Assembly: GCA_963664115.2 (NCBI GenBank)
Contig: CAXWPJ010000002.1
Location: 864,001 to 928,000, forward strand
From: Terriglobia bacterium
GTDB lineage: Bacteria; Acidobacteriota; Terriglobia; 20CM-2-55-15
DNA: 64,000 nucleotides
Reading direction: 5' to 3'
The notes beneath the pieces are model-generated. The model made no database searches, was not told where the DNA came from, and saw nothing but the letters and a program-made list of their open reading frames with translations. Positions 1 through 64,000 of the stretch are shown here, piece by piece (positions within the stretch are counted from its first letter, which is position 1; the number at the start of each line of letters is the position of its first letter). Made by a program: the position numbers and the translations under genes.

Positions 1-864
1 CGTGGGGTTACGCCTGTCGGTCGCGACCTGGTCATGGAGGTAGTCGGTCGGGTCGGCCCAGTCCCACTGAGTGATGACGATGTTGCGTTCCTCGCCTTGG
101 GGTCGGGGTGGTTGGGTGGGCAGCTCGCCGGCCCCGATGCGGTCGGTCCAGTCCGCGAACATCTCGAGCGCCCGCCCTCGGCCAAGCCGGTTAACGCCGT
201 TGTTCATCCCGCCGCCAGCCTGTCCGGACTGTATACGCCGGTCCCAAGCGGCCACTGAGGAATCAAAAGTGCCGAGGCTGTCCGGTATCTCGCGGGTCGC
301 CTTGTTGCCCAGTTGATGACAGGCCATGCAGCCACCCGACTTCACATACCTAAGCCATTCGGCCTGGCTTCTGATATTCATCGAAATGCCGTTGCCATCG
401 GGCCCGGTGCCGGGGAACTCGCTCTTGTCCGGCGGCTGGAGCAGAGAAAACCAGTAACCGGCCGGATAGTATTCCGCCGCCGCACGAGCATCCGGCGCCT
501 GCACCGAGGTCAGGTTCACGATCCGGCCCGGCGCGGTCTGAATCTTTGGCGAATCCACCAAGCCGTAGCCACGTACCCAGACGCTGTAATCCGCATTCGG
601 AAGGTCAGGCAACAGGTAGCGACCCTGGTCATCGGTGACCACGATCTTGACGAACTTGGTGGGTAGATCCATGGTTTCCGCGATCACCCACACACCCGCT
701 TCCGGCCCGTTCGCGCCCGTGACAACGCCACCGAGGTCGTCATTGTCGATGTCGACCGCCTGGGGCGTGACTTGGCCAGCGCTCATCCCGACCGGCGATG
801 CAGCCACCAGCACCGCGCCGAGGACGGCTACAATGCCGAAACCCACCATTGTTCTCATCGTCAT
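1..864 (-). CDS. Secreted carboxypeptidase-regulatory-like domain protein with a c-type heme motif (runs off the window start)
   Basis: Not in the ORF track because it has no stop in the window. Manual translation gives MTMRTMVGFGIVAVLGAVLVAASP (signal peptide), DDLGGVVTGANGPEAGVWVIAET, VTDDQGRYLLPDLP and CMACH. GGAGA SD at 871-875. Paralog of 19959..22118. Confidence 0.85.
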   Translation of the reverse strand, partial: MTMRTMVGFGIVAVLGAVLVAASPVGMSAGQVTPQAVDIDNDDLGGVVTGANGPEAGVWVIAETMDLPTKFVKIVVTDDQGRYLLPDLPNADYSVWVRGYGLVDSPKIQTAPGRIVNLTSVQAPDARAAAEYYPAGYWFSLLQPPDKSEFPGTGPDGNGISMNIRSQAEWLRYVKSGGCMACHQLGNKATREIPDSLGTFDSSVAAWDRRIQSGQAGGGMNNGVNRLGRGRALEMFADWTDRIGAGELPTQPPRPQGEERNIVITQWDWADPTDYLHDQVATDRRNPT

Positions 865-1078
865 GTCAGATCTCCTTTTTGCTGTCGCCCCGCTGGGCCA
901 AGGTACATCGATCCAGCTGTTTCGGGGGAGCAAGTCACGTGTCTGTTGCGGGCGTCACTTCTCCCCTGCCCCGAATCGAGTGCGTCGGTTCAGTTACTGG
1001 GGACGAGTGTTGTGCCTTTCGCAAGGGCCAGAACTCTCCACCCCACGGCTCTCGTTCGTAAAGTGAGAAACTGGAGAA

Positions 1079-1107
1079 AGTTTATAGAACGAGCGGGTTG
1101 GAAGCAA
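1079..1107 (-). promoter_or_regulatory. Putative sigma70-type promoter TTGCTT-N17-TAAACT
   Basis: Minus-strand hexamers with a 17-nt spacer upstream of the gene starting at 864; a similar copy is at 3881-3910. Confidence 0.5.
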
Positions 1108-1179
1108 CGATTCGTCGACTCCCGACCAGGGGATTTATTAGCTCACGGAGCATCGCTGGCGCTGCACACACAGGCCCCG

Positions 1180-2109
1180 TCAGCGGCCCGCCTCGGCGCG
1201 TTCCCTGGCAAGCTGTGCTTGAAAATCGCGTTCCCGTTGTTCGAGACTCTCCCGGCATTCTTGCGGCGCATAGAAGGGATTCGGTTGCTCGCCCTCGAGC
1301 AGGCGGTTCATCTTGTCAATTAATCCAAAGCCTTCCGTGTGTCCCTCTGTGAAGAAATCGCAGGACAGTTGCCTCGCTCTCCGCAGCGTGTCGGCATAGT
1401 CTTCGGCGATGGTGGGCCAGTCGGCGTTGTTCACGAATGGCTGCCGGACTCCTCCAATGCCGCCCCAGAACACGAAGGTGTAGTCCTGGCCGCCATCTTC
1501 CACCATCATTGTCCACGTTGTTGCGCCGCGGGTGTGGCCGGGAAAGACGTGAGCCGTCAGGGTCGTGCCGCCGAGCGTCACTGTGTCACCGGTGCGGATG
1601 ATGCGATCCGGTTGCACCGGCTGGTAGCGCGTTCTTCCATCGGTGCCCACCCCGCCGCCTTCGGCCAGAGTTGCGCCGTCGGCTTCCGACATCACCACCT
1701 GCGCGCCGGTGAGTTCTTTCATCAGGACATGCGCTTCAATGTGGTCCGCGTGAGCGTGGGAGTTCAGCATAATTTCGATGTCGCTCATGTTGAAACCCAA
1801 CTCTTCCACATTCTGACGGATCCAGGGAGCGTCCCGCTCGTAGGTGCTGTCGATCAGAATGTGACCTTCGGGCGTCGTGATCAGGAACACTGTCATATCC
1901 GTCCCACCGACGTAATGAATGTTTCCGACGATCTTGAAAGGCGTCACTTTTTCGCTGATACGCCGTCCATCGGGGCCCCGCTCCCCGCCCTGGGCGAACC
2001 CCAGCACGGCAGAGAACGCCAGCGGTATGAAAAGCACTGCCCGAAATAAGGTCCGGGACCGCCTCGTACTACGATTGTTTCGAATCTCATAACGTTTCGA
2101 ATACACCAT
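1180..2109 (-). CDS. Subclass B3 metallo-beta-lactamase-like protein, secreted
   Basis: PFKIVGNIHYVG start, SHAHADH zinc motif, PGHTRG, C-terminal His (TEGH), signal peptide. Confidence 0.85.
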   Translation of the reverse strand: MVYSKRYEIRNNRSTRRSRTLFRAVLFIPLAFSAVLGFAQGGERGPDGRRISEKVTPFKIVGNIHYVGGTDMTVFLITTPEGHILIDSTYERDAPWIRQNVEELGFNMSDIEIMLNSHAHADHIEAHVLMKELTGAQVVMSEADGATLAEGGGVGTDGRTRYQPVQPDRIIRTGDTVTLGGTTLTAHVFPGHTRGATTWTMMVEDGGQDYTFVFWGGIGGVRQPFVNNADWPTIAEDYADTLRRARQLSCDFFTEGHTEGFGLIDKMNRLLEGEQPNPFYAPQECRESLEQRERDFQAQLARERAEAGR

Positions 2110-2186
2110 TCACCTCCTGAAACTCACTCATTTCGCGAGGGGTCGCACACAGCGCCCTTAACCATGTCGATTTAGTCTCCGTCGAT

Positions 2187-3713
2187 TTAGTCTCCGCCAA
2201 CGATCCTCATGAAGTCCGTGTGATTTCCTGCCTGCCCGTGTATGCCGACATGACGCTCCACATCCAGATTCAGACGCTGGATGTTCTCATACAGACTCCG
2301 CATGTTCGCGTTGGCGGACGGAGGCTGCGCCCCCGGTGCCGGCGGCGAGTAAAGGTCTGCGTTCACTACAATCTTCTCCGTCGGGAGATAGGCAATCAAC
2401 ATGTTTGCGTTGTGATCGAGACCCTGCATGGCGTAAAGGTCCATCGTCCGTGTTCCGTCGCTCAACACGTACTTGTCCGTCACCGTTTGCAGAGTGGCCG
2501 ATCCTCCAAATGTGGTTCGTATCGGGTACAGGGCCAACCTGTCGGGTTCCAGCGTCCGAGGTGACGGATAGAAGACCACTTTTTCGTAGTATTCACGATT
2601 GCCCTCGTGCGTTACGACGGTCGCGGCTTCGGTCAAGTAGGTGCGAAGTCCACCCGAATGGTCAGCGTGGTGGTGTGTATTCACGACGTAGCGAATCGAC
2701 TTGTCGGGAACGAGCCTGTTCACTTCCGCGATCACCGCGAGAGATCGTCCCTCGTTCAGGGGAGCCTCGACAACGACCACGAAATCGCTGAACTCGACGG
2801 CCACGCTGTTGTGCGATCCACCGCCAACCAACCAGACGCCGTCCGCCAAGAGTCGCGATTCTACGCGGACAGGTGGGACGGTGGCCTGGGCCACCCCGTC
2901 AGGGATCGTGAGAGCGGCCACGCTTGGGTTCACCTGCACGTTGCTCACATCGACCTCGTAAAAATCATGGCCGTCATCCAGATATCGATTCCCTCGGTGC
3001 ACATGAATGTCAGCGGGAAATTTCACGCCATCGTAATCCCGGTAATCGCGGTAGCGGTGTTCGTACAGCATGTCCCCGAGGACGGGATCGGGAATCCATG
3101 TTTGCACGTTTTCAACGAGATTCTCGTCATTGATCTGGCCACTGACCCGGTACTTTCCGAGCGCTGTAAAGGAAACAATGGTCATTTTCCGGCTGACACC
3201 AGTCACCCCATCAAATTCCGTTCGTGAAATTGCGCTTGCGTTTCCAGCTGCCATCGCTGCTTTGAGAAAACCGTGGGGTGTGAGCCAGATGTCGAGTTGC
3301 CGAATCTCCGCAGCCCCTGGTGCAGGATTCGAATTGCTGCCCTGCATGTCCCAGGCATAGTTGCCGCTGATCACGGATGTCCGCTGCCGTTCTCCCTGGA
3401 TCGGCATTCGCCCGCCACCGCGGGCTGGATAGTCCCCCTGGATCACAGTGACTTCCTCTTTTGAGGACGGTGCTTCGTAGTCAATGGTTCGCATGTAGCG
3501 GGTCAGCTCAACCCGCGGGTAGTTCTCCCCCGGTGCGAAACTCTGGCCCACTGCTCCGACCCATCCGTCAGTCCCAGAGTACTGGATGGAATTCAGATTA
3601 CCCGCGCCCATAGCCGCTGACGCGGCCTCCAGGGCTTGGGTGGCATCCTGGGCCGATGCGGGCAGGACCATGAGGGTCGATAAAATAATCAGGAATAATA
3701 GACTTCGTGCCAT
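2187..3713 (-). CDS. Secreted MBL-fold metallo-hydrolase with a large N-terminal domain
   Basis: THHHADHSGG, GGSHNS and ADLY motifs. Start reassigned to ATG 3713 (GGAGG SD, signal peptide ending ASA-Q). Confidence 0.8.
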   Translation of the reverse strand: MARSLLFLIILSTLMVLPASAQDATQALEAASAAMGAGNLNSIQYSGTDGWVGAVGQSFAPGENYPRVELTRYMRTIDYEAPSSKEEVTVIQGDYPARGGGRMPIQGERQRTSVISGNYAWDMQGSNSNPAPGAAEIRQLDIWLTPHGFLKAAMAAGNASAISRTEFDGVTGVSRKMTIVSFTALGKYRVSGQINDENLVENVQTWIPDPVLGDMLYEHRYRDYRDYDGVKFPADIHVHRGNRYLDDGHDFYEVDVSNVQVNPSVAALTIPDGVAQATVPPVRVESRLLADGVWLVGGGSHNSVAVEFSDFVVVVEAPLNEGRSLAVIAEVNRLVPDKSIRYVVNTHHHADHSGGLRTYLTEAATVVTHEGNREYYEKVVFYPSPRTLEPDRLALYPIRTTFGGSATLQTVTDKYVLSDGTRTMDLYAMQGLDHNANMLIAYLPTEKIVVNADLYSPPAPGAQPPSANANMRSLYENIQRLNLDVERHVGIHGQAGNHTDFMRIVGGD

Positions 3714-3880
3714 AGCACCCTCCAAAAAAGTTCTGACTCCTGCCAGAACGTCTCGGCTCCTGGCAGCATTTCCAAACTGTTGTTCGACCTCGCAGTCACC
3801 GACCCGACATCTCCGCAACCCATAGTGCTGGATTCGATCGAATTGGTCTGTCTAAACGGAACGTGAAATAGGTTGGAGAG

Positions 3881-3910
3881 AGTCTATATAACGAACGGGC
3901 CGGGAAGCAA
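3881..3910 (-). promoter_or_regulatory. Putative sigma70-type promoter TTGCTT-N18-TAGACT
   Basis: Similar to the 1079-1107 element and similarly placed upstream of a minus-strand gene. Confidence 0.45.
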
Positions 3911-4067
3911 TGAAATGTCAACGCCCGACACGATGATATGTCAGGGCTTTAAAATCATTTTCAGGGTCGAGACCGACCGCCTGCTAGGATAAGATCGACG
4001 GTAGCCGATTTTTCTTTACGATCCAATATCCACATGTCTATGCTCTTTTGAAGCCCCTTTGAAGCCG

Positions 4068-4766
4068 ATGAAAGCCACGATCACATCCATAGCACTGGCC
4101 TTGTTCCTCCCTGTAAGCACGCTGTCTGTTCATGCTCAGAATCAGACACGAATGGAAAGGAACGCTGCCGCTAGGCAACAGAGAATCCGGGAAATGGAAC
4201 GCATGGCTGACTTAAACGTAGCCGCACGAATTTTTGCGGAGATGGACCTGGAGGCTGTTGCCCGCCTGGGAGGAATCAGTCCATTCGGTAGAAGAAACGG
4301 GCTGGATTACGAAGATACTTCAGTGGACAGAGGGTTCAATCTGACTTTCAATTATTGGTTCACACCCGCTGGAAGGGCCCGGTATGCACAGCTTCAACAA
4401 GAGCGTTTTGAGGAAAACGTAGAGAAGTTTTCAGAACTCGGGAAAGAAGACTGGATTGGTCAGTATGATTCGGTTTCAGACCGATCGGTGCGCCGAGAAT
4501 TTGAGAAGCGGGCGGATGATTTGGAGAATGTTACCGACGACATGATCAAGTTCTTGAAGTGGAAGTTTGACACGGAACCAATCGAGGTTGCAGAAGCGGC
4601 CGAGGAAACTGTAAGACGCAGGTTAGTGCAGATCAAACCGATGGCGGAACAGATATTGGGAACAATATTGACGGTTACAGATGGCAGCATTCCAATCGAC
4701 GAGTTCGTTAGAATGCAGGAGAACTTAGCAGAAATCCACGCACTCAGTCGAATCTTGCAGGACTGA
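4068..4766 (+). CDS. Hypothetical secreted helical protein
   Basis: Long ORF with a signal peptide (VHA-Q); no family recognised. Confidence 0.65.
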   Translation: MKATITSIALALFLPVSTLSVHAQNQTRMERNAAARQQRIREMERMADLNVAARIFAEMDLEAVARLGGISPFGRRNGLDYEDTSVDRGFNLTFNYWFTPAGRARYAQLQQERFEENVEKFSELGKEDWIGQYDSVSDRSVRREFEKRADDLENVTDDMIKFLKWKFDTEPIEVAEAAEETVRRRLVQIKPMAEQILGTILTVTDGSIPIDEFVRMQENLAEIHALSRILQD

Positions 4767-5132
4767 GAGTCCTCGACCCGACCCGATAATCGCAGAACTC
4801 GGCTCTGGCCCGAGCATCATTGAAACTCGTCTTTTTCTCAAATTCCGTTATCGAAATTGTCGCGGTAGGAACACTTCTCAAGTCCTGCCCAGTTTCGCGC
4901 CGCGCCGATTCCGATCAACGCTAACGATTTTTCATTTATCTCTACAATTATCACTAAATGTTCTGAGTCGGTCGACCGATAAAAAAAGTACAGACGGTTA
5001 GACAGGGCCACAGAAACCCGTCGGTATTAAAAAAGAGGACCAACATTTCGAAGCGGTAGTGTGCTCCTACCGTTTTTCCTTTGGTCGCCATCCGGATGAG
5101 CCCATTTCCAATCAATTTAGGTTGAGGAAACT

Positions 5133-6287
5133 ATGGCCAACGAAAAACATCTCGAAGTTCTGAAACAAGGAGTCGGGGCTTTGAATAGGTGGCGGTGGAA
5201 GCATCCGGGGGGTCTGCTGAACCTCAGGGACGCGAACCTCTTCAAGGCGAAGCTATATCGCGCAAACCTCAGTCACGCGAACCTCAGCCGCGCGAATCTC
5301 GAAGCAGCGAAGCTGCACCACGCGAACCTCAGCGAAGCGAAGCTCAATGCGGCGAAGCTATACGACGCGGACCTCAGCGACGCGGACCTCAGTCGCGCCA
5401 ACCTCGAAGCAGCGAAGCTGTACCACGCGAACCTCACCGGCGCGGACCTCAGTCGCGCGGATCTCACCGGCGCGAACCTCACCGGCGCCAACCTGGTCGA
5501 TACGAAGCTGGTAGGGGCAGACCTGTGCGGGACGAAACTGGAATACGCACTTCTGGGGGAAACGATCTTCAGCAATACCCGGCTGGTGGACACGGAAGGT
5601 CTGAGTGCGTGTAAGCATGTTTTTCCTTGCACGTTGGATCACAGGACCCTCATTAAATCAGGCGAATTGCCGACGGAGTTTACCCGCGGTTGTGGCCTTC
5701 ACGACTGGCAGGTCGAGTCGGCGAAGTTGCTGAACCCAAAGTTGACGCCACGGGAAATCACAGAGATCGTCTTTCGAGTCGACGCACTGCGTTCGGAATC
5801 GCGGATAATCCCTACAAACTTGTTCATTTCCTATTCGCACTGGGACGCAAAATTCGCAGACCATCTTCAGGATTCATTCAAAGAGAGACGGATTCTGTCT
5901 TGGCGGGACGCACACGAAGAGCCAGCAGGCCCACTCGACAAGATCGTTAGTCGAGCTATGCGAGACAATCCCACGGTTCTGCTCGTTCTTTCAGAACGCT
6001 CCGTGGAAAAGGATTGGGTGAAAATTGAAGCCAGGAAGGCACGGGAGTTGGAAAAAGACTTGGGTCGGCACGTCTTGTATCCGATCGCGTTGGACGATTC
6101 CTGGAAGACCTCTGCGTGGTCTTCAGTGATGCGCGGTCAGGTCAAGAAGGCCAACGTTCTGAATTTCTCGCAATGGGAAAAACCCGAGGCGTTCTGTGAG
6201 GTGTTGAACAGGCTACTGTCTGGGATTGAGGTGTACAACTCGGAGAATGATGGGGACGCTATCATCCCACCAACGTGTGCTGCATAA
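5133..6287 (+). CDS. Pentapeptide-repeat protein with a C-terminal TIR domain
   Basis: About 20 A(N/D/K)Lxx pentapeptides, then LFISYSH...WRD...LLVLSERSVEKDWVKIE (TIR, with the candidate catalytic Glu). GAGG SD. Confidence 0.9.
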   Translation: MANEKHLEVLKQGVGALNRWRWKHPGGLLNLRDANLFKAKLYRANLSHANLSRANLEAAKLHHANLSEAKLNAAKLYDADLSDADLSRANLEAAKLYHANLTGADLSRADLTGANLTGANLVDTKLVGADLCGTKLEYALLGETIFSNTRLVDTEGLSACKHVFPCTLDHRTLIKSGELPTEFTRGCGLHDWQVESAKLLNPKLTPREITEIVFRVDALRSESRIIPTNLFISYSHWDAKFADHLQDSFKERRILSWRDAHEEPAGPLDKIVSRAMRDNPTVLLVLSERSVEKDWVKIEARKARELEKDLGRHVLYPIALDDSWKTSAWSSVMRGQVKKANVLNFSQWEKPEAFCEVLNRLLSGIEVYNSENDGDAIIPPTCAA

Positions 6288-6956
6288 TCTCCCGAAAGCA
6301 CTTTTCTCAGTTTTCTTCACGAAACTTTGCCTCCTTTTGAGGACCCTTCTCAAGTTGAGGACCCTTCTCAAGCTGTCCGGAAGATCCCTCCCGGGCATCA
6401 TAAAGCGCCATATTTTTTAAATCAAAGAAAGAACGAACTATGTTGCCCCCCCAAAGCGGACTCGTCGCCGTCTGCTGGGTGCTTCCTCGCCAAATTCAAC
6501 GAATACGGAACTGAAATCAACAGGCATATCCAAATATATGGCCGATTATTTGGAAATCGCCGACAGTCGCTTGTTTCCTTTCTGGGCAGGGCTCACCCAG
6601 ACCTTGTAGACCGGCCGTCCCCAGAACGAGGACAAAGGTTCGGGTCCGCAGATATTCGACAAGCCACATCGCGACCCTGATCATCTGGAGCAGTACATGC
6701 GGGCGATGAGTGCCTGGAACTTCGGACGGGCAACTCTCCGAACCCCCACTCATAACGGATTGATTGACCTCAACGCCAGCCCTTTCGTGATTCCAGTTCT
6801 GATGGACGTTAACTGAGCGCCTCGATACGAATGGATACGAAATTGTCGGATTCGTAGCGACGTCACACATTCCTGTCGGTTCAAACCGTTCCGTTGTAAC
6901 TGTACGAATCGCGCCCTGCCCTTGAGATCCAATCACTTGCAGTAGTTCCCGCTCAG

Positions 6957-6972
6957 TGGCATGCCCCTTGCA
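6957..6972 (+). promoter_or_regulatory. Sigma54 -24/-12 promoter of the nitrate assimilation operon
   Basis: TGGCATGCCCCTTGCA matches TGGCA-N6-TTGCA with exact GG-N10-GC spacing. Confidence 0.85.
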
Positions 6973-6985
6973 TTAGCTAAGGGTC

Positions 6986-9157
6986 ATGACGACTCACGTC
7001 AGCCCCGCACCAACCACGGACAATGAAGACCCGATACCGTGGATTGCTACGCACTGTCCCTACTGTGCATTGCAGTGTGGGATGCACTTAGGCGCGGCCG
7101 GGCCCGGCCCGGAGATTCGCGGGAACGATCATTTCCCAGTCAACAATGGAGCGCTTTGCATTAAAGGATGGACCGCCGCAGAGACCCTGGCCCACCCCGA
7201 CAGGCTCAAAACCCCTCTGGCCCGGAATCGTCAGGGCGACCTTGTACCCGTTTCCTGGGAGAACGCTCTGGGCCTTGTGGTTGAAGCAATCCGTGACACG
7301 CAGAGACGATACGGACCTGATGCTGTGGGCATCTTGGGCGGCGGCTCGCTGACCAATGAGAAGGCCTATCTTCTTGGGAAATTTGCCCGCGTGGGGCTGG
7401 GAACCGCCAATATTGATTATAACGGACGTTTTTCTTCCGCTGCTGCGGCGTCAAATCGCGCCTTTGGCATTGACCGCGGTCTTCCGTTTCCCGTTCAGGA
7501 CATCGCCAAAGCCGACGTTATCCTTTTGGCCGGTTCGAATCTGGCCGAGACGATGCCGCCGATCATGCAGTATTTCGAGGCGCAGCTGGGCAACGGTGGC
7601 CGACTGATCGTTTCCGATCCCCGCAAAACGCCGACGGCTGAAACGGCAACGCTGCATCTGAAGAACGTTCCCGGAACCGACGCGGCTCTTGCAAACGGCC
7701 TGCTGCATCTCCTGATTCGGAATCGAACGATCGACGTTGGTTATATCGAAGACCGCACCGAAGGCTTCGACGATGTGAAGGCGTCGGTGGCGGCTTACTG
7801 GCCCGAGCATGTCGAGCGCGTCACCGGAGTCCCCGAAGCACATCTCATTGAAGCTGCCGACATGTTGGGTTCAGCCGGGACTGTGATGGTACTGACAGGC
7901 CGCGGGATCGAGCAGCAGTCTCAGGGCGTGAACAACACGCTGGCGTTTATTAACATCGCCTTGGCTTTGGGACAGGTCGGAAAACCCAACGGTGGCTACG
8001 GGTGTCTCACCGGTCAGGGTAACGGGCAGGGTGGACGCGAGCACGGTCAAAAAGCTGACCAACTTCCCGGCTATCGCAACATCAGCGATCCCACAGCCCG
8101 ACGGCACATGGCGTCGGTGTGGGGCGTTGCCGAGGACACGATTCCCGGTGCGGGTGTCTCCGCCTACGAAATGTTGGACCAGGCCGGAACTGATGACGGG
8201 GTGCGGATGCTGATGGTCATCGGCACCAATCCTGCAGTGTCCGCACCAAACGGCCTGCACGTGGAAGAGCGCCTGAAGTCTCTCAACTTCATGGCCGTCT
8301 CCGATTTCTTTGTTTCCGAGACTGCGTCAATGGCGAACGTCGTGCTCCCCACCACTCAGTGGGCTGAAGAAGAAGGAACGATGACCAACCTCGAAGGGCG
8401 CGTCATCTTACGGCAGCAAGGGGCACGAGTTCCCGACGGTGTGTTGAGCGACACCGACATTGTTTGCGAACTGGCACGCAGGTTGGGTAAGGGCCGCTAC
8501 TTTGAATACACCGATACCGAAGCTATCTTCTCCGAATTGCGGCGCGCCAGTTCCGGGGGTATCGCTGACTACAGCGGCATCACTTACGAGAAGATTCGAA
8601 TTAATGCAGGCATCTACTGGCCATGCCCTTCCGAGAGTCATCCCGGAACGCCTCGGCTCTTCGGAAACGCGGTCGTCGACGGTGACAGTTTCCTACCGCC
8701 TCCGGGATTCTTCACGGTTTCCGGCCGCGCCCGCTTTCACGCCATACGCCACCGCTCTCCGGCCGAAGTGCCAGATGCGGAGTACCCCATTTACCTGACG
8801 ACCGGCCGCGTGATGGCGCACTACCAGAGCGGCACCCAGACCCGTCGCCAGACCCGGCTTGTGGAAATGGAGCCTGTGGCAACACTCGAACTCCATCCCA
8901 TTCTCGCCCTTCGCTATCACATATCGGATGGTGAAAGGGTCCAGGTCGCAACGCGTCGGGGTTGTGCGACGTTCCGCGCAAAGCTGTCGACCGCGATCCG
9001 AGAAGATACGATCTTCGCACCCTTCCATTGGGCCGACACAGAGTCCGCGAACCGTCTGACCAATCCAGCGCTCGACCGCACGAGCCGCATGCCCGAATTC
9101 AAAATCTGTGCCGCTCGTATCGAGGGGCTTCCGGAAAGGACCGATCATGAAGCCTAA
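6986..9157 (+). CDS. nasA: Assimilatory nitrate reductase catalytic subunit (Mo-bis-MGD); the Mo-ligand Cys is absent
   Basis: HCPYCALQC...LCIKG [4Fe-4S] motif, GQGNGQGGRE, LPTTQWAEEEGTMTNLEGR, PEFK C-terminus. Reads NGRFSSAAAA where homologs have NGRFCMSSAAAA. Confidence 0.9.
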   Translation: MTTHVSPAPTTDNEDPIPWIATHCPYCALQCGMHLGAAGPGPEIRGNDHFPVNNGALCIKGWTAAETLAHPDRLKTPLARNRQGDLVPVSWENALGLVVEAIRDTQRRYGPDAVGILGGGSLTNEKAYLLGKFARVGLGTANIDYNGRFSSAAAASNRAFGIDRGLPFPVQDIAKADVILLAGSNLAETMPPIMQYFEAQLGNGGRLIVSDPRKTPTAETATLHLKNVPGTDAALANGLLHLLIRNRTIDVGYIEDRTEGFDDVKASVAAYWPEHVERVTGVPEAHLIEAADMLGSAGTVMVLTGRGIEQQSQGVNNTLAFINIALALGQVGKPNGGYGCLTGQGNGQGGREHGQKADQLPGYRNISDPTARRHMASVWGVAEDTIPGAGVSAYEMLDQAGTDDGVRMLMVIGTNPAVSAPNGLHVEERLKSLNFMAVSDFFVSETASMANVVLPTTQWAEEEGTMTNLEGRVILRQQGARVPDGVLSDTDIVCELARRLGKGRYFEYTDTEAIFSELRRASSGGIADYSGITYEKIRINAGIYWPCPSESHPGTPRLFGNAVVDGDSFLPPPGFFTVSGRARFHAIRHRSPAEVPDAEYPIYLTTGRVMAHYQSGTQTRRQTRLVEMEPVATLELHPILALRYHISDGERVQVATRRGCATFRAKLSTAIREDTIFAPFHWADTESANRLTNPALDRTSRMPEFKICAARIEGLPERTDHEA

Positions 9158-11609
9158 AGAAAGAGTCGTCGTAATCGGAAACGGAATGGGGGGGGCGCGA
9201 TTTGTGGAGGAACTTCTCGCCTGTAACGGTGACGCACGCTACGACATCGTCATGTTCGGCGACGAGCCTTACGGTAACTACAACCGAATCCTGCTTTCGA
9301 ACGTTCTCGCGGGCACGCACGAGCCCAAGGACATTTTCATGAATCCGCTTCGATGGTACGCGGAAAACAACATCCGGTTGCATGCCGGAGTCCGTGTGGA
9401 GTCGATAGCCAGGGAATCGAAAACAGTGTCTGGAGCCGGCGGAATCGAGGAAGCATACGATCACCTCGTGTTTGCTACCGGTTCGCGACCGTTCATTCCG
9501 CCAACACAGGGGATAGCCAGCGATACCGGTGTGTTCAAAGAGGGTGTCTTTGTCTTCCGGACCCTGGACGACTCTCTGGAAATAATGAAGTTCGCCAAGA
9601 CGGCAAAGAGGGCCGTCGTGATTGGTGGTGGTTTGCTCGGATTGGAAGCGGCTCGCGGTCTCCTGAACCTCGGTCTTGAAGTGCACGTGGTCGAACTTGC
9701 TCCCCACCCCATGGCGGTTCAGCTGGATGCCGGGGCCGGCGCCATACTGACACGAACTCTTGAGGAAATCGGAATTCATGTTCACGCCGGGATCTCGGTC
9801 AGCATGGCTCTGGGTGATGGACACGTTGAAGGCGTGGTTCTCAGCGACGGCAACGTTGAACCCTGCGACATGCTGGTGATCAGTGCCGGCATCCGGTCAA
9901 ACACGCAACTCGCCGCTCGGGCGGACCTCGCAGTCGAACGTGGAATCGTAGTGGGTGACGACCTGGCTTCGGTGACGGACCCTGCGATTTACGCGATTGG
10001 CGAGTGTGCCCAGCACCGGGGAAAGACCTATGGACTCGTCGCTCCGACCTGGGAACAGGCGGCAATCCTGGCCGCCCGTCTCGGCGGATCGAATCCGACG
10101 GCCACATACGAAGGCTCCTCTACCTCCACCAAGTTGAAAGTCATGGGAGTGGATCTGCTGGCCATTGGAGAAAAAGAGGCCGCCAGCGAAAGCGATGAGG
10201 TCCTTACGTTTTCGAACCCCACCGCCGGGGTATACAAGAAGGTCGTTGTCCGGGACGGAAAGCTCGTCGGCGCGATTCTTCTGGGTGACTCTCTCGGCAG
10301 TCCACGGCTTCTGGAGGCGTTTCACCGCGCGGGTGAACTTCCCGAAGAGCGGGCCGATCTGCTGTTTCCAGCCGCGGCTGAAACTCCTGGGATTGCTAAG
10401 GTCGAGGATGTGCCCGATTCGTTCCAGATTTGTAACTGCAACGGTGTGTCTAAAGGCGCGATCCTGGAGGCTGTCAAGTCTGGCCACAACTCCCTCGGTG
10501 CGGTCTGCGATACCACCAAAGCCGGAACCGGATGCGGTTCTTGCAAGACGCAGGTGCAGGCTCTTCTCGAAGCGGCATCGGACGCTCCCCTTACGGAAGA
10601 CCCTTCGGTTCATTACTACGTTCCAGCCATTGCTCTCGGTAAGCCCGATTTGATTCAAGCCATCAGAAAAGGAAACCTCCGGAGTGTATCTGCCGTTCTA
10701 GATGCGCTTGCCGGGGGTGGAGGTGATGCCAAGAGCAAGATTGGACTGGCATCGTTGCTGAAGATCGTCTGGGGTACCGGATACGACGACGAACGTGATG
10801 CGCGTTTTATCAACGATCGTGTCCACGCAAACATTCAGAACGACGGGATGTTCAGTGTAGTCCCGAGAATCCTGGGTGGCGTCGTCACGCCCAGCCAGCT
10901 CCGGACCATTGCCGACGTTGCCGAAAAGTATGCGGTCCCCATGGTGAAGATCACCGGCGGACAACGCATCGACCTGCTCGGCGTTTCGAAGGCGCAGCTC
11001 CCCGACGTTTGGCGAGACCTGGGCATGCGGTCGGGTCATGCGTATACGAAGGCAGTTCGAACCGTGAAAACGTGTGTGGGCGAGGAGTTTTGCCGCTTCG
11101 GCCTTGGAAACAGCACGAAACTTGGGATAGAGATCGAAAGAAAGTTTCAGGGCATGGAGACACCCCACAAGGTCAAGATGGCGGCGTCGGCGTGTCCGCG
11201 CAACTGCGCCGAGTCGACGACCAAGGACCTGGGTGTGGTCGCCATCGAGGGAGGGCGCTGGGAGATCTATGTCGGTGGTGCGGCTGGCTCGAGCGTTCGC
11301 AAGGGCGATCTCCTGTGCGTCGTCGACAATCATGAGGATGTTTTGAAATATACGGGACGCTTTCTCCAGTACTACCGCGAAAACGCCAAATATCTGGAAC
11401 GGACTTATGGCTTTGTTGAAAGGATTGGCATCGAAGCACTGCGGCGGATTTTGATCAACGACGACGAGGCCATAGCAGAGCGCCTGGATCGGGATATCGA
11501 CGCGGCTGCCGCGGCCTACACCGACCCATGGGCCGAAGGCGCGGATCCGGTTCACCCCCTGCAGTTTTCTGAAGAGCTGGTATCCATCGAAGCGGGGGTG
11601 GCCTTATGA
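9147..11609 (+). CDS. nirB: NAD(P)H-dependent nitrite reductase large subunit
   Basis: GNGMGG FAD motif, GGGLLGLE, ICNCNG...GCGSC, HANIQ, siroheme ligands CVGEEFC and ACPRNC. Start at ATG 9147 overlaps the nasA end. Confidence 0.93.
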   Translation: MKPKERVVVIGNGMGGARFVEELLACNGDARYDIVMFGDEPYGNYNRILLSNVLAGTHEPKDIFMNPLRWYAENNIRLHAGVRVESIARESKTVSGAGGIEEAYDHLVFATGSRPFIPPTQGIASDTGVFKEGVFVFRTLDDSLEIMKFAKTAKRAVVIGGGLLGLEAARGLLNLGLEVHVVELAPHPMAVQLDAGAGAILTRTLEEIGIHVHAGISVSMALGDGHVEGVVLSDGNVEPCDMLVISAGIRSNTQLAARADLAVERGIVVGDDLASVTDPAIYAIGECAQHRGKTYGLVAPTWEQAAILAARLGGSNPTATYEGSSTSTKLKVMGVDLLAIGEKEAASESDEVLTFSNPTAGVYKKVVVRDGKLVGAILLGDSLGSPRLLEAFHRAGELPEERADLLFPAAAETPGIAKVEDVPDSFQICNCNGVSKGAILEAVKSGHNSLGAVCDTTKAGTGCGSCKTQVQALLEAASDAPLTEDPSVHYYVPAIALGKPDLIQAIRKGNLRSVSAVLDALAGGGGDAKSKIGLASLLKIVWGTGYDDERDARFINDRVHANIQNDGMFSVVPRILGGVVTPSQLRTIADVAEKYAVPMVKITGGQRIDLLGVSKAQLPDVWRDLGMRSGHAYTKAVRTVKTCVGEEFCRFGLGNSTKLGIEIERKFQGMETPHKVKMAASACPRNCAESTTKDLGVVAIEGGRWEIYVGGAAGSSVRKGDLLCVVDNHEDVLKYTGRFLQYYRENAKYLERTYGFVERIGIEALRRILINDDEAIAERLDRDIDAAAAAYTDPWAEGADPVHPLQFSEELVSIEAGVAL

Positions 11610-11944
11610 AAATAACGGCGCCAACGCCTGGAAACTTGGTCCTCAACCTCGGACCTGCCGCGCGGATTCCGCCGGGTGAAGGCCGGTCTGTTCGGTTTGG
11701 CGATCTGTCGATTGCCGTCTTTCGAGTGCGTAACGGTGACGTGTTCGTGACGGATGCCAGATGTCCCCACAAGAGTGGACCCCTCGCCGACGGAACCATC
11801 GGCAACCGGACCATCGTCTGCCCGCTCCACGCCTGTGGCTTCGACCTGGAAACAGGGGCGGGGGTTGGACACGGTTGCGGCCGAGTGAAGTCATTCCCTG
11901 TAGAGATCAACAACGACGGCGACATTTTGGTTGGCGTGGACTAG
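11606..11944 (+). CDS. nirD: Nitrite reductase small subunit (Rieske)
   Basis: CPH...CPLH Rieske motifs; ATGA overlap with nirB. Confidence 0.88.
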   Translation: MKITAPTPGNLVLNLGPAARIPPGEGRSVRFGDLSIAVFRVRNGDVFVTDARCPHKSGPLADGTIGNRTIVCPLHACGFDLETGAGVGHGCGRVKSFPVEINNDGDILVGVD

Positions 11945-11954
11945 AGACACCTCG

Positions 11955-13289
11955 GTGGATTTCAAGAACAAGGCGACGCGAATAGATTTGTTCGGCTTCG
12001 GTACGATCCCGATGCGGACTTTTCATATGACCTGGCTCGCGTTCTTTCTGTGTTTCTTCGGTTGGTTCGGCATTGCCCCGCTCATGGCCGTTGTCCGGGA
12101 AGACCTGAACCTGACGCGGGAGCAGGTCGGCAATACGGTCATCGCGTCCGTCTTGATAACGGTATTCGGCCGGATTTTTATGGGATGGCTGTGCGACAAG
12201 ATCGGGCCTCGGAAAGCGTACACCTACCTTCTGGTGTTGGGATCGATTCCCGTTATGGGCATTGGGTTGTCCAATAGCTACGAATCGTTTTTGTTGTTCC
12301 GCCTCGCAATTGGCGCGATTGGAGCATCGTTTGTGATCACCCAGTACCACACGTCGGTAATGTTTGCACCAAATGTCGTGGGCACAGCCAACGCGACGAC
12401 CGCCGGATGGGGCAACCTCGGGGCCGGCTTCACGCAAGCGCTTATGCCGCTGATCCTGTCGATAACCCTGACGTTTGTGGCGGCAGAATCTGCCGGCTGG
12501 CGGATTGCAATGATAATTCCGGGCATGACGCTCCTCATCGCCGCAGTCTTCTACTGGAAGCTCACATCGGATTCACCCGATGGAAACTACGCCGACCTGC
12601 GGGCACGCAAGCGAATGGCGCCTTCGAGCTCAGCCAACAGTACCTTTTGGCAAGCTGCAAGGGACACTCGTGTTTGGGCACTGTTTGCGATCTACGGAGC
12701 GTGTTTCGGAGTCGAGCTGACAATGAGCAACATCGCGGCCCTCTATTATTTTGACTACTTCGGCCTGAGCCTCCAGAACGCCGGACTCGTCGCCGCACTG
12801 TTCGGCGGGATGAACATCTTCACGCGGACGCTGGGTGGATTTATCGGAGACAAGTGTGGCGGCCGCTGGGGCTTGAAGGGGCGCGTTCGATTCATGGGCG
12901 TCATTCTCTTCATGGAAGGTTTGGCGCTAATCCTGTTCTCTCGAATGACATTGCTTCCGCTGGCAGTGGGCGCCATGGTCTTGACGGCCCTCTGTGTACA
13001 GATGTCGAATGGCGCAACATACTCGGTCGTACCTTTCGTCAACAAGCGCGCTCTGGGTTCGGTCGCCGGTATAGTCGGTGCGGGAGGCAACGCGGGCGCG
13101 GTGGCCGCAGGATTCCTGTTCCGGAACCCGAATCTGGCCTGGCCGACGGCCATGCTGATTCTGGGCGCCAGCGTCGCCCTTGTTTCGACGCTGTCGCTGT
13201 GGGTACGATTCAGCGAAGCAGATGAAGTGGCTGTCCGGAAGGAAATAGCAGCGCGGCTCGATATCGTTTCGGCAGGTGCAGAGGCGTAA
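11955..13289 (+). CDS. narK: MFS nitrate/nitrite transporter (NNP/NarK family)
   Basis: Multiple transmembrane helices, AGWGNLG and GAGGNAG nitrate signatures, FGVELT. Probable GTG start at 11955. Confidence 0.9.
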   Translation: MDFKNKATRIDLFGFGTIPMRTFHMTWLAFFLCFFGWFGIAPLMAVVREDLNLTREQVGNTVIASVLITVFGRIFMGWLCDKIGPRKAYTYLLVLGSIPVMGIGLSNSYESFLLFRLAIGAIGASFVITQYHTSVMFAPNVVGTANATTAGWGNLGAGFTQALMPLILSITLTFVAAESAGWRIAMIIPGMTLLIAAVFYWKLTSDSPDGNYADLRARKRMAPSSSANSTFWQAARDTRVWALFAIYGACFGVELTMSNIAALYYFDYFGLSLQNAGLVAALFGGMNIFTRTLGGFIGDKCGGRWGLKGRVRFMGVILFMEGLALILFSRMTLLPLAVGAMVLTALCVQMSNGATYSVVPFVNKRALGSVAGIVGAGGNAGAVAAGFLFRNPNLAWPTAMLILGASVALVSTLSLWVRFSEADEVAVRKEIAARLDIVSAGAEA

Positions 13290-13339
13290 TGCCCTGGACA
13301 GATCGCCGCCGCGGATTCTAGGCGAGCGAATAGATGGCG

Positions 13340-13369
13340 TTGACAACGTTCGGGCATCGACCGGATAAT
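13340..13369 (+). promoter_or_regulatory. Sigma70 promoter TTGACA-N18-GATAAT for the activator gene
   Basis: Perfect -35 and 5/6 -10, about 140 nt upstream of the ORF. Confidence 0.65.
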
Positions 13370-13417
13370 GTAAGTCGTTTATTGAGAGGGTTGGTGTGAC
13401 AGCGGTGGTCGCACTAC

Positions 13418-13454
13418 TTGGCATCGGGGCCGGCTCTCTCGGACATTGTCGTCC
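13418..13454 (+). promoter_or_regulatory. ANTAR-type dual hexaloop RNA motif (P1/P2)
   Basis: GGC-ATCGGG-GCC and GGAC-ATTGTC-GTCC; both loops have A1 and G4, with a 9-nt linker. P2 overlaps the terminator. Confidence 0.75.
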
Positions 13455-13495
13455 ATGGTGCGTAGTTTCTTGACGCGCCCTGGGCGTTTTTTTTT
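13450..13495 (+). terminator. Intrinsic terminator/attenuator in the leader of the NifA-like gene
   Basis: Stem CGTCCATGGTGCGT / ACGCGCCCTGGGCG (14 positions, 1 mismatch, 2 G-U), 9-nt loop, T9 tract. Confidence 0.8.
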
Positions 13496-13506
13496 GCTGT
13501 TTTCGT

Positions 13507-15084
13507 ATGCGGGATCAGGATTTGAGTACACGTTTGTCGGACGGTAGAACGATGGGTCGATCGGGCGCTGAACAGCTCGAAGCGCTCGTCGAGATTGGAG
13601 ATGCGCTTTCTGCGGCGCTGTCCCCGGCGAGGGCTTTCGAGGGTGTTCTGGAGGTTCTGGAACGCAGGCGAGGCGCCATGCGTGGCGCGGTCACGCTCTT
13701 AAACAGTAAGTCCGGCGAGATTCAGATTGAGGCCTCAAGTGGCCTGAGTGCCGCAGGGAGGGCGGCGCGATACCGGCTGGGCGAGGGGATCATGGGACGC
13801 GTGGTTGAAAGCGGGAAGCCTATCGTGGTTCCCCAAGTGAGTCGCGAGCCTACCTTTTTAAACCGGGCAGGTCAACGCCAGGATCTGCACAAGAAGGAAC
13901 TCACCTATCTGTGTGTCCCAATTTTCGTCAACGGACGTTCCGTTGGCGCGCTCGGTGTGGACCTGAAGTATGCCGAAAGCCGGGATTACGACTCAGAGTT
14001 GAACTGTCTTAAAGTGGCGGCGGCGATGATGGCTCAGGCGATCAAAGCCGATCACCTGGTCGATGAAGAGCGCCGTCGTTTGAAGGACGAGAATACTCAC
14101 CTGCTTGAGGAACTGAAAGAGAAATACGAATTCTCGGGGATCATTGGCACGACCGGCGCGATGCGCCAGGTGTATGAACAAGTGGCCCAGGTCGCGCATA
14201 CAAAAACCACGGTCGTGATTCGGGGAGAGTCCGGCACCGGCAAGGAACTGATCGCGCACGCGATTCACTACAACTCCCCTCGGGCGGAAAAGCCCTTCAT
14301 CAAAGTCAATTGCGCAGCTCTGCCTGAAACTTTGATCGAGTCCGAGTTATTTGGTTACGAGCGAGGCGCATTTACCGGCGCCTCCGCGCGCAAGAAGGGC
14401 CGCTTCGAACTTGCCGAGGGCGGCACACTTTTCCTGGACGAAATCGGTGAAATTAAAGTCGCAACACAGGTGAAACTGCTGCGGGCGCTGCAGGAACGGG
14501 AATTTGAGCGCCTGGGTGGTACCGAAACGATTCGGGTCAATGTCCGGCTCATTGCGGCGACGAATAAAGATCTTGAGCAGGCGATCGCAGACGGCACGTT
14601 CCGCGAAGATCTCTACTATCGGCTTAACGTTTTTTCAATCGCTGTGCCTCCCTTACGGGAACGTAAGACCGATCTGTTGTTGTTGGCGGATCACTTTCTG
14701 CAAAAATGTTCCAAGGACCACAAGAAAGGGATTCGCCGCATATCGACTGCGGCCATCGACATGTTCATGAGCTATCACTGGCCTGGAAACGTCAGGGAAT
14801 TGGAGAACGTGATCGAGCGCGCCGTTTTGGTTTGCGGCGACGGCGGCGTCATTCATGGCCATCACCTGCCGCCGACGCTGCAGACCGCGCAGGCTTCGGG
14901 AACAATGCCAAGTCTTTCGCTATCCGAAGCTGTGGAGGCCTATGAGAGGGACATTCTTCTGGATTCGCTGAAGTCGACGCAAGGAAACCGCGCTCAGGCC
15001 GCGCGGCTTCTCGGCACAACCGCCCGCATCCTCAACTACAAGGTTCGCAAATACGGAATCGACAACCGACGATTTGCCCGATAA
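13507..15084 (+). CDS. NifA-subfamily sigma54-dependent activator (GAF + AAA+ + Fis HTH)
   Basis: GAF (GEGIMGRV, LCVPI), GESGTGKE, GAFTGA, LFLDEIGE, FREDLYYRLNV, WPGNVREL, C-terminal HTH. The start may be ATG 13552. Confidence 0.92.
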   Translation: MRDQDLSTRLSDGRTMGRSGAEQLEALVEIGDALSAALSPARAFEGVLEVLERRRGAMRGAVTLLNSKSGEIQIEASSGLSAAGRAARYRLGEGIMGRVVESGKPIVVPQVSREPTFLNRAGQRQDLHKKELTYLCVPIFVNGRSVGALGVDLKYAESRDYDSELNCLKVAAAMMAQAIKADHLVDEERRRLKDENTHLLEELKEKYEFSGIIGTTGAMRQVYEQVAQVAHTKTTVVIRGESGTGKELIAHAIHYNSPRAEKPFIKVNCAALPETLIESELFGYERGAFTGASARKKGRFELAEGGTLFLDEIGEIKVATQVKLLRALQEREFERLGGTETIRVNVRLIAATNKDLEQAIADGTFREDLYYRLNVFSIAVPPLRERKTDLLLLADHFLQKCSKDHKKGIRRISTAAIDMFMSYHWPGNVRELENVIERAVLVCGDGGVIHGHHLPPTLQTAQASGTMPSLSLSEAVEAYERDILLDSLKSTQGNRAQAARLLGTTARILNYKVRKYGIDNRRFAR

Positions 15085-15197
15085 TCGCCAGGCAGGCCAC
15101 TATTCCTCATCCATCGCCTTTCTGATTAGGATCCAGTGTCGTCTCGAAGGCGGTTGTGGGACCGGCGTTCACAATCCCGATTCAGACCGCCCGCACT

Positions 15198-17399
15198 CTA
15201 CCAGTAGAACCGGTACGTCGTCTTGATCTGGACGGCTTGATCTCTTTCGACGAGTCCCAATCCGCGATTCCGGTGTTGGTCGGTAAAGACCACGAACAGA
15301 TTGCTGTCGAGTCCGTAGATCAGATGGAATCGGATCTGGGTACTGAGCTCCTTGTCGCCCTGCTGGGTCAAGTCGTTCCATTGGAAAAAGGCTTCGGCAG
15401 TGGCGCGGGCGGTGAATGGCACTTTGAGCCGGGCCCGCCACAGGTGGGCGGCGAAAGCCCCTTCCGGCAGGGAGATGTCGTTGAACTCGTAGTCCCCCTG
15501 TATTTCGAGGTGAGGCGAGGCGCGCCATACTCCTGAAAGGCCCAGTGCAGTCCGATTGCCTCCGTAGAACTCTCCCCGTGCAAATTCAACGCCCGGCACC
15601 AGCGCGCGGCCATCGAAGCCCTGGTATCCAATGCCCCATCGGTTGAAGTTGTAGTCGCCGGGAGGAACCACCACGTTATCCCGGGCATTGAGGACGAAGG
15701 TTCCGTCCTCGGCGAGGATCCGCTCGAAGTCGCGCGAAACCCGAAAGCGAATCACGTCGCCTGAGTCCAGCTCATTGGATGTTTCAAACAGCCATCGACG
15801 CGTGTCCAGTACGTTTTCCTGATCGGTCAGGTAGCTCAGGTCGGTGGAGAAATTCACCTTCCGGGCCCAGCTCCGGTTCAAGCGCCAGCTGCGTCGCAAC
15901 CTCCCTGTTTGCCGCCGAATGTTGTCCCGGCGAACAAAGCCCATGGCGGGATCGAAGCCTTCTTCCACCGAAAGCGTGCGGAAGCTGGCCTCCCACAGGT
16001 CCTGGTCGTAGGTCAGGGCGCCGGAGAAGGAGACCGGCCGTTCGTCCTTTTTCTCATCGTCGACAACAGCGATAAAACCTTCGGCCCGAAGATTGTTTCC
16101 CAACCAGATAAGAGCGTCCTGGCCGAATGCGCGGTTGGACCCGATATCGGAAGAAGCCGAGGTGAACATACCTCCGATGTAGGACCGAGCGCCTATGTTC
16201 CAGCGGATGCGTCCGGTGCTCAGATTCGCGCTGGGAGATGCTGGGTGGTTCTCTGTTTGCGTAGTGAGCACGCCCACGTCGAAAGCCCCGACCTTCCCAC
16301 TGAGACGGGCCCCGCCCAAAATCGGGATGGCCTGCCCGTTTACAAGCCCGATACGGCGGCTGAAGAAAAGCTGGGTATCCTGATTGAGCCCGAAATTGAA
16401 CAGCTGCGCGTTCTCCAGGAAGAACTCCCGTTTTTCCGGAAGGAACAGGGAGAAACGCGTCAGGTTGACCTGCTGGTCGTCGACCTCCACTTGAGCGAAA
16501 TTTGTGTTGTAGGTCAGATCGAGCGATAGAGAGGAACTGACTGACATTTTCAGATCCGCTCCTCCCTCCAGCTCGGACTCCGCACCGTTGACGCCCCTCG
16601 ATCGGGTGCCCCCGATCAAGCCGTAGGGAATAACTTGTATGTTGCGAGCGGCCCCAATCCCGGACATTCCGTCAAGATGGCCGTAGGTATCTGCGCGGGT
16701 GAGAGAAAAACTGGGAGGCATCGGCGCCCAACTCGATGTCTCGTTCTTGCGTTGGATCACCCTCTGAATGTTGAAACCCCAGGTGCCTCCGCCCCCGGCT
16801 GGAAACCGAAAAGCACGGAACGGAATGCGGAATTCCACGCTCCATCCGTCTGCGTGAATCTGGGTTCGAACGTCGGTTACCGCATCCCAGCTCTGATTCC
16901 ACGTGTTGTTGTCGATCTGCGTGTCCTGCTTGGTTCCGAGCGGGTTGATCGAAAACACATAGGCTCGCCGGTGATCGTGAAACGTATCCAAAGCAATACG
17001 GACGGCGTCGTCTTTCCTGTACACGTCATCGTCCCTGTAGCCCAGGGTGTTTCGGACGATCCCGTCGGGATCGGAATCGTAACAGTAGACGCTGATATAA
17101 AGAGACTCCGAGTCGTAGACGAGGCGCACCTCGGTCCGCTCCGTGGATGGAGCGCCCGAATCGGGTTCCAGCTGTGTAAATTGTCCCATGACGTCTGCCT
17201 GCTCCCAGGCAGGATCGGACAGGTCGCCGTCGACGGTGGGAGGAGTCTCGACAAATGTCACAGGGTAACGATATTCATTGTTCTGTCCCGGGTTCTCTTG
17301 CGCTCTCACCGTCAGCGGGTTCGAACCCAACAGGAGTGCGATGAGCGTCGACAAGAGAACATGGGCGGTTCGATGGGATCGTCCGGGCGGCTTCGTCAT
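15198..17399 (-). CDS. DUF5916 / carbohydrate-binding family 9 domain protein, secreted or outer membrane
   Basis: PTVDGDLSDPAW, GWSVEFRIPF, NTNFAQVEVD...NLTRFSLFLPEKREFFLE, LFFSRRIG, aromatic C-terminus. Confidence 0.8.
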   Translation of the reverse strand: MTKPPGRSHRTAHVLLSTLIALLLGSNPLTVRAQENPGQNNEYRYPVTFVETPPTVDGDLSDPAWEQADVMGQFTQLEPDSGAPSTERTEVRLVYDSESLYISVYCYDSDPDGIVRNTLGYRDDDVYRKDDAVRIALDTFHDHRRAYVFSINPLGTKQDTQIDNNTWNQSWDAVTDVRTQIHADGWSVEFRIPFRAFRFPAGGGGTWGFNIQRVIQRKNETSSWAPMPPSFSLTRADTYGHLDGMSGIGAARNIQVIPYGLIGGTRSRGVNGAESELEGGADLKMSVSSSLSLDLTYNTNFAQVEVDDQQVNLTRFSLFLPEKREFFLENAQLFNFGLNQDTQLFFSRRIGLVNGQAIPILGGARLSGKVGAFDVGVLTTQTENHPASPSANLSTGRIRWNIGARSYIGGMFTSASSDIGSNRAFGQDALIWLGNNLRAEGFIAVVDDEKKDERPVSFSGALTYDQDLWEASFRTLSVEEGFDPAMGFVRRDNIRRQTGRLRRSWRLNRSWARKVNFSTDLSYLTDQENVLDTRRWLFETSNELDSGDVIRFRVSRDFERILAEDGTFVLNARDNVVVPPGDYNFNRWGIGYQGFDGRALVPGVEFARGEFYGGNRTALGLSGVWRASPHLEIQGDYEFNDISLPEGAFAAHLWRARLKVPFTARATAEAFFQWNDLTQQGDKELSTQIRFHLIYGLDSNLFVVFTDQHRNRGLGLVERDQAVQIKTTYRFYW

Positions 17400-17560
17400 A
17401 ATGGGTTCCGGCGCGTTCTGCCCGGGACGACCATCGTACCATCCCTCAACTTGAAAAAGAGTGAAGCTGCCATCAACAGATGGGTGTCGAGGAAGGCGAA
17501 ATTCCGCAGCCTGCCTTTTCCTTCCGATGTGATATTTCGATCACGCACAAAGCCCATCGA

Positions 17561-17710
17561 CGGGTGGAGGCCTCCCGTGCCTTGATCGAGGCTGGCGAGG
17601 CATCGCTTGTGGCTGCGGGCGACCGGCACGTGGAAAGAATATTCGACCTGAGTGAGGACATCCTGGCACCCTGCACGGGTTGCCACGAGTTGTATCTGCT
17701 TGCGGATTGA
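17561..17710 (+). pseudogene. 3-prime remnant of a cytochrome c'-like (C-terminal CxxCH) gene
   Basis: ASRALIEAGEASLVAA...ILAPCTGCHELY with no signal peptide or plausible N-terminal half. Confidence 0.55.
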
Positions 17711-17853
17711 TTCGAGCTTTCGCCCGCGGGAACGGTCTACCAACCGATCGTCGCTTGGGGACAGTGAAGTCAGCCTTGGCTCCGGTCCGGTTGGTTTCTG
17801 GTGACCTCAGCCACGTAACGTAAGCAGAGGCCTAAAGGACAGTGGCCCGAGCG

Positions 17854-18483
17854 CTAGAAAATGCCGTAATCGATGATGTCATCGTAGAAACCTTCAACGG
17901 TGAGTGTGACCGTCACTGGAGATTCAGTGAGGTTGACCCAATACCAGCCGTGCTCGCCATCGAAGGGCGCGACCAGGGAACCGGCGTGACCCGAGCCTTC
18001 CTGGTGCTCTCTGTAACGCACCCAGAACTGGTTGCCTACCGCGGGGTCGTGACCATGAAAATCTGAATAAACCGAGCCCTGATCGACCTGCCACGAATAC
18101 GTGATCACTTTCCCCGCCCGCAGCACAGTCTTGATCTCGGTTTCCCCTTCTGGCGGGATTACGACAGCGAGGGTATCGGTATTTGAAGGTCCCTCTTCAT
18201 CCTGGTGAATCCCAGGGTTGGGCAGCGGGACCGGGTCTCCGAAATCGGGTATTTCAACTTCCCGAACGCTTTCGTTACCGCCTGTTACATCGATAATCTC
18301 CAGGGTTCGTACGGGTTGGTTCAGCACTGTCAGTCCGAACGCTTCCCCGATCCCGGTCGGATCGATGCCGTATTCGGCCGGCAATACGGTGGTGACCAAA
18401 ACAAGCACAGCAACGATGGCGGCACCGAGAGTCCCCTGCGCGATGCGTTTGCGTGATGCAGTTTGTGGGTTTGACTCAGACAT
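17854..18483 (-). CDS. Conserved membrane-anchored protein (family often next to HupE/UreJ genes)
   Basis: One TM helix, VLPAEYGIDPTGIG, DFHGH, GSLVAPFDGEHGWYW. Confidence 0.7.
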   Translation of the reverse strand: MSESNPQTASRKRIAQGTLGAAIVAVLVLVTTVLPAEYGIDPTGIGEAFGLTVLNQPVRTLEIIDVTGGNESVREVEIPDFGDPVPLPNPGIHQDEEGPSNTDTLAVVIPPEGETEIKTVLRAGKVITYSWQVDQGSVYSDFHGHDPAVGNQFWVRYREHQEGSGHAGSLVAPFDGEHGWYWVNLTESPVTVTLTVEGFYDDIIDYGIF

Positions 18484-18953
18484 TGAACTCGACCTCCTGG
18501 GTTCGGGTTCGTTTACGGGAATACGATAACACTATCAGAGTTGAGGTATCTCTGAAGTTTTCGTCATTCCAGACGGTCCAAAGGGCATCGGGTCACCGAA
18601 TTCGCGTTTGATATAATCGGGCGACCCCCATCCTTTTGTCAGCTCCGATGAGGTCTGGCGTCACCTCACGGTCATTAGCGAATGCAAAGAGTCCGCATTG
18701 GGGTGGCTGACCCAGGCGCGCCGTGACGGCATTTCGATGAGACACTCGATCGAGAGTGGTTTGCGTTAGTCGGAGGGCAGACTCGCATTCCGGCCTCGGG
18801 TGTGGCGGCGATCTCCAATCAGCTACAATAGCGCCTGGTCTAAACTGAGCGAGGTCGATTGAGTCTGACTGTGATCGGAGCCGCCCCGCCGCTCCGACCT
18901 GTTCGCTCGACCTGAAAACTGTAAACAGCGCGTGAGATCAACGGAGGGTTGCT

Positions 18954-19487
18954 ATGTCTCGAATGTCGTTTTCCTCGACTGTCATTCCCATTCTGGTGTC
19001 GGTCATTCTTACCACAGTGTCTTTTGTCGTGGCGTCTGCTCCCGCACATGCCCAGGCCCTGATGCAACGAAATATCTCGGCGGCCCAAGCGATGGCCGTC
19101 GTTGAGGGAGTGCTCGCGTCGTGCGGGCGTGACGGCACTCTGGTCGTCGTTACAGTTGCGGTCGTCGATCGTGGGGGCCAGCCTCGCTTGATGCTCGCTG
19201 GCGATACGGCCTCGCCTCACAATCTCGATCTGGCCCGGCGCAAGGCCTATACGGCGCGCACCTTCCGGCGGCCGTCCCTGGAATGGGCAGCTCGGACGGC
19301 CGGTGATTCTACCCGAGCCGGCCAGCGTGAACTGGCGGACGTGATTCCCCTGGGCGGTGGCGTGCCGATCATGATCGGTGAGGAACCCATCGGTGCGGTC
19401 GGCGTGTCTGGTGCGGTCGGCGGTCAGCCTGCCGACGAAGCCTGCGCCATGGCCGGTGTGGCGGCAATCGCCGATCAATTGCAGTAG
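18954..19487 (+). CDS. GlcG/HbpS family heme-binding protein, secreted
   Basis: VAVVDRGG, ARRKAYTA, GGGVPI...GAVGVSGA; signal peptide; GGAGG SD. Confidence 0.88.
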   Translation: MSRMSFSSTVIPILVSVILTTVSFVVASAPAHAQALMQRNISAAQAMAVVEGVLASCGRDGTLVVVTVAVVDRGGQPRLMLAGDTASPHNLDLARRKAYTARTFRRPSLEWAARTAGDSTRAGQRELADVIPLGGGVPIMIGEEPIGAVGVSGAVGGQPADEACAMAGVAAIADQLQ

Positions 19488-19711
19488 GGCTGTGGCCCGA
19501 GCCATTCCGGGTGAAGCCAAGAATGTCAGTTGAGGCAGGCATGGAAGGCACTCCGGGTTCGTTTGCCACACACTACCAGGACACGTGATGTACGGTGACA
19601 GCCCGGAGCGATTGATTCTTCCCGGTCAAGCGGTCCCACAAGGACTGCCGCTCATAATCCTGGTGACCGGTGTCGTTCGGTTATCGACGAAGACTCTCCT
19701 GACGTTCGTCT

Positions 19712-19819
19712 GTTTGGGCTATTGAAGAGGTCGTTTCGTTGCTCAAAGCAACTGAAGTTCCAAAAAAGCGACGAAGGTACAAGAACCGTGCTAGTTAGAT
19801 TTCGAAAGACGCCAGTACC
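19712..19819 (+). mobile_element. Probable 3-prime remnant of an IS1-family transposase plus terminal IR
   Basis: Reads VWAIEEVVSLL...PKKRRRYKNRAS*, followed by ATTTCGAAAGACGCCAGTACC, resembling IS1-like C-termini and ...TACC ends (recalled). Confidence 0.4.
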
Positions 19820-19958
19820 CCCGGGCGGGTGGCGACATAGTCCTGCGATGCACCCCCGGACTCGAGCTTTTCGAGCGTGGGGAGCAAGGTAAGGCGGGCG
19901 ATTTTCAGAGCCGGTGGACTTTGTCTGGGCAGGAACAGACCTGAACAGCTGGGGCCCC

Positions 19959-22118
19959 TCACTTCGCCAGAGGGTTCGGGCGCAGTCGAAATTGCACGAT
20001 ACCGGCCCGCGTTCCCTGTCCGGTTTCTGCAAGCCAGGAAGCCCGTGTTCCGTTCACCGCCCACAGCCCGCGTCCCTTCCAACCCGCCTCCGGATCGTCA
20101 ATCCGACCGTCGAGACCCCGCGGGTTGAATCCGTTCAGAGGGTATGGAACCTGTAACGTGATCCACTCTCCTGTATCGGGCCGTAGGACCTGGATCGAGT
20201 CTGACGCGGAACCCGCCGCGAACTGCGTGTTTTCTCCGAGACCGAAAACATTTTTCTGGTCCGACCAGTTGTAGTAAAAAAAATCTGCTTTACCGGTTGC
20301 ATCCCCTTTGAGTCTGGGGCCTGGCGCGGGATATAGCGTCCAGCCTTCGGGGCAGTGTCGCCCCGCCGCCGCCGCCTCGCCAGTCAGCACGTTGCACTTG
20401 TTCCGGTCGAAGCTGGCGAGGTGACCACTCACCAGAGCTGTCCAGATCAGTCCGTTCGTGTCGGCATCGATGCCACGAGGGAAATAGCTGTGTTTTTCTG
20501 GGGCGCTGGGCTCGTCAAAAGGAAGTTCATAGACTTCTGCGGTGCAGGACTCCGGTACATCCTTATCACGAATGTTGAAGCGGAATATCTTCCCTGGAAT
20601 TCCGGGTGCTGCAGCCCAAATCGTCCCGTCTACCGGATTTTCAATGACGCTGTAGAGGCTCCCCCGGAGTTTCACATCAACGCTGGGATCGGTTCGCCCA
20701 TCACCGTTGATGTCAAAGTAAGCCTGGCACCAACCTTGGGCCTGCTGGGAGTCACCTGTTTCGTCCAGAAGTCGCGTGTTGATCCAACCGATCGTGGCGT
20801 CCTGATCACCGAGACCATTGAAATAGGCTGTGTTGTCTGCGTCATCGGCGAATCGAACGTGATGGGTGCGGAAACAAGTACCGATGGGCGTGATTGTTTC
20901 CGTGTCAGGGTCATAGTATGCGGCGTGCCGGGTGCTGGCTTCGAGAGGGAAGAGCTGAGCGAATGCGTTATCGGAGCCTTCACGACACCATGCGGGATTC
21001 TGCCTGCCGCGAACGGCAGTGGCCATCCAAACCCTTCCGTTCTGATCCAGCATAAGGTTGTTTGGGTTCTGGTGGTCCGCGAAAAGCACTTCGTCGCCCC
21101 AATAGGGTGAAGGCGTATCCATCTCCAGGGGCGTGAAGGTTCTCATTTCGCTTGTGTCCACGAGCGTCGGAATCGTCATCGATTCCCAGGTATGTTCATT
21201 GGGGTCGAGGATTACGAGTGTGCCATGGTGGAAATCAACCCCATAAACCATTCCCTGACCGTTCACCTGAGGATTCCGTTTGTCGGTCGTGGCGATGTCG
21301 TGCATGAACGGCGTCTCGGTTGAGACTTCCCACATCGAGAGCACCACGTTCCGTTCCAGTCCCTGCGGTCGCGGTGGGATGGGCGGGAGCTCACCCCCTG
21401 CGATTCGGTCCGTCCAGTCCGAAAACATCTTTAACCCCAACTCCCGGCCAAAACCATCGAACTGCCCCCCCATTCGTGAACCGATCTGCCCCGATCTGAC
21501 GCGCCTGTCCCATGCAGCCAGGGACGTTTCATGCTCCGCAAGCAACTGAGGCGAAAGCTTGCGGATGCTGGCAGCGCCCAGGGCGTGACAGGTGTTGCAC
21601 TGTTTGACGGCCGAAACCCATTCGGCCTAGTTCTCATGCTCACCCAGCGGGAACGTGTATTCTGGAGGAACCTGGATCAGGGAAAACCAATAGTGGGGTG
21701 GATAGTACTCAGCCGCAGCTTGAGGGTCCGGTGCCAGTACCGCGGTCAGTGCTAATGTCTCACCGGGCCTTGCCTCGACCGGTTCCGAATCCACGAGTCC
21801 GTATCCACGCACCCAGATCCTGTAAGTTGCGTCTGGCAGATCTGGAAGCAGATACCGTCCTTGATCGTCGGTGACCACGATCTCCCGGAACAACGTCTCT
21901 AGATCCGTCGTTTCAGCGATGACCCAAACACCGGCCTCGGGTCCCGTCGCTCCCAGGACGCCGCCGCCAACATCATCCGCGTCAATCCCGACCTCAGACC
22001 CAAGCTGGGAGGAGATACTCCATCGCGGGATCAACCCGACGCAAGCCATCACGACCAGACACGGTAGCGCTTTCTTCAGCCACCCAACCCTTCCCTGTAA
22101 GCCGTTCTTCATGATCAC
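19959..22118 (-). pseudogene. Carboxypeptidase-regulatory-like/CxxCH secreted protein interrupted by a single in-frame TAG
   Basis: ORFs 21627..22118 and 19959..21545 are in the same frame. Read-through gives EHEN*AEWVSAVKQCNTCH; the paralog at 1..864 has SQAEW...CMACH. Confidence 0.85.
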
Positions 22119-22204
22119 GTGTCCTCAAGCAGCGGTTTCGGGTGCGGATTGACCGTCCGACCGCCGAATAAAAATCGTCATGAAATACTTTTGAGAAATG
22201 CGGG

Positions 22205-23050
22205 CTAAGGATCCACGCCAAGGCTTCCAGGAAGCAAGAATCGGGTATTGTGATCATCCACTTCGTTCATCGGTGCGCAGATCGATTCCCAGACGCCAGA
22301 GAACAACCCCGACCATCCAAAGAACGTCACGTCCTCGGGAGGCATTCGCGAGAAGGTCTTGCGGTTACCCACCCAGGGTGCGGTATACAGTGCCGGATCA
22401 TGAAGCGTCAGTTGAACCTCCAGCGTATCGGCGTCGATCCGCTCCCATCGCTCTTCGATCCGTGTTTGCAAACTCACAGGATGACCCTGACCATCGAGCC
22501 ACGCTCTATCGTCAAGACCCACTGTATTGACGACAAGGATCTCTCCTTCCCATTCGGCAACGGAGTGCCCGTACCAAGCCGGCCCAAGATTGTCGAGGTT
22601 CTCGCCTGTAGGGAGATCGCGTCCGTCCAGCCAGACTTCGCGCAGGACCCGTTCCCACTGAAACAGTTGCAGTATCCTCCCCTCAAGGTGGGCGAATTCA
22701 AAGGGGTAGGTGCCGGTGTAAAGGATCCGTGGAAAACCACTCGGATTGCACCGGTATTTCGGGTCGTTCGAATACACCGGCAAAGGGACGTCACCGGTGC
22801 CCACACGCCCGCTCATTTTTTCAATACCTTCCCTCGTCAGGGGTGGCATACCCGGTGACGGGCCTATCCCCCCACCGCCTCCAGTCCTGACCCAGAGTCC
22901 GGACAGATCATGTGTGTCGCTTTGTATCGCAGCTGTTTCACGAGGCGCGGGTTCGGTTTTCGAAAGCGGGACGGCTCTCCCAAACCCTGCCGACAAAAAG
23001 AATAGCGCGGCCCCTACGGCAGTCATTGAGCTTGTCGAACGAATTCGCAT
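22205..23050 (-). CDS. Secreted conserved hypothetical protein (DUF6152-partner family)
   Basis: DLSGLW, CNPSGFPR, WYGHSVAEWEG, WLDGQGHP, DPALYTAPW. Paralogs at 24760 and 53680. Confidence 0.8.
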   Translation of the reverse strand: MRIRSTSSMTAVGAALFFLSAGFGRAVPLSKTEPAPRETAAIQSDTHDLSGLWVRTGGGGGIGPSPGMPPLTREGIEKMSGRVGTGDVPLPVYSNDPKYRCNPSGFPRILYTGTYPFEFAHLEGRILQLFQWERVLREVWLDGRDLPTGENLDNLGPAWYGHSVAEWEGEILVVNTVGLDDRAWLDGQGHPVSLQTRIEERWERIDADTLEVQLTLHDPALYTAPWVGNRKTFSRMPPEDVTFFGWSGLFSGVWESICAPMNEVDDHNTRFLLPGSLGVDP

Positions 23051-23148
23051 CTTTGAAGCTCCTTGTCCGATCCGACCTCACCGCACTCATCCGGTTTCTG
23101 GATCGCGGTTCGTGAGATCACGAGTGGGTGTTCTTTGAACCGTCTGAA

Positions 23149-23550
23149 CTAATCGACGGGGTTTTCCCCGCTGCGGCGGGACATTATTTCTGTGCCGTCT
23201 TCAAGAATAACGACCACCACAATGCCCAAAGGCGCGCCTGCAGCCGAGGGATTCACGATTGCGGTTATGTCCTGTCCTATCTTCAGCGTATTCCTGTTGT
23301 AGCCCTCACGGGCCAGCGTGCTGACGCTGGCGTTTTCGAATCCCCAGGTGACCACTTCACCGTTATCGCCCACCACGTCCATATAGATGACGACGTGCGG
23401 ATTGCGCCAACCCACTTCCGACACCCTTCCCGTCAAGGTGACCTCGTGCTGCATGTCAAACATCTGCCCCCTGCCGTGATGCGCGAACAGCGGAGGGGAG
23501 CTGATCAACAGCACCCACAGCAACATACATAATGGAAGCGCTCTCTTCAT
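23149..23550 (-). CDS. DUF6152 family protein
   Basis: Signal peptide ending LFA-HHG, then FD...LTGRV...WRNPH...WGFE. Confidence 0.8.
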   Translation of the reverse strand: MKRALPLCMLLWVLLISSPPLFAHHGRGQMFDMQHEVTLTGRVSEVGWRNPHVVIYMDVVGDNGEVVTWGFENASVSTLAREGYNRNTLKIGQDITAIVNPSAAGAPLGIVVVVILEDGTEIMSRRSGENPVD

Positions 23551-23600
23551 GGGAACCTCCTGATCTTAAAGTTTCAGTACCTTTTCATTTCTCTACCGGC

Positions 23601-24548
23601 TCACCGGTACCAGGACCTCAAGCGAACCTCCACGTCTTCGCTACTGAGAGCATCTACAAATTCCTGGAGATCCTGACTGATGTAATGATATGGGTACACG
23701 GTGGCCGGTCCAAAAGCTTTGACACATTCGGCCGACGCCGGGGCAGTCATCGTGGAGAACGGATCCGCGGGCAGGAAAGCGATGTCAATATCCTGGAGCT
23801 GCCTGATTTCAGGGACGCATTCGGTATCTCCCGACACGAAAACCCGGGTATCTGCAAATGTCAGGACATATCCGTTCCCGCGACCACGGGGATGCATGAG
23901 CCGGGCTTGCGGACCGGTCTGCAGGTTGTAAGCCGCAACGGCTTCGATTCCGATATCAATTCCCTGAAGATCCACCCTTATCGAGTCGCCGTTCGCCAGG
24001 ACCTGAACGTCTTCGATCGTGGCTGCTTCATTCTCCCGTCGATCGATCACGACGGCATTTCCTCCCGCGGCGCCGGCCGCTATCCTGCGGGCCACTGCCT
24101 CAGGCGCCACGATTACTGTAGCTTCCTTATAAAGATCGGCCACCGTCAATGGCCCGAAGTGATCGCCGTGAGTATCGGTGATCAGGATCAGGTCCGCCTT
24201 TCTCATCCCGGAATAATCACCCGTCGGATCCACGTGGATCGTCCTGCCGCAGAACTCCAGCATCAGGCTGGCGTGGATGATAGGCGTAATCGTCAATACC
24301 CCTGTTGAAGTCGTCACCGCGTCCGACTCCGTCGGGTTATGCGTAGTGGTTTGAGCGCTCCCTGTGACCCGACTCGGCGCTGCCATAGCCACCAGATCCC
24401 TGTCCGAAAACGTGGCGTCGCACAGCGGTGCCTGCCCAGGTGCCGGCATCGCCGACAGGTCGGAAGCCGAGAGCAATACGCTTAAGAACGCTCCCCACAT
24501 AAAAAACGTCCTAAGAGACGACAGGCTACTTTTCAAATTAGCTTCCAT
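23601..24548 (-). CDS. Secreted MBL-fold metallo-hydrolase
   Basis: HASL, VDP, TDTHGDH, GNGYVL, SGDTE, YPYHY. Confidence 0.8.
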   Translation of the reverse strand: MEANLKSSLSSLRTFFMWGAFLSVLLSASDLSAMPAPGQAPLCDATFSDRDLVAMAAPSRVTGSAQTTTHNPTESDAVTTSTGVLTITPIIHASLMLEFCGRTIHVDPTGDYSGMRKADLILITDTHGDHFGPLTVADLYKEATVIVAPEAVARRIAAGAAGGNAVVIDRRENEAATIEDVQVLANGDSIRVDLQGIDIGIEAVAAYNLQTGPQARLMHPRGRGNGYVLTFADTRVFVSGDTECVPEIRQLQDIDIAFLPADPFSTMTAPASAECVKAFGPATVYPYHYISQDLQEFVDALSSEDVEVRLRSWYR

Positions 24549-24759
24549 TGGTTTTCTCCTGCGTTCGCCTACTATACATCCCATCCACTATGAAAGAGCG
24601 ATAAGGGAAACGGCTCCACGCTCACGAATCCCGGCATCGCCGACTTATGGCGGCGACCAGGGGGGACCGACCGAAGGACCCTACCCTTAAATGCCAAGAT
24701 GTGCTGTGAAACGCCAAGAAATGCCCGCAGCTGAAGTTGGAGAACGTGGAACAGCGAAA

Positions 24760-25638
24760 CTAAGGATCCACACCAAAGCTTCCAGGCACCATGAATCGGG
24801 TGGTGTGATCGTCCACCTCGTTCATCGGTGCGCAGATTGATTCCCAAACACCGGAAAACAAACCATACCATCCAAAAAAGGTCGCGTCTTCGCGCGACAT
24901 TCGCGTGTAGGTTTTGCGGTCACCCACCCACGGCGCGGTATACATTGTCGAATCATGAAGGGTCAACTGAACCTCGAGGGTATCGGCGTCAATCCGATCC
25001 CATCGCTCTTCGATCCGTGTTTGCAAACTCAAAGGATGACCCTGACCATCGAGCCACGCTCTATCATCCAGGCCAACCGTGTTGACGACAAGGGTGTCGC
25101 CTTCCCACTCGGCAACGGAGTGTCCATACCATGCCGGCCCAAGATTATCGAGGTTCTCACCTGAGGGCAGGTCGCGCCCGTCCATCCAGACTTCACGCAG
25201 GACCCGCTCCCACTGAAACAGTTGCAACAGCCTCCCCTCGAGCCCGGCGAATTCGAATGGGTAGGCACTGGTGTAGAGGATCCGGGGAAAGCCACTCGGA
25301 TTGCACTTAAACTTCGGATCGTTTGAAAACACCGGCAGGGGGAGATCGTTTGTTCCCACACGCCCGCCCATTTTTGCCACGCCCTCTGGGGTCAGGGGAG
25401 GCATACTCGCTGCCGGGCCGATCCAATCCGTGCGGAAACGCCCTCGAACCGCGGCAGTAGCGTCCGGGTCGGTCCTTACCCAGAGTCCAGTCAAATCGTG
25501 CGGATCAAATTGTTGTGCAAGGGCTTCCGGACCCGCGGATTCCTTTTCTGAAAGCGACATGGCCTCCCCGAACCCTGCCAACAAAAAGAACAGCGCAGCG
25601 AATACGGGAGCGATTGAGCTTGTAGAACGAATTTGCAT
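24760..25638 (-). CDS. Secreted conserved hypothetical protein, close paralog of 22205..23050
   Basis: Long identical peptide blocks (CNPSGFPRILYT, GENLDNLGPAWYGHSVAEWEG, GLFSGVWESICAPMNEVDDH). Confidence 0.8.
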   Translation of the reverse strand: MQIRSTSSIAPVFAALFFLLAGFGEAMSLSEKESAGPEALAQQFDPHDLTGLWVRTDPDATAAVRGRFRTDWIGPAASMPPLTPEGVAKMGGRVGTNDLPLPVFSNDPKFKCNPSGFPRILYTSAYPFEFAGLEGRLLQLFQWERVLREVWMDGRDLPSGENLDNLGPAWYGHSVAEWEGDTLVVNTVGLDDRAWLDGQGHPLSLQTRIEERWDRIDADTLEVQLTLHDSTMYTAPWVGDRKTYTRMSREDATFFGWYGLFSGVWESICAPMNEVDDHTTRFMVPGSFGVDP

Positions 25639-25789
25639 TATTGAAGCTCCTTACCCGATCCGATTGTCAGGACTCATCCGGTTCGAGGATCGCGGATCGT
25701 GTTCTTTGAAATGCCTGGTCTCGCCGAAAGGGTTTTCAACTTTCACTCTGGGGATCAATCGGGAGTTGAGCTCGCACAAGCGGGGAAGC

Positions 25790-27559
25790 CTATCCCGCTG
25801 GCACCCCTTCCTGGAGTTCCTCAAACCAGTTCCCGATGACGTTGATCTGGTCTGCCTGTGCCTCGATGTCTGAGCTTGTGGCGTCCTGGATCATCACAAA
25901 TCGCTCACCGTCTGGGGCCGGGTTGTAGGAAGCAACGTTCCCTGTGCTGGGTCGGAAACGGTCTTCAAATAGACGCCTCGGAGTGCCCGCGCTGAAGTCG
26001 GGATCTGTCTCGATGTTCACCGCCATCAACTGGTTGTCATTCATGTAAAACAATTCCCGTCCGTTTTGTGCCCAGATGGGGCCACCACCACCTTCGGTCG
26101 AGATCTGCCATTTGTTCCCGGGGCCGGGAAACGGCCGCACAAAGATTTCGTTGGAGCCAGTCTCGTTTGAGACATACGCCAGCCAGCCCCCGTCAGGCGA
26201 AAAGTTCGGCGCTGCTTCATTGAATGGCGTTTGAAGGATGGGGCGGGGTTCCCGATTGCCATCCAGTGGCATGACCCAGAGGTCACGATCCCCCGATCCG
26301 CCGACGCCGGGAATTTGATAAAAGGCCAGAAGCTGGCCGTCTCGTGACCAGGATGAGGGGTTCTGCTGCGTGAAGTCTCCCCGTGTCAACTGCTCCTCAG
26401 CGCCGCTCCCGTCCGCCCTTGTCCAGAACATGTTCCCGGTGCCTTCCCGTATTGATCGATAGCTTGCGTATTGTCCGTCCGACGACCAGATCGGTAGATT
26501 CGCCCTCGCCCCAAGAGTCACGCGGTCAAGTTCCCGCCGGTCTATATCGAACAACCAGAGGTCATCACCAATGCGGACGAGCACGCTGTTCCCATTCGGC
26601 GACACGCGGGGAAATGAGTAATTACGCGCCGGTGTTCCGAGCGGTTCCACGTTCCCCTGTCGGTCCACCCAGACAAGCGTGTTTCCACCCCCTACCCGAC
26701 CTGGAACAAACGCCAGTGCTCCGGAGTCTGATACTGCGTATTGCGGCGGTCCTGGCCGCACACCGTCGACGATCACCACGGGAGCTCCCGCAACTTCCAT
26801 GGTGATCAGATCGAACGCCACCGCGAACAGCACATCATCGACGGCATAGACAATGTGTCCGGTGGAGACATACCGGGGGCCTGTGCCTGGGAACAAGAGC
26901 TTCCTGTCCCCGGATTCGAGCGATTGGATCGCAACCTGTCCTGCATCCGCGTCGCCCACATGAAAAAGCACCGATTCTCCATCGGGCAGAATCTGGGGGT
27001 TTATAAGGTCGCTCTCCCCCCCGATCAGCACCTCCGGAGTACCGCCATTCACGGAAACTCTCATGATGCCCTCGCCCTGCCCCCACACGATCGTGTCATC
27101 GCTTCCCCAAACCGGAGCACCGAAATAAGGCTCCTCTGCACCCGAGATCGTCACAGAGGTGCCACCGCTGACGGCAATCTTCTTGAGCTGGCGATCAATT
27201 CCAGACCAATAGCCGATCCAGTCACCATCCGGCGAGAAAAATGGGACCCTCGGAAGGTCGTCCGTTCCCGAAATCGGGTTTGACCCGACACCATCCGTCG
27301 TTTTGAGGTACAGCTGTTGATTGGCGACGTACACGATTCTGGAACCGTCAGGAGAGAGGGCCACAACGGGACGGTCTGTGAACGTGAACCCCTGTCCTTC
27401 GGGCAGCACATGTTCAAAGAGGACGGGAGCAAGAGGCGCGTCTTGATTCTGGGTGCAGCCTGCGACACCGGTGATGATGGCGAGAACGACAGCCGCAAGC
27501 CGCCACACGCCGGATTGGCGGGAAGAAATCTCGTAGTAGGCACGTTTGTGTTTAATCAT
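25790..27559 (-). CDS. TolB-like (PD40) beta-propeller lipoprotein
   Basis: Lipobox VAGC; repeated SPDG/SRDG/SSDG blades; YVSNETG..EIFVRPFPG..WQIS; WFEEL end. Confidence 0.75.
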   Translation of the reverse strand: MIKHKRAYYEISSRQSGVWRLAAVVLAIITGVAGCTQNQDAPLAPVLFEHVLPEGQGFTFTDRPVVALSPDGSRIVYVANQQLYLKTTDGVGSNPISGTDDLPRVPFFSPDGDWIGYWSGIDRQLKKIAVSGGTSVTISGAEEPYFGAPVWGSDDTIVWGQGEGIMRVSVNGGTPEVLIGGESDLINPQILPDGESVLFHVGDADAGQVAIQSLESGDRKLLFPGTGPRYVSTGHIVYAVDDVLFAVAFDLITMEVAGAPVVIVDGVRPGPPQYAVSDSGALAFVPGRVGGGNTLVWVDRQGNVEPLGTPARNYSFPRVSPNGNSVLVRIGDDLWLFDIDRRELDRVTLGARANLPIWSSDGQYASYRSIREGTGNMFWTRADGSGAEEQLTRGDFTQQNPSSWSRDGQLLAFYQIPGVGGSGDRDLWVMPLDGNREPRPILQTPFNEAAPNFSPDGGWLAYVSNETGSNEIFVRPFPGPGNKWQISTEGGGGPIWAQNGRELFYMNDNQLMAVNIETDPDFSAGTPRRLFEDRFRPSTGNVASYNPAPDGERFVMIQDATSSDIEAQADQINVIGNWFEELQEGVPAG

Positions 27560-27721
27560 GATTCGTAGCTTCCGCAGGTGTGGTCTATGACCGCACAGCT
27601 TCTGCTATTTTTGCGCTCACGCCCGAGAGGACCCGTCGAGCGCCGGTAGGCTCCATGCTAATAAATAGCCGCACCGGCGCAGTTGGGGAAAATTTACAGT
27701 GAGTTGTAGGGGTCGCAGGAA

Positions 27722-28114
27722 CTAGTCCCACTGCCTCTCGACACCGTGGCCGCGTTCCGTGTCACCGTGCATGGGCGTCACGAAGCCCAGGAGACAGCCG
27801 GGGGAACCGTCCCTGAGTTTATGACATCGCACTCGGACCGCATCACCCGAACGGAGGTCCTCGCGGCCGACTCCGCCTTCCAAGATCCCGTTAGGACCAC
27901 CGGCTTCCAGAGCCCACACTGTGGTCTCCCCTTCATCGTTCTCCATCTCCATATAGATCCAGGAATGCGGGTTGATCAAGTGTATTTCCTGAATGGTGCC
28001 CTCATAAGTAGTCCACGCCGACTGGTCGTAGGCGTTGTGGGAATGGTGTGCCGCAGCAGGTACGGCCAAGATCATGGCGCCGATCGCTATCCGGCTTAAG
28101 CATTTGAGCTGCAT
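27722..28114 (-). CDS. DUF6152 family protein
   Basis: AAA-HHS, LINPH, WALE; GAGGTGAGG upstream of ATG 28114. Confidence 0.8.
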   Translation of the reverse strand: MQLKCLSRIAIGAMILAVPAAAHHSHNAYDQSAWTTYEGTIQEIHLINPHSWIYMEMENDEGETTVWALEAGGPNGILEGGVGREDLRSGDAVRVRCHKLRDGSPGCLLGFVTPMHGDTERGHGVERQWD

Positions 28115-28202
28115 CCTCACCTCATATGTGTTCGAAATCATGGTTTAAACATCATCCTAAAGAATCAAGCATCATATCGCTGTCGAGTCTCCCGGCCGAC
28201 CC

Positions 28203-28847
28203 TTATCGGGCACGTGGGGGTGCGGGAAATCCGTTGGTGTATGGGGACTCGTATCGAACTCCATTGCCCTCCTCATCAATGAATCCCAGGGATTGCTGGA
28301 ACAGCATCGGCGGGGCTGAACCCGCGGGCACGGTGCCCTCCAGGATATAGAGACGGTCTTCGTGCATATTGATCGAAGCGTAGGTTCGGGACCCATCGGT
28401 GTTGGTGAGCTGCAACGCTTGTCCTTCAACGCGGTCCGCCTGATAGTACGACAAATGCGTAACCTCGCCATCCCTTTGAAAAAAAGGCCAGGTCACATAG
28501 ACGATCGCGGCCCGCAAATCAGTGCTCCAGCGGTTGACGCAAAGGTCCCCATCGCCTCCCTCAGCCCGGCATTTTGCGGCTCGCTCGGCATGCTTCGCTT
28601 CGAGGTCGGTGTAATCGATCACGGTGATCGAGTAGCGAGTCGAGCCATTCTCGTGGCTATAAACGCGGCCCGGCAAGGAGATGGAATACTCCGATTCGAA
28701 GGTGATATCGCGCACTTCCGGTTCACCCGGAAAATTGACGGTGAAGAAGTCCTGCTGATTGACATACCCCGTCCAGCTCTGCGCGAAGGAAGAGTAGGGC
28801 ATTAGCAGGCTGAACGCCACCGCGATGATTGGAATCAGGCGCGTCAT
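28203..28847 (-). CDS. Secreted conserved hypothetical protein
   Basis: AGGAGG SD, signal peptide (SFA-Q), FTVNFPGEP, two Cys. Confidence 0.7.
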   Translation of the reverse strand: MTRLIPIIAVAFSLLMPYSSFAQSWTGYVNQQDFFTVNFPGEPEVRDITFESEYSISLPGRVYSHENGSTRYSITVIDYTDLEAKHAERAAKCRAEGGDGDLCVNRWSTDLRAAIVYVTWPFFQRDGEVTHLSYYQADRVEGQALQLTNTDGSRTYASINMHEDRLYILEGTVPAGSAPPMLFQQSLGFIDEEGNGVRYESPYTNGFPAPPRAR

Positions 28848-29132
28848 TGCTATCCTCCTGGTGATTCTCCCAAAATCGATATCCGTCATGATAACGGAGC
28901 TCTGGTTTGTTTGGCTTTCCAGCTAACACGCCCATGTTATACCGACAATTCCATTGCAGTCAGCTTTTTCTGGCACTCAAAATCTCGAGGTGCGGCATGA
29001 GACATCGATGTTGAAAAGTCCAGTGGGCTCAATTGTCTGACGGACGCGCTTGTGCGTGTATCCGGCATCACAGTCGAAGCACCTGGGAGTGTTTCGCTTG
29101 AACCCTGCGTTGATTCGTAACAGAATACGGCC

Positions 29133-29924
29133 ATGCTCACTTTGCGCCGACGGTTTGGGGTTCTTATTGCTATTGCCGTTCTTGCCGCTGTTTCCGTTGG
29201 CCCCCTTGCATATGGCCGCTTCAGTCAGGGCGGTCGCCGCTTCAGAGGTTTCAACTTCATCCAGCAGAACGAGCCACCCCAGACAGAGTTCATCTTCGCC
29301 CGCTGGCGTTATGGGAACGGGCCTTACCGTGGAGACGGTTGGTCCCATGACTATCCCGTCGCCGAGCAGCATATCCTTCAGGTCATGAAGGAAACCTCGC
29401 TGATCGATGTCGAAAACACTTCCTATCGAATCGTCGAGCTCGGTAGTCCCGAGATATTCCAGTATCCCTTCAGCTATGTCTCTGAACCCGGCGAGATGTT
29501 GCTGACCGACGCGGAGGTTCTGAACTTGCGGGCATACATCGACCGCGGCGGATTCGTCATGGTGGACGATTTCGGCGGACAGGGTCAGGGGCCTCGTGAG
29601 TTCGAGAATCTCAGGTCGAACCTCCGGCGGGTATTTCCGGACCGGGAGATTGTCAACCTCGATAATAGCCATACGATTTTCCACACGCTCTACGACATCA
29701 ACAGCCTCAACGCGGTTCATCCGATGACCGGGGTCAAATCGATATTCTTTGGCTTTCCCGATGGCCGGGGGGGACTGTCAATGATCATCTGCTACAACAA
29801 CGACGTGGGTGATTTCTGGGAGTTCATCGACAACGCCCGGTATCCGGTCGAGCCGTCGGCCGAAGCGCTCAAACTCGGCCTCGACTTCGTTCTCTATGCG
29901 ATGACTCGCAGTGGCGCTTTGTGA
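29133..29924 (+). CDS. DUF4159 domain protein
   Basis: WSHDYP, EIFQYPF, LRAYIDRGGF..DDF, NNDVGDFWE, VLYAMT. Confidence 0.8.
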   Translation: MLTLRRRFGVLIAIAVLAAVSVGPLAYGRFSQGGRRFRGFNFIQQNEPPQTEFIFARWRYGNGPYRGDGWSHDYPVAEQHILQVMKETSLIDVENTSYRIVELGSPEIFQYPFSYVSEPGEMLLTDAEVLNLRAYIDRGGFVMVDDFGGQGQGPREFENLRSNLRRVFPDREIVNLDNSHTIFHTLYDINSLNAVHPMTGVKSIFFGFPDGRGGLSMIICYNNDVGDFWEFIDNARYPVEPSAEALKLGLDFVLYAMTRSGAL

Positions 29925-30108
29925 TGGTTTCCAGTTCAGAAGCGGATTCGGCTGGCGATTCAGCGGGTCAATAGCTATCTCCCCAATGATCCTGACCTTC
30001 GTCGTTCATGGGCGTGTGTGAGCCTGTGAATCGAGCCGTGTTTCGGATTTGTCGAGTTCCAGATCGTTACTTGACCCGATTGCAACTTTCTCCAGATTGG
30101 ATGAATCC

Positions 30109-30576
30109 ATGGCACAAGTGATTTCAAAGCGTGTAACGGCCAATATTGAGGGTGACTTCGTCGTATTCCTGATTGGCATGAGGATCAACAAGCCATGGAA
30201 GCTGCACAAGTGGCTTCCAATGTTGAAGAGCATGCCGAGGATGATTCACGAACTTGAGCAACGCCCCGAGTCGGGTTTCCTCGGGCATATCGCGAGTTTC
30301 GGTGTCATCGTGCAGTATTGGCGATCCTTTGCGCATCTTGAGGCCTATGCTCGGGATCGGGACCAGCATCATTGGCCTGCCTGGGTTGATTTTAACAAGC
30401 GTGTCGGCGGTAGTCGCGGGGATATGGGCATTTGGCACGAGACGTACCAGGTGCGCGCTGGCGAGTACGAGTGCGTATACAGCGGCATGCCACCGTTCGG
30501 CCTGGCCAAAGCGAGTGCGACAGTGGACGCAGCAGGTCAGCTCGAATCGACACGGGGGAGGCTCGAAGCCACGTAA
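30109..30576 (+). CDS. DUF4188 family protein (putative monooxygenase-like)
   Basis: [44 protein letters not shown]. Confidence 0.85.
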
Positions 30577-30715
30577 CACCAAAGTCAGCCAAGCTGACAG
30601 GCGGCTGACCCTGAGCGATGGCAAAACTCAATCGGTTTAGAATATCCACGTCATATGATGAGTCGGTACTGAGCCCGAGCACAAAGCGGGTTGTCGCGAA
30701 AACAGGAGAGCATCA

Positions 30716-31588
30716 ATGGAATGGATAGAGACCCTGAACCAGATCCTGAATTTTCAGGTCGTCGTGATTGGTGGGAGCGCTATAACGGCGAAGCATATCC
30801 TCCTTTTTACGCTCACTCTCCTGATTACCCGCTACGCTTCGCGGAGTACGCGTCGCCTTCTCAGCGAGCACGTTTTGACGAGCGTCGAACCGGCACCGCG
30901 ATACGTGATTCTTCGAATTACCGGGTACGCGGTGTGGGTGATTGGAATAATCGTTGCGCTGGACCTGCTCAACATCGATCTGACGGCTCTGGCGGTCGTT
31001 GCCGGCGGACTCGGCATCGGCATCGGATTCGGTCTTCAGAACGTCGTTTCCAACTTCGTGTCTGGACTTGTGCTCTTGCTCGAACAGCCCATCCGCATCC
31101 ACGACCGCATTACCGTCGAGAACGTCGAGGGAAACGTCGCCGACATCCATTTTCGATCCACCACCATCGTAACGAACGACAACATTGCGATCATTGTTCC
31201 CAATTCCCAGTTCATCAATCAGACGGTCACCAACTGGTCGTACGGTGATCCCACCATCAGAGTTCATGTGCCGGTGGGCGTGGCTTATGGTTCCGACGTG
31301 GAACGGGTCACCCGCATTCTTGAAGAGGTTGCCGCCAGTACCGACCATGTCCTGAAGCATCCGGCACCGGAAGTCCGATTCAACGAGTTTGGGGATTCCT
31401 CGTTGAACTTCGAGCTGTTGGTTTGGAGCGACGACCCTCCGGGACACTTGAAGCTCAGAAGCGAGCTCAACTATGCGATTGACGCCGAGTTTCGTCGGAA
31501 CCAAGTCGAGATTCCCTTCCCCCAGCGCGTCGTTCACATCGAGGGCGGTGAGAAAAATGTGGCGTCAGACCCAGTTCCCGGCAGTTAA
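30716..31588 (+). CDS. MscS family mechanosensitive channel
   Basis: GIGIGFGLQNVVSNFVSGL, IVPNS, VGVAYGSD, FGDSSLNF, EIPFPQR. Confidence 0.92.
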   Translation: MEWIETLNQILNFQVVVIGGSAITAKHILLFTLTLLITRYASRSTRRLLSEHVLTSVEPAPRYVILRITGYAVWVIGIIVALDLLNIDLTALAVVAGGLGIGIGFGLQNVVSNFVSGLVLLLEQPIRIHDRITVENVEGNVADIHFRSTTIVTNDNIAIIVPNSQFINQTVTNWSYGDPTIRVHVPVGVAYGSDVERVTRILEEVAASTDHVLKHPAPEVRFNEFGDSSLNFELLVWSDDPPGHLKLRSELNYAIDAEFRRNQVEIPFPQRVVHIEGGEKNVASDPVPGS

Positions 31589-31706
31589 CCCAGTCGGGTA
31601 GACGCTAATCCGAAGGTAGGGTTATGAGCCTGCCGATTCTGCCTACCGGGCACGTTTTGCCCGTCCTCTTGAAACGGAAGTGATTGAGCGTAAGTCTGTT
31701 TCGATT

Positions 31707-31722
31707 TGGCGAAGGATGTGCA
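31707..31722 (+). promoter_or_regulatory. Putative sigma54 promoter for the diguanylate cyclase
   Basis: TGGCGAAGGATGTGCA has GG-N10-GC spacing and is followed by a GGAGG SD. Confidence 0.5.
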
Positions 31723-31758
31723 TTCCTAAGGTAGCCAGATCATGGAGGCTGCGTTCGA

Positions 31759-32400
31759 ATGAGTCTAGCGGGTACAAACAGGGAAACGGGGGATCAGGTC
31801 AGACTCGCTGAACTGGAACGCAAGAACCAACTCCTTGAGGCCGAGGTTGAGCAGCTCCGCGTATATAAGGATTATGCCTATACCGATGTACTGACCGAGA
31901 TCCCTAACCGGCGGTTTTATCACGAGCGTCTCCTCCAGGAGATGGCACGGGCTCGCCGGAGCCAGCAGCCGCTCGGTCTGTCGCTGGTTGATTTGGATTA
32001 TTTCAAAGAGATAAACGATCAAATCGGACACCGGGCAGGCGATCAGGTCCTCAAATTCTTCTCGCATTTCCTGAGGGTGAACCTGCGCCAGGAGGACGTC
32101 CTGTGCCGGATTGGCGGGGATGAGTTCTCCGTCATCTTGCCGGACACCGATTCACAACGAGCCGAAATATTCTTCGATCGCGTCAAAGCCAAGCTGGACC
32201 GAATCGATCTGTCGCTCGACGGTCGCGAGGACATCCGGGTGTCCTTCAGTTGCGGGATTGCTTCGTTCTCGCCTGATGACACTCCAGAGGCATTCATCGA
32301 TCAGGCTGATCAAGCGCTTTATTCCGCCAAAGCCAGAGGACGCAACCAGGTGGTTGCTGCGGGTCTGACCCCCGCTCTGGGCAATCGCTTCGTGAATTGA
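31759..32400 (+). CDS. Diguanylate cyclase (short coiled coil + GGDEF)
   Basis: DVLTEIPNRR, DLDYFK.IND..GH..GD, RQED I-site, GGDEF, ADQALY.AK..GRN. Confidence 0.92.
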   Translation: MSLAGTNRETGDQVRLAELERKNQLLEAEVEQLRVYKDYAYTDVLTEIPNRRFYHERLLQEMARARRSQQPLGLSLVDLDYFKEINDQIGHRAGDQVLKFFSHFLRVNLRQEDVLCRIGGDEFSVILPDTDSQRAEIFFDRVKAKLDRIDLSLDGREDIRVSFSCGIASFSPDDTPEAFIDQADQALYSAKARGRNQVVAAGLTPALGNRFVN

Positions 32401-32419
32401 ACCGCGGATGACGCGCTAG

Positions 32420-32688
32420 TGACCTGTACTACCCAAATCGGGGCCAGCGCCGATGGGTCTTGCCGACGAGATCGAGGCGCGAAACGGAAGTCGATGTAAG
32501 CGCATCGGCGACGGCTCGTAACGAAGATGTCGCCGGCAACCCCCATCGGCCCAAAGGGTTCGGGCGAAACGGCATTGCCTTCGTTGTCGTCAGCTCCTCG
32601 GAATGAAGGGACATTTCCTCGTCGCTGACTCCTAGAATCCAGCGCCGTTTGGCCCGAACGCTGGTCCCGATTTGGGTGGTACAGGCCA
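32420..32688. mobile_element. MITE, 269 bp, with 30-bp terminal inverted repeats, flanked by CTAG
   Basis: TGACCTGTACTACCCAAATCGGGGCCAGCG matches the reverse complement of 32659-32688 at 27/30. CTAG at 32416-32419 and 32689-32692. No credible CDS. Confidence 0.85.
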
Positions 32689-32692
32689 CTAG

Positions 32693-34541
32693 TCCCAAAA
32701 CAAGCGCATAACCAGTCCGCCGAGGCCCAGTTCGCGCCGATAGAATTCGAGGCATAGAATCCCGTTCCCGGATGGCCTGTTCCAGGTATCGAGTTTCTGT
32801 TGAATCTGTTTCAGTTCAGCCTCGCTGGTGTTGGACGGTTGACAGAAACCGGGACCTCGATCGCCCGGGCTCAGAGTCATGATCGGGTCAACATCGCAGA
32901 GGCTGACGCAACACATCCACCCCGCGGAACAAGACCGGCAACCACCGGTTCCAGGCCAGGATCCGGAACAGAATGCGCCGCCCGGTGCGCACGAGTTGGC
33001 ACGGCACAAGCATGAAAGCGTTCAAGAAGGTTTTGAACTCCATGCGCAGCACGGTTTGCTTCTCAGCCTGATATTTTTGGCCCCAACGTCCGGTTTCGGG
33101 AAGCAGCAATGCAAACCACGCTTTCAGTGTCCAGGCCAGTGACGCGATCACCATGTAGGCCCAGTTGCTGGTCTGATCTCCGACCGGCATCCGCAACGCC
33201 TGAACGCCGTTCTTCAACTGCTCAATGAGATTCTCCTGATTGCACCGTTGATTGGCACGCATCACAATCTGGTCGGCCGGATCCGAACGGTTGGTAATGT
33301 AGAAGAAGTACCGGATGTCGTCAAACAACACCTGCTCTCCTTTGGCCACCGACAGATTCTTCCGCACCACGACGACACGGTAGTCCCGATCGCAGGCTCC
33401 GGGTCGATACCGAAACTCGGCCACATCCTCACCCTGCAAGCGGATATTGTCGAAACCGCGCTGCCGAACGATCTCTTCCTTCACGTTGTCGGGACGTTGG
33501 CGCGGTTCGGTCGCCACGTCGTATTTCGCGGGCCGTTCCAGGCGCTTCCACTGGCGCGGCTCCAGTTCATCGGCCCGGGCCTTCAGGTTCGCCATCGCGT
33601 CAATCCCGAATATGAAACCCACCTGCTGGTCGTCCCATCCGTCCAGATGCCGGGTCTGGCTGAAGTCCGTGTCCCCGCGCAGCAGGATCTGGCGAAACCC
33701 CGCATGCCGGCACAATGCGATGGCTTGGTCGAACCGGACCGCGGCTCCTTCATGCGACGGCCGGTTGCCGCTACGATTGACCAGATACAGCGGTTCGGCG
33801 GTGTTGGCCAGCGAGATCATCAGCGGGTGATATCCCCACGTCCCGTCGTAGGCCACGTCCATCCCTTGCTTGCATTCCCCCGTGGTTTCGGCCAGTGTCC
33901 CGTCCGCGTCCAACACCGCTTCTTCGAAAAACGCCGCCGGTTGCTGTCGCCAGACTCCGAGCCGGACTTGATTGGTTGCCTCCATCAGACACTCCACGTC
34001 GTCGGCCTCGAATCTCCGGCAGAAGTCTCCCGCCGTCGTCGGATCCGGAATCCGTTGCGCTCCCAGCGCATCCAGATACACCGCATCGTTGCGCCGCAGT
34101 TCGATGTCTTCCAGGCACGTTCCTCCGCTCAAGGCGTTGTAGGCGATGTTCAGCACGTGATCCGACTCGTGATACGGCAGGTGCCGCTTCAACACATGCA
34201 CGCCCTTGTCGATGGCTTCGATCAGCCCGGTCCGCCGCGCCACCAGTTGCATCGTCCCGATACCACCAACCGATGTGCCCCGCGTCCGCTCTCCCATCTC
34301 GTACTGAATGTTGCTCGCCGAAAACATCGGCTCTACCTGATCCGTCCAATGCCGGTCCCCAAGCCGACGTTCGATTCGCCGCTTGCGGTTCCTCATGTTC
34401 TTGCGCGTATAATCGTTCATCTGAAATGCCTCCTTTTCCGAAGAATCTGTTCAAGGTTTTTTTCGCACGGAGAGGGGGCATTTCGGGTACTTCCGCTCTT
34501 ATTGCACTATCATTTCCTCGTCAATCACGCTTGTTCAGGGT
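32693..34541 (-). mobile_element. IS1380-family insertion sequence, copy 1 (1849 bp)
   Basis: IRs CCCAAAACAAGCG / CCCTGAACAAGCG, CTAG on both sides; repeated at offset +17277. Confidence 0.92.
32888..34420 (-). CDS. IS1380 family transposase
   Basis: LDADGT, GYHPL, LRGDTDF, RCNQENLIEQLKNG; 510 aa. Confidence 0.9.
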   Translation of the reverse strand: MNDYTRKNMRNRKRRIERRLGDRHWTDQVEPMFSASNIQYEMGERTRGTSVGGIGTMQLVARRTGLIEAIDKGVHVLKRHLPYHESDHVLNIAYNALSGGTCLEDIELRRNDAVYLDALGAQRIPDPTTAGDFCRRFEADDVECLMEATNQVRLGVWRQQPAAFFEEAVLDADGTLAETTGECKQGMDVAYDGTWGYHPLMISLANTAEPLYLVNRSGNRPSHEGAAVRFDQAIALCRHAGFRQILLRGDTDFSQTRHLDGWDDQQVGFIFGIDAMANLKARADELEPRQWKRLERPAKYDVATEPRQRPDNVKEEIVRQRGFDNIRLQGEDVAEFRYRPGACDRDYRVVVVRKNLSVAKGEQVLFDDIRYFFYITNRSDPADQIVMRANQRCNQENLIEQLKNGVQALRMPVGDQTSNWAYMVIASLAWTLKAWFALLLPETGRWGQKYQAEKQTVLRMEFKTFLNAFMLVPCQLVRTGRRILFRILAWNRWLPVLFRGVDVLRQPLRC

Positions 34542-34584
34542 CTAGTCGCGCACACGAGTTTCCGTCCAAACAACAACTCCTGTT

Positions 34585-34610
34585 CGGCGGTCTTCGGGCC
34601 GCCGTTTTTT
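34585..34610 (+). terminator. Intrinsic terminator
   Basis: CGGCGGTC-TTCG-GGCCGCCG followed by T6. Confidence 0.8.
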
Positions 34611-34634
34611 ATGGGGGATTAGGAAGGCGTAGAG

Positions 34635-34688
34635 GGTGAAAGGTTAATAGTTAATGGTGAGATCTTTCTTAACTCTCAACTTTCAACT
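34635..34688. repeat. Inverted array of degenerate 7-mers
   Basis: ggtgaaa-ggttaat-agttaat-ggtgaga ... taactct-caacttt-caact; similar element at 60099-60177. Confidence 0.55.
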
Positions 34689-34692
34689 GGCC

Positions 34693-35973
34693 TCATCTCA
34701 CAATAAGTATTTGTCCGGCGTATATGGTGCTGCCGCGGAGCCCGTTCAGATTTATCAACTCCTGAAGCCTCATACCGAACAACTCGGCAATTTCAGAGAG
34801 GGTATTATCGCCAAGGCGAACACGGTACTCACCGTTAGCGGCCACTTCCGCTGCATCTGCGCCGTCAAGGGCCGCCACGACGAGTGTTTCACCCGTAAAG
34901 ATCAAGTCTGTCGGCAGGCTATTGAGGTTCATGAGTCTATCGATCGTGATGCCGTGGCGAACTGCGATGGTCCCGAGGGTGTCTCCCGAACGGACACGGT
35001 AGGTTTGTCCCCCGGTTCCGTTCAACGGTGCCCGGGCGATGCGCGTTGCCGGAGCAGTGAAGTCCATGGGGCTGTCCAGGGCGATTGGTCCGAAATGGAC
35101 CTCGTAGTTGTTGTAGACGTTTACAGCCGCTATAAATTCGGCGTATAAATTCTTGGATGCGTATCCGAAAGTCCGGCTGCTGTAATTGCCGACGATCGTG
35201 GCCATATCCGAACCATGGGCGCGTCGTGCCCGCGCCATACCCGCTCGCCCATGGTTGTATGCGCTGATGGCCAGGGGCCAGGACTGCAGTACTTCATAGT
35301 TTCCCCTGAGCAGTCTGGCTGCCGACCGTGTTGCAATGGCGGGGTTCAAACGATCGTCCCGTCCGCGCGTAACGCGCATGAACTGTCTGCCTGTAGACGG
35401 CATAAACTGCCAGATTCCCGCTGCACCTGCGTGGGAGCGTGCTTCGTTTTGGAACGATGATTCAACCAGAGGCAGCAGTGTGATGACGGTCGGTACGCTC
35501 TCGCTTTCGAACACTTCCTCGAAATAGCTGAGGTATCTTCCGGAGCGGATGATGCCGGCCCGAAAACGTTCCTTGATGCCGCGCTGAACATGGATGCGCC
35601 CCTGGAGGACGGCAATATCCCCTGCCCGCATGCGCACGCCATCGGCCTCAATCATGTCGTAGAGGCGTCGTGCCTCGGTGGTGAGTTGGTTCGGGCTTGA
35701 TATCTTGCTTCGAACTTCGCTCAACAGGTTCCGGACCGACTGCACTCCGGAGCGTCTCGACCGTTCATCGACGACTGCATAGATCAGGTCCACCCGCTGG
35801 GCATCGTGGATGATGAGGTCGTCTTCACCGTATACCGTGAACACCTTTTCCCAGAACTCGATGCGATCACTGAGTCCGTCTTCAGGGAATCCGGGTATCT
35901 GGGCGACAGATAAATTGTTGAAGGTCGATGAAACGATCAGGAAAAGAACGAGCCAGCGGAAGCGTGCCATCAT
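34693..35973 (-). CDS. Lytic transglycosylase (MltD-like SLT) with two LysM domains
   Basis: LPLVESSF, AAGIWQFM, AYNHG, YRVRSGDTL and a second LysM. Confidence 0.9.
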   Translation of the reverse strand: MMARFRWLVLFLIVSSTFNNLSVAQIPGFPEDGLSDRIEFWEKVFTVYGEDDLIIHDAQRVDLIYAVVDERSRRSGVQSVRNLLSEVRSKISSPNQLTTEARRLYDMIEADGVRMRAGDIAVLQGRIHVQRGIKERFRAGIIRSGRYLSYFEEVFESESVPTVITLLPLVESSFQNEARSHAGAAGIWQFMPSTGRQFMRVTRGRDDRLNPAIATRSAARLLRGNYEVLQSWPLAISAYNHGRAGMARARRAHGSDMATIVGNYSSRTFGYASKNLYAEFIAAVNVYNNYEVHFGPIALDSPMDFTAPATRIARAPLNGTGGQTYRVRSGDTLGTIAVRHGITIDRLMNLNSLPTDLIFTGETLVVAALDGADAAEVAANGEYRVRLGDNTLSEIAELFGMRLQELINLNGLRGSTIYAGQILIVR

Positions 35974-36073
35974 GCGCTCTTATCTCCGAAGAAAAGTTTC
36001 GTCCTCATTAAAGACCGTCTACTGGCAGAGAATATTATCACGACGAAGGCGCCGGCAGGCACATCAAAGAGCC

Positions 36074-37417
36074 TTACATTTTTTTGAGAAGCGTATGTGC
36101 CGCTACCAACAGCGGATCCCACAGGCTACCGTACGGGGGTGTGTAGGAGAGATCGAGTTGGGAGATCTCCCTGACCGTCATTGACGACATGATCGCGGTG
36201 GCTGCAACGTCGATACGTTTAGACACATCTCCGTAGCCGATTGATTGAGCGCCGATCAACCTTCGGCTGTCGGAATCTGCGATCAATTTGATCCATATCT
36301 TACCGGCTCCGGGTGAATATGCCGCCCGGTCCAGAGCCTCGATCCGAACCGACACCGTTCGCATCCGTTCTGCTGAAGCTTCATTCGAGGTCAGACCTAC
36401 GCGCCCGATCGCAAGGTCGAACACCTTGAGAATAGTGGTGCCGACGGTGCCCGAGAACTTTGTCCGCTTACCCGTAAGGTTGTCTCCCACAACACGCCCT
36501 TGTTTGGCAGCTACGGTTCCGATGTGATGCAGAATGGGACGGCGCCTCAATATGCAATATGCTTCAGCACAGTTTCCTGCCGCAAAAATACTCGGGACAC
36601 TGGTCTCCATATATTCATTCACGGCGATTCCCCCGGTCGCACCCAGACTGACACCCGCTTCGCGGGATAATTCCACGTTGGGTACGACACCGGTGTCCAA
36701 CATCACGGCATCCGCCGGGGAAGCGCCCGAGGATCCTCGAGTCTTGACGCCCGTCACGTGTTCTGCTTCGCCGATGAGCGCTTCGACCGGGATTCCAGTA
36801 CGAAGCTTCACCCCATGCCGCAGTAACTCGTATTCGACAATCCGGGCCATGTCCGGGTCGATGCTACCCATGATGTGTGTGCGTTGCTCGAAGATCGTCA
36901 CTGACTTCTTCAGCTTCCGAAGAGCTTCGGCCATTTCGAGTCCTACATAGCCTCCGCCAACGATCGCAACCGTCCGGGCCCTATCGAGCGAAGGTCGGAT
37001 TCGAACCGCGTCGTCGAGTGAGGTGATGGAAAATACGTTTTCCAGGGACGTTCCAGGTATGTCGGGATGCGAGGGACGGACTCCTGTCGACAGCAGTAGG
37101 CGGTCGAAGGGAAAGGTCAACGTTTCTCCAGTGTCTGCGCGACGTACTTCCACGCGCTTTCTGGACGGATGGACGGCTTCGACATGAGCATGGACGTGGG
37201 CCTCAATATCGCGCTTTTGTTTGAGGCTTGCAGGCGTGAACGTCACCAGATCGTCGGACCCCACCTCATCGGCCATGAAATAGGGGATTCCGCAAGTGCT
37301 GTAGGAGATGAACGGGCTCCTTTCCAGTACAGTGATGTCCAGACGAGGATCGAGGCGCTTGGCGCGCGAGGCCGCGGACATTCCTGCTGCGTTGCCCCCG
37401 ATGATGACGATACGCAT
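36074..37417 (-). CDS. FAD-dependent pyridine nucleotide-disulfide oxidoreductase (CoA-disulfide reductase/NADH oxidase family)
   Basis: IIGGNAAGMSAA, SYSTCGIPY, GGGYVGLEMAE, DLSYTPPY. Start reassigned to 37417. Confidence 0.88.
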   Translation of the reverse strand: MRIVIIGGNAAGMSAASRAKRLDPRLDITVLERSPFISYSTCGIPYFMADEVGSDDLVTFTPASLKQKRDIEAHVHAHVEAVHPSRKRVEVRRADTGETLTFPFDRLLLSTGVRPSHPDIPGTSLENVFSITSLDDAVRIRPSLDRARTVAIVGGGYVGLEMAEALRKLKKSVTIFEQRTHIMGSIDPDMARIVEYELLRHGVKLRTGIPVEALIGEAEHVTGVKTRGSSGASPADAVMLDTGVVPNVELSREAGVSLGATGGIAVNEYMETSVPSIFAAGNCAEAYCILRRRPILHHIGTVAAKQGRVVGDNLTGKRTKFSGTVGTTILKVFDLAIGRVGLTSNEASAERMRTVSVRIEALDRAAYSPGAGKIWIKLIADSDSRRLIGAQSIGYGDVSKRIDVAATAIMSSMTVREISQLDLSYTPPYGSLWDPLLVAAHTLLKKM

Positions 37418-37424
37418 CTTAAGA

Positions 37425-37497
37425 AGTGATGAGTGATACGTGAAGTGTGACACGCACGAGGGAAGACGCCTCCGCTCGTCACGCACCACGTGTCACC
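37425..37497. repeat. Inverted array of degenerate 7-mers
   Basis: agtgatg-agtgata-cgtgaag-tgtgaca ... cgtcacg-caccacg-tgtcacc. Confidence 0.5.
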
Positions 37498-37502
37498 TTC
37501 AT

Positions 37503-38243
37503 CTACATATATTTTTCCCGCTCTCGAAGCCATGAATCCGGATCGTTTGCTCCCGGACGCTCCAGAATGACGTGTGTTTCCTCAGCGACGACTCGGGCGC
37601 GTTCTATTCCTGCAGCCCGGGCAAAAGCACCAAACTCGAAGGGTGTAAATCCCGCCCTCACTCCCGCTTCGAAGCGACTCCGTAAGCGTTCGTCGTAATT
37701 TGATCCGTGTCGGCTGAGGTGGCGGGAGATATTGAAGCGGTTCGGCCTTCGCAGTTCCCGGATCAAGATCGCCCCTGTCGGCTTGGTTACTCGATGAATC
37801 TCCCTCAATGTTTTCGTTGGATGTTCGAATCCGTGGAGGGCTCCGTCAGAGACAACCATGTCGAAGTAAGCCGTCTTGAATTTCATTTGAGCGGGCTCTC
37901 CTACCTGAAAAAACATCCGCTCGCCCAGCTTCCATTCTTCGGCGGTTTGCCGCGCGGTCTCCGCCATTTGAAGGCTTCGATAAACACCCATACAAAGAAG
38001 GCCCTCTGCGTCCCAGAGAATTTTCATTGCGACCAGCCCGAGACGGCTGCCTACATCGAGCACCATGCCGGCATCCACACCGAGACTCCGGGCGCGTTCG
38101 ACAAACGCCTGGTCCTGTGATTTGAAGTAAGACTCTTCGGTTGCTTCTATCCAGGCTTCGAGTTCCTCGTTTGTCAGTTCACCCGTGGATACGGGCATAC
38201 GTGCCGGGTAGAGGAGGCGTGCCCACATGCTCCCGATGCCCAT
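37503..38243 (-). CDS. Class I SAM-dependent methyltransferase
   Basis: VLDVGSRLG, FDMVVS, EIHRVTKPTG. Confidence 0.75.
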   Translation of the reverse strand: MGIGSMWARLLYPARMPVSTGELTNEELEAWIEATEESYFKSQDQAFVERARSLGVDAGMVLDVGSRLGLVAMKILWDAEGLLCMGVYRSLQMAETARQTAEEWKLGERMFFQVGEPAQMKFKTAYFDMVVSDGALHGFEHPTKTLREIHRVTKPTGAILIRELRRPNRFNISRHLSRHGSNYDERLRSRFEAGVRAGFTPFEFGAFARAAGIERARVVAEETHVILERPGANDPDSWLREREKYM

Positions 38244-38253
38244 AGGCACTGCT

Positions 38254-38742
38254 TTACTCGGTCTGGGGAAGGTCCCCGATCAACACAGCGACTTCGTCCA
38301 ACAGAATATTGTTCTTCGTCATGTACTGGACTTCACGAACGAAGGCGTAGGCGTTGCCGCTCAGTGCGGCAACAGCGAGGATCGTGTGTATCCAGACCGG
38401 TAGCACCCGCGTATCGACGCCACCGCCGATTATCCATGCGGCCATCGTGAAAAGAATGGCCATGGTTGCCGGAGGAAAAACCCGGGATTTAAACTCCCGC
38501 GTTCGACGGATGAATTCAGGAGCCTGAGGATGTGAACCGAGGAGATCCTTTGCCTGCTTGGCGGTACCGATGAAGTAAAACATCGACATACACTGCGCCA
38601 AAATCGTGACGAATGTTGCAAAGAGGGCAAATAGAAAGTGTTGCCCCAGTCCGATCCGGCCGTCTATGGCGAAGCCCAGGTAAACCGTGACCGTGAGGCT
38701 GGCGATTCCCATCAATGAACTGGTTAAAAGTGCTAGGACCAT
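38254..38742 (-). CDS. Conserved hypothetical membrane protein (4 TM)
   Basis: Four hydrophobic segments and a MFYFIGT motif; start uncertain. Confidence 0.65.
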   Translation of the reverse strand: MVLALLTSSLMGIASLTVTVYLGFAIDGRIGLGQHFLFALFATFVTILAQCMSMFYFIGTAKQAKDLLGSHPQAPEFIRRTREFKSRVFPPATMAILFTMAAWIIGGGVDTRVLPVWIHTILAVAALSGNAYAFVREVQYMTKNNILLDEVAVLIGDLPQTE

Positions 38743-38910
38743 AAGTTTTGCTAGTTTCTGCTTCGAGATTCTACCATGTCCGATCACCGGAGGAATCGTC
38801 CCCCGAAGTCGACCATCAGTTCGACGGAAAGCACAATCTATGGGTGTTATATGGAACGGATTGTCGAAGTTATTGTGTACATCCATTCACTCATGGTATG
38901 AAGGAAGACG

Positions 38911-39591
38911 ATGCGGCGACTTCTGATCATGATGATCTTGATCGCGATGACCTCGGCGTGTGCGAAGCGCGCTCAAGTGCAGCTCCCGGGTCCCATCCCC
39001 AATCCGGGTGTCGTGATGGCATCCTCTGAGGGCGCGGCAGTCGATGGCCGTGCAAGTTATTACGGAGATCCCTACCATGGCCGGGCGACGGCCAACGGCG
39101 AGACCTTCGACAAGAACAAAATGACCGCGGCACACCGGACCTTACCATTCAACACCTGGGTTCGTGTCGAGAATCAGTTGAACAGGAGGAAGGTTGACGT
39201 TCGGATCAACGATCGTGGCCCCTTCGTGGGTGGGCGTCTGATCGACCTTTCCGAAGGAGCCGCGCGCGAGATCGACATGATCCGGTCCGGCGTCGCTCCA
39301 GTGCGCTTGGAGATCATCAAAGAGGCCCCAGCAGCGACCGGCGGGCGCGCCATCACCGAGGATGTGTTTTACGTCATCCAACTCGGTGCGTTCGGCAGCG
39401 AGCAAGCCGCGCAAGAGGTGAGGCGTCGATTCGAACCCAAGTACACCGGCATATACGTGGATCGTCCAACGGGCGACAGCCCCCTCTACAAAGTCCGTAT
39501 CGGACGATCCCTGCTCAGGGAAGCCCGCTTCATCCAGGATTTGCTCAAACGCGAAGACAACGTCGACGCGATTGTCGTCCAGATGAATTAG
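38911..39591 (+). CDS. rlpA: Septal ring lytic transglycosylase RlpA with SPOR domain
   Basis: Lipobox [31 protein letters not shown]. Confidence 0.9.
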
Positions 39592-39604
39592 TTCGTCTTT
39601 TTGT

Positions 39605-39695
39605 TAACACGAAGACAACGAAGTTCAACGAAGGGTCACGAAGAATTCTATTTTCTGAAGAATGATTACTTTGTGATCTTCGTGCCTTCGTGTTG
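39605..39695. repeat. Inverted array of (c/a)acgaag units
   Basis: cacgaag-aacgaag-aacgaag-cacgaag ... ctttgtg-cttcgtg-cttcgtg between convergent genes. Confidence 0.6.
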
Positions 39696-39872
39696 AAGAT
39701 CTCTACTTGCAGGAATTCGGAGCTTCCTGAAGATCTCGCCGATCTTTAGGCTCTCATCGATCCCGTTATACCTTAATCACCGCCGCAGGATGTGAGTCGT
39801 TTCAAGTACGTTGAAGTTCTGGCAGGGCCCCCTGCGCACGCACTGGGCTCGCTTTTGATGGAATGGAAGCGA

Positions 39873-40616
39873 TCAGGAGTGGGTCGGATCACACCGAAGG
39901 AACTCGGGTAAATCGTTGGAGGCACCGTTCTCGCCCGTTGCATTCAGAGTAATGATCGGCCAACCGCGAGCCTTCGCAGCCCGACGGAGGCGGTTCGTTG
40001 GATTCGTTGCCACGGGATGCCCGGTCTGAGATAGCATCGGAATGTCGGCCGAACTGTCCGAGAATGCGCATGAAGCCTTCAGGTCCAGATCTTCGGCCTT
40101 GGCATACAAGCGAATGATGGCGGCCTTTTCGTCTCCCACGACCAGTCGCGGAAGGACTTTGCCCGTGGCTACGTGATCCAGGAACTCCAGGCGATTGCAG
40201 ATGATCTCGTCAAATCCGAGCTGCAGAGCGATCGGGCGCACCGTGAAATCCAGGTCACCGGTGACCAGGACGTTGCGGTAACCCAGTTCGCGGGTCCGGC
40301 GGACCAGGGCTTCCGATCCCGCATAAATGGAAGGCTTAAGAGTGACTTCAAATAGATCGTCGGCCAGGCCGATGAGGCGGTCCCGGTGCATTCCCCGGTA
40401 GGCCCGGAACAAGAACACATTGAAAGACTTTCGCGAATAGAGATCCAGAACGAAGAATATCGGGACCTTTATAAGCACGTTCAGAAACTTGAAGATCGAT
40501 TTCAGGATCGACCTGTCGTTTCGGGCATAGTAGGCATACGTCATGACGAGATTACACGACAGCAGAGTGCCGTCCAGATCGAAAAACGCCGCCTTTTTAT
40601 GTTTTTCCGTGTCCAA
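39873..40616 (-). CDS. HAD-IB family phosphatase
   Basis: AAFFDLDGTL (motif I), LVTG, conserved K, FSDSSAD, NP; TTG start. Confidence 0.88.
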   Translation of the reverse strand: MDTEKHKKAAFFDLDGTLLSCNLVMTYAYYARNDRSILKSIFKFLNVLIKVPIFFVLDLYSRKSFNVFLFRAYRGMHRDRLIGLADDLFEVTLKPSIYAGSEALVRRTRELGYRNVLVTGDLDFTVRPIALQLGFDEIICNRLEFLDHVATGKVLPRLVVGDEKAAIIRLYAKAEDLDLKASCAFSDSSADIPMLSQTGHPVATNPTNRLRRAAKARGWPIITLNATGENGASNDLPEFLRCDPTHS

Positions 40617-40642
40617 TCTACTGCGACCTCAAAATTCGAATG

Positions 40643-41437
40643 TTACACCAGACCCTGACCTCGCCGCCGATTAATGAATCGGACCAGAGCCGGGATCCAA
40701 GCCGCGGGAAGAAGTCGGACGACAAAAACGAAAATGCGGTTGAAGAATCCAGGAACGACGATGTGCGTTCCGCGGAGAGTCTCGACGTAGGCCACTCGGC
40801 CAGCGGCCTCGGCCGTCATGCCCGAGCGGCTGTTTCTTTCCGAAATACCTGCGCGGGAACGAAACTCGGTCTGTGTGACACCGGGGCAAAATAGGGTCAC
40901 GGTCACGCCCGTCTTCCTCAACTCGTTGGCCAGAGAAGACGAGAACGAAAGCAAGAACGCTTTCGAGGCCGCATACACGGACTGTAGTGGGACCGGAGAG
41001 AAAGAGTATACGGACGCCACGAACAGAAGCCGTCCCCTGCCGCGTGAGATCATGGCGGGCAACACCGTCCGGGTGAGTGTCAGCGTGGCCGTGAGCTGTA
41101 CATTCAGGAGGTCGATATTCTCGTCAATTGAGGTCGAAGCGAACGAGCCCTGGATGCCAAAGCCTGCGTTATTGACCAGCACCTCGTAAGTGTAGGGTTT
41201 GGACCCGAGCGCGGCGACCAGGCTCTCGACACCCTCTCGGGTGGACAAGTCTGCGGGAACGACTTCGGTTTCGACACTGTGTCTGCGGGCACATTCGGCG
41301 GCGACTTCGGCCAGAGCTACCTCGTTCCGGCCCGTGAGAAACAGATTGAAGCCCCCGGCCGCGAACTCAGAGGCCAGCGCTTTCCCGATCCCGGACGAAG
41401 CACCTGTGATAACCGCCCACTTCGAATCCGCACTCAT
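40643..41437 (-). CDS. SDR family NAD(P)-dependent oxidoreductase
   Basis: TGASSGIG, NNAG, YAASK; ATGA overlap with the AGPS-like gene. Confidence 0.92.
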   Translation of the reverse strand: MSADSKWAVITGASSGIGKALASEFAAGGFNLFLTGRNEVALAEVAAECARRHSVETEVVPADLSTREGVESLVAALGSKPYTYEVLVNNAGFGIQGSFASTSIDENIDLLNVQLTATLTLTRTVLPAMISRGRGRLLFVASVYSFSPVPLQSVYAASKAFLLSFSSSLANELRKTGVTVTLFCPGVTQTEFRSRAGISERNSRSGMTAEAAGRVAYVETLRGTHIVVPGFFNRIFVFVVRLLPAAWIPALVRFINRRRGQGLV

Positions 41438-43266
41438 CGAATCTCCGGATCTTGATTACCCGCGCCGAAAAGGTTCGAAGGATCCAGAGTCTTCTTCAGC
41501 TCGCGTTTCCATTGAAGCGCCGTCTCAGACATGATTCGCGGCAGGTATGCCTGCCGGAGTTTGCCCACCCCATGATGGTGCGACAGAGACCCACCGGCCT
41601 TCAAAATTTCGTCGCGTGCGGCGTCCTCCAATTCGAGATAGATCTTCTGCGGATCGGGAATCCCCTTGTAGTAGAAGCCGAAGTAGAAATAAATGCAGAC
41701 CCCGGTGCGGTAGACCTGTGTTACGCGCGCGGTGACGTAGGGCTTGCCGGGTAATCCCCGGCCCTCGTACTCGTCGATGAGGCGCCGTTTCACGTTGTCG
41801 ATAAGCCCGAGCGCACCGCTCCAGGACACGGAGGTCTCGAAAGACTCTGCGATAACGTAGTAACTCATGAGAAAGTCACGGATGTATGCGATGCTGAACG
41901 TCAGCTGATAGCCGCGCCTGCCGTTCTCGCTACCGGCCGCCATTCCCCCATGACGGGTGGCGATTCGATAGAGATCGCGCTGCTGCTGAGACACTTCCGA
42001 ACGAGAGCCTTCAAACACAAGCGTGCATGCCACCATCTTCTCAGGCTGAAACCCTTTGATCCGGGTAACGTAGAATCGTTGCGCTCTGCTCTTCAACACC
42101 GCTATTCCGGCTGCCCCGGCTGCCGGCTTCAATGCAAGTCCGAACTGAAACTGAAGGTTGTCCACCAGACGCACACTGGCTGGAGGGGTGGCTTCGCGCG
42201 CCAGGTCGTACATGAAGCCGAATCCGTCTTCGAAGGTCGGGAACAGGACCGATCCATACTCCTGCTTGTCCGGCAAGCTGAATATCTTCACGATTGCTGA
42301 AGTAATGATTCCAAGCGTGCCTTCCGAACCGAACATCAATTGACGCAGGTCGGAACCGACCGACTCACGCGGCGACACGCCCGTCCGCTCAAGAGCGCCG
42401 GAAGCCGTCGCAACCTTCACATCGAGCACTATGTCTTCAATATTGCCGTACCGATTCTTCTTCATGCCGCTGGCATTGGTCGCAATCCAACCGCCGAGCG
42501 TGGAAAATTCGACGCTGTCGGGTTCGTGGCCCATCGTGACACCGTACTTTTCCAGTTCCGCCACGATGCGACGCCCCGGGGCTCCCGCCTCGACGCAGGC
42601 CATCATGTTCTTGCGATCGACCCAGACGACCCGGTTCAAGCGGCTCATGTCGACTGAGACGATAGTGCGCTGCTCGTCCTCTCGACAGCGAAGGGCATCG
42701 GTCACGTTTGTGCCACCGCCATAGGGGATCAGCGAAACATCGTGCCTCTTCGCGGCGTCGACCAGGCTTGCGACCTGATCCTCGTCTTGCGGGTACACCA
42801 CGAGATCCGGGATGCGACCCAAATCGGCATACTTGATGGCATACATTTCTTCCTGGGTGTGGCCGTGTCCGTGCCGCAGCCGTACTTCACCGCTGGATTC
42901 GATTTGATCCGCCTTCAGGAACTCACCGATCGCGGACAGAAACCCTGGAGCGCTCCGCGGCGGCGGAATGGTGGGGGGGTAGTTTGGGGCGTTGAATTCT
43001 TTGGGGTCGACATCCACACCGAGGACCTTTCTCACCCAGGGCAAAAACCGCGGCAACTCCTGTCCACTGAGCTCATATCGGGTTCCACGGATGACGACGT
43101 GACCGTTCTCATTGAAATCAAAACGGGTGTCGCGAAATCCCCAGACATCAAGGCTTTCAGCTTCACTCGCGTCGTCCGCAGCTGGCGTTTCGGGAAATAT
43201 CAGGGAGCCGTCGTCATCAGCGCTCTCGGCGGCGATGGGGCGGGGAGGTGTGTTGTCCAGACTCAA
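41434..43266 (-). CDS. Alkyl-dihydroxyacetonephosphate synthase (AGPS/ADAS) homolog, FAD-binding
   Basis: HGHGHTQEE, IPYGGGTNV, GHEPDSVEFSTLGGW..NASGMKKNRYGNIED, PASVRLVDNLQFQFG, GYQLTFSIAYIRD, ESFETS, RVTQVY..GVCIYFYF, GGSLSHHHGVG. Start reassigned to TTG 43266. Confidence 0.88.
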   Translation of the reverse strand: MSLDNTPPRPIAAESADDDGSLIFPETPAADDASEAESLDVWGFRDTRFDFNENGHVVIRGTRYELSGQELPRFLPWVRKVLGVDVDPKEFNAPNYPPTIPPPRSAPGFLSAIGEFLKADQIESSGEVRLRHGHGHTQEEMYAIKYADLGRIPDLVVYPQDEDQVASLVDAAKRHDVSLIPYGGGTNVTDALRCREDEQRTIVSVDMSRLNRVVWVDRKNMMACVEAGAPGRRIVAELEKYGVTMGHEPDSVEFSTLGGWIATNASGMKKNRYGNIEDIVLDVKVATASGALERTGVSPRESVGSDLRQLMFGSEGTLGIITSAIVKIFSLPDKQEYGSVLFPTFEDGFGFMYDLAREATPPASVRLVDNLQFQFGLALKPAAGAAGIAVLKSRAQRFYVTRIKGFQPEKMVACTLVFEGSRSEVSQQQRDLYRIATRHGGMAAGSENGRRGYQLTFSIAYIRDFLMSYYVIAESFETSVSWSGALGLIDNVKRRLIDEYEGRGLPGKPYVTARVTQVYRTGVCIYFYFGFYYKGIPDPQKIYLELEDAARDEILKAGGSLSHHHGVGKLRQAYLPRIMSETALQWKRELKKTLDPSNLFGAGNQDPEIR

Positions 43267-43358
43267 GGGGCCAATTCTAATACAAGAGGGCGGTGCGCGA
43301 CAGTTTATCAGATGCCGAGGCGTTACCGCAGCTCGATTGCCGCTCCCCTGCGATTCTG

Positions 43359-43720
43359 TTACTCGAATGTGATTCGGTCGATCATCGGGGGGTCTTGATC
43401 CCCGAATTGGCGATGGACAACGTAGATATAATCGCCTACGGCCGCTCCCGTCGTCGATTGCCCTTCGTACGTTGCAACGCCGGCCACTTCCCCCGACATC
43501 CATCCGTCGTTATTCGTCAACGCCACGACACCGGCACCGCTATTGAATACGATAGCCAAGCGTGCGTCCGCCGCCCATACGAGTCCGTCGGGGCCGGCCA
43601 CGGGTTCGGCTAGATTCACCTGTCGCGTTTCAGCTGGATCGTCCATAGGCATTTTGTAAATATTTCCGCTGCCTATCACCAACAGATAGCCGTCCGGATG
43701 GTGAACGATACCGTTCAGGG
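43359..43720 (-). pseudogene. 5-prime-truncated SMP-30/gluconolactonase-like beta-propeller gene
   Basis: LNGIVHHPDGYLLV...GPDGLVW...TTGAAVGDYIYVV. It overlaps the radical SAM 3-prime end in another frame and has no N-terminal half. Confidence 0.6.
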
Positions 43721-44673
43721 CTGACCCTTCCATTGACAGGCTGGCACTTGGCACCCTGAATGACATTCAACTCGTCCATGCGTCGCCGTATACCCAGCAT
43801 GACTTCGTTGCGCGTCTTGCCCCAGTCGGGGGCGACGAGTAAGCTGAGGGGTGCTTCACCGAAAAGTCGCTCGATGACGATAGAAGGTTTGAGGCGCTCT
43901 ACGAATTCGCAGATCAAATCAAGATATTCCTCGAAGCTCATCAGAGGGAAGGGCTGCTCAAGGTATTCTCGAGCCATCGCCGTGCCGCGCACAATGTGCA
44001 GATGATGAATTTTGAGGGAATCAATGCCGACTCGCGACATTTCATCCGCCATAGAGAGCCATTGATCGCGGGTTTCCCATGGAAAGCCCAGAATCAGGTG
44101 TGCGGCGGTATGAAATGCCCGGCCGCGTGTGAGCTCCATCGCACGGATGAACGCGCTGTAGTCATGCCCCCGATTGATTCTCTGAAGAGTGTCGTCGTAG
44201 ATTGACTCCACACCGAATTCCAGTGAGACCAAGGTCTTCTGGGCGATCGTGTCGATCATTTCTATCTTTGCTTCGTCCACGCAATCGGGCCGTGTCCCTA
44301 TCGCCAGACCGACGACATCAGGATGTTCCAGCGCCTCGGTGTACAGCGCGCGCAGGTAATGGGTGTCGGCGTAAGTATTTGAGAACGGCTGAAAGTAGAC
44401 GATGAATTTGCGGGCTCCGATCCTCTTGCGCAGGTAGGCGATTCCCTTGGCAACCTGTTCGTGGATTGGTGCCGTCTTTATGGCGAGCGGAGGGCGGAAC
44501 GAGCTGTTGTTGCAGTAGGTACATCCACCCACCGCTACCGTGCCGTCCCGGTTGGGGCATGTGAAACCCGCGTCTACGATGACCTTGTGGACACGTTCAC
44601 CAAACCGCCCCTGCAGCCAATGGTTGTATGTCCGGTAGCGGTCAGTTTTTCCAGCGACTCCCGGGGTCGTCAT
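43630..44673 (-). CDS. yhcC: TIGR01212 family radical SAM protein (YhcC-like)
   Basis: DAGFTCPNRDG...GGCTYC, YFQPFSNTY, IGTRPDC, RINRGH, LKIHHLHIVRGT. The C-terminal tail looks aberrant and the start is uncertain. Confidence 0.88.
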   Translation of the reverse strand: MTTPGVAGKTDRYRTYNHWLQGRFGERVHKVIVDAGFTCPNRDGTVAVGGCTYCNNSSFRPPLAIKTAPIHEQVAKGIAYLRKRIGARKFIVYFQPFSNTYADTHYLRALYTEALEHPDVVGLAIGTRPDCVDEAKIEMIDTIAQKTLVSLEFGVESIYDDTLQRINRGHDYSAFIRAMELTRGRAFHTAAHLILGFPWETRDQWLSMADEMSRVGIDSLKIHHLHIVRGTAMAREYLEQPFPLMSFEEYLDLICEFVERLKPSIVIERLFGEAPLSLLVAPDWGKTRNEVMLGIRRRMDELNVIQGAKCQPVNGRVSPERYRSPSGRLSVGDRQRKYLQNAYGRSS

Positions 44674-45415
44674 TGTCACGGTCTCTCTGTTCCTGCCTGC
44701 GGTTGTAATAGACTTCAAACTTGCGGCGCAATCTCTCGCGTTTCCATCGGTCGTAGTATTCGCGGAATTTGCGGGTAGAGAGGCCCCCTCTGAGGTAGAG
44801 GTAGCCGAATATCATGCCTCCAAGGTGGGCGACGTGAGCCACTCCACCACCGCTTCCCCCAGAGAATGATGCCAGGAAGGCCATGCCTCCGATGAACATG
44901 ACGTAGTACTTCACTTTCACCGGGATCATAAAAGGAATGAGAAGCATCTCTCGATTTGGAAACAGTAGGCCGTAGGCGAGCAGGATGCCGTAAATAGATC
45001 CAGAGGCACCGATCGTGGGGATCGTCGAACCCGGGCTAGCTACAACGCTCGATATACCCGCACCGATCCCACAGATGAAGAAAAATTTTACAAACTCACG
45101 TGTTCCCCAGACGCTCTCCAGTTCTCTGCCGAACATCCACAACGCGAACATATTGAACAGAATGTGGAAGAAGCCGCCGTGAAGGAAAATGTAGGTGACG
45201 AGCTGCCAGACGGCAAGGCTGCCAATGACGGCTGCAGGCGTCAGGCCGAAGCTGCTAATGAGCGATATCTGGAAGGCCCTTCCGCCCAGGGTCTGAAGCA
45301 CATAGACAGCCGCGCAGATGATCAGGATGATCTTGATCGCTTTCGTCAGGCCGCCACCGCTTATGGACGCGTAGGCAGGGCGTCCGCCGTAATTGCCTCG
45401 ATAATAGCGGGTCAA
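44642..45415 (-). CDS. Rhomboid family intramembrane serine protease
   Basis: WQLVTYIFLH..FHILFNM, IGASG, AHVAHLGG; probable TTG start at 45415. Confidence 0.9.
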   Translation of the reverse strand: MTRYYRGNYGGRPAYASISGGGLTKAIKIILIICAAVYVLQTLGGRAFQISLISSFGLTPAAVIGSLAVWQLVTYIFLHGGFFHILFNMFALWMFGRELESVWGTREFVKFFFICGIGAGISSVVASPGSTIPTIGASGSIYGILLAYGLLFPNREMLLIPFMIPVKVKYYVMFIGGMAFLASFSGGSGGGVAHVAHLGGMIFGYLYLRGGLSTRKFREYYDRWKRERLRRKFEVYYNRRQEQRDRDNDDPGSRWKN

Positions 45416-45582
45416 TCTAATCGTCCTTGGGCCGGAGAAAGCGGCCCGCATAGAACAGGCTGGCGCCGATGGCCGCCGTTTGCAACATGGGTCCCATGTC
45501 TCCAAAGTAAATCAGGAGTGCTTCCATCGTGACAATGAGCCCGACTAATTGAAGACCGGCTGATGCGTAGTAGCGTATCATT

Positions 45583-45655
45583 CTCTCTCGGAAACGCGGC
45601 CCGCAGCCTCTCTCGGAAAGGCGTCCCGCAGCTCACTCGAAAGGGCATCCGGAGT
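45583..45655. repeat. Three degenerate tandem 25-bp repeats in a divergent intergenic region
   Basis: CTCTCTCGGAAACGCGGCCCGCAGC, CTCTCTCGGAAAGGCGTCCCGCAGC (23/25), TCACTCGAAAGGGCATCCGGAGT. Confidence 0.7.
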
Positions 45656-45728
45656 TGCGGCAACGCGTGAAACCTCAATTGTAACAACACGAAGGTAAAG
45701 TCTGAAGGGTTGCCTTTCTGGAACTTAA

Positions 45729-46313
45729 GTGATGCTTCCTTGGCTCGTCGTTCTAAAGATTCTTGCCAGTTTCCTCCTGGGGGCCGTTCCCTTTGCGGTG
45801 ATTGCGGTCTGGGGGACGGGCATCGATATTACGAGAGCCGGTTCCCAAAATCCTGGCTTCAATAACGTCCTTCGCGTATCTTCCCGCTCGCGGGCTGTCT
45901 TCGCGCTGATTGGAGACCTATCCAAGGGCGCCGCCGCAGTCGCGATATTATCTGCCGTTTCTGATCCTGTCTGGTTTCGCTGGAGTCTCGGACTCGCCGC
46001 GGTGGGAGGGCACTGTTGGACACCGTTTTTGAAATTCAAAGGTGGAAAAGGTGTCGCTACGATGGCAGGCGCCTTGCTGTATCTGGACGTCCAGATCACA
46101 GGTATTTGCCTGATCCTCTACCCGACTCTCCGCCTGTTCGGCCGGAGAATGGGGTGGGCTCAGGAAGGCGCCATCTCGTCCATGACGACGATGTCGGTAA
46201 TCGCGGGGACGATCCTGACACTGCGCGGTAGCGAAGCGGGGGCCTTCGCCTTCCTCGCCCTCGCCATCGTCATCCTCCGCCATTCCCCCAACATCCGCCA
46301 GCTATTCAAGTAA
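45729..46313 (+). CDS. plsY: PlsY-family acyl-phosphate:glycerol-3-phosphate acyltransferase (variant motif 1)
   Basis: FLLGAVPF, GSQNPGFNNVLR, DLSKG, GHCW, FKGGKGVAT, RHSPNI. Confidence 0.85.
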   Translation: MMLPWLVVLKILASFLLGAVPFAVIAVWGTGIDITRAGSQNPGFNNVLRVSSRSRAVFALIGDLSKGAAAVAILSAVSDPVWFRWSLGLAAVGGHCWTPFLKFKGGKGVATMAGALLYLDVQITGICLILYPTLRLFGRRMGWAQEGAISSMTTMSVIAGTILTLRGSEAGAFAFLALAIVILRHSPNIRQLFK

Positions 46314-46325
46314 GAGAAAGACTTT

Positions 46326-46485
46326 TCACCGCAAAGACGCAAAGGAAGAATGGCTGCCTACACTTCTTATCAGCAGGATTTTTGGTTTCGCAAGAAAGCT
46401 GTCGGAACCCTTAACGTCAGGTAAACCGAAGCTCCACCCAGCCAAGATCCCTTTGCGTCTTTGCGCCTTTGCGCCTTTGCGGTTC
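46326..46485. repeat. Inverted array of cgcaaag/ctttgcg units
   Basis: ccgcaaag-acgcaaag ... ctttgcg x4 between convergent genes. Confidence 0.65.
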
Positions 46486-46500
46486 ATTCTTCCTTTCTCT

Positions 46501-47433
46501 TCACGGAACGAACATGCGGATGGCGGTGGGGAGAACGGTAATTTCCAGAGGGAGTTGTCCCAAAGGTTCGCCGTCGATTTCGATTCTGGTCGTATGCGGG
46601 GATTTTGCCGCCAGCTGTTTCACACGGCTGTGGTGGATTTTCGGGTGGTCATAGATCTGCCCATTGAAGAGGATGCGGCTATTTCGGATGATTTCCAAAA
46701 GCGAAAGCTTTTCGATCAGCGTCACGTCGAGGAATCCGTCGTTCGGAATGGCCCGCGGACAGATGTGCATTCCGGCCCCGTGGTACTGGCCGTTTCCAAC
46801 GGCAACGTTCGCGATTCGGAATTTGCGCCATTCGCCGCCGTCTGCCTGAATTGATACGTCATTCCCCCTGAAGCCGAGACCTGTAATTGCCGTTGCCGTT
46901 AAGAAAGCCGCCCTACCTCCCAAAGGCTTGGACGAGCGGTTGGCTCGTTCCGCAACCGCCCCACCCATGCCGAAGCTCGTAATATTGAGCGCGTACCGGG
47001 TTCGGTTCGCGCCCGTCGTATCCTGAAAAACAACGCGCATGGCATCAAGAACAGCGGTCTCGCCACGATCGATAACGCCGATGGCCTCGTCTTCACTAAG
47101 AGGCAGATTTACGGTTCGACGGAAGTCCGAACCCGTTCCCTGGGGAATGAGTCCCAGAGTCACGGTGGTATTCGGAGCACCTTCCGACAGGATTCCGTTG
47201 ACGGTTTCGTTCAGTGTCCCGTCTCCGCCTACTATGATTATCGTGCTGTAGCCCGATCGAACGGCTTCCTCGGACAACTCGATCGTATGTCCGGCGGATT
47301 CGGTCTGCATCACGTCAATTCGAGGACATGCCAGTGCGAGCTTGGCCTGGATTCTGCTCCAGTTGCGGCCGGTCTTTCCGTTGGCGGATTGCGGATTGAC
47401 GATAACGGCTACGGGTTGTCCATCGCTTTGCAT
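46501..47433 (-). CDS. Diacylglycerol kinase family lipid kinase (YegS/DgkB-like)
   Basis: NPQS, GGDGT, GTGSDF, NGQYHGAG, DGFLD, IDGE. Confidence 0.9.
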   Translation of the reverse strand: MQSDGQPVAVIVNPQSANGKTGRNWSRIQAKLALACPRIDVMQTESAGHTIELSEEAVRSGYSTIIIVGGDGTLNETVNGILSEGAPNTTVTLGLIPQGTGSDFRRTVNLPLSEDEAIGVIDRGETAVLDAMRVVFQDTTGANRTRYALNITSFGMGGAVAERANRSSKPLGGRAAFLTATAITGLGFRGNDVSIQADGGEWRKFRIANVAVGNGQYHGAGMHICPRAIPNDGFLDVTLIEKLSLLEIIRNSRILFNGQIYDHPKIHHSRVKQLAAKSPHTTRIEIDGEPLGQLPLEITVLPTAIRMFVP

Positions 47434-47666
47434 CAACTGTTCGTTCGGAGAAAGGCCACGGTGTTAACGATCTGTCTGTCGAGATTGTCACCCCTGATCG
47501 TTTCGATCCTCGCGTTGTTCTCTTATGGTGAAGCGACGCGGCACTGGGGGCGCAGCCGTCGGTCCCTGAATCTTTCTATGGATTGTTCAAGGAGAGAGTC
47601 GATCACATGGCGACCAACAATCCTGTAGCGCCCGTGACCAGAATGCGTTTAATCGGAACAGACGTT

Positions 47667-49274
47667 TCATGAAACAGGGATGTTGATGGACTGCTCCAGG
47701 GCCTTCATCTGCTTGGCGAACATGGGGCGAATCCACCGTTCAATGCCCTTGGTGTGGATATTGACCCAGTAGTCGGCCCAATCGATATCTTCAGGAGTCC
47801 ACTGAAGGCGTTCCTGGTCTTTTGGTGTAAGCAAGTTGTAGGCGCGCCGAATGTTTCCGGTTTCGAAAATGAAGCTGTTATGCACCATGAAAGGAAGGAA
47901 TTTATCCAGAGTTTGTTCCTGCTGTCGCAGTTGCCGACGCGTGATTCTCAGGTTCCGCAAATAGGAGTTCATGATGCGTGATCCGAGAATCACCTTCAAG
48001 AAGTTGAACGTCGCCTGGATCAAGTCCAGCCCCCAACGTACTCGCTTGCGGCTTGCCGCCAGTTGGGAAACGCTTACGACTTCGGTTTCGACGTAGGCCT
48101 TCCAGACATTGGCAAGCTTGTTGCCGCTTGTCTTGTGTTTGTGCTTGTAACGGGAATTTGTTCCCAGAAATCCGACCAGACGCGGCAGCATGATGGGATT
48201 GTCGGCAGCTGTCGCCAGGTGGTACACCGTCTCACCGCGGTCGGCCAGCACCGCAGCCGTCGCGATGAGGATGCCGGCGGCTATCAGGTCGACCGGAATA
48301 ATCTCCAGCGATCCGTCCTTCCTGACCGGCCACGCTTTGACCCCTTCACCGCCCATCAGGACCAGGGGCGCCGACGTTGTCATTCCCTCATTCCAACCGG
48401 GAAATGGGAACGCGAGCGAGGATTCGACGATCGCAGGTCGCACGATGCAGTACTTCAAACCCTCTGTGCGGGCGATGAGCTGTTCGCCCATGCTTTTCGC
48501 ATAGGTGTAGGTATTGATCCATCCCCAGTGCTCCGCCCGCTCCATACCGCCGTCCCGGAGCAATATTTTGTCTTCGGTTTCTCCGATGAATTGTTCGCAC
48601 CACTCGAGTTCACGCGTGACGTCGAATCGACGGTCTTCGGGCCCTTCGCGTCCGGGGTAGTAACCGACGATCGGTGTATCTTCCGGAATACGGCCACTCT
48701 TCTTGCCTCCGACGTAGCAGGTCGAGATATGGACGAGTTTGGCATCGAGCACCTGTACCAGTTCGATCAGATTTTGGATGCCGTATACGTTCGTGATGAG
48801 AGATTCGTTTAGCGGTGGATCGAACTCCACCAACCCCGCCGAATTGATGACGACGTCTACCGTGTCGGTGAGTGCGGCCAGTTGCTCGGCCCGGATGCCA
48901 CACATGGGGGCGCTCAGATCGCCTTCTACAATGGAGGTGCGGTGCCGGATCGAGTCCACACCTATGCGTTCCACAATCGCCTGAAGGGGAGGGGATTTGA
49001 GTATTTCGTTGAGGAAACGCTGTTCACCCGAGACGTTCTTTTTAGGCCTGACCTGTATGATGAGGTGCCTCAGTTCCGGGAATCGGTCCAGCATCATGGC
49101 CAGCAGGACTTTCCCGACGAATCCCGTCCCACCCAGCAAAAGAATCGTTTTACTTCGGAATTGATCGATGGCAGAGATTTCTCCGGTACCTCGAGGGCGT
49201 CTGGTGTCGGTAGGGACGTATTGACCCTGGACAGGGTCAAAACGCCACGAGGAGAGTTGGCCTTCGTCGCTCAT
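47667..49274 (-). CDS. Fatty acyl-CoA reductase (male-sterility/NAD_binding_4 extended SDR)
   Basis: GGTGFVGKV, NSAGLVEFD, HISTCYV, GWINTYTYAKSMGE, RPAIVESS..PFPGWNEG, IPVD, IDWADY. Confidence 0.85.
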   Translation of the reverse strand: MSDEGQLSSWRFDPVQGQYVPTDTRRPRGTGEISAIDQFRSKTILLLGGTGFVGKVLLAMMLDRFPELRHLIIQVRPKKNVSGEQRFLNEILKSPPLQAIVERIGVDSIRHRTSIVEGDLSAPMCGIRAEQLAALTDTVDVVINSAGLVEFDPPLNESLITNVYGIQNLIELVQVLDAKLVHISTCYVGGKKSGRIPEDTPIVGYYPGREGPEDRRFDVTRELEWCEQFIGETEDKILLRDGGMERAEHWGWINTYTYAKSMGEQLIARTEGLKYCIVRPAIVESSLAFPFPGWNEGMTTSAPLVLMGGEGVKAWPVRKDGSLEIIPVDLIAAGILIATAAVLADRGETVYHLATAADNPIMLPRLVGFLGTNSRYKHKHKTSGNKLANVWKAYVETEVVSVSQLAASRKRVRWGLDLIQATFNFLKVILGSRIMNSYLRNLRITRRQLRQQEQTLDKFLPFMVHNSFIFETGNIRRAYNLLTPKDQERLQWTPEDIDWADYWVNIHTKGIERWIRPMFAKQMKALEQSINIPVS

Positions 49275-49969
49275 ATGGGTGTCTGGGTCGCTTCCATCGC
49301 TTGCGGGCCGGACCCGAGAAACGGTGGGAACGGGTTGAAATCGTCAGCTTGGTCCGAACCGCTGAGGCTAATGATGGGCCACTGTTTGCCCTTCGCGAAT
49401 CGACGCAGCCGGCGCGTGGGGTTGGTCGCGACTGGATTTCCTGTAGCCGTCAGCATGGGAATGTCTGATGTGCTGTCAGAGAATGCGCAGCATGCATTTA
49501 GATCGAGATTCTCCAATTCCGCGTAGGCCATTATGATCGTGGCTTTCGCGGTCTCCGCCACTAACGGGGCAAGAACTCTTCCTGTAGCGATGTGCTTCTT
49601 GAACTCAAGGCGGTTGCAGATCACGTCGTCGACACCCAAATGCAAGGCGATGGGCCGGACCGTGAAGTCGAGGGCCCCGGTAACGAGGACAGTGCGGTAG
49701 CCCAGTTTTCGGGTCTGACGGACCAGAGCTTCAGAATGGGTGTAAATCGAAGGTTTCAATGTGACCTCGAAGAGATCGTCCGCGAGTCCTACGAGCCGGT
49801 CCCGATGCATGCCGCGATACGCTCGAAAGAAGAACATGTTGCACAAGGTCGGCGAATAGAGATCCAGCCCAAGAAAAAGTGGGACACTGGTCAGCACCTT
49901 CACAAACTGATTGATCGACTTGAAGACAAACCGATCGTTGCGGGCGTAGTAGGCGCAGGTCGTGACTAG
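49271..49969 (-). pseudogene. HAD-IB phosphatase paralog 5-prime-truncated by IS1380
   Basis: Closely similar to 39873..40616 from LVxTxAYYARNDR onward; the DxDGT motif I is replaced by IS sequence. Confidence 0.85.
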
Positions 49970-51818
49970 GCCCAAAACAAGCGCATAACCAGTCCGCCGA
50001 GGCCCAGTTCGCGCCGATAGAATTCGAGGCATAGAATCCCGTTCCCGGATGGCCTGTTCCAGGTATCGAGTTTCTGTTGAATCTGTTTCAGTTCAGCCTC
50101 GCTGGTGTTGGACGGTTGACAGAAACCGGGACCTCGATCGCCCGGGCTCAGAGTCATGATCGGGTCAACATCGCAGAGGCTGACGCAACACATCCACCCC
50201 GCGGAACAAGACCGGCAACCACCGGTTCCAGGCCAGGATCCGGAACAGAATGCGCCGCCCGGTGCGCACGAGTTGGCACGGCACAAGCATGAAAGCGTTC
50301 AAGAAGGTTTTGAACTCCATGCGCAGCACGGTTTGCTTCTCAGCCTGATATTTTTGGCCCCAACGTCCGGTTTCGGGAAGCAGCAATGCAAACCACGCTT
50401 TCAGTGTCCAGGCCAGTGACGCGATCACCATGTAGGCCCAGTTGCTGGTCTGATCTCCGACCGGCATCCGCAACGCCTGAACGCCGTTCTTCAACTGCTC
50501 AATGAGATTCTCCTGATTGCACCGTTGATTGGCACGCATCACAATCTGGTCGGCCGGATCCGAACGGTTGGTAATGTAGAAGAAGTACCGGATGTCGTCA
50601 AACAACACCTGCTCTCCTTTGGCCACCGACAGATTCTTCCGCACCACGACGACACGGTAGTCCCGATCGCAGGCTCCGGGTCGATACCGAAACTCGGCCA
50701 CATCCTCACCCTGCAAGCGGATATTGTCGAAACCGCGCTGCCGAACGATCTCTTCCTTCACGTTGTCGGGACGTTGGCGCGGTTCGGTCGCCACGTCGTA
50801 TTTCGCGGGCCGTTCCAGGCGCTTCCACTGGCGCGGCTCCAGTTCATCGGCCCGGGCCTTCAGGTTCGCCATCGCGTCAATCCCGAATATGAAACCCACC
50901 TGCTGGTCGTCCCATCCGTCCAGATGCCGGGTCTGGCTGAAGTCCGTGTCCCCGCGCAGCAGGATCTGGCGAAACCCCGCATGCCGGCACAATGCGATGG
51001 CTTGGTCGAACCGGACCGCGGCTCCTTCATGCGACGGCCGGTTGCCGCTACGATTGACCAGATACAGCGGTTCGGCGGTGTTGGCCAGCGAGATCATCAG
51101 CGGGTGATATCCCCACGTCCCGTCGTAGGCCACGTCCATCCCTTGCTTGCATTCCCCCGTGGTTTCGGCCAGTGTCCCGTCCGCGTCCAACACCGCTTCT
51201 TCGAAAAACGCCGCCGGTTGCTGTCGCCAGACTCCGAGCCGGACTTGATTGGTTGCCTCCATCAGACACTCCACGTCGTCGGCCTCGAATCTCCGGCAGA
51301 AGTCTCCCGCCGTCGTCGGATCCGGAATCCGTTGCGCTCCCAGCGCATCCAGATACACCGCATCGTTGCGCCGCAGTTCGATGTCTTCCAGGCACGTTCC
51401 TCCGCTCAAGGCGTTGTAGGCGATGTTCAGCACGTGATCCGACTCGTGATACGGCAGGTGCCGCTTCAACACATGCACGCCCTTGTCGATGGCTTCGATC
51501 AGCCCGGTCCGCCGCGCCACCAGTTGCATCGTCCCGATACCACCAACCGATGTGCCCCGCGTCCGCTCTCCCATCTCGTACTGAATGTTGCTCGCCGAAA
51601 ACATCGGCTCTACCTGATCCGTCCAATGCCGGTCCCCAAGCCGACGTTCGATTCGCCGCTTGCGGTTCCTCATGTTCTTGCGCGTATAATCGTTCATCTG
51701 AAATGCCTCCTTTTCCGAAGAATCTGTTCAAGGTTTTTTTCGCACGGAGAGGGGGCATTTCGGGTACTTCCGCTCTTATTGCACTATCATTTCCTCGTCA
51801 ATCACGCTTGTTCAGGGT
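49970..51818 (-). mobile_element. IS1380-family insertion sequence, copy 2
   Basis: Same length and identical translated ORFs as copy 1 apart from the first base (G vs T); CTAG at 49966-49969 and 51819-51822. Confidence 0.92.
50165..51697 (-). CDS. IS1380 family transposase
   Basis: Protein identical to 32888..34420. Confidence 0.9.
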   Translation of the reverse strand: MNDYTRKNMRNRKRRIERRLGDRHWTDQVEPMFSASNIQYEMGERTRGTSVGGIGTMQLVARRTGLIEAIDKGVHVLKRHLPYHESDHVLNIAYNALSGGTCLEDIELRRNDAVYLDALGAQRIPDPTTAGDFCRRFEADDVECLMEATNQVRLGVWRQQPAAFFEEAVLDADGTLAETTGECKQGMDVAYDGTWGYHPLMISLANTAEPLYLVNRSGNRPSHEGAAVRFDQAIALCRHAGFRQILLRGDTDFSQTRHLDGWDDQQVGFIFGIDAMANLKARADELEPRQWKRLERPAKYDVATEPRQRPDNVKEEIVRQRGFDNIRLQGEDVAEFRYRPGACDRDYRVVVVRKNLSVAKGEQVLFDDIRYFFYITNRSDPADQIVMRANQRCNQENLIEQLKNGVQALRMPVGDQTSNWAYMVIASLAWTLKAWFALLLPETGRWGQKYQAEKQTVLRMEFKTFLNAFMLVPCQLVRTGRRILFRILAWNRWLPVLFRGVDVLRQPLRC

Positions 51819-52290
51819 CTAGCGGCTCTCGACATCCACGGTGACCCCGTCTGGAAGCTGCTCGATTGCCTGCTTCAACGGGACCTTATAAAAACATCTG
51901 CAACCCTGTATCCCTATAGAATATAGATCAAAGTTGAAGGGACGACACCAAGTTCTTCGACAAGATGCGAAAAATTTGCGGGTGCGGATTTCCGAATCTG
52001 TATCGCAGCCAGGTAAGATTCCCGCCAATTTAGTTTGAAACTATGGGAGTCTGACGATATGAGAAATGATTCTCAACTCCTGAAAATTAAGATGTGGGAA
52101 GTCGAAAAACCCCAATATTTGGCCCATTTCTCAACTTCCTACGATGTCGTTTCTCAGGACCGGAGAATTTAATAGCGCCCAATTCTCTCCCTTAGTATTC
52201 TTTACCGAATTGTTCAGGGCTAGTTCAGAGGTGGACCCCATACGTTGGACAGCTTGGCAGCCAATTTAAGGTGGATTCCGCGGTTCATGT

Positions 52291-53139
52291 TTATGCTGCC
52301 GAGGTCAGTGGCCGTGTTCCCGCGTAGGCTTCGCTCGGCGTGAGATCGTCGAGTTTGGAATGCGGGCGGTCGTTATTGTAATAGTTCATCCAGACACCTA
52401 TGTGGTGCCGGGCATCTTTGAAGTCACTGAAGGCGTTTAGATAAACGCATTCGTATTTGATCGAGCGCCATAGGCGTTCGATGAAAACGTTGTCGATCCA
52501 TTGCCCCTTGCCGTCCATGGAGATCCGGATACCTCGTTCTTTAAGTCGGTCGGTCCAGGCCTTGCTGGTGAACTGGCTGCCCTGATCGGTGTTGAAGATT
52601 TCCGGACTGCCGTATTCCTCGATCGCCTCGTCGAGGGCTTCAAGGCAAAACGTCGTGTCCTGGGTGTTGGACAGCCGCCAGGACAACACCTTCCGCGTAT
52701 GCCAGTCCATGATCGCGACCAGATATAAGAATCCGTGCGCCATCGGGATATACGTCACGTCGGTAGACCACGCTTGATTCGCCCGCTCCACGGCAATGTC
52801 GTTGAGTAGATATGGGTACACCGGATGAGCCGGGTTTCTCCGGGACGTCTGCGGTGCCACCGAGCGCAGCCCCATCAACCGCATTAGTCGGCGTACCCGC
52901 TTCCGGCCCACATCGTAGCCGAGACGTTTCAGATGACGCGTCATCTGCCTGGACCCATACCAGGGCATCTTCAGATACGCCTCGTCGATCACGCGCATCA
53001 GGTCCAGATTGCGATCACTCTCACCCCGTGGCCGATAGTACCAACTCGAACGGCTCAACCCGATCAAGTCGCATTGCCGGACCACACTGAGCTGCTCATG
53101 GCCCGGTTCGACCACCTTGCGCCTTCGACCCAAGCTCAT
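52291..53139 (-). CDS. IS3 transposase OrfB (DDE)
   Basis: WSTDVTYI, NTDQGSQF, IERLWRSIKYE, RPHS; -1 frame relative to OrfA. Confidence 0.92.
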   Translation of the reverse strand: MSLGRRRKVVEPGHEQLSVVRQCDLIGLSRSSWYYRPRGESDRNLDLMRVIDEAYLKMPWYGSRQMTRHLKRLGYDVGRKRVRRLMRLMGLRSVAPQTSRRNPAHPVYPYLLNDIAVERANQAWSTDVTYIPMAHGFLYLVAIMDWHTRKVLSWRLSNTQDTTFCLEALDEAIEEYGSPEIFNTDQGSQFTSKAWTDRLKERGIRISMDGKGQWIDNVFIERLWRSIKYECVYLNAFSDFKDARHHIGVWMNYYNNDRPHSKLDDLTPSEAYAGTRPLTSAA

Positions 53140-53417
53140 CGATTGAAGGCTCGTGCTAAAAAATCCCGTTCCACGACCAGTTCACCGATCTTGGCCTGCA
53201 GGTCTTTGATCTCGTCCTCGTGGTTCCGGGCCGATGGATCCCGGCCTCGCTGGAATCCTTCTTTAACGCTATCAAGCGCATCACGCTTCCACTTCGTGAT
53301 CATGTTCGGATGGATCTTGTACCGCGCCGCCAATTCGGCCATCGTGCCGTCGCCACGCATCGCGGCCAGCGCTACCTTCGCTTTGAAATCTGCTGAAAAA
53401 TTCCGTCGTTTCGCCAT
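53136..53417 (-). CDS. IS3 transposase OrfA (HTH)
   Basis: RRNFSADFKAKVAL...KIGELVVERDFL; T6 run at 53158-53163 is a candidate frameshift site. Confidence 0.9.
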   Translation of the reverse strand: MAKRRNFSADFKAKVALAAMRGDGTMAELAARYKIHPNMITKWKRDALDSVKEGFQRGRDPSARNHEDEIKDLQAKIGELVVERDFLARAFNR

Positions 53418-53679
53418 CGTCGTTAGGTCCTCTCATCTATGCAGAGTCCACCTTATAACGCTGTCCTAATTTTGGGGGCCACTTCTTTCAACGGCACACT
53501 TTAAACATGGAATCCGACACCAAAGCCGGTTCACCACCGGCCAGCGACCGACGGCGACTCGTCTTGTCGGAAGTTGAAACATCTCTCTGCGTTCTTTGAA
53601 CCGGAGGGATTTTGCGTTACATAACCATGTGCGCATCGTTTGAGCGCGCACGGTTTAGATCGCTGACTGGGAGGGACTC

Positions 53680-54441
53680 ATGAAGACGAAGCTGGCTGTT
53701 GCAGCGGGCCTGGTGGCCTCGTTGCTGGGGATTTCGACGGCCGAGGCACAGTGGCTCAACTATCCGACACCGGGCATACCGCGCCTGCCCGATGGCACGC
53801 CCAATCTCGGAGCGCCCGCGCCGCGGACCGCGGATGGGACGCCGGATCTCTCCGGAATCTGGGTCACGCCCACGGGGAGGTATCTTAACAACCTCGCTGC
53901 GGACATCGAGATTCGCATGGAGCCTTGGGCTGAGCAACTGTATGGAGAGCGTCTGGCAAACAACGGTCGAGACCGCCCCAGTGCAGGATGCCTCCCGCAC
54001 AGCGTGACCGATTTTGATACGCACCGCACACCGAGGAAGGTCATCCAGAACCCCGGACAGCTTGTGATGCTGTTTGAGGCCTATCACTCCTACCGCGAGA
54101 TTTACACTGACGGCCGCCCTCTTCCGGACGTGAGAGAGCCGGCCTGGTTCGGCTATTCCGTCGGGAGGTGGGAGGGCGATACCCTGGTCGTCGACACCAT
54201 CGGTCTCCACGAACTTACATGGCTCGACGACTCCGGCCATCCGCACAGCGACGCCCTGCACCTGATCGAACGGTTTCGCCGGGTCGACTTCGGTCACATG
54301 GAGGTCGAAATCACGATCGACGACCCTCAAGCGTATCCGGAGGAATGGACGGCTTCATTCGGCTGGGACTTGTTGCCGGACACCGCATTGCTGGATTGGG
54401 TCTGTGTGAACAACCGGTACTTCGAACTGATTCCGAATTAG
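53680..54441 (+). CDS. Secreted conserved hypothetical protein (same family as 22205 and 24760)
   Basis: APRTADGTPDLSGIW, CLP, WFGYSVGRWEGDTLVVDT, WLDDSGHPHS, IDDP, C-terminal C. Confidence 0.8.
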   Translation: MKTKLAVAAGLVASLLGISTAEAQWLNYPTPGIPRLPDGTPNLGAPAPRTADGTPDLSGIWVTPTGRYLNNLAADIEIRMEPWAEQLYGERLANNGRDRPSAGCLPHSVTDFDTHRTPRKVIQNPGQLVMLFEAYHSYREIYTDGRPLPDVREPAWFGYSVGRWEGDTLVVDTIGLHELTWLDDSGHPHSDALHLIERFRRVDFGHMEVEITIDDPQAYPEEWTASFGWDLLPDTALLDWVCVNNRYFELIPN

Positions 54442-54582
54442 CCGGGCATTTCCGGACGTTAATAATCTTCGGACGATACCTTCGGGCGGCCCAACCGAGC
54501 TCTCGTGGCAAGGATTCGCGCGGTGCGTCACTTCGCAAAAAAGCGCCGCAGAGGCTTGGCCTCAGGGAGAGACGCAGACTGA

Positions 54583-55335
54583 TCAGGAAGTCTTAAAATG
54601 CTCGCAGATGGCATCGACGAGGGCGGGGATGCTTGCGGTGGTGGGTTCGATGTCAACGTGGAGGCCGAGTGCAATAGCGGTATCGCGCGTGACGGGGCCG
54701 ATTACGGCAATCGCGGGTTTGCGGAGCCACTCCAGAGGATTCCGGACGTCCAGCATCTGAATCAGGTTTCGCACAGTCGAACCACTCGTCACGGTAACGC
54801 AGTCGATCGACCCTGCCTCCAGAAGAGCGCGGAGTGCGTCGCCACCTGTACTCGGTATCTCGTTTCTATAAACAGGGACGATCTCCACCTGTGCGCCACG
54901 TTCCTGGAGTGTGTCTGGAAGCAAATTGTTGCCCGACTGAGCCCGGGGCAACAGGATCGCCAAGCCGCTCAAGTCATCTGGAAAGCTCTTGATAAGGCCT
55001 TCGGCCCGGAAGTCCTCCGGAAGGAGATGGACCTCGATCTCTCTTTCCTGAAGTCGGCGAGCAGTCTGTGAGCCCACTGCTGCAATCTTTGCGGCAGGCA
55101 TTGTGCCGGCACGATCGAGAAAAGCATCGACGGCGTTGGCACTCGTGAAAATAATCCAATCGAAATCGGCGAGGCGTTTGATGCTGGCATCGGCCGGATC
55201 CCAGGTCTCCGGTGGACCGATTGTTATCGTGGGGATCGTGATCGCTTTCGCGCCGTGAACTCCGAGCAACTTCCGAAGTTCCCGGCTCTGTGCAGGGGCG
55301 CGGGTAACAAGAACAGTTTTGCCTTCAAGCCCCAT
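54583..55335 (-). CDS. hemD: Uroporphyrinogen-III synthase
   Basis: VLVTRA, IFTSANAV, AVG, VYRN, TSGSTV, IGPVT; downstream of hemC. Confidence 0.9.
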   Translation of the reverse strand: MGLEGKTVLVTRAPAQSRELRKLLGVHGAKAITIPTITIGPPETWDPADASIKRLADFDWIIFTSANAVDAFLDRAGTMPAAKIAAVGSQTARRLQEREIEVHLLPEDFRAEGLIKSFPDDLSGLAILLPRAQSGNNLLPDTLQERGAQVEIVPVYRNEIPSTGGDALRALLEAGSIDCVTVTSGSTVRNLIQMLDVRNPLEWLRKPAIAVIGPVTRDTAIALGLHVDIEPTTASIPALVDAICEHFKTS

Positions 55336-56263
55336 GCCGGCGGATCTCTTCGAGAACATCCTCTGCACCGGCCCCACGAAGTTTCCGGCCCAGTTCCTCT
55401 CCGATTTCTGAGGGATTGGATCGAGGACCGCGCACCGTATCAGCAATCACTTTCGCGCCATCCAGACTCGCGATGAGGCCTTCGAGTACGATCTCATCTC
55501 CATCGATGTGGGCATATCCTGCAATCGGAACCTGACAACTCCCCTCCAAACTCGCCATCAGGGCCCGCTCGGCTACGACGACCGCATGGGTGTCGGGGTG
55601 TTCCAGAACCTGAAGCGTTTCGTGTGTCTGACGATCCTCGCTACGGCAGACCAGTCCCAGCGCACCTTGTGCGACGGCGGACAGCATGACGTCGCGTTCA
55701 AGGTACTCTGTGACGCGTTCCTTGTACCCGAGCCTTTTCAAACCCGCAGCGGCCAGAATGATGCCTTCAAACTCGCCTGAATCCAGTTTCCTGAGCCGCG
55801 TATCCACGTTTCCTCTCAGCGGCAGAACTTCCAGAGCGGGAAACCCACGCCGCAGCTGGGCCTGACGGCGAAGACTGCTGGTCCCGATTCGCGCACCGTT
55901 CGGCATGTCCGCGAGACGCGTTCCTTTCGATACAAGTGCGTCGCGGGGGTCCTCCCGCTCGGTGACCGTCGAAAGGACCGTGCCTTCGGGAAGGGCAAAG
56001 GGCAGGTCCTTCAAACTGTGCACTGCGAAATCAATCCGTCCATCAAGCAGCGCCTCATCCAGTTCCTTTGTAAAGAGACCTTTTCCACCAACCTGTGCCA
56101 GAGGCACGTCCTGAATGCGGTCGCCGGTCGTCTTGATCGGAAGAATCGCAACTTGAAGACCGGTAACGCGACGTTCCAATTCGGACTGTGTCCAATTTGC
56201 CTGCCACAATGCCAGAGCGCTGCCCCTCGTACCGAGCCTGAGCCCCTTACCGGTCTTTGACAT
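55325..56263 (-). CDS. hemC: Hydroxymethylbilane synthase
   Basis: GTRGSALALWQ, GKGLFTKE, AVHSLKD, GTSSLRR, RGNVDTRL, EGSCQVP. Confidence 0.97.
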   Translation of the reverse strand: MSKTGKGLRLGTRGSALALWQANWTQSELERRVTGLQVAILPIKTTGDRIQDVPLAQVGGKGLFTKELDEALLDGRIDFAVHSLKDLPFALPEGTVLSTVTEREDPRDALVSKGTRLADMPNGARIGTSSLRRQAQLRRGFPALEVLPLRGNVDTRLRKLDSGEFEGIILAAAGLKRLGYKERVTEYLERDVMLSAVAQGALGLVCRSEDRQTHETLQVLEHPDTHAVVVAERALMASLEGSCQVPIAGYAHIDGDEIVLEGLIASLDGAKVIADTVRGPRSNPSEIGEELGRKLRGAGAEDVLEEIRRHGA

Positions 56264-57503
56264 TGAAAATCTTTCGGACGAATTTGATGTACTCAGGTCC
56301 ATCGTGTTGATGGGCCATGTCTTTGAGTTGCATGATCGGGTGGTGCAGGATCTTGTTGATCATGGATTGGGTGATGCGTTCCAGAGCTTCCCGCTGCTCC
56401 GGATTCATGGGGGCCAGATGCTTGCGGTTCCGCTCGATTTCATCTCGACGGAGTTTCTCGAGAGTTTCCCGAAGCTCGACGATCGTCGGAACGACCTCGC
56501 GGGAACGCAGCTTCGAGCGGAAAGCACGCACCTCGTCATCAACCAAAGCTTCGGCCCGCACCGCTTCGCTCATCCGCTCTTTGATGTTTTCGTCAACCAC
56601 CTGCTGGAGGTCGTCGATGTCGTAGAGGAAAACGTTATCGATCTTGTTCACAGCGGGATCGATGTCCCGCGGGACGGCGATGTCGATGAAAAAGATGGGC
56701 CGGTTTTTTCGCTGGCGAATGATGCTTTCGGCTTGAAGTTTGGTGATGACGAAGTGGGACGCTCCAGTTGAACTGATGACGATGTCGGCCCGATCGATGT
56801 GATCGTTGAGGTGTTCAAAAGGAACGGCGGCACCATCAAATACCTGAGCCATCTCTACCGCGCGTTCGAAGGTGCGATTGGTCACCAGGACCGTGGAAAC
56901 TCCGGCACGCTTCAGATGCTTGGCCGACAACTCTCCCATCTTGCTGGCGCCAATGATCATCACGCTCTTGCCCTGAAGATTACCGAAGATTTTCCGGGCA
57001 AGTTCGACGGCTGCGAAACTCACCGACACCGCGGATCGTGCGATGCCGGTTTCGGTCCGAACTTTCTTGGCAACAACGAACGCACGATCCATCACCGAAC
57101 CGATGTGCACACCAACGGTGCCGGCATCTTGGGCAACCCGGTAGGCTTCTTTGATCTGTCCGAGGATCTGCGGTTCACCCACAATCATTGAATCCAGGCT
57201 GGAGGCGACGCGGAAGACGTGCCGAATGACGTCGTTGTTCCGGAGAGTGTAGAGGTGCTTGACGATGCTTTCGGAGGGCACGCGATGGTAAGAAGAGAGA
57301 AAATCGCGAGCCGGTGCTTCATCTGAGGCTTCGACGAGAACCTCGACCCGATTACAGGTCGATAGGATCATGGCTTCTGAAATCCCGTCGCGTGACACCA
57401 GGGACCGGAGCGCGTCGCTCATATCTCCGTTTTCGAACGCAAGCCGTTCCCGGACTTCGACCGGGGCCGTCTTGTGACTCAATCCAACGAGTGCCAGTTG
57501 CAT
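56247..57503 (-). CDS. hemA: Glutamyl-tRNA reductase
   Basis: HKTAPVEVRE, STCNRVE, LDSMIVGEPQILGQ, DIAVPRDI. Confidence 0.97.
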   Translation of the reverse strand: MQLALVGLSHKTAPVEVRERLAFENGDMSDALRSLVSRDGISEAMILSTCNRVEVLVEASDEAPARDFLSSYHRVPSESIVKHLYTLRNNDVIRHVFRVASSLDSMIVGEPQILGQIKEAYRVAQDAGTVGVHIGSVMDRAFVVAKKVRTETGIARSAVSVSFAAVELARKIFGNLQGKSVMIIGASKMGELSAKHLKRAGVSTVLVTNRTFERAVEMAQVFDGAAVPFEHLNDHIDRADIVISSTGASHFVITKLQAESIIRQRKNRPIFFIDIAVPRDIDPAVNKIDNVFLYDIDDLQQVVDENIKERMSEAVRAEALVDDEVRAFRSKLRSREVVPTIVELRETLEKLRRDEIERNRKHLAPMNPEQREALERITQSMINKILHHPIMQLKDMAHQHDGPEYIKFVRKIFNVKDR

Positions 57504-57551
57504 AGAATTCGACCGATACTGTCCGCGCCGTCGCTCGGGTCTTGCGACGGT

Positions 57552-58367
57552 TCATTGCGTGAACGAGTGCAGTCCTCCGAAATAATTGGCTCCGAGAAAC
57601 GACACCAGGACACTGACAAATCCGGCGATCGCGAGGTAAGCCGCTCTCTTACCCCGCCATCCTGCAATAAACCGGTAATGAATCAGCAGCAAATAGATGA
57701 GCCACGTGAAGAAAGACAAGAGGATTTTCAAATCAGCGCCCCAAAGCGTACCCCAGGCCGACTGGGCCCAGAGGGCGCCTGAAACAATGCCGAGTGTGAT
57801 GAGCGGAAAACCGATCGCCAGCGAACGGTACGAGAGGTCATCGCAGATTTCCAGCGAAGGCAGTCGGTAGTAAAAAAGAGAGTGGTGCTTCGATTTCAAC
57901 TCACGTTCCTGAATCAGGTACATCGTGGAGCCTGCAAAACAAATAAACAGAGCCGCGTATCCCAGAAAAATCAGAGGCGTGTGAACGTAAATCCAATTGC
58001 TCTGGATCACAGGAGGTATCGAACTCGACGGGTCGTATGCAACGTTCGCAATGAACGTGAGGATAAAAATCACCGGGAAGACAAATATGCTCAGCGTCGT
58101 GATCCGATATCGGGCGTAGGCAATGAGGTATCCCATAGCTCCGAGGACGGCGAAAAACGAGAAGGCCTCGTAACGCTGAGTCAGCGGCATGTAATTGAGT
58201 TCGCTCGCGCGCAGAATAATCGAGATCGCCTGGCAGACGAAACCTGCGACGACTGCGTAGAGGCTTGCGCGAAAAAACGTGTACTTCCTGCTGAGAACAG
58301 AAACAACCGCATGCAGCAAGCCCACGGAATAGAAGGCCAGAGCGACCCTCAGCAGCACAACGTGCAT
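57552..58367 (-). CDS. ccsA: Cytochrome c biogenesis CcsA/HemX-type membrane protein
   Basis: About 8 TM; WIYVH, LPSLE..D, SGALWA..AWG, GWRG, C-terminal H. Confidence 0.85.
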   Translation of the reverse strand: MHVVLLRVALAFYSVGLLHAVVSVLSRKYTFFRASLYAVVAGFVCQAISIILRASELNYMPLTQRYEAFSFFAVLGAMGYLIAYARYRITTLSIFVFPVIFILTFIANVAYDPSSSIPPVIQSNWIYVHTPLIFLGYAALFICFAGSTMYLIQERELKSKHHSLFYYRLPSLEICDDLSYRSLAIGFPLITLGIVSGALWAQSAWGTLWGADLKILLSFFTWLIYLLLIHYRFIAGWRGKRAAYLAIAGFVSVLVSFLGANYFGGLHSFTQ

Positions 58368-58428
58368 GTTCAAATTATAGCAGCAGTTAGCGTGCCTGAC
58401 ACACTGTGTGTGCTAGCATAAATTTGAT

Positions 58429-59106
58429 ATGGGTATCGATCTCGTTTCACTGGTGTCGTCGCTTGTCGTGCTGCTGGTGTCTCTTAGCGTTCATGAGTCG
58501 GCCCATGCGTGGACGGCAGACCGGCTGGGCGACCCGACCGCACGGCATCTTGGCCGGATCTCGATCAATCCGCTGGTGCATGCGGATTTCTTCGGAACAT
58601 TTCTGTTCCCGCTCATGGGTTTCATGTTTGGCGGCATCATCTTCGGTTGGGCCAAACCCGTTCCCGTCAATACAGCCCGCTTAAATAATCCAAAGCGTGA
58701 CTATATGCTGGTTGCCGCCGCGGGTCCGGTCGCCAACCTGCTGATGGCCGGCGGCCTCCTCCTGGTGCTGGGGTTCATGAAATCTACATCTGCGTCTATG
58801 GAATTGCTGCTCAATCAGGTCGTGCGCGGTGTGGCGTCCGGTGACGGGATTCTCGTTCTGCTCCTCTCCATGGCGTACTTTGGCGTGATGATCAACCTGA
58901 TTCTGGCGATATTCAACATGATTCCAGTGGCACCGCTCGATGGGGCTGCGGTCCTTTCAGGCCTGCTCCCTCACTCACTATCCCAGACCTACGATGCCTT
59001 GCAGAGCTACGGTTTTATCATTCTGATCGGAATGCTCTATCTGGGCATTCCCGGATACCTGTTCAGTCCCGTGATCGGGTTCGTACAGTCCTTCCTCGTC
59101 TTCTGA
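58429..59106 (+). CDS. Site-2 protease family (M50) zinc metalloprotease
   Basis: HESAH, GWAKPVP, AAAGP, FNMIPVAPLDG. Confidence 0.9.
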   Translation: MGIDLVSLVSSLVVLLVSLSVHESAHAWTADRLGDPTARHLGRISINPLVHADFFGTFLFPLMGFMFGGIIFGWAKPVPVNTARLNNPKRDYMLVAAAGPVANLLMAGGLLLVLGFMKSTSASMELLLNQVVRGVASGDGILVLLLSMAYFGVMINLILAIFNMIPVAPLDGAAVLSGLLPHSLSQTYDALQSYGFIILIGMLYLGIPGYLFSPVIGFVQSFLVF

Positions 59107-59114
59107 CACGCTCT

Positions 59115-60098
59115 ATGGCAAAGAAAAGAGTTCTCAGCGGGATGCGGCCGACCGGGCGCTTGCATCTGGGGAACTACGTGGGGGCACTTGAAAACTGGGT
59201 GCGCCTCCAGGACGAATATGACAGCTTCTGTTTCGTTGCCGACTGGCACGCGCTCACCACCGACTACGAGAGCGGCGCGGACTTCCGCGAAAACGCGATC
59301 CAGGTGGTGATCGACTATCTCGCGGCCGGACTGGACCCGGAGCGAACGACAATCTTTCTTCAGTCCAGCGTGCCCGAACACGCCGAGCTGCACCTGCTCT
59401 TCTCGATGGTGACGCCTTTGGGATGGCTCGAACGGGTGCCCTCATACAAGGAACTGCAGGAAAATATCGATCACGACATCAACACCTACGGATTCCTGGG
59501 GTATCCCGTGCTTCAGTCGGCAGACATCCTGCTTTACAAAGCCGTCGCAGTACCGGTGGGAGAGGATCAGGTGGCCCATGTCGAACTGACGCGGGAAATT
59601 GCCCGCCGATTCAATCGGATCTTCACCAAGGTATTCCCGGAACCCAAGGCACTGTTGACCGCCACGCCAAAGCTGCCCGGAACGGACGGTCGAAAGATGA
59701 GCAAGAGTTACGGCAACACGATTGGGCTGGGCGACCCGCCCGAAGTCGTCAAAAAGTCGCTCCTGACGATGATGACGGACCCTGCGCGCAAGCGGCGGTC
59801 GGATGCTGGAAACCCGGAGCTCTGTCCCGTGTTCGACCTGCATAAGGTGTTTTCCGACGAAAAAATGCTGCAGGATGTGGACCAAGGTTGTCGCAGCGCA
59901 GGGATAGGCTGTGTGGAATGTAAGGGTTGGCTTTTTGAGAACTATCAAGAGAAACTCGGACCGATTTATGAACGTCGCGTCCATTACGAGGAGAACCCGC
60001 AGGAAGTCCTCGATGTTTTGGAACACGGGAGGGAGAGGGCGCAGTCGGTAGCGGGCGCAACCATGGCTGAAGTCCGGGACGCGATGAAGCTGAAGTAG
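59115..60098 (+). CDS. trpS: Tryptophan--tRNA ligase
   Basis: SGMRPTGRLHLGN, YPVLQSADIL, VPVGEDQ, KMSKS. Confidence 0.97.
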   Translation: MAKKRVLSGMRPTGRLHLGNYVGALENWVRLQDEYDSFCFVADWHALTTDYESGADFRENAIQVVIDYLAAGLDPERTTIFLQSSVPEHAELHLLFSMVTPLGWLERVPSYKELQENIDHDINTYGFLGYPVLQSADILLYKAVAVPVGEDQVAHVELTREIARRFNRIFTKVFPEPKALLTATPKLPGTDGRKMSKSYGNTIGLGDPPEVVKKSLLTMMTDPARKRRSDAGNPELCPVFDLHKVFSDEKMLQDVDQGCRSAGIGCVECKGWLFENYQEKLGPIYERRVHYEENPQEVLDVLEHGRERAQSVAGATMAEVRDAMKLK

Positions 60099-60177
60099 AG
60101 AGTCAGTAGTGAGTTAAAAGTTATTAATTAAGAATCATCCCTTGGGGAAGCATGCTCTTAACTTTCAACTGTTGACA
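60099..60177. repeat. Inverted array of degenerate 7-mers
   Basis: agtcagt-agtgagt-taaaagt-ta ... taacttt-caactgt-tgac. Confidence 0.5.
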
Positions 60178-60190
60178 CCGAACGCCCCAA

Positions 60191-60940
60191 ATGGCGCAAG
60201 AATTAAAAATCACGCTCGATCTCTATGAAGGCCCCCTGGACCTCCTGCTGGACCTCATCCGCCGACAGAAACTCGATATCTACGACATCCCCATCGCCGA
60301 GGTGACCGCACAGTATCTGGACTACCTCCACCTGATGAAGGAAATGAATGTGGATGTCGCTTCCGAGTTTCTGCTCATCGCGGCGCAGTTGATCTACATA
60401 AAATCACGGTTGCTGCTGCCTCTCGACCCGGATGCGCTTCCGGAAGAAGAGGAAGATCCTCGGGCAGAACTGGTTCGAAGACTGCTCGAACACGAAAAAT
60501 TCAAGAATGCCGCGGAGATGCTATACCAGAGGGAGCTTGTCGAAAAATCCACATGGACGCGACCCGGCGGACTGGACATCAAAGGGAGCGAGCTCGAACC
60601 CCAGGTTACCGCGACACTTTTCGACATGCTGGCAGTTTTTCGCGATGTACTGAAGCGACATGAAGAACGACCGTCCATAGACATCAACCGGGAAGAGTTC
60701 ACGATCGAAGAGATGGCAACCCTGATCCTGGGGCAGCTCGACACCGCTCCCTCCGGTCTTCCATTTATGAACCTCATGGAAAGGTTTTCGACAAGAAAGG
60801 CACTGATAACGGCGTTTCTGGCACTCCTGGAGCTTGCCCGGATCCGTGCGATTAAAATCGGCCAGAAGGACGCATTCGGAGACATCCACCTCCGATCGAA
60901 CCCGAAGTATGAGCGATCCCAATCTTTCAGCCTTGCTTGA
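60191..60940 (+). CDS. scpA: Segregation/condensation protein A
   Basis: YEGPLDLLLDLI, IKSRLLLP, DPRAELV, FLALLEL. Confidence 0.95.
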   Translation: MAQELKITLDLYEGPLDLLLDLIRRQKLDIYDIPIAEVTAQYLDYLHLMKEMNVDVASEFLLIAAQLIYIKSRLLLPLDPDALPEEEEDPRAELVRRLLEHEKFKNAAEMLYQRELVEKSTWTRPGGLDIKGSELEPQVTATLFDMLAVFRDVLKRHEERPSIDINREEFTIEEMATLILGQLDTAPSGLPFMNLMERFSTRKALITAFLALLELARIRAIKIGQKDAFGDIHLRSNPKYERSQSFSLA

Positions 60941-61571
60941 GGCGATCATCTACCTCGCCGACGAGCCCGTTCGACCCGAACAAATTCAAAAGGCACTGCC
61001 GGAGGTAACGCGTCAGGCGCTGGGCGATGAACTCAAGGCTCTTCTGGAGCGATTTCAGGCCACGACCCACGGCATCGAGGTTCGCGAAGTGGCCGGCGGC
61101 TATCGCTTCTCAACGAAGCCGGAACACCACGAAGTCCTGAAGAAGTTCGCCCGAAGCCTGGTCCCCCCGACCCGGCTTTCCATGGCTGCGCTGGAAACTC
61201 TGGCGGTGATTGCGTACAGACAACCCATTACGGTGCCTGAGATCCAGGAAGTGCGTGGTGTTCACGCCGCTGGTGTGATCAAAACTTTACTGGACCGAAA
61301 ACTGGTGACCGCAGCCGGACGTAAGGACGTGGTCGGCCGCCCCATTCTGTACAAGACCTCGCGCAATTTCCTGATCCACTTTGGTCTCAACAACCTCGAC
61401 GACCTGCCCAGCATGGAAGAGTTCGAAGAGCTGATCAAATCCGAGCACTCCGCGGAGCAAGCTGAACTTCCCCTCGACTCTGAAATGCCTGAGGACACTG
61501 CGGAAACTGAGGCAAGCGAGTTGTCCGAATCGTCCGAGGGTGAAGATGCCACAGAAGATGCCGCCGGCTGA
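60909..61571 (+). CDS. scpB: SMC-Scp complex subunit ScpB
   Basis: LEAIIY, VAGGY, LSMAALETLAVIAYRQP, GRPILY, LDDLP; start at ATG 60909. Confidence 0.95.
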   Translation: MSDPNLSALLEAIIYLADEPVRPEQIQKALPEVTRQALGDELKALLERFQATTHGIEVREVAGGYRFSTKPEHHEVLKKFARSLVPPTRLSMAALETLAVIAYRQPITVPEIQEVRGVHAAGVIKTLLDRKLVTAAGRKDVVGRPILYKTSRNFLIHFGLNNLDDLPSMEEFEELIKSEHSAEQAELPLDSEMPEDTAETEASELSESSEGEDATEDAAG

Positions 61572-61629
61572 GCGGTCGGGTCCCTGCCGTGCGTTTCCTT
61601 AAAGTAGTCCATCCGCTAAAATAAATACG

Positions 61630-62424
61630 ATGCCGGATCGATTACAGAAAATTCTGGCCCATGCGGGTGTGGCGTCCCGCCGCAATGCCGAAAAGATGAT
61701 CCTGGAGGGACGGGTTCGGGTCAACGGGAAGATTGTAAGTGAGATGGGTGTTCAGGCCGATCCCGTGATCGACGTGATTACCCTGGATGGCAAGCGCTTG
61801 CGCCGACCCGGCTTACCCCTCTACATTCTCCTTCACAAGCCCAAGGGTGTCCTCTCGACACGCAATGATACCCGCGGCAGGCGCACCGTCATCGACCTGA
61901 TCGATGCCCGTCTGCGCAATAAGGTCTATCCGGTAGGCCGCCTCGACTACGCCTCGGAAGGTCTTCTGATTCTGACCAACGACGGAGAGTTCACTCACTT
62001 CATGACCCGTGCGGGGGGCGCCGAAAAGGTATACCGTGTGAAAGTTTCCGGAACTCCGACAGAATCAGCACTCGACCGTCTCAGGAAGGGGATCCGCCTG
62101 ACAGACACACGCACCGCACCATGTGACATCCGGATTTTTCGGATCGGGGCCAACACCTGGTATGAAATCACCCTCCTTCAAGGACGGAACCGGCAAATTC
62201 GGAGGATGTTCGAAGCCATCGGTCACTCCGTCCTGAAATTACGGCGGACGCGCATCGGTTTCCTTGAGGACAGTAAGCTTGAATCCGGTGTATGGCGCCA
62301 CTTGACCCAGAGTGAGGTGGATAAGTTTTATCGTCGATATGGAGACAAGCCCGCCGCACGGAAGCCGGCGGCCCGGTTGGTGCGGAAAACTCGGCGCAAG
62401 ACAGCAGTGGGGAAGCGATCGTGA
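61630..62424 (+). CDS. rluB: rRNA pseudouridine synthase (RluB/RsuA family, S4 domain)
   Basis: RLQKILA..GVASRR, HKPKG, VGRLDY..EGLLILTNDG, GRNRQIRRMF. Confidence 0.88.
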   Translation: MPDRLQKILAHAGVASRRNAEKMILEGRVRVNGKIVSEMGVQADPVIDVITLDGKRLRRPGLPLYILLHKPKGVLSTRNDTRGRRTVIDLIDARLRNKVYPVGRLDYASEGLLILTNDGEFTHFMTRAGGAEKVYRVKVSGTPTESALDRLRKGIRLTDTRTAPCDIRIFRIGANTWYEITLLQGRNRQIRRMFEAIGHSVLKLRRTRIGFLEDSKLESGVWRHLTQSEVDKFYRRYGDKPAARKPAARLVRKTRRKTAVGKRS

Positions 62425-62813
62425 CCCCACAAGAGATACTCGCGGCCTATCGCACGATTGCTGTCATCGGGCTTTCGTCACGCGAAGCAAGGCCCAGTTA
62501 CGGTGTCAGCCGGTATATGCAGGCAAACGGGTACCGCATCATCCCGGTCAACCCCAACGAGCGGGAGGTACTGGGAGAGAAGTCCTATGCTCACTTGAGC
62601 GAAATTCCTGAGGCCGTGGAAATCGTCAATGTATTCCGGCGGTCGGAATTCGTGGGGGAGATCGTCGAATCGGCGATCCAAAACGGCGCCCGATGCATCT
62701 GGATGCAGGAGGGTGTCAGCGATGAGTCCGCGGCCGCGCGGGCCAGGGAGGCCGGGTTGGCCGTTGTCATGAATCGATGCATCCTCAAGGAACACATAGA
62801 ATTTAATGAGTAA
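62421..62813 (+). CDS. CoA-binding protein (YccU-like)
   Basis: IAVIGLS, IPVNP, VNVFRRS, WMQEG, MNRC. Confidence 0.88.
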   Translation: MTPQEILAAYRTIAVIGLSSREARPSYGVSRYMQANGYRIIPVNPNEREVLGEKSYAHLSEIPEAVEIVNVFRRSEFVGEIVESAIQNGARCIWMQEGVSDESAAARAREAGLAVVMNRCILKEHIEFNE

Positions 62814-62822
62814 ACTATAGAT

Positions 62823-64000
62823 CTATATTGATTTATCTATTTTATTAGCGCGGCGCCGAAACGCTTCAAGCCGCCGGACAAGCTCGGATTCCGCCCCCAC
62901 CTTCCTGCCGCGATAGTAACGGTGCGCTCTCAGGTTCTCAGGCAGACATTCCATGTCCGCCACCCCCTCCTCGGTATCGTGCGCATAGCGGTAGCCTTCG
63001 CCATAGCGGAGATTCTTCATCAAACGCGTTGGGGCGTTCCTCAAATGAAGCGGCACGGGCTCGGCGCGGCTGTTGCGAACCGCTTCCATGGCCCCAGCGT
63101 ATGCGGTGTATACCGAATTTGACTTCGGAGCTGCTGCCAGATAGATCACACATTCCGCCAACGCCAACCCGCCTTCCGGCATTCCAAGAAAATGGATCGA
63201 ATCCTTCGCGTCCAGGGCAAGTCCCAGGGCATGCGGATCAGCCAGACCGACGTCTTCGGAGGCGAATCGAACCAGACGCCGCGCCACATAGAGAGGATCC
63301 TCACCGGCTTCCAGCATCCGCGCAAGCCAGTACAGGCCAGCGTCGGCATCTGAGTTCCGAATGGATTTGTGCAGAGCGGAAATGATGTTGTAGTGCTCCT
63401 CACCCCCTTTGTCGTAGCGAAGCACTTTCCTCTGTGCCACCTCCTGAATCACGTCTCTGGAAATCTCAACCCCAGACGCGACAGACTGCGCAGCCATCTC
63501 AAGTATGTTGCACGCCGCACGGGCGTCGCCATTGGACAGGCCGACGATCGCGGATACCGCATCGGGGGCGATCAACAGATCGCAAAGCCTTACAGCACGT
63601 TGGATCAGTGCGGCGATTTGCTCGTCCTTGAGGGCTTCCAGAACAAAAACACGTACGCGGGAAAGCAGGGCGGCGATCACTTCGAATGAAGGGTTTTCCG
63701 TCGTTGCCCCGATCAGGGTGATGCTCCCTTTCTCGACATAGGGCAGGAAGGCATCCTGCTGGGCTTTGTTGAAACGGTGAATCTCGTCAACAAACAGAGT
63801 GGTCTGACGCCCACGTTTATGGGCAGCCTCGGCCGCTGCCATGATCTCGCGGATTTCCTTTATTCCGGACAGTACAGCGCTGAAACTCAAAAATGCCGAT
63901 TGCGTTCGATGCGCAACGATCCGGGCGAGCGATGTCTTGCCGACACCGGGAGGACCCCACAGTATCATCGAGGGAGTTTCATCGCGCTCTATGGCAGCTC
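62823..64000 (-). CDS. rarA: Replication-associated recombination protein A (5-prime end beyond the window)
   Basis: GPPGVGKT, DEIHRFNKAQQD, ATTENPSF, ISALHKSIR, ASEDVG, VPLHLRNAPT. Confidence 0.95.
   Translation of the reverse strand, partial: AAIERDETPSMILWGPPGVGKTSLARIVAHRTQSAFLSFSAVLSGIKEIREIMAAAEAAHKRGRQTTLFVDEIHRFNKAQQDAFLPYVEKGSITLIGATTENPSFEVIAALLSRVRVFVLEALKDEQIAALIQRAVRLCDLLIAPDAVSAIVGLSNGDARAACNILEMAAQSVASGVEISRDVIQEVAQRKVLRYDKGGEEHYNIISALHKSIRNSDADAGLYWLARMLEAGEDPLYVARRLVRFASEDVGLADPHALGLALDAKDSIHFLGMPEGGLALAECVIYLAAAPKSNSVYTAYAGAMEAVRNSRAEPVPLHLRNAPTRLMKNLRYGEGYRYAHDTEEGVADMECLPENLRAHRYYRGRKVGAESELVRRLEAFRRRANKIDKSI

What the first reader, a model, noticed from the sequence alone, without database searches (positions are those of the whole stretch)
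39873..49969. Candidate eukaryote-style ether-lipid pathway: AGPS + SDR + HAD, FAR + HAD, PlsY variant, DAG kinase
Seen: seven lipid-related genes within 10 kb, namely a closely spaced AGPS-SDR-HAD unit, a coupled HAD-FAR pair, and convergent plsY and DAG-kinase-family genes. The two HAD genes are close paralogs, which links the two units. Established: the peroxisomal route uses FAR to make fatty alcohol, an acyl-DHAP source, AGPS to form the ether bond and an SDR-type alkyl-DHAP reductase. The characterised bacterial routes I recall (myxobacterial ElbD, Ger/PlsA-type reductases) work differently, and ether lipids occur in some Acidobacteria. Inference: this locus could encode nearly the whole alkyl-DHAP route to 1-O-alkyl glycerolipids. 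Bacterial AGPS homologs have been noted before; the clustered, step-complete set is the notable part.
Basis: partly seen in the sequence, partly recalled or inferred. Interest (0 to 1): 0.88.

Follow-up and report, generated by a model that had tools for sequence, protein, structure and literature searches.

The report
Animal-type ether-lipid enzyme replaces bacterial elbC
In this uncultured acidobacterium an animal-type enzyme predicted to make ether-linked membrane lipids sits in a bacterial ether-lipid gene cluster that has lost its unexplained gene elbC, and each of 35 genomes searched in its order carries one gene or the other, which suggests ElbC likely makes the same bond by a different chemistry.

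Summary
Six lipid genes are intact. The second HAD is split by an IS1380, and a radical-SAM and a rhomboid gene interrupt the set. AGPS is a close, catalytically intact relative of the mammalian enzyme. The pathway type is known: Myxococcus has an AGPS operon (MXAN_1676-1674) and the elb operon.

The locus is a worn elb cluster: elbB-type HAD, the FAR half of a split elbD, an elbE remnant, DAG kinase and plsY. An AGPS-SDR-HAD cassette lies between rlpA and the radical-SAM gene. The LarA-like elbC is missing. In 35 genomes of the order, 28 have AGPS and 7 have elbC; none has both or neither (4 changes on an RpoB tree, only 3 independent pairs, not significant). The SDR follows AGPS; elbE follows elbC.

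Best reading: AGPS+SDR replace ElbC+ElbE in one alkyl-DHAP route. The acyl-DHAP source is unresolved. Against: Myxococcus and two Blastocatellia-type genomes keep both, the phylum-wide overlap equals chance, and no lipid or activity was measured. The scan had earlier noted ElbC as LarA-like, and AGPS beside an odd PlsY, on other DNA; I saw no note of the either/or pattern.

The parts
38911..39591 (+). rlpA; left flank of the cassette, adjacent to the radical-SAM gene in the AGPS-less sister genome G325
39873..40616 (-). HAD-IB phosphatase (elbB type), intact DLDGT motif; third gene of the AGPS cassette
   Evidence: TIGR01490 above cut-off; motif; 44-48% identity to HADs beside elbC in six other acidobacterial loci
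40643..41437 (-). SDR (TGASSGIG, NNAG, YAASK); predicted acyl/alkyl-DHAP reductase
   Evidence: in 26 of 35 order genomes, all AGPS-positive
41434..43266 (-). Alkyl-DHAP synthase (AGPS), MXAN_1676/animal type
   Evidence: 562 bits (E 1e-167) to guinea-pig AGPS 4bby, 328 to 2uuu, <=92 to other FAD oxidases; R419, R515, Y578 in 83 of 83 and the His triplet in 82 of 83 relatives
43359..43766 (-). 135-aa ORF, no Pfam match; probably the remnant of a 365-aa gene found upstream of AGPS in L013
43630..44718 (-). TIGR01212 radical-SAM protein (annotated tRNA modification); not shown to be part of the pathway
44642..45505 (-). Rhomboid protease; conserved neighbour of plsY, not shown to be part of the pathway
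45732..46313 (+). PlsY variant (GSxNPGFNN, 6-aa insert); the only plsY of the genome; candidate first acyltransferase
46501..47436 (-). YegS/DAG-kinase-family lipid kinase, a recurring neighbour of elb genes
   Evidence: TIGR00147 above cut-off; beside elbD or elbC in L174, L185, L189, L354, L356
47466..47653 (-). Decayed 5' remnant of elbE (NAD-dependent epimerase/dehydratase family)
   Evidence: tblastn E 4e-12 with an in-frame stop; intact in same-genus G324
47667..49274 (-). Fatty acyl-CoA/ACP reductase = N-terminal half of a split ElbD
   Evidence: PF07993+PF03015; E 5e-38 to FAR 7eoz; 36% over residues 25-540 of a full ElbD
49271..49963 (-). Original elbB-type HAD, broken by IS1380; abuts FAR where elbC lies in relatives
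49964..51821 (-). IS1380-family element, CTAG at both ends
   Evidence: NF033539

Best explanation
This locus is an elb-type gene cluster that has lost elbC and elbE and carries an intact AGPS-SDR-HAD cassette, and it likely makes 1-O-alkyl glycerolipids by the alkyl-DHAP route, with AGPS and the SDR predicted to do the jobs of the lost genes. Inferred steps: FAR reduces acyl-CoA/ACP to a fatty alcohol. An acyltransferase supplies acyl-DHAP; my odds are the PlsY variant ~0.4, the detached ACS-ACP-acyltransferase half of ElbD on contig C9 ~0.35, and PlsY-made lysophosphatidate oxidised by the SDR ~0.2. AGPS swaps the acyl group for the alcohol, making the ether bond. The SDR reduces alkyl-DHAP to alkyl-glycerol-3-phosphate. 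The HAD and the kinase interconvert phosphorylated and free alkylglycerols. Shown: gene identities, residues, gene order, deletion scars and the either/or distribution. Not shown: any activity or lipid.
For: AGPS score and invariant residues. AGPS in 28 of 35 and elbC in the other 7 of 35, 20 and 5 among the 25 high-quality genomes. SDR in 26 of 35, never without AGPS; the two AGPS genomes lacking it have AGPS at a contig end. elbE in 8 of 35 = the 7 elbC genomes plus G324. Order HAD-elbC-FAR-elbE-DAGK><plsY in G325, G318, G319, G311 and outgroup G217. MXAN_1530/1529/1527 are annotated HAD-IB, lactate-racemase-domain and epimerase (supplement file 9 of PMC11980068). Stepwise decay in the genus: G324 keeps elbE, G000 and G323 keep remnants, G326 none. 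The ElbC tree follows the RpoB tree, so elbC was lost repeatedly. In other families 7 of 7 AGPS carriers checked have full ElbD and no elbC match, and 0 of 10 further AGPS genomes matched elbC (completeness unknown). No Ger/PlsA domain in G000 while controls rang. MXAN_1676 is genetically tied to ether lipids (PMC9131029).
Against: Only 4 changes of state and 3 independent pairs, sign test p 0.25; the Fisher p of 1.5e-7 ignores kinship. In the 301-genome phylum sample AGPS (17) and elbC (25) overlap in 2 genomes against 1.4 expected by chance, so there is no raw avoidance. M. xanthus has both operons (PMC9131029). No GNPAT/FARAT here. PlsY keeps both residues that bind the G3P 2-OH (S142, H177), so its sequence does not show a switch to DHAP. 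The SDR matches only generic SDRs. 11 of 37 FAR-positive phylum genomes have neither gene (7 of the 8 inspected are HAD-FAR fusions in another cluster), so FAR alone does not imply ether lipid.
Confidence: 0.7

Rival explanations
1. AGPS-SDR makes ether lipids, but ElbC is not its counterpart: ElbC and ElbE do a different step (for example an isomerisation or redox step on an ElbD-bound or glycerol intermediate, with the ether formed reductively by ElbD), and they are lost only because the whole route became redundant.
For: ElbC passes the cut-off of NF052592, named a hydroxyacid isomerase family. FAR and HAD are kept in both states. An aldehyde and no fatty alcohol or acyltransferase activity were seen with ElbD in vitro, as reviewed in PMC9131029.
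Against: The genes that drop out are exactly two, matching the two gained; groups 14/15 lack the second catalytic histidine needed for racemisation (PMC12611868).
Confidence: 0.3
2. The cassette scavenges or remodels external fatty alcohols or ether lipids rather than making membrane ether lipids de novo.
For: No recognised DHAP acyltransferase; a GDSL lipase and an ABC transporter recur nearby in relatives.
Against: FAR is intact and present in 34 of 35 genomes; AGPS relatives sit beside an acyltransferase in other lineages.
Confidence: 0.1
3. The neighbourhood is partly accidental: plsY and the kinase are housekeeping phospholipid genes, and the AGPS cassette lies near FAR by chance in an IS-shuffled genome.
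For: plsY is single-copy in 31 of 32 positive genomes; in G323 and G312 AGPS and FAR are on different contigs or ~40 kb apart; 73 IS copies.
Against: The PlsY variant lies in 12 of 25 Terriglobia AGPS loci, in several different gene orders, including FAR-ACP/ACS-plsY-AGPS-SDR-DAGK in L025. The genome-level either/or pattern does not depend on position.
Confidence: 0.2

Closest known systems
Myxococcus xanthus MXAN_1676-1675-1674 operon (AGPS, FAR-GNPAT fusion, NAD-dependent epimerase)
   Same: Animal-type AGPS (MXAN_1676 ~42% identical to human AGPS, PMC9131029) with a FAR and a Rossmann-fold reductase; 17 of 26 non-Terriglobia, non-Blastocatellia loci have FARAT.
   Different: No FARAT/GNPAT here; a classical SDR in place of the epimerase; FAR is ElbD-derived; a PlsY variant, HAD and kinase are the neighbours.
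M. xanthus elbABCDE operon (MIBiG BGC0000871) and its acidobacterial/poribacterial versions, including split elbD
   Same: elbB-type HAD directly before the ElbD FAR domain, an elbE remnant after it; neighbouring G3P acyltransferases and DAG kinases were noted in sponge-symbiont elb clusters (bioRxiv 10.64898/2026.06.23.733905).
   Different: elbC absent, elbE decayed, the ACS-ACP-acyltransferase half lies on another contig (32% identity), and AGPS-SDR is present.
Mammalian peroxisomal route (FAR1, GNPAT, AGPS, acyl/alkyl-DHAP reductase)
   Same: AGPS aligns over 570 residues with active-site positions kept.
   Different: No GNPAT; no PEDS1/CarF match (but its controls were silent); the SDR is not shown to be orthologous to the eukaryotic reductases.

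Membership tests
Alkyl-DHAP synthase (AGPS) | FAD_binding_4 + FAD-oxidase_C with best match to AGPS, far above other FAD oxidases | tested here: met
   (562 vs <=92 bits)
Alkyl-DHAP synthase (AGPS) | Active-site R419, R515, Y578, H615-617 (guinea-pig numbers read from the alignment; their roles are recalled) | tested here: met
Alkyl-DHAP synthase (AGPS) | Acyl-DHAP/fatty alcohol exchange activity | not testable with these tools
   needs an assay
MXAN_1676-1674 operon | AGPS followed by FAR-GNPAT fusion and epimerase | tested here: not met
   0 of 25 Terriglobia loci have FARAT; only three PF01553 genes in G000, none a FAR fusion
elb operon | elbB HAD and ElbD domains (FAR; ACS-ACP-acyltransferase) | tested here: met
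   present but split between C2 and C9
elb operon | elbC and intact elbE | tested here: not met
   no elbC match; elbE remnant only
PlsY G3P acyltransferase | S35, N37, R45, H92, K104, S142, H177, N180 (PMC5700162) | tested here: met
PlsY G3P acyltransferase | A40/T41 acyl-carbonyl site; TIGR00023 cut-off | tested here: not met
   FN in 121 of 122 variants vs AT in 65 of 71 canonical; 116 bits vs cut-off 137
DHAP acyltransferase function of the PlsY variant | Changed acceptor site or activity on DHAP | tested here: inconclusive
   acceptor-site residues unchanged; no structure model obtained
Acyl/alkyl-DHAP reductase | Orthology to characterised reductases | not tested
   no reference sequences obtained; only generic SDR hits
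ElbC = LarAH14/15/16 (gene in relatives) | NF052592 above cut-off; position between elbB and elbD | tested here: met
   815 and 849 bits vs 740

The most novel reading that the evidence does not exclude
ElbC, a LarA-superfamily nickel-pincer protein lacking the second racemase histidine, is the ether-bond-forming enzyme of the elb pathway, a non-homologous equivalent of flavin-dependent AGPS. ElbE is the matching reductase. This order shows the two modules being swapped repeatedly on a shared FAR/HAD/kinase/PlsY chassis, in which a PlsY-family protein acts as the DHAP acyltransferase.
Probability: 0.4. Interest if true: 0.88.

Novelty: new variant of a known kind. Interest (0 to 1): 0.64.

Why it matters
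How the elb pathway of myxobacteria and acidobacteria forms its ether bond is unassigned; elbC is called 'unknown function' in PMC9131029. The either/or pattern names a candidate enzyme and a direct test (swap AGPS for elbC). It also changes how genomes should be screened for bacterial ether-lipid producers: elbD or agps alone is not the unit; a FAR/ElbD chassis plus either ElbC or AGPS is. If the PlsY variant acylates DHAP, that would be a new activity for that family.

Tried and rejected
1) A PlsY acceptor-site switch: I first read the lost Ser as S142; recounting the alignment shows it is S139 and S142 is kept, so the argument was dropped. 2) larC as a discriminator: present in 5 of 5 elbC and 5 of 5 AGPS genomes; uninformative. 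3) CarF/PEDS1: no match, but controls were silent. 4) Promoter and terminator counts equal shuffles. 5) GC/GC3 of the cassette does not differ clearly from its neighbours. 6) No RNA holder listed. 7) Structure prediction unavailable (five tries busy). The RpoB tree used 30 of 35 order genomes. One search dropped 3 rows without the motif; one search used 83 of 86 loci. 9) One search mislabelled three loci; the AGPS tree was rebuilt, and the HAD tree still has one duplicated row (G313 = G317). 10) The metagenome scan with PlsY returned mostly canonical PlsY and served only as the comparison set. 11) Lineage groups were set by record-title keywords.
Full report
Observation. The window is G000:C2:864001-928000 of a 4.9-Mb, 97%-complete genome. 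Its closest AGPS relatives (88%) are Terriglobia MAGs. Three corrections follow. The HAD at 49271-49963 lacks its DxDG motif because an IS1380 with CTAG ends interrupts it; the missing 5' piece lies on contig C1 beside another copy, and contigs of three runs stop at the same junction. A TIGR01212 radical-SAM gene and a rhomboid gene lie inside the span. A decayed gene fragment sits between FAR and the kinase.

AGPS. The 610-aa protein scores 562 bits against guinea-pig AGPS (4bby), 328 against 2uuu and at most 92 against other FAD oxidases. Positions equivalent to R419, R515 and Y578 are invariant in 83 of 83 relatives and the His triplet in 82 of 83 (83 of 86 loci were long enough). The numbers come from the alignment; the catalytic roles are recalled, and a paper search on them found nothing. 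Among 78 related loci the acyltransferase partner differs by lineage: a FAR-GNPAT fusion in 17 of 26 'other' loci, a PF01553 acyltransferase in 27 of 27 Blastocatellia-type loci, and neither in 25 Terriglobia loci. In those 25, the SDR follows within 150 bp in 21 and the PlsY variant is within the locus in 12. Proteins fusing FAR, acyltransferase and AGPS domains also exist.

Census of the order (35 genomes, one family, 68-100% complete). AGPS 28, SDR 26, FAR 34, HAD 31, plsY 32. The seven genomes without AGPS also lack the SDR. In four of them a 1.7-kb gap between HAD and FAR holds a LarA-like gene, and an NAD-epimerase gene follows FAR; contig ends cut the unit in the other three. The LarA-like gene is in exactly those 7 and in none of the 28 AGPS genomes; the epimerase is in those 7 plus G324. 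A supplement table of PMC11980068 annotates MXAN_1530, 1529 and 1527 as HAD-IB, lactate-racemase/DUF2088 and NAD epimerase. Other acidobacteria show HAD, LarA-like, full ElbD, epimerase in that order. So the ancestral unit is elbB-elbC-FAR(elbD)-elbE-DAGK facing plsY, as in outgroup G217. The ACS-ACP-acyltransferase half has a 32%-identical counterpart on C9.

History at this locus. In sister genome G325 rlpA and the radical-SAM gene are adjacent and the elb unit is whole. In G000 and G324 the AGPS-SDR-HAD cassette lies between those two genes and elbC is gone. elbE is intact in G324, a remnant in G000 and G323, and absent in G326. In genus g193, G315/G318/G319 keep elbB, C and E, while G316/G317 have lost them from the locus and carry AGPS-SDR-HAD elsewhere. 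On an RpoB tree of 30 of the 35 genomes the state changes 4 times, with 3 independent pairs, all in the same direction, p 0.25. The ElbC tree mirrors RpoB, so elbC was inherited vertically and lost several times. The AGPS tree also roughly follows the species tree, so reciprocal loss from an ancestor with both, or transfer among close kin, cannot be told apart.

Beyond the order. In a 301-genome phylum sample 17 genomes have true AGPS and 25 have elbC; 2 have both, against 1.4 by chance, so there is no raw avoidance. Conditional on an ElbD-type FAR, 24 of 26 have elbC and the other two (G000, G252) have AGPS. Seven of seven AGPS carriers checked in other families (of 14) have a full ElbD and no elbC match; in G152 and G108 ElbD lies beside AGPS-SDR. 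Ten more AGPS genomes gave no elbC match (completeness unknown). M. xanthus has both operons. Eleven FAR-positive genomes have neither gene; 7 of the 8 inspected are HAD-FAR fusions in a different cluster.

Mechanism. I infer FAR to fatty alcohol, AGPS to alkyl-DHAP, SDR to alkyl-G3P, with the HAD and kinase acting on alkylglycerol(phosphate)s. The acyl-DHAP source is open. G000 has one plsY, two identical plsX, gpsA, a plsC and two ACS-ACP-acyltransferases, and no Ger/PlsA domain. The PlsY variant keeps the phosphate clamp and both 2-OH binders but changes A40/T41 to F/N (121 of 122 variants; 65 of 71 canonical have AT), the site that binds the acyl carbonyl in PMC5700162, and has a six-residue insert. 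That marks a distinct subfamily but does not show DHAP use. It occurs in both states. ElbC passes the LarAH14/15/16 cut-off, groups reported to lack the second racemase histidine (PMC12611868); larC is present in both states. An electrophilic nickel-pincer cofactor trapping the acyl-DHAP enolate, as flavin is thought to do in AGPS, is my speculation.

Literature seen. PMC13012113: parts 1, 3 and 4 of 7 and passages; no mention of Acidobacteria in the main text; the AGPS tree was unresolved; datasets not read and may list these genomes. PMC9131029: passages. bioRxiv 10.64898/2026.06.23.733905: parts 1-4 of 6, supplements closed; it reports elb clusters with adjacent G3P acyltransferases and DAG kinases, split elbD, and agps with elbD in the same Acidobacteriota MAGs. 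PMC13159169, PMC11868695, PMC13274423, PMC9426513, PMC11770544, PMC5700162: passages. PMC12611868: part 1 of 5. PMC13256971: abstract. PMC11980068: supplement rows. Lorenzen 2014, Gallego-Garcia 2019 and Sinninghe Damste 2014/2018 were not seen directly. Searches found elbC discussed only in PMC9131029 (unknown function); one search listed no paper whose title or abstract start concerns a PlsY acting on DHAP. Subscription papers are not covered.

Verdict. A new variant of known ether-lipid systems. The value lies in the swap evidence, which makes the unassigned ether-forming step of the elb pathway testable. It rests on few independent events and on no biochemistry. Earlier scan notes reached 'ElbC is LarA-like' and 'AGPS with an odd PlsY' on other DNA; I saw them after forming the reading, and they are not independent support.

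Noticed in passing
window 49964-51821 and 32688-34545; genome-wide: IS1380 element with 73 near-full, mostly >99% identical copies; all 14 copies printed have CTAG ends. Recombination between copies has apparently separated the two halves of the HAD gene onto different contigs.
   Followed up: partly
G000 C2:589960-590922 and C6:361956-362918 (L089, L090): A ~9-kb block with plsX, fabD-like, fabF-like and ETF-QO genes is present twice, with identical plsX scores.
   Followed up: no
P0135, P0137, P0140, P0144, P0147: 2,200-2,700-aa proteins fusing ACBP, an aminotransferase-like domain, FAR, acyltransferase and AGPS; origin not determined.
   Followed up: partly
L338-L343, L345 (G071, G014, G237, G016, G151, G254, G273): Conserved acidobacterial cluster: HAD-FAR fusion (~790 aa), second reductase, pyruvyl-transferase-like protein, acyl-CoA ligase(s), sometimes DAG kinase, with neither AGPS nor elbC found; possibly another lipid pathway.
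   Followed up: partly
L008-L064 (Blastocatellia-type loci): AraC-AGPS-PF01553 acyltransferase-(SDR) cassette; the SDR is present in only 10 of 27. G121 has elbE and no SDR beside AGPS; G282 has the SDR and no elbE beside elbD.
   Followed up: partly
L044:2470-11271: Latescibacterota contig with ACS, FAR, a 664-aa HxxxxD-type protein without Pfam match, AGPS, SDR and HAD in one run.
   Followed up: partly
G000 C2:21634-22899: larC is kept although no elbC is found; the nickel-pincer client in AGPS genomes is unidentified.
   Followed up: no
window 52291-53417: IS3-family element next to the IS1380.
   Followed up: no

Follow-up and report, generated by a model that had tools for sequence, protein, structure and literature searches.

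A stretch of 64,000 nucleotides from the genome of a Terriglobia bacterium (G000) was analyzed, and this whole stretch is called the window here. The window carries genes for an alkyl-DHAP synthase (AGPS) and a classical SDR within an elb-type cluster that also comprises a fatty acyl reductase (FAR), a variant PlsY, a lipid kinase and HAD phosphatase genes (Table 1). This context is the new part of our result. The AGPS itself is ordinary; AGPS of the animal / MXAN_1676 type is already known from bacteria. The original prediction, made for the AGPS gene, is partly supported and overlooked its neighbours, where the more interesting result lies.

Table 1 Features of the AGPS locus in the window (positions are those of the window).
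Feature	Position	Strand	Basis or remark
HAD-IB phosphatase, second elbB-like copy carried with AGPS-SDR	39873..40616	minus	TIGR01490 above cut-off
Classical SDR, 4-base overlap with the AGPS stop	40643..41437	minus	PF00106
AGPS (alkyl-DHAP synthase), animal / MXAN_1676 type, 610 aa	41434..43266	minus	sequence, tree, predicted fold
135-aa ORF without Pfam match, within the same 4.2 kb segment	43359..43766	minus	
Variant PlsY, GFNN in place of GATN	45729..46313	plus	sole PlsY found in genome
YegS/DAGK-family lipid kinase	46501..47436	minus	TIGR00147 above cut-off
Decayed 5' remnant of elbE	47466..47653	minus	frameshift, then ~0.78 kb deletion
Stand-alone fatty acyl reductase (ElbD N-terminal / FAR type)	47667..49274	minus	PF07993 above, PF03015 below cut-off
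elbB-like HAD, 5' end cut by insertion sequence	49271..49970	minus	
DDE_Tnp_1_4 insertion sequence truncating the HAD gene, outside the pathway	49965..51822	minus	

The AGPS gene is a single open frame of 610 codons with a TTG start, which is consistent with close relatives. All eight motif blocks originally listed were located in the translation, namely GHEPDSVEFSTLGGW (residues 246-260), ASGMKKNRYGNIED (265-278), PASVRLVDNLQFQFG (362-376), GYQLTFSIAYIRD (452-464), ESFETS (474-479), RVTQVY (514-519), CIYFYF (524-529) and GGSLSHHHGVG (558-568). The protein carries the domains FAD_binding_4 and FAD-oxidase_C, and its best full-length match is a characterised AGPS, that of guinea pig (562 bits, E 1e-167, residues 35-604; phmmer against the PDB). 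Counted along the guinea-pig alignment, R366 is Arg419, Y526 is Tyr578, R463 is Arg515 and H247 is His300. H563-565 correspond to His615-617 of the HHH loop and are invariant in all ten aligned rows. The formal alignment thus retains the catalytic Tyr and Arg and the HHH loop, as had been predicted, and the R419H and Y578F mutant structures depart from wild type at exactly the columns of R366 and Y526. Residues R352, R447 and Y508 of the Dictyostelium enzyme presumably correspond to mammalian Arg419, Arg515 and Tyr578. These three are important in Dictyostelium AGPS (PMC3509576), and His616/617 are active-site residues of AGPS (PMC13019191). A structure model (pLDDT 75), built from an alignment that includes animal AGPS, had mammalian AGPS at ranks 1-29, with TM values of 0.80-0.84 to these and 0.59-0.63 to dehydrogenases; it contains a predicted helix at 388-403, and its FAD-binding loops fall below pLDDT 50. 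Sequence, key residues, predicted fold and tree identify the window protein as an animal-type AGPS.

An ordinary GlcD / D-lactate dehydrogenase-type oxidoreductase would share both Pfam domains, and some relatives carry an 'oxidase' label at JGI and NCBI, but D-lactate dehydrogenases and glycolate oxidases match at no more than 92 bits against 562 for AGPS, and the NCBIfam GlcD model TIGR00387 scores 156, below its cut-off of 568. GlcD-like proteins of the same genome are 24-30% identical to the AGPS and form the outgroup in the tree. Bit scores and the GlcD cut-off rule this identity out, and we give it next to no credence; the maximum-likelihood tree groups the window protein with AGPS, away from GlcD/LDH, and the predicted choice of AGPS over these enzymes is supported, with none of the computable refuting outcomes having occurred. 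The predicted match to 'animal/protist' AGPS is right as to AGPS, but the label merges two types that are split by a long, fully supported branch (animal-type against Dictyostelium-type, 100/100, 0.9 changes per column). A recent transfer from a eukaryote, or a lineage that donated AGPS to animals, would be the main interest if the 44-48% identity to named animal AGPS were taken as a guide, together with a score against guinea pig above that of Dictyostelium (which matches the window AGPS at 328 bits) and the position of the bacterial animal-type group amid weakly supported eukaryote branches in both trees. We consider this very improbable. The window AGPS falls in an Acidobacteriota-rich subclade (support 100) inside a Myxococcota-rich bacterial group (96-99), its GC of 0.58 and GC3 of 0.69 are like those of its neighbours, and 27 of the 34 family relatives have AGPS, whose divergence runs parallel to that of FAR. 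Eukaryotic contamination or recent transfer is ruled out by the 1.1 Mb contig with its bacterial neighbours, the matching GC and orthologues throughout the family. The predicted relevance to the origin of eukaryotic AGPS is not supported, since the protein nests among bacteria next to Myxococcota, not beside animals, and therefore has no special claim on that origin. Nor is bacterial AGPS novel: MXAN_1676 of M. xanthus is an AGPS of the same type (~42% to human; PMC9131029), and Dataset S5 of a 2026 PNAS study (PMC13012113) includes seven members of the window's own family.

The second HAD copy, 65% identical to the other, and the 135-aa ORF, which may be a bystander, lie within a 4.2 kb segment with AGPS that is absent from the congener G003. 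G003 carries elbC at the site where the truncated HAD of the window joins FAR directly, and elbE at the site of the remnant. The elbE remnant (tblastn, 50% over 56 aa, E 7e-13) is 84% identical in DNA to the intact elbE of the congener G002, and G004 holds an elbE remnant differing from that of the window. In the window's genome elbC was not found, and elbE is decayed rather than intact. The SDR accompanies AGPS in Terriglobia loci; in five of five ElbC genomes its best match is just 36-41%, or none. It is likely an acyl/alkyl-DHAP reductase, a role that rests on context because its matches among solved structures are generic SDRs only. Among 61 relatives, 42 have AGPS or ElbC; FAR occurs in 40 of these and in none of the 19 others, and it likely supplies the fatty alcohol. 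The lipid kinase is conserved with the cluster in both AGPS and ElbC versions. A GNPAT / GPAT_C domain was not found in the window's genome, nor was the CarF/PEDS1 desaturase PF10520 in G000 (97% complete), while the same search found it in five of five control genomes. G000 keeps GpsA and PlsX and has the variant PlsY as its only PlsY; the idea that GpsA was missing there is false. Two A-T-AT proteins (G000:C9:249061-251739 and C7:97145-99754) are unlinked to the cluster and are candidate ElbD counterparts only.

On the model for LarAH groups 14/15/16 (NF052592; cut-off 740), the gene alternating with AGPS reaches 815, and it is 58% identical to a copy in elb order; the order elbA-B-C-D-E is seen in loci L244 and L277. 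The genes elbA-E are MXAN_1531-1527 of M. xanthus, and MXAN_1529 appears under LarAH group 15. Gluconate epimerase activity belongs to a protein called LarAH15 (PMC11770544), whose number may not follow the 2020 grouping, and LarAH14 was negative for all seven activities assayed. A plasmid search with ElbC gave no match. LarC proved uninformative as an ElbC marker, since 57 of the 61 genomes have it, G000 among them.

We followed the alternation in the 61 relatives, in a class sample of 331 genomes that overlaps them and in a phylum sample of 401. The relatives include 29 genomes with AGPS, 13 with ElbC and none with both. In the window's own family, 28 AGPS and 7 ElbC genomes account for all 35 with exactly one; family f4 has 9 and 27 among 59 genomes. 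The class sample has 32 AGPS, 45 LarA-like ElbC and no genome with both. The genome counts are not independent because the genomes are MAGs and kin, and hypergeometric values of 0.002 (f4) and 1.5e-7 (own family) ignore kinship and are not usable as tests; on a 44-row FAR tree the AGPS/ElbC state changes six times. ElbC occurs in 0 of 78 AGPS loci, and AGPS in 0 of 110 ElbC loci, 30 of which reach only 1.5 kb per side. In some operons, AGPS-SDR is exchanged for HAD-ElbC-ElbE at the identical position, as between TAAT-PlsY-AGPS-SDR-kinase (L026, L299) and TAAT-PlsY-HAD-ElbC-ElbE-kinase (L212, L218, L227, L229, L292, L300-L302). A phylum-wide rule of exclusion is rejected: the phylum sample contains 39 genomes with an AGPS-like gene and 48 with an ElbC-like gene, and the 4 that have both are close to the 4.7 expected by chance. 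These four belong to one genus of another class and carry AGPS and ElbC on different contigs.

We propose that the animal-type AGPS likely makes the ether bond and that AGPS and SDR likely stand in for ElbC-ElbE of an elb-type cluster, a reading that we put at roughly 70%. FAR would yield the fatty alcohol. By analogy with the FAD-N5 adduct mechanism established for eukaryotic AGPS (PMC3509576), AGPS would very probably swap the fatty acid of acyl-DHAP for the fatty alcohol to give alkyl-DHAP with no net redox change. The SDR would reduce alkyl-DHAP to 1-O-alkyl-G3P, and HAD and kinase may interconvert phosphorylated and free forms. The product would be an alkyl ether lipid, not a plasmalogen, because no CarF/PEDS1 was found. 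The weakest step is the supply of acyl-DHAP. As no GNPAT was found, the variant PlsY is its most likely but still tentative source; alternatives would be oxidation of lyso-PA by the SDR, or either of the two unlinked A-T-AT proteins. In the variant, the changed residues (Ala40 and Thr41 in Aquifex PlsY) are on the acyl-donor rather than the acceptor side, and it may be an ordinary G3P enzyme, since G000 keeps GpsA, PlsX and no other PlsY. A tie of this PlsY to AGPS itself is rejected, as it goes with the FAR cluster in both versions; two genomes of family f11 have an ElbC cluster and lack PlsY altogether. The search for GpsA came back empty in 8 of the 42 cluster genomes and positive in all 19 others. 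A DHAP route would allow its absence, but glycerol kinase in four of five GpsA-less genomes counts against that reading.

From the alternation, the same-position swap and the decayed elbE, we infer that ElbC likely performs the ether-forming step of the elb pathway. An ElbE-like epimerase is also found in myxobacterial AGPS operons, which points to ElbE as reductase and places ElbC opposite AGPS. The corollary as a whole, that the LarA-like ElbC catalyses the same ether-forming step and that ElbE is the reductase, has about even odds. We propose more hesitantly still that AGPS-SDR and ElbC-ElbE could be interchangeable unrelated solutions, that ElbC, with a LarA fold, would probably use a nickel pincer to do on lipids the job of the flavin in AGPS, and that the variant PlsY might be a DHAP acyltransferase unrelated to GNPAT; if true, the variant would complete an ether-lipid route through a new entry enzyme.

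The alternation could also reflect competition for one substrate instead of the same product. The AGPS would then be a true one, with ElbC-ElbE turning the same FAR and acyltransferase inputs into another product; the modules would exclude each other because they compete, and ElbC would not be an ether synthase. An NPN epimerase or a redox shuttle on the glycerol backbone would be an example for ElbC, and LarA-family proteins of known activity are indeed hydroxyacid racemases/epimerases. AGPS and ElbC also coexist in the four phylum-sample genomes and in M. xanthus, which carries both the AGPS and the elb routes (PMC9131029). We regard this explanation, its example included, as unlikely. MXAN_1529 is without the LarA residues R75, H174 and K298 required for racemisation, the authors of the LarAH study expect another hydride-mediated reaction for such groups, and the swap falls at the same operon position. 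Moreover, the elb route yields ether lipids with MXAN_1676 disrupted, and no ether-forming enzyme is assigned to it in PMC9131029. Salvage or breakdown is more improbable still. AGPS, SDR, HAD and kinase would then serve alkylglycerol uptake, or a reverse exchange freeing fatty alcohol from ether lipids of the host or the soil, for which the lipid kinase, the two HADs, the missing match to GNPAT in the window's genome and an AGPS-like protein fused to a glycerophosphate oxidase domain (P0269) might speak. However, the FAR kept in nearly all cluster genomes fits synthesis, the GlpD fusion of P0269 is of a distant AGPS type, and the AGPS module replaces part of a biosynthetic cluster.

The available part of PMC9131029 describes the elb pathway as the main aerobic ether-lipid source in myxobacteria, proposed for acidobacteria, and leaves the ether-bond enzyme and the function of elbC without assignment. 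A known ether synthase found repeatedly in place of elbC-elbE names a candidate, and a direct genetic test is available in M. xanthus. The prediction of alkyl ether lipids in an uncultured Terriglobia family is relevant to bacterial ether-lipid sources in soils. The two AGPS types, each both bacterial and eukaryotic in our small trees, may explain the weak AGPS signal in the 2026 PNAS study.

Among known systems, Dictyostelium AGPS (PDB 2UUU) and the bacterial 'type D' share fold, catalytic Tyr and HHH loop with the window AGPS, while the Dictyostelium enzyme differs in its lower score and ~28-35% identity. The mammalian peroxisomal AGPS (EC 2.5.1.26; PDB 4BBY) is closer, with its match over 570 residues, 41-44% structural-alignment identity and all of Arg419, Tyr578, Arg515, His300 and His615-617 conserved; unlike it, the window AGPS has no peroxisomal leader, no GNPAT partner and no PEDS1/CarF in the genome. 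LarAH 14/15/16 (the ElbC family) is unrelated to AGPS in fold and cofactor and is absent from the window's genome. Myxococcota MAG orthologues are 57-63% identical to the window AGPS, and the M. xanthus rows of Dataset S5, which are partial, show the same motif blocks by eye. In M. xanthus, deletion of MXAN_1676 gave a minor drop in ether lipids (PMC9131029). The MXAN_1676-1675-1674 operon has AGPS, then a FAR-GNPAT fusion and an epimerase-type gene, whereas in the window a classical SDR comes after AGPS, FAR is a separate gene and a GPAT_C domain was not found anywhere in the genome. The elbABCDE operon of M. xanthus and its split versions in acidobacteria and poribacteria (bioRxiv 10.64898/2026.06.23.733905 reports split forms of ElbD) resemble the window in the elbB-like HAD, the ElbD-type FAR and the elbE remnant; in the window, unlike elbABCDE, elbC is missing, elbE is decayed, AGPS-SDR is present instead, and a variant PlsY and a lipid kinase are added.

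The gene for alkyl-DHAP synthase (AGPS) forms a single minus-strand frame of 610 codons, and all eight motif blocks of the original prediction are present. Its product is closer to animal AGPS than to dehydrogenases, as had been claimed: guinea-pig AGPS gives 562 bits, Dictyostelium AGPS 328 bits, and the dehydrogenases at most 92. The predicted active-site Tyr and Arg and the HHH loop are likewise kept (Arg419, Arg515, Tyr578, His300 and His615-617, counted on the guinea-pig AGPS alignment), and the equivalents of these residues are invariant in 10/10 rows of a multiple alignment. The AlphaFold model built from the same alignment (pLDDT 75) ranks mammalian AGPS at positions 1-29 with TM 0.80-0.84. 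Named animal AGPS sequences are 44-48% identical to the window protein among the nine matches listed; the nearest named orthologues belong to Terriglobia MAGs (88% and 73-77%). The window spans C2:864001-928000 of its genome (G000; 4.9 Mb), which is 97% complete; by resemblance to the Terriglobia loci and the taxonomy given in PMC13012113 (Dataset S5), the family is probably 20CM-2-55-15. AGPS activity is predicted for the window protein with high confidence. In a 68% complete relative, AGPS lies in three frames (loci L020, L288), owing to a broken gene or a sequencing error.

Features of the AGPS region and related genes elsewhere in G000 (C2 and C6, contigs)
Feature	Position	Strand	Remark
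AGPS	window 41434-43266	-	
Segment extra to congener G003	window ~39590-43750		4.2 kb; HAD, SDR, AGPS, one ORF
Membrane-like ORF, 210 aa	window 38254-38886	-	no Pfam/NCBIfam match
DDE_Tnp_1_4 insertion sequence	window 49965-51822		second copy ~32689-34545; one copy cuts elbB-like HAD gene
IS3-type element	window 52291-53417		next after DDE_Tnp_1_4 element
PlsX match	G000:C2:589960-590922		
PlsX match	G000:C6:361956-362918		
LarC	G000:C2:21634-22899		

Bacterial AGPS is not new, since Myxococcus xanthus MXAN_1676 is ~42% identical to human AGPS and makes a minor contribution to ether lipids (PMC9131029), homologues in bacterial genomes at large have been noted (PMC13159169), and those of Acidobacteriota are mentioned in a preprint (bioRxiv 10.64898/2026.06.23.733905) and 45 times in the AGPS table of PMC13012113 (4,239 rows, seven from the family of G000). 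The phylogenetic signal of AGPS was judged insufficient in the latter. The maximum-likelihood tree proposed for the protein places it in an animal-type clade of 68/81 rows (quick tree, SH-aLRT 100), nested in turn within a largely bacterial group (99), a subgroup rich in Myxococcota (96) and a subclade rich in Acidobacteriota (100). A careful tree (LG+G4) of 28 rows, which we selected from the 81, is concordant (animal type 100/100). P0217, the sole eukaryotic protein of Dictyostelium type by motif, is placed among bacterial "type D" rows. A constraint uniting the 10 eukaryote rows was rejected (p-AU 5e-61), for a group defined after the first tree, under a simple model, and with both P0217 and P0166 breaking the grouping. 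The trees give no direction of transfer because branches among the animal-type eukaryotes are weakly supported.

Several other AGPS architectures were encountered. Single-protein fusions of fatty acyl reductase (FAR), acyltransferase and AGPS (1725-2727 aa), as well as acyltransferase-AGPS fusions, occur among P0136, P0137, P0133 and P0140, with one of the acyltransferase-AGPS fusions from a gammaproteobacterial MAG; the three-part fusions cluster with a eukaryotic transcriptome sequence in the 81-row tree. P0269 joins a Dictyostelium-type AGPS-like domain to a glycerophosphate oxidase domain (DAO, DAO_C), a hint that some type D proteins may act in catabolism. A second animal-type clade (45-49% identity) was found in 19 other Acidobacteriota genomes (loci L149-L167); a different SDR comes after it in most, and 0/19 of these genomes overlap with those carrying ElbC.

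The window cluster consists of AGPS-SDR-HAD, a variant PlsY, a lipid kinase, a stand-alone FAR and a second HAD cut by an insertion sequence. At 78 named AGPS loci, many on short contigs, the neighbors were SDR family (36), FAR (20), PlsY (12), HAD (11) and kinase (4), in two layouts: AGPS-FARAT-epimerase, with FARAT a FAR-acyltransferase fusion (Myxococcota and others), and AGPS-SDR without FARAT (Acidobacteriota). The DDE_Tnp_1_4 element has 82 blastn matches in G000, most >99.7% identical among the matches listed, which points to a recent burst. The membrane-like ORF is conserved in relatives between RlpA and a methyltransferase.

In AGPS-less relatives the same cluster carries a Lar_N protein and an epimerase as the two other genes. 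This Lar_N protein is ElbC, the LarA-like product of the M. xanthus ether-lipid operon elbA-E (MXAN_1531-1527, PMC13012113), because it occupies the elbC place in the elbA-B-C-D-E order of L244 and L277 and shares 58% identity with the copy in L277, and because MXAN_1529 is listed under LarAH group 15 (PMC7583248 supplement). Among 61 relatives, 29 have AGPS, 13 ElbC, none both and 19 neither; FAR is present in 40/42 of the former two classes and 0/19 of the others. Every one of the 35 genomes of the G000 family has exactly one of the two (28 AGPS, 7 ElbC). ElbE follows ElbC in 13/13 cases and also occurs in one AGPS genome, the congener G002. A class sample of 331 genomes, which overlaps the 61 relatives (E cut-offs 1e-100 and 1e-60), gave 32 with AGPS, 45 with ElbC and none with both; dropping four unpublished ElbC genomes (G497, G601, G641, G693) lowers the ElbC number to 41 and leaves 0 with both. 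Family f4 has AGPS in 9 and ElbC in 27 of 59 genomes, and genera g1, g4, g7 and g297 each hold genomes of both kinds.

On a FAR tree (44 rows with matches >250 bits, excluding genomes with split or unfetched FAR), the state changes six times, three of them inside the G000 family, and the ElbC genome of g7 falls with g2. The f4-type operons show the exchange at a single position: TAAT-PlsY-AGPS-SDR-kinase (L026, L299) against TAAT-PlsY-HAD-ElbC-ElbE-kinase (L212, L218, L227, L229, L292, L300-L302). Compared with G003, the window has the extra AGPS segment, an HAD-FAR join without elbC, and 188 remaining bases of elbE; the congener G004 keeps a different piece, and the elbE of G002 is whole. Either a two-module ancestor that lost one module or movement of modules between kin may account for this. 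We favor, at a probability of roughly 70%, AGPS-SDR as a functional stand-in for ElbC-ElbE.

A wider sample weighs against a general exclusion. Among 401 genomes of the phylum, 39 have AGPS-like proteins (5 close, 19 of the second animal-type clade, 15 type D) and 48 ElbC-like ones, with one unpublished genome (G105) used for the tally only; four have both, much as chance would give (4.7). These four account for all the close-clade matches except G000; they are members of a single genus from a different class, and in them the two genes lie on separate contigs. Both genes are likewise present in M. xanthus, whose main ether-lipid route requires ElbD, with elbC described as "of unknown function" (PMC9131029). 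The exclusion is thus limited to cases in which the two modules share one FAR cluster. That ElbC is itself an ether synthase seems to us an even bet. Against it, a protein named LarAH15 is a gluconate epimerase (PMC11770544), and LarAH14 had no activity in seven assays (PMC7583248). MXAN_1529 retains D72, H108, K184 and H200 and is without R75, H174 and K298; for LarA groups missing such residues another hydride-mediated reaction is expected (PMC7583248). Among the papers searched, no link came up between ElbC and AGPS or between LarA proteins and ether lipids, and a single one named elbC. G000 has LarC despite absent ElbC, a putative NPN binder, so another NPN user may exist.

The source of acyl-DHAP is the least secure step of the model. 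No GPAT_C domain was matched in G000 (the control search was positive in E. coli), nor was CarF found, and the GNPAT table of PMC13012113 has 0 Terriglobia rows. G000 has one PlsY, two PlsX matches, GpsA and two A-T-AT proteins unlinked to the cluster; the PlsX matches score identically, by duplication or assembly repeat. Among 59 PlsY rows, some genes entered twice, 41 have GF(N/R)N in place of GATN, all from cluster genomes, and 18 are of the usual kind. By motif spacing to Aquifex PlsY, the altered residues face the acyl donor (PMC5700162). GpsA was not found in 8/42 cluster genomes (two <90% complete) vs 0/19 others, as upheld by a C-terminal domain search in 5/5 genomes checked, of which 4/5 have glycerol kinase; the pattern fits a DHAP route. 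The fifth, G047 (L135; reported 100% complete), has the variant PlsY with neither GpsA nor glycerol kinase found, and offers the strongest example of lipid synthesis that might start without G3P. We only tentatively propose the variant PlsY as the DHAP acyltransferase. In G049 and G057, which gave no match for PlsY or GpsA, the ElbC clusters (L290, L291) include a stand-alone acyltransferase, located between FAR and ElbE.

The proposed pathway would begin with a fatty alcohol from FAR. By analogy with eukaryotic AGPS, the model for the flavin-N5 adduct mechanism (PMC3509576), the window enzyme would remove the C1 proton of acyl-DHAP and form such an adduct, from which the fatty acid would leave before the fatty alcohol enters to yield alkyl-DHAP. 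The SDR would then reduce alkyl-DHAP on the pattern of DHRS7B, its mammalian counterpart for this step (PMC13200781, PMC11225845).
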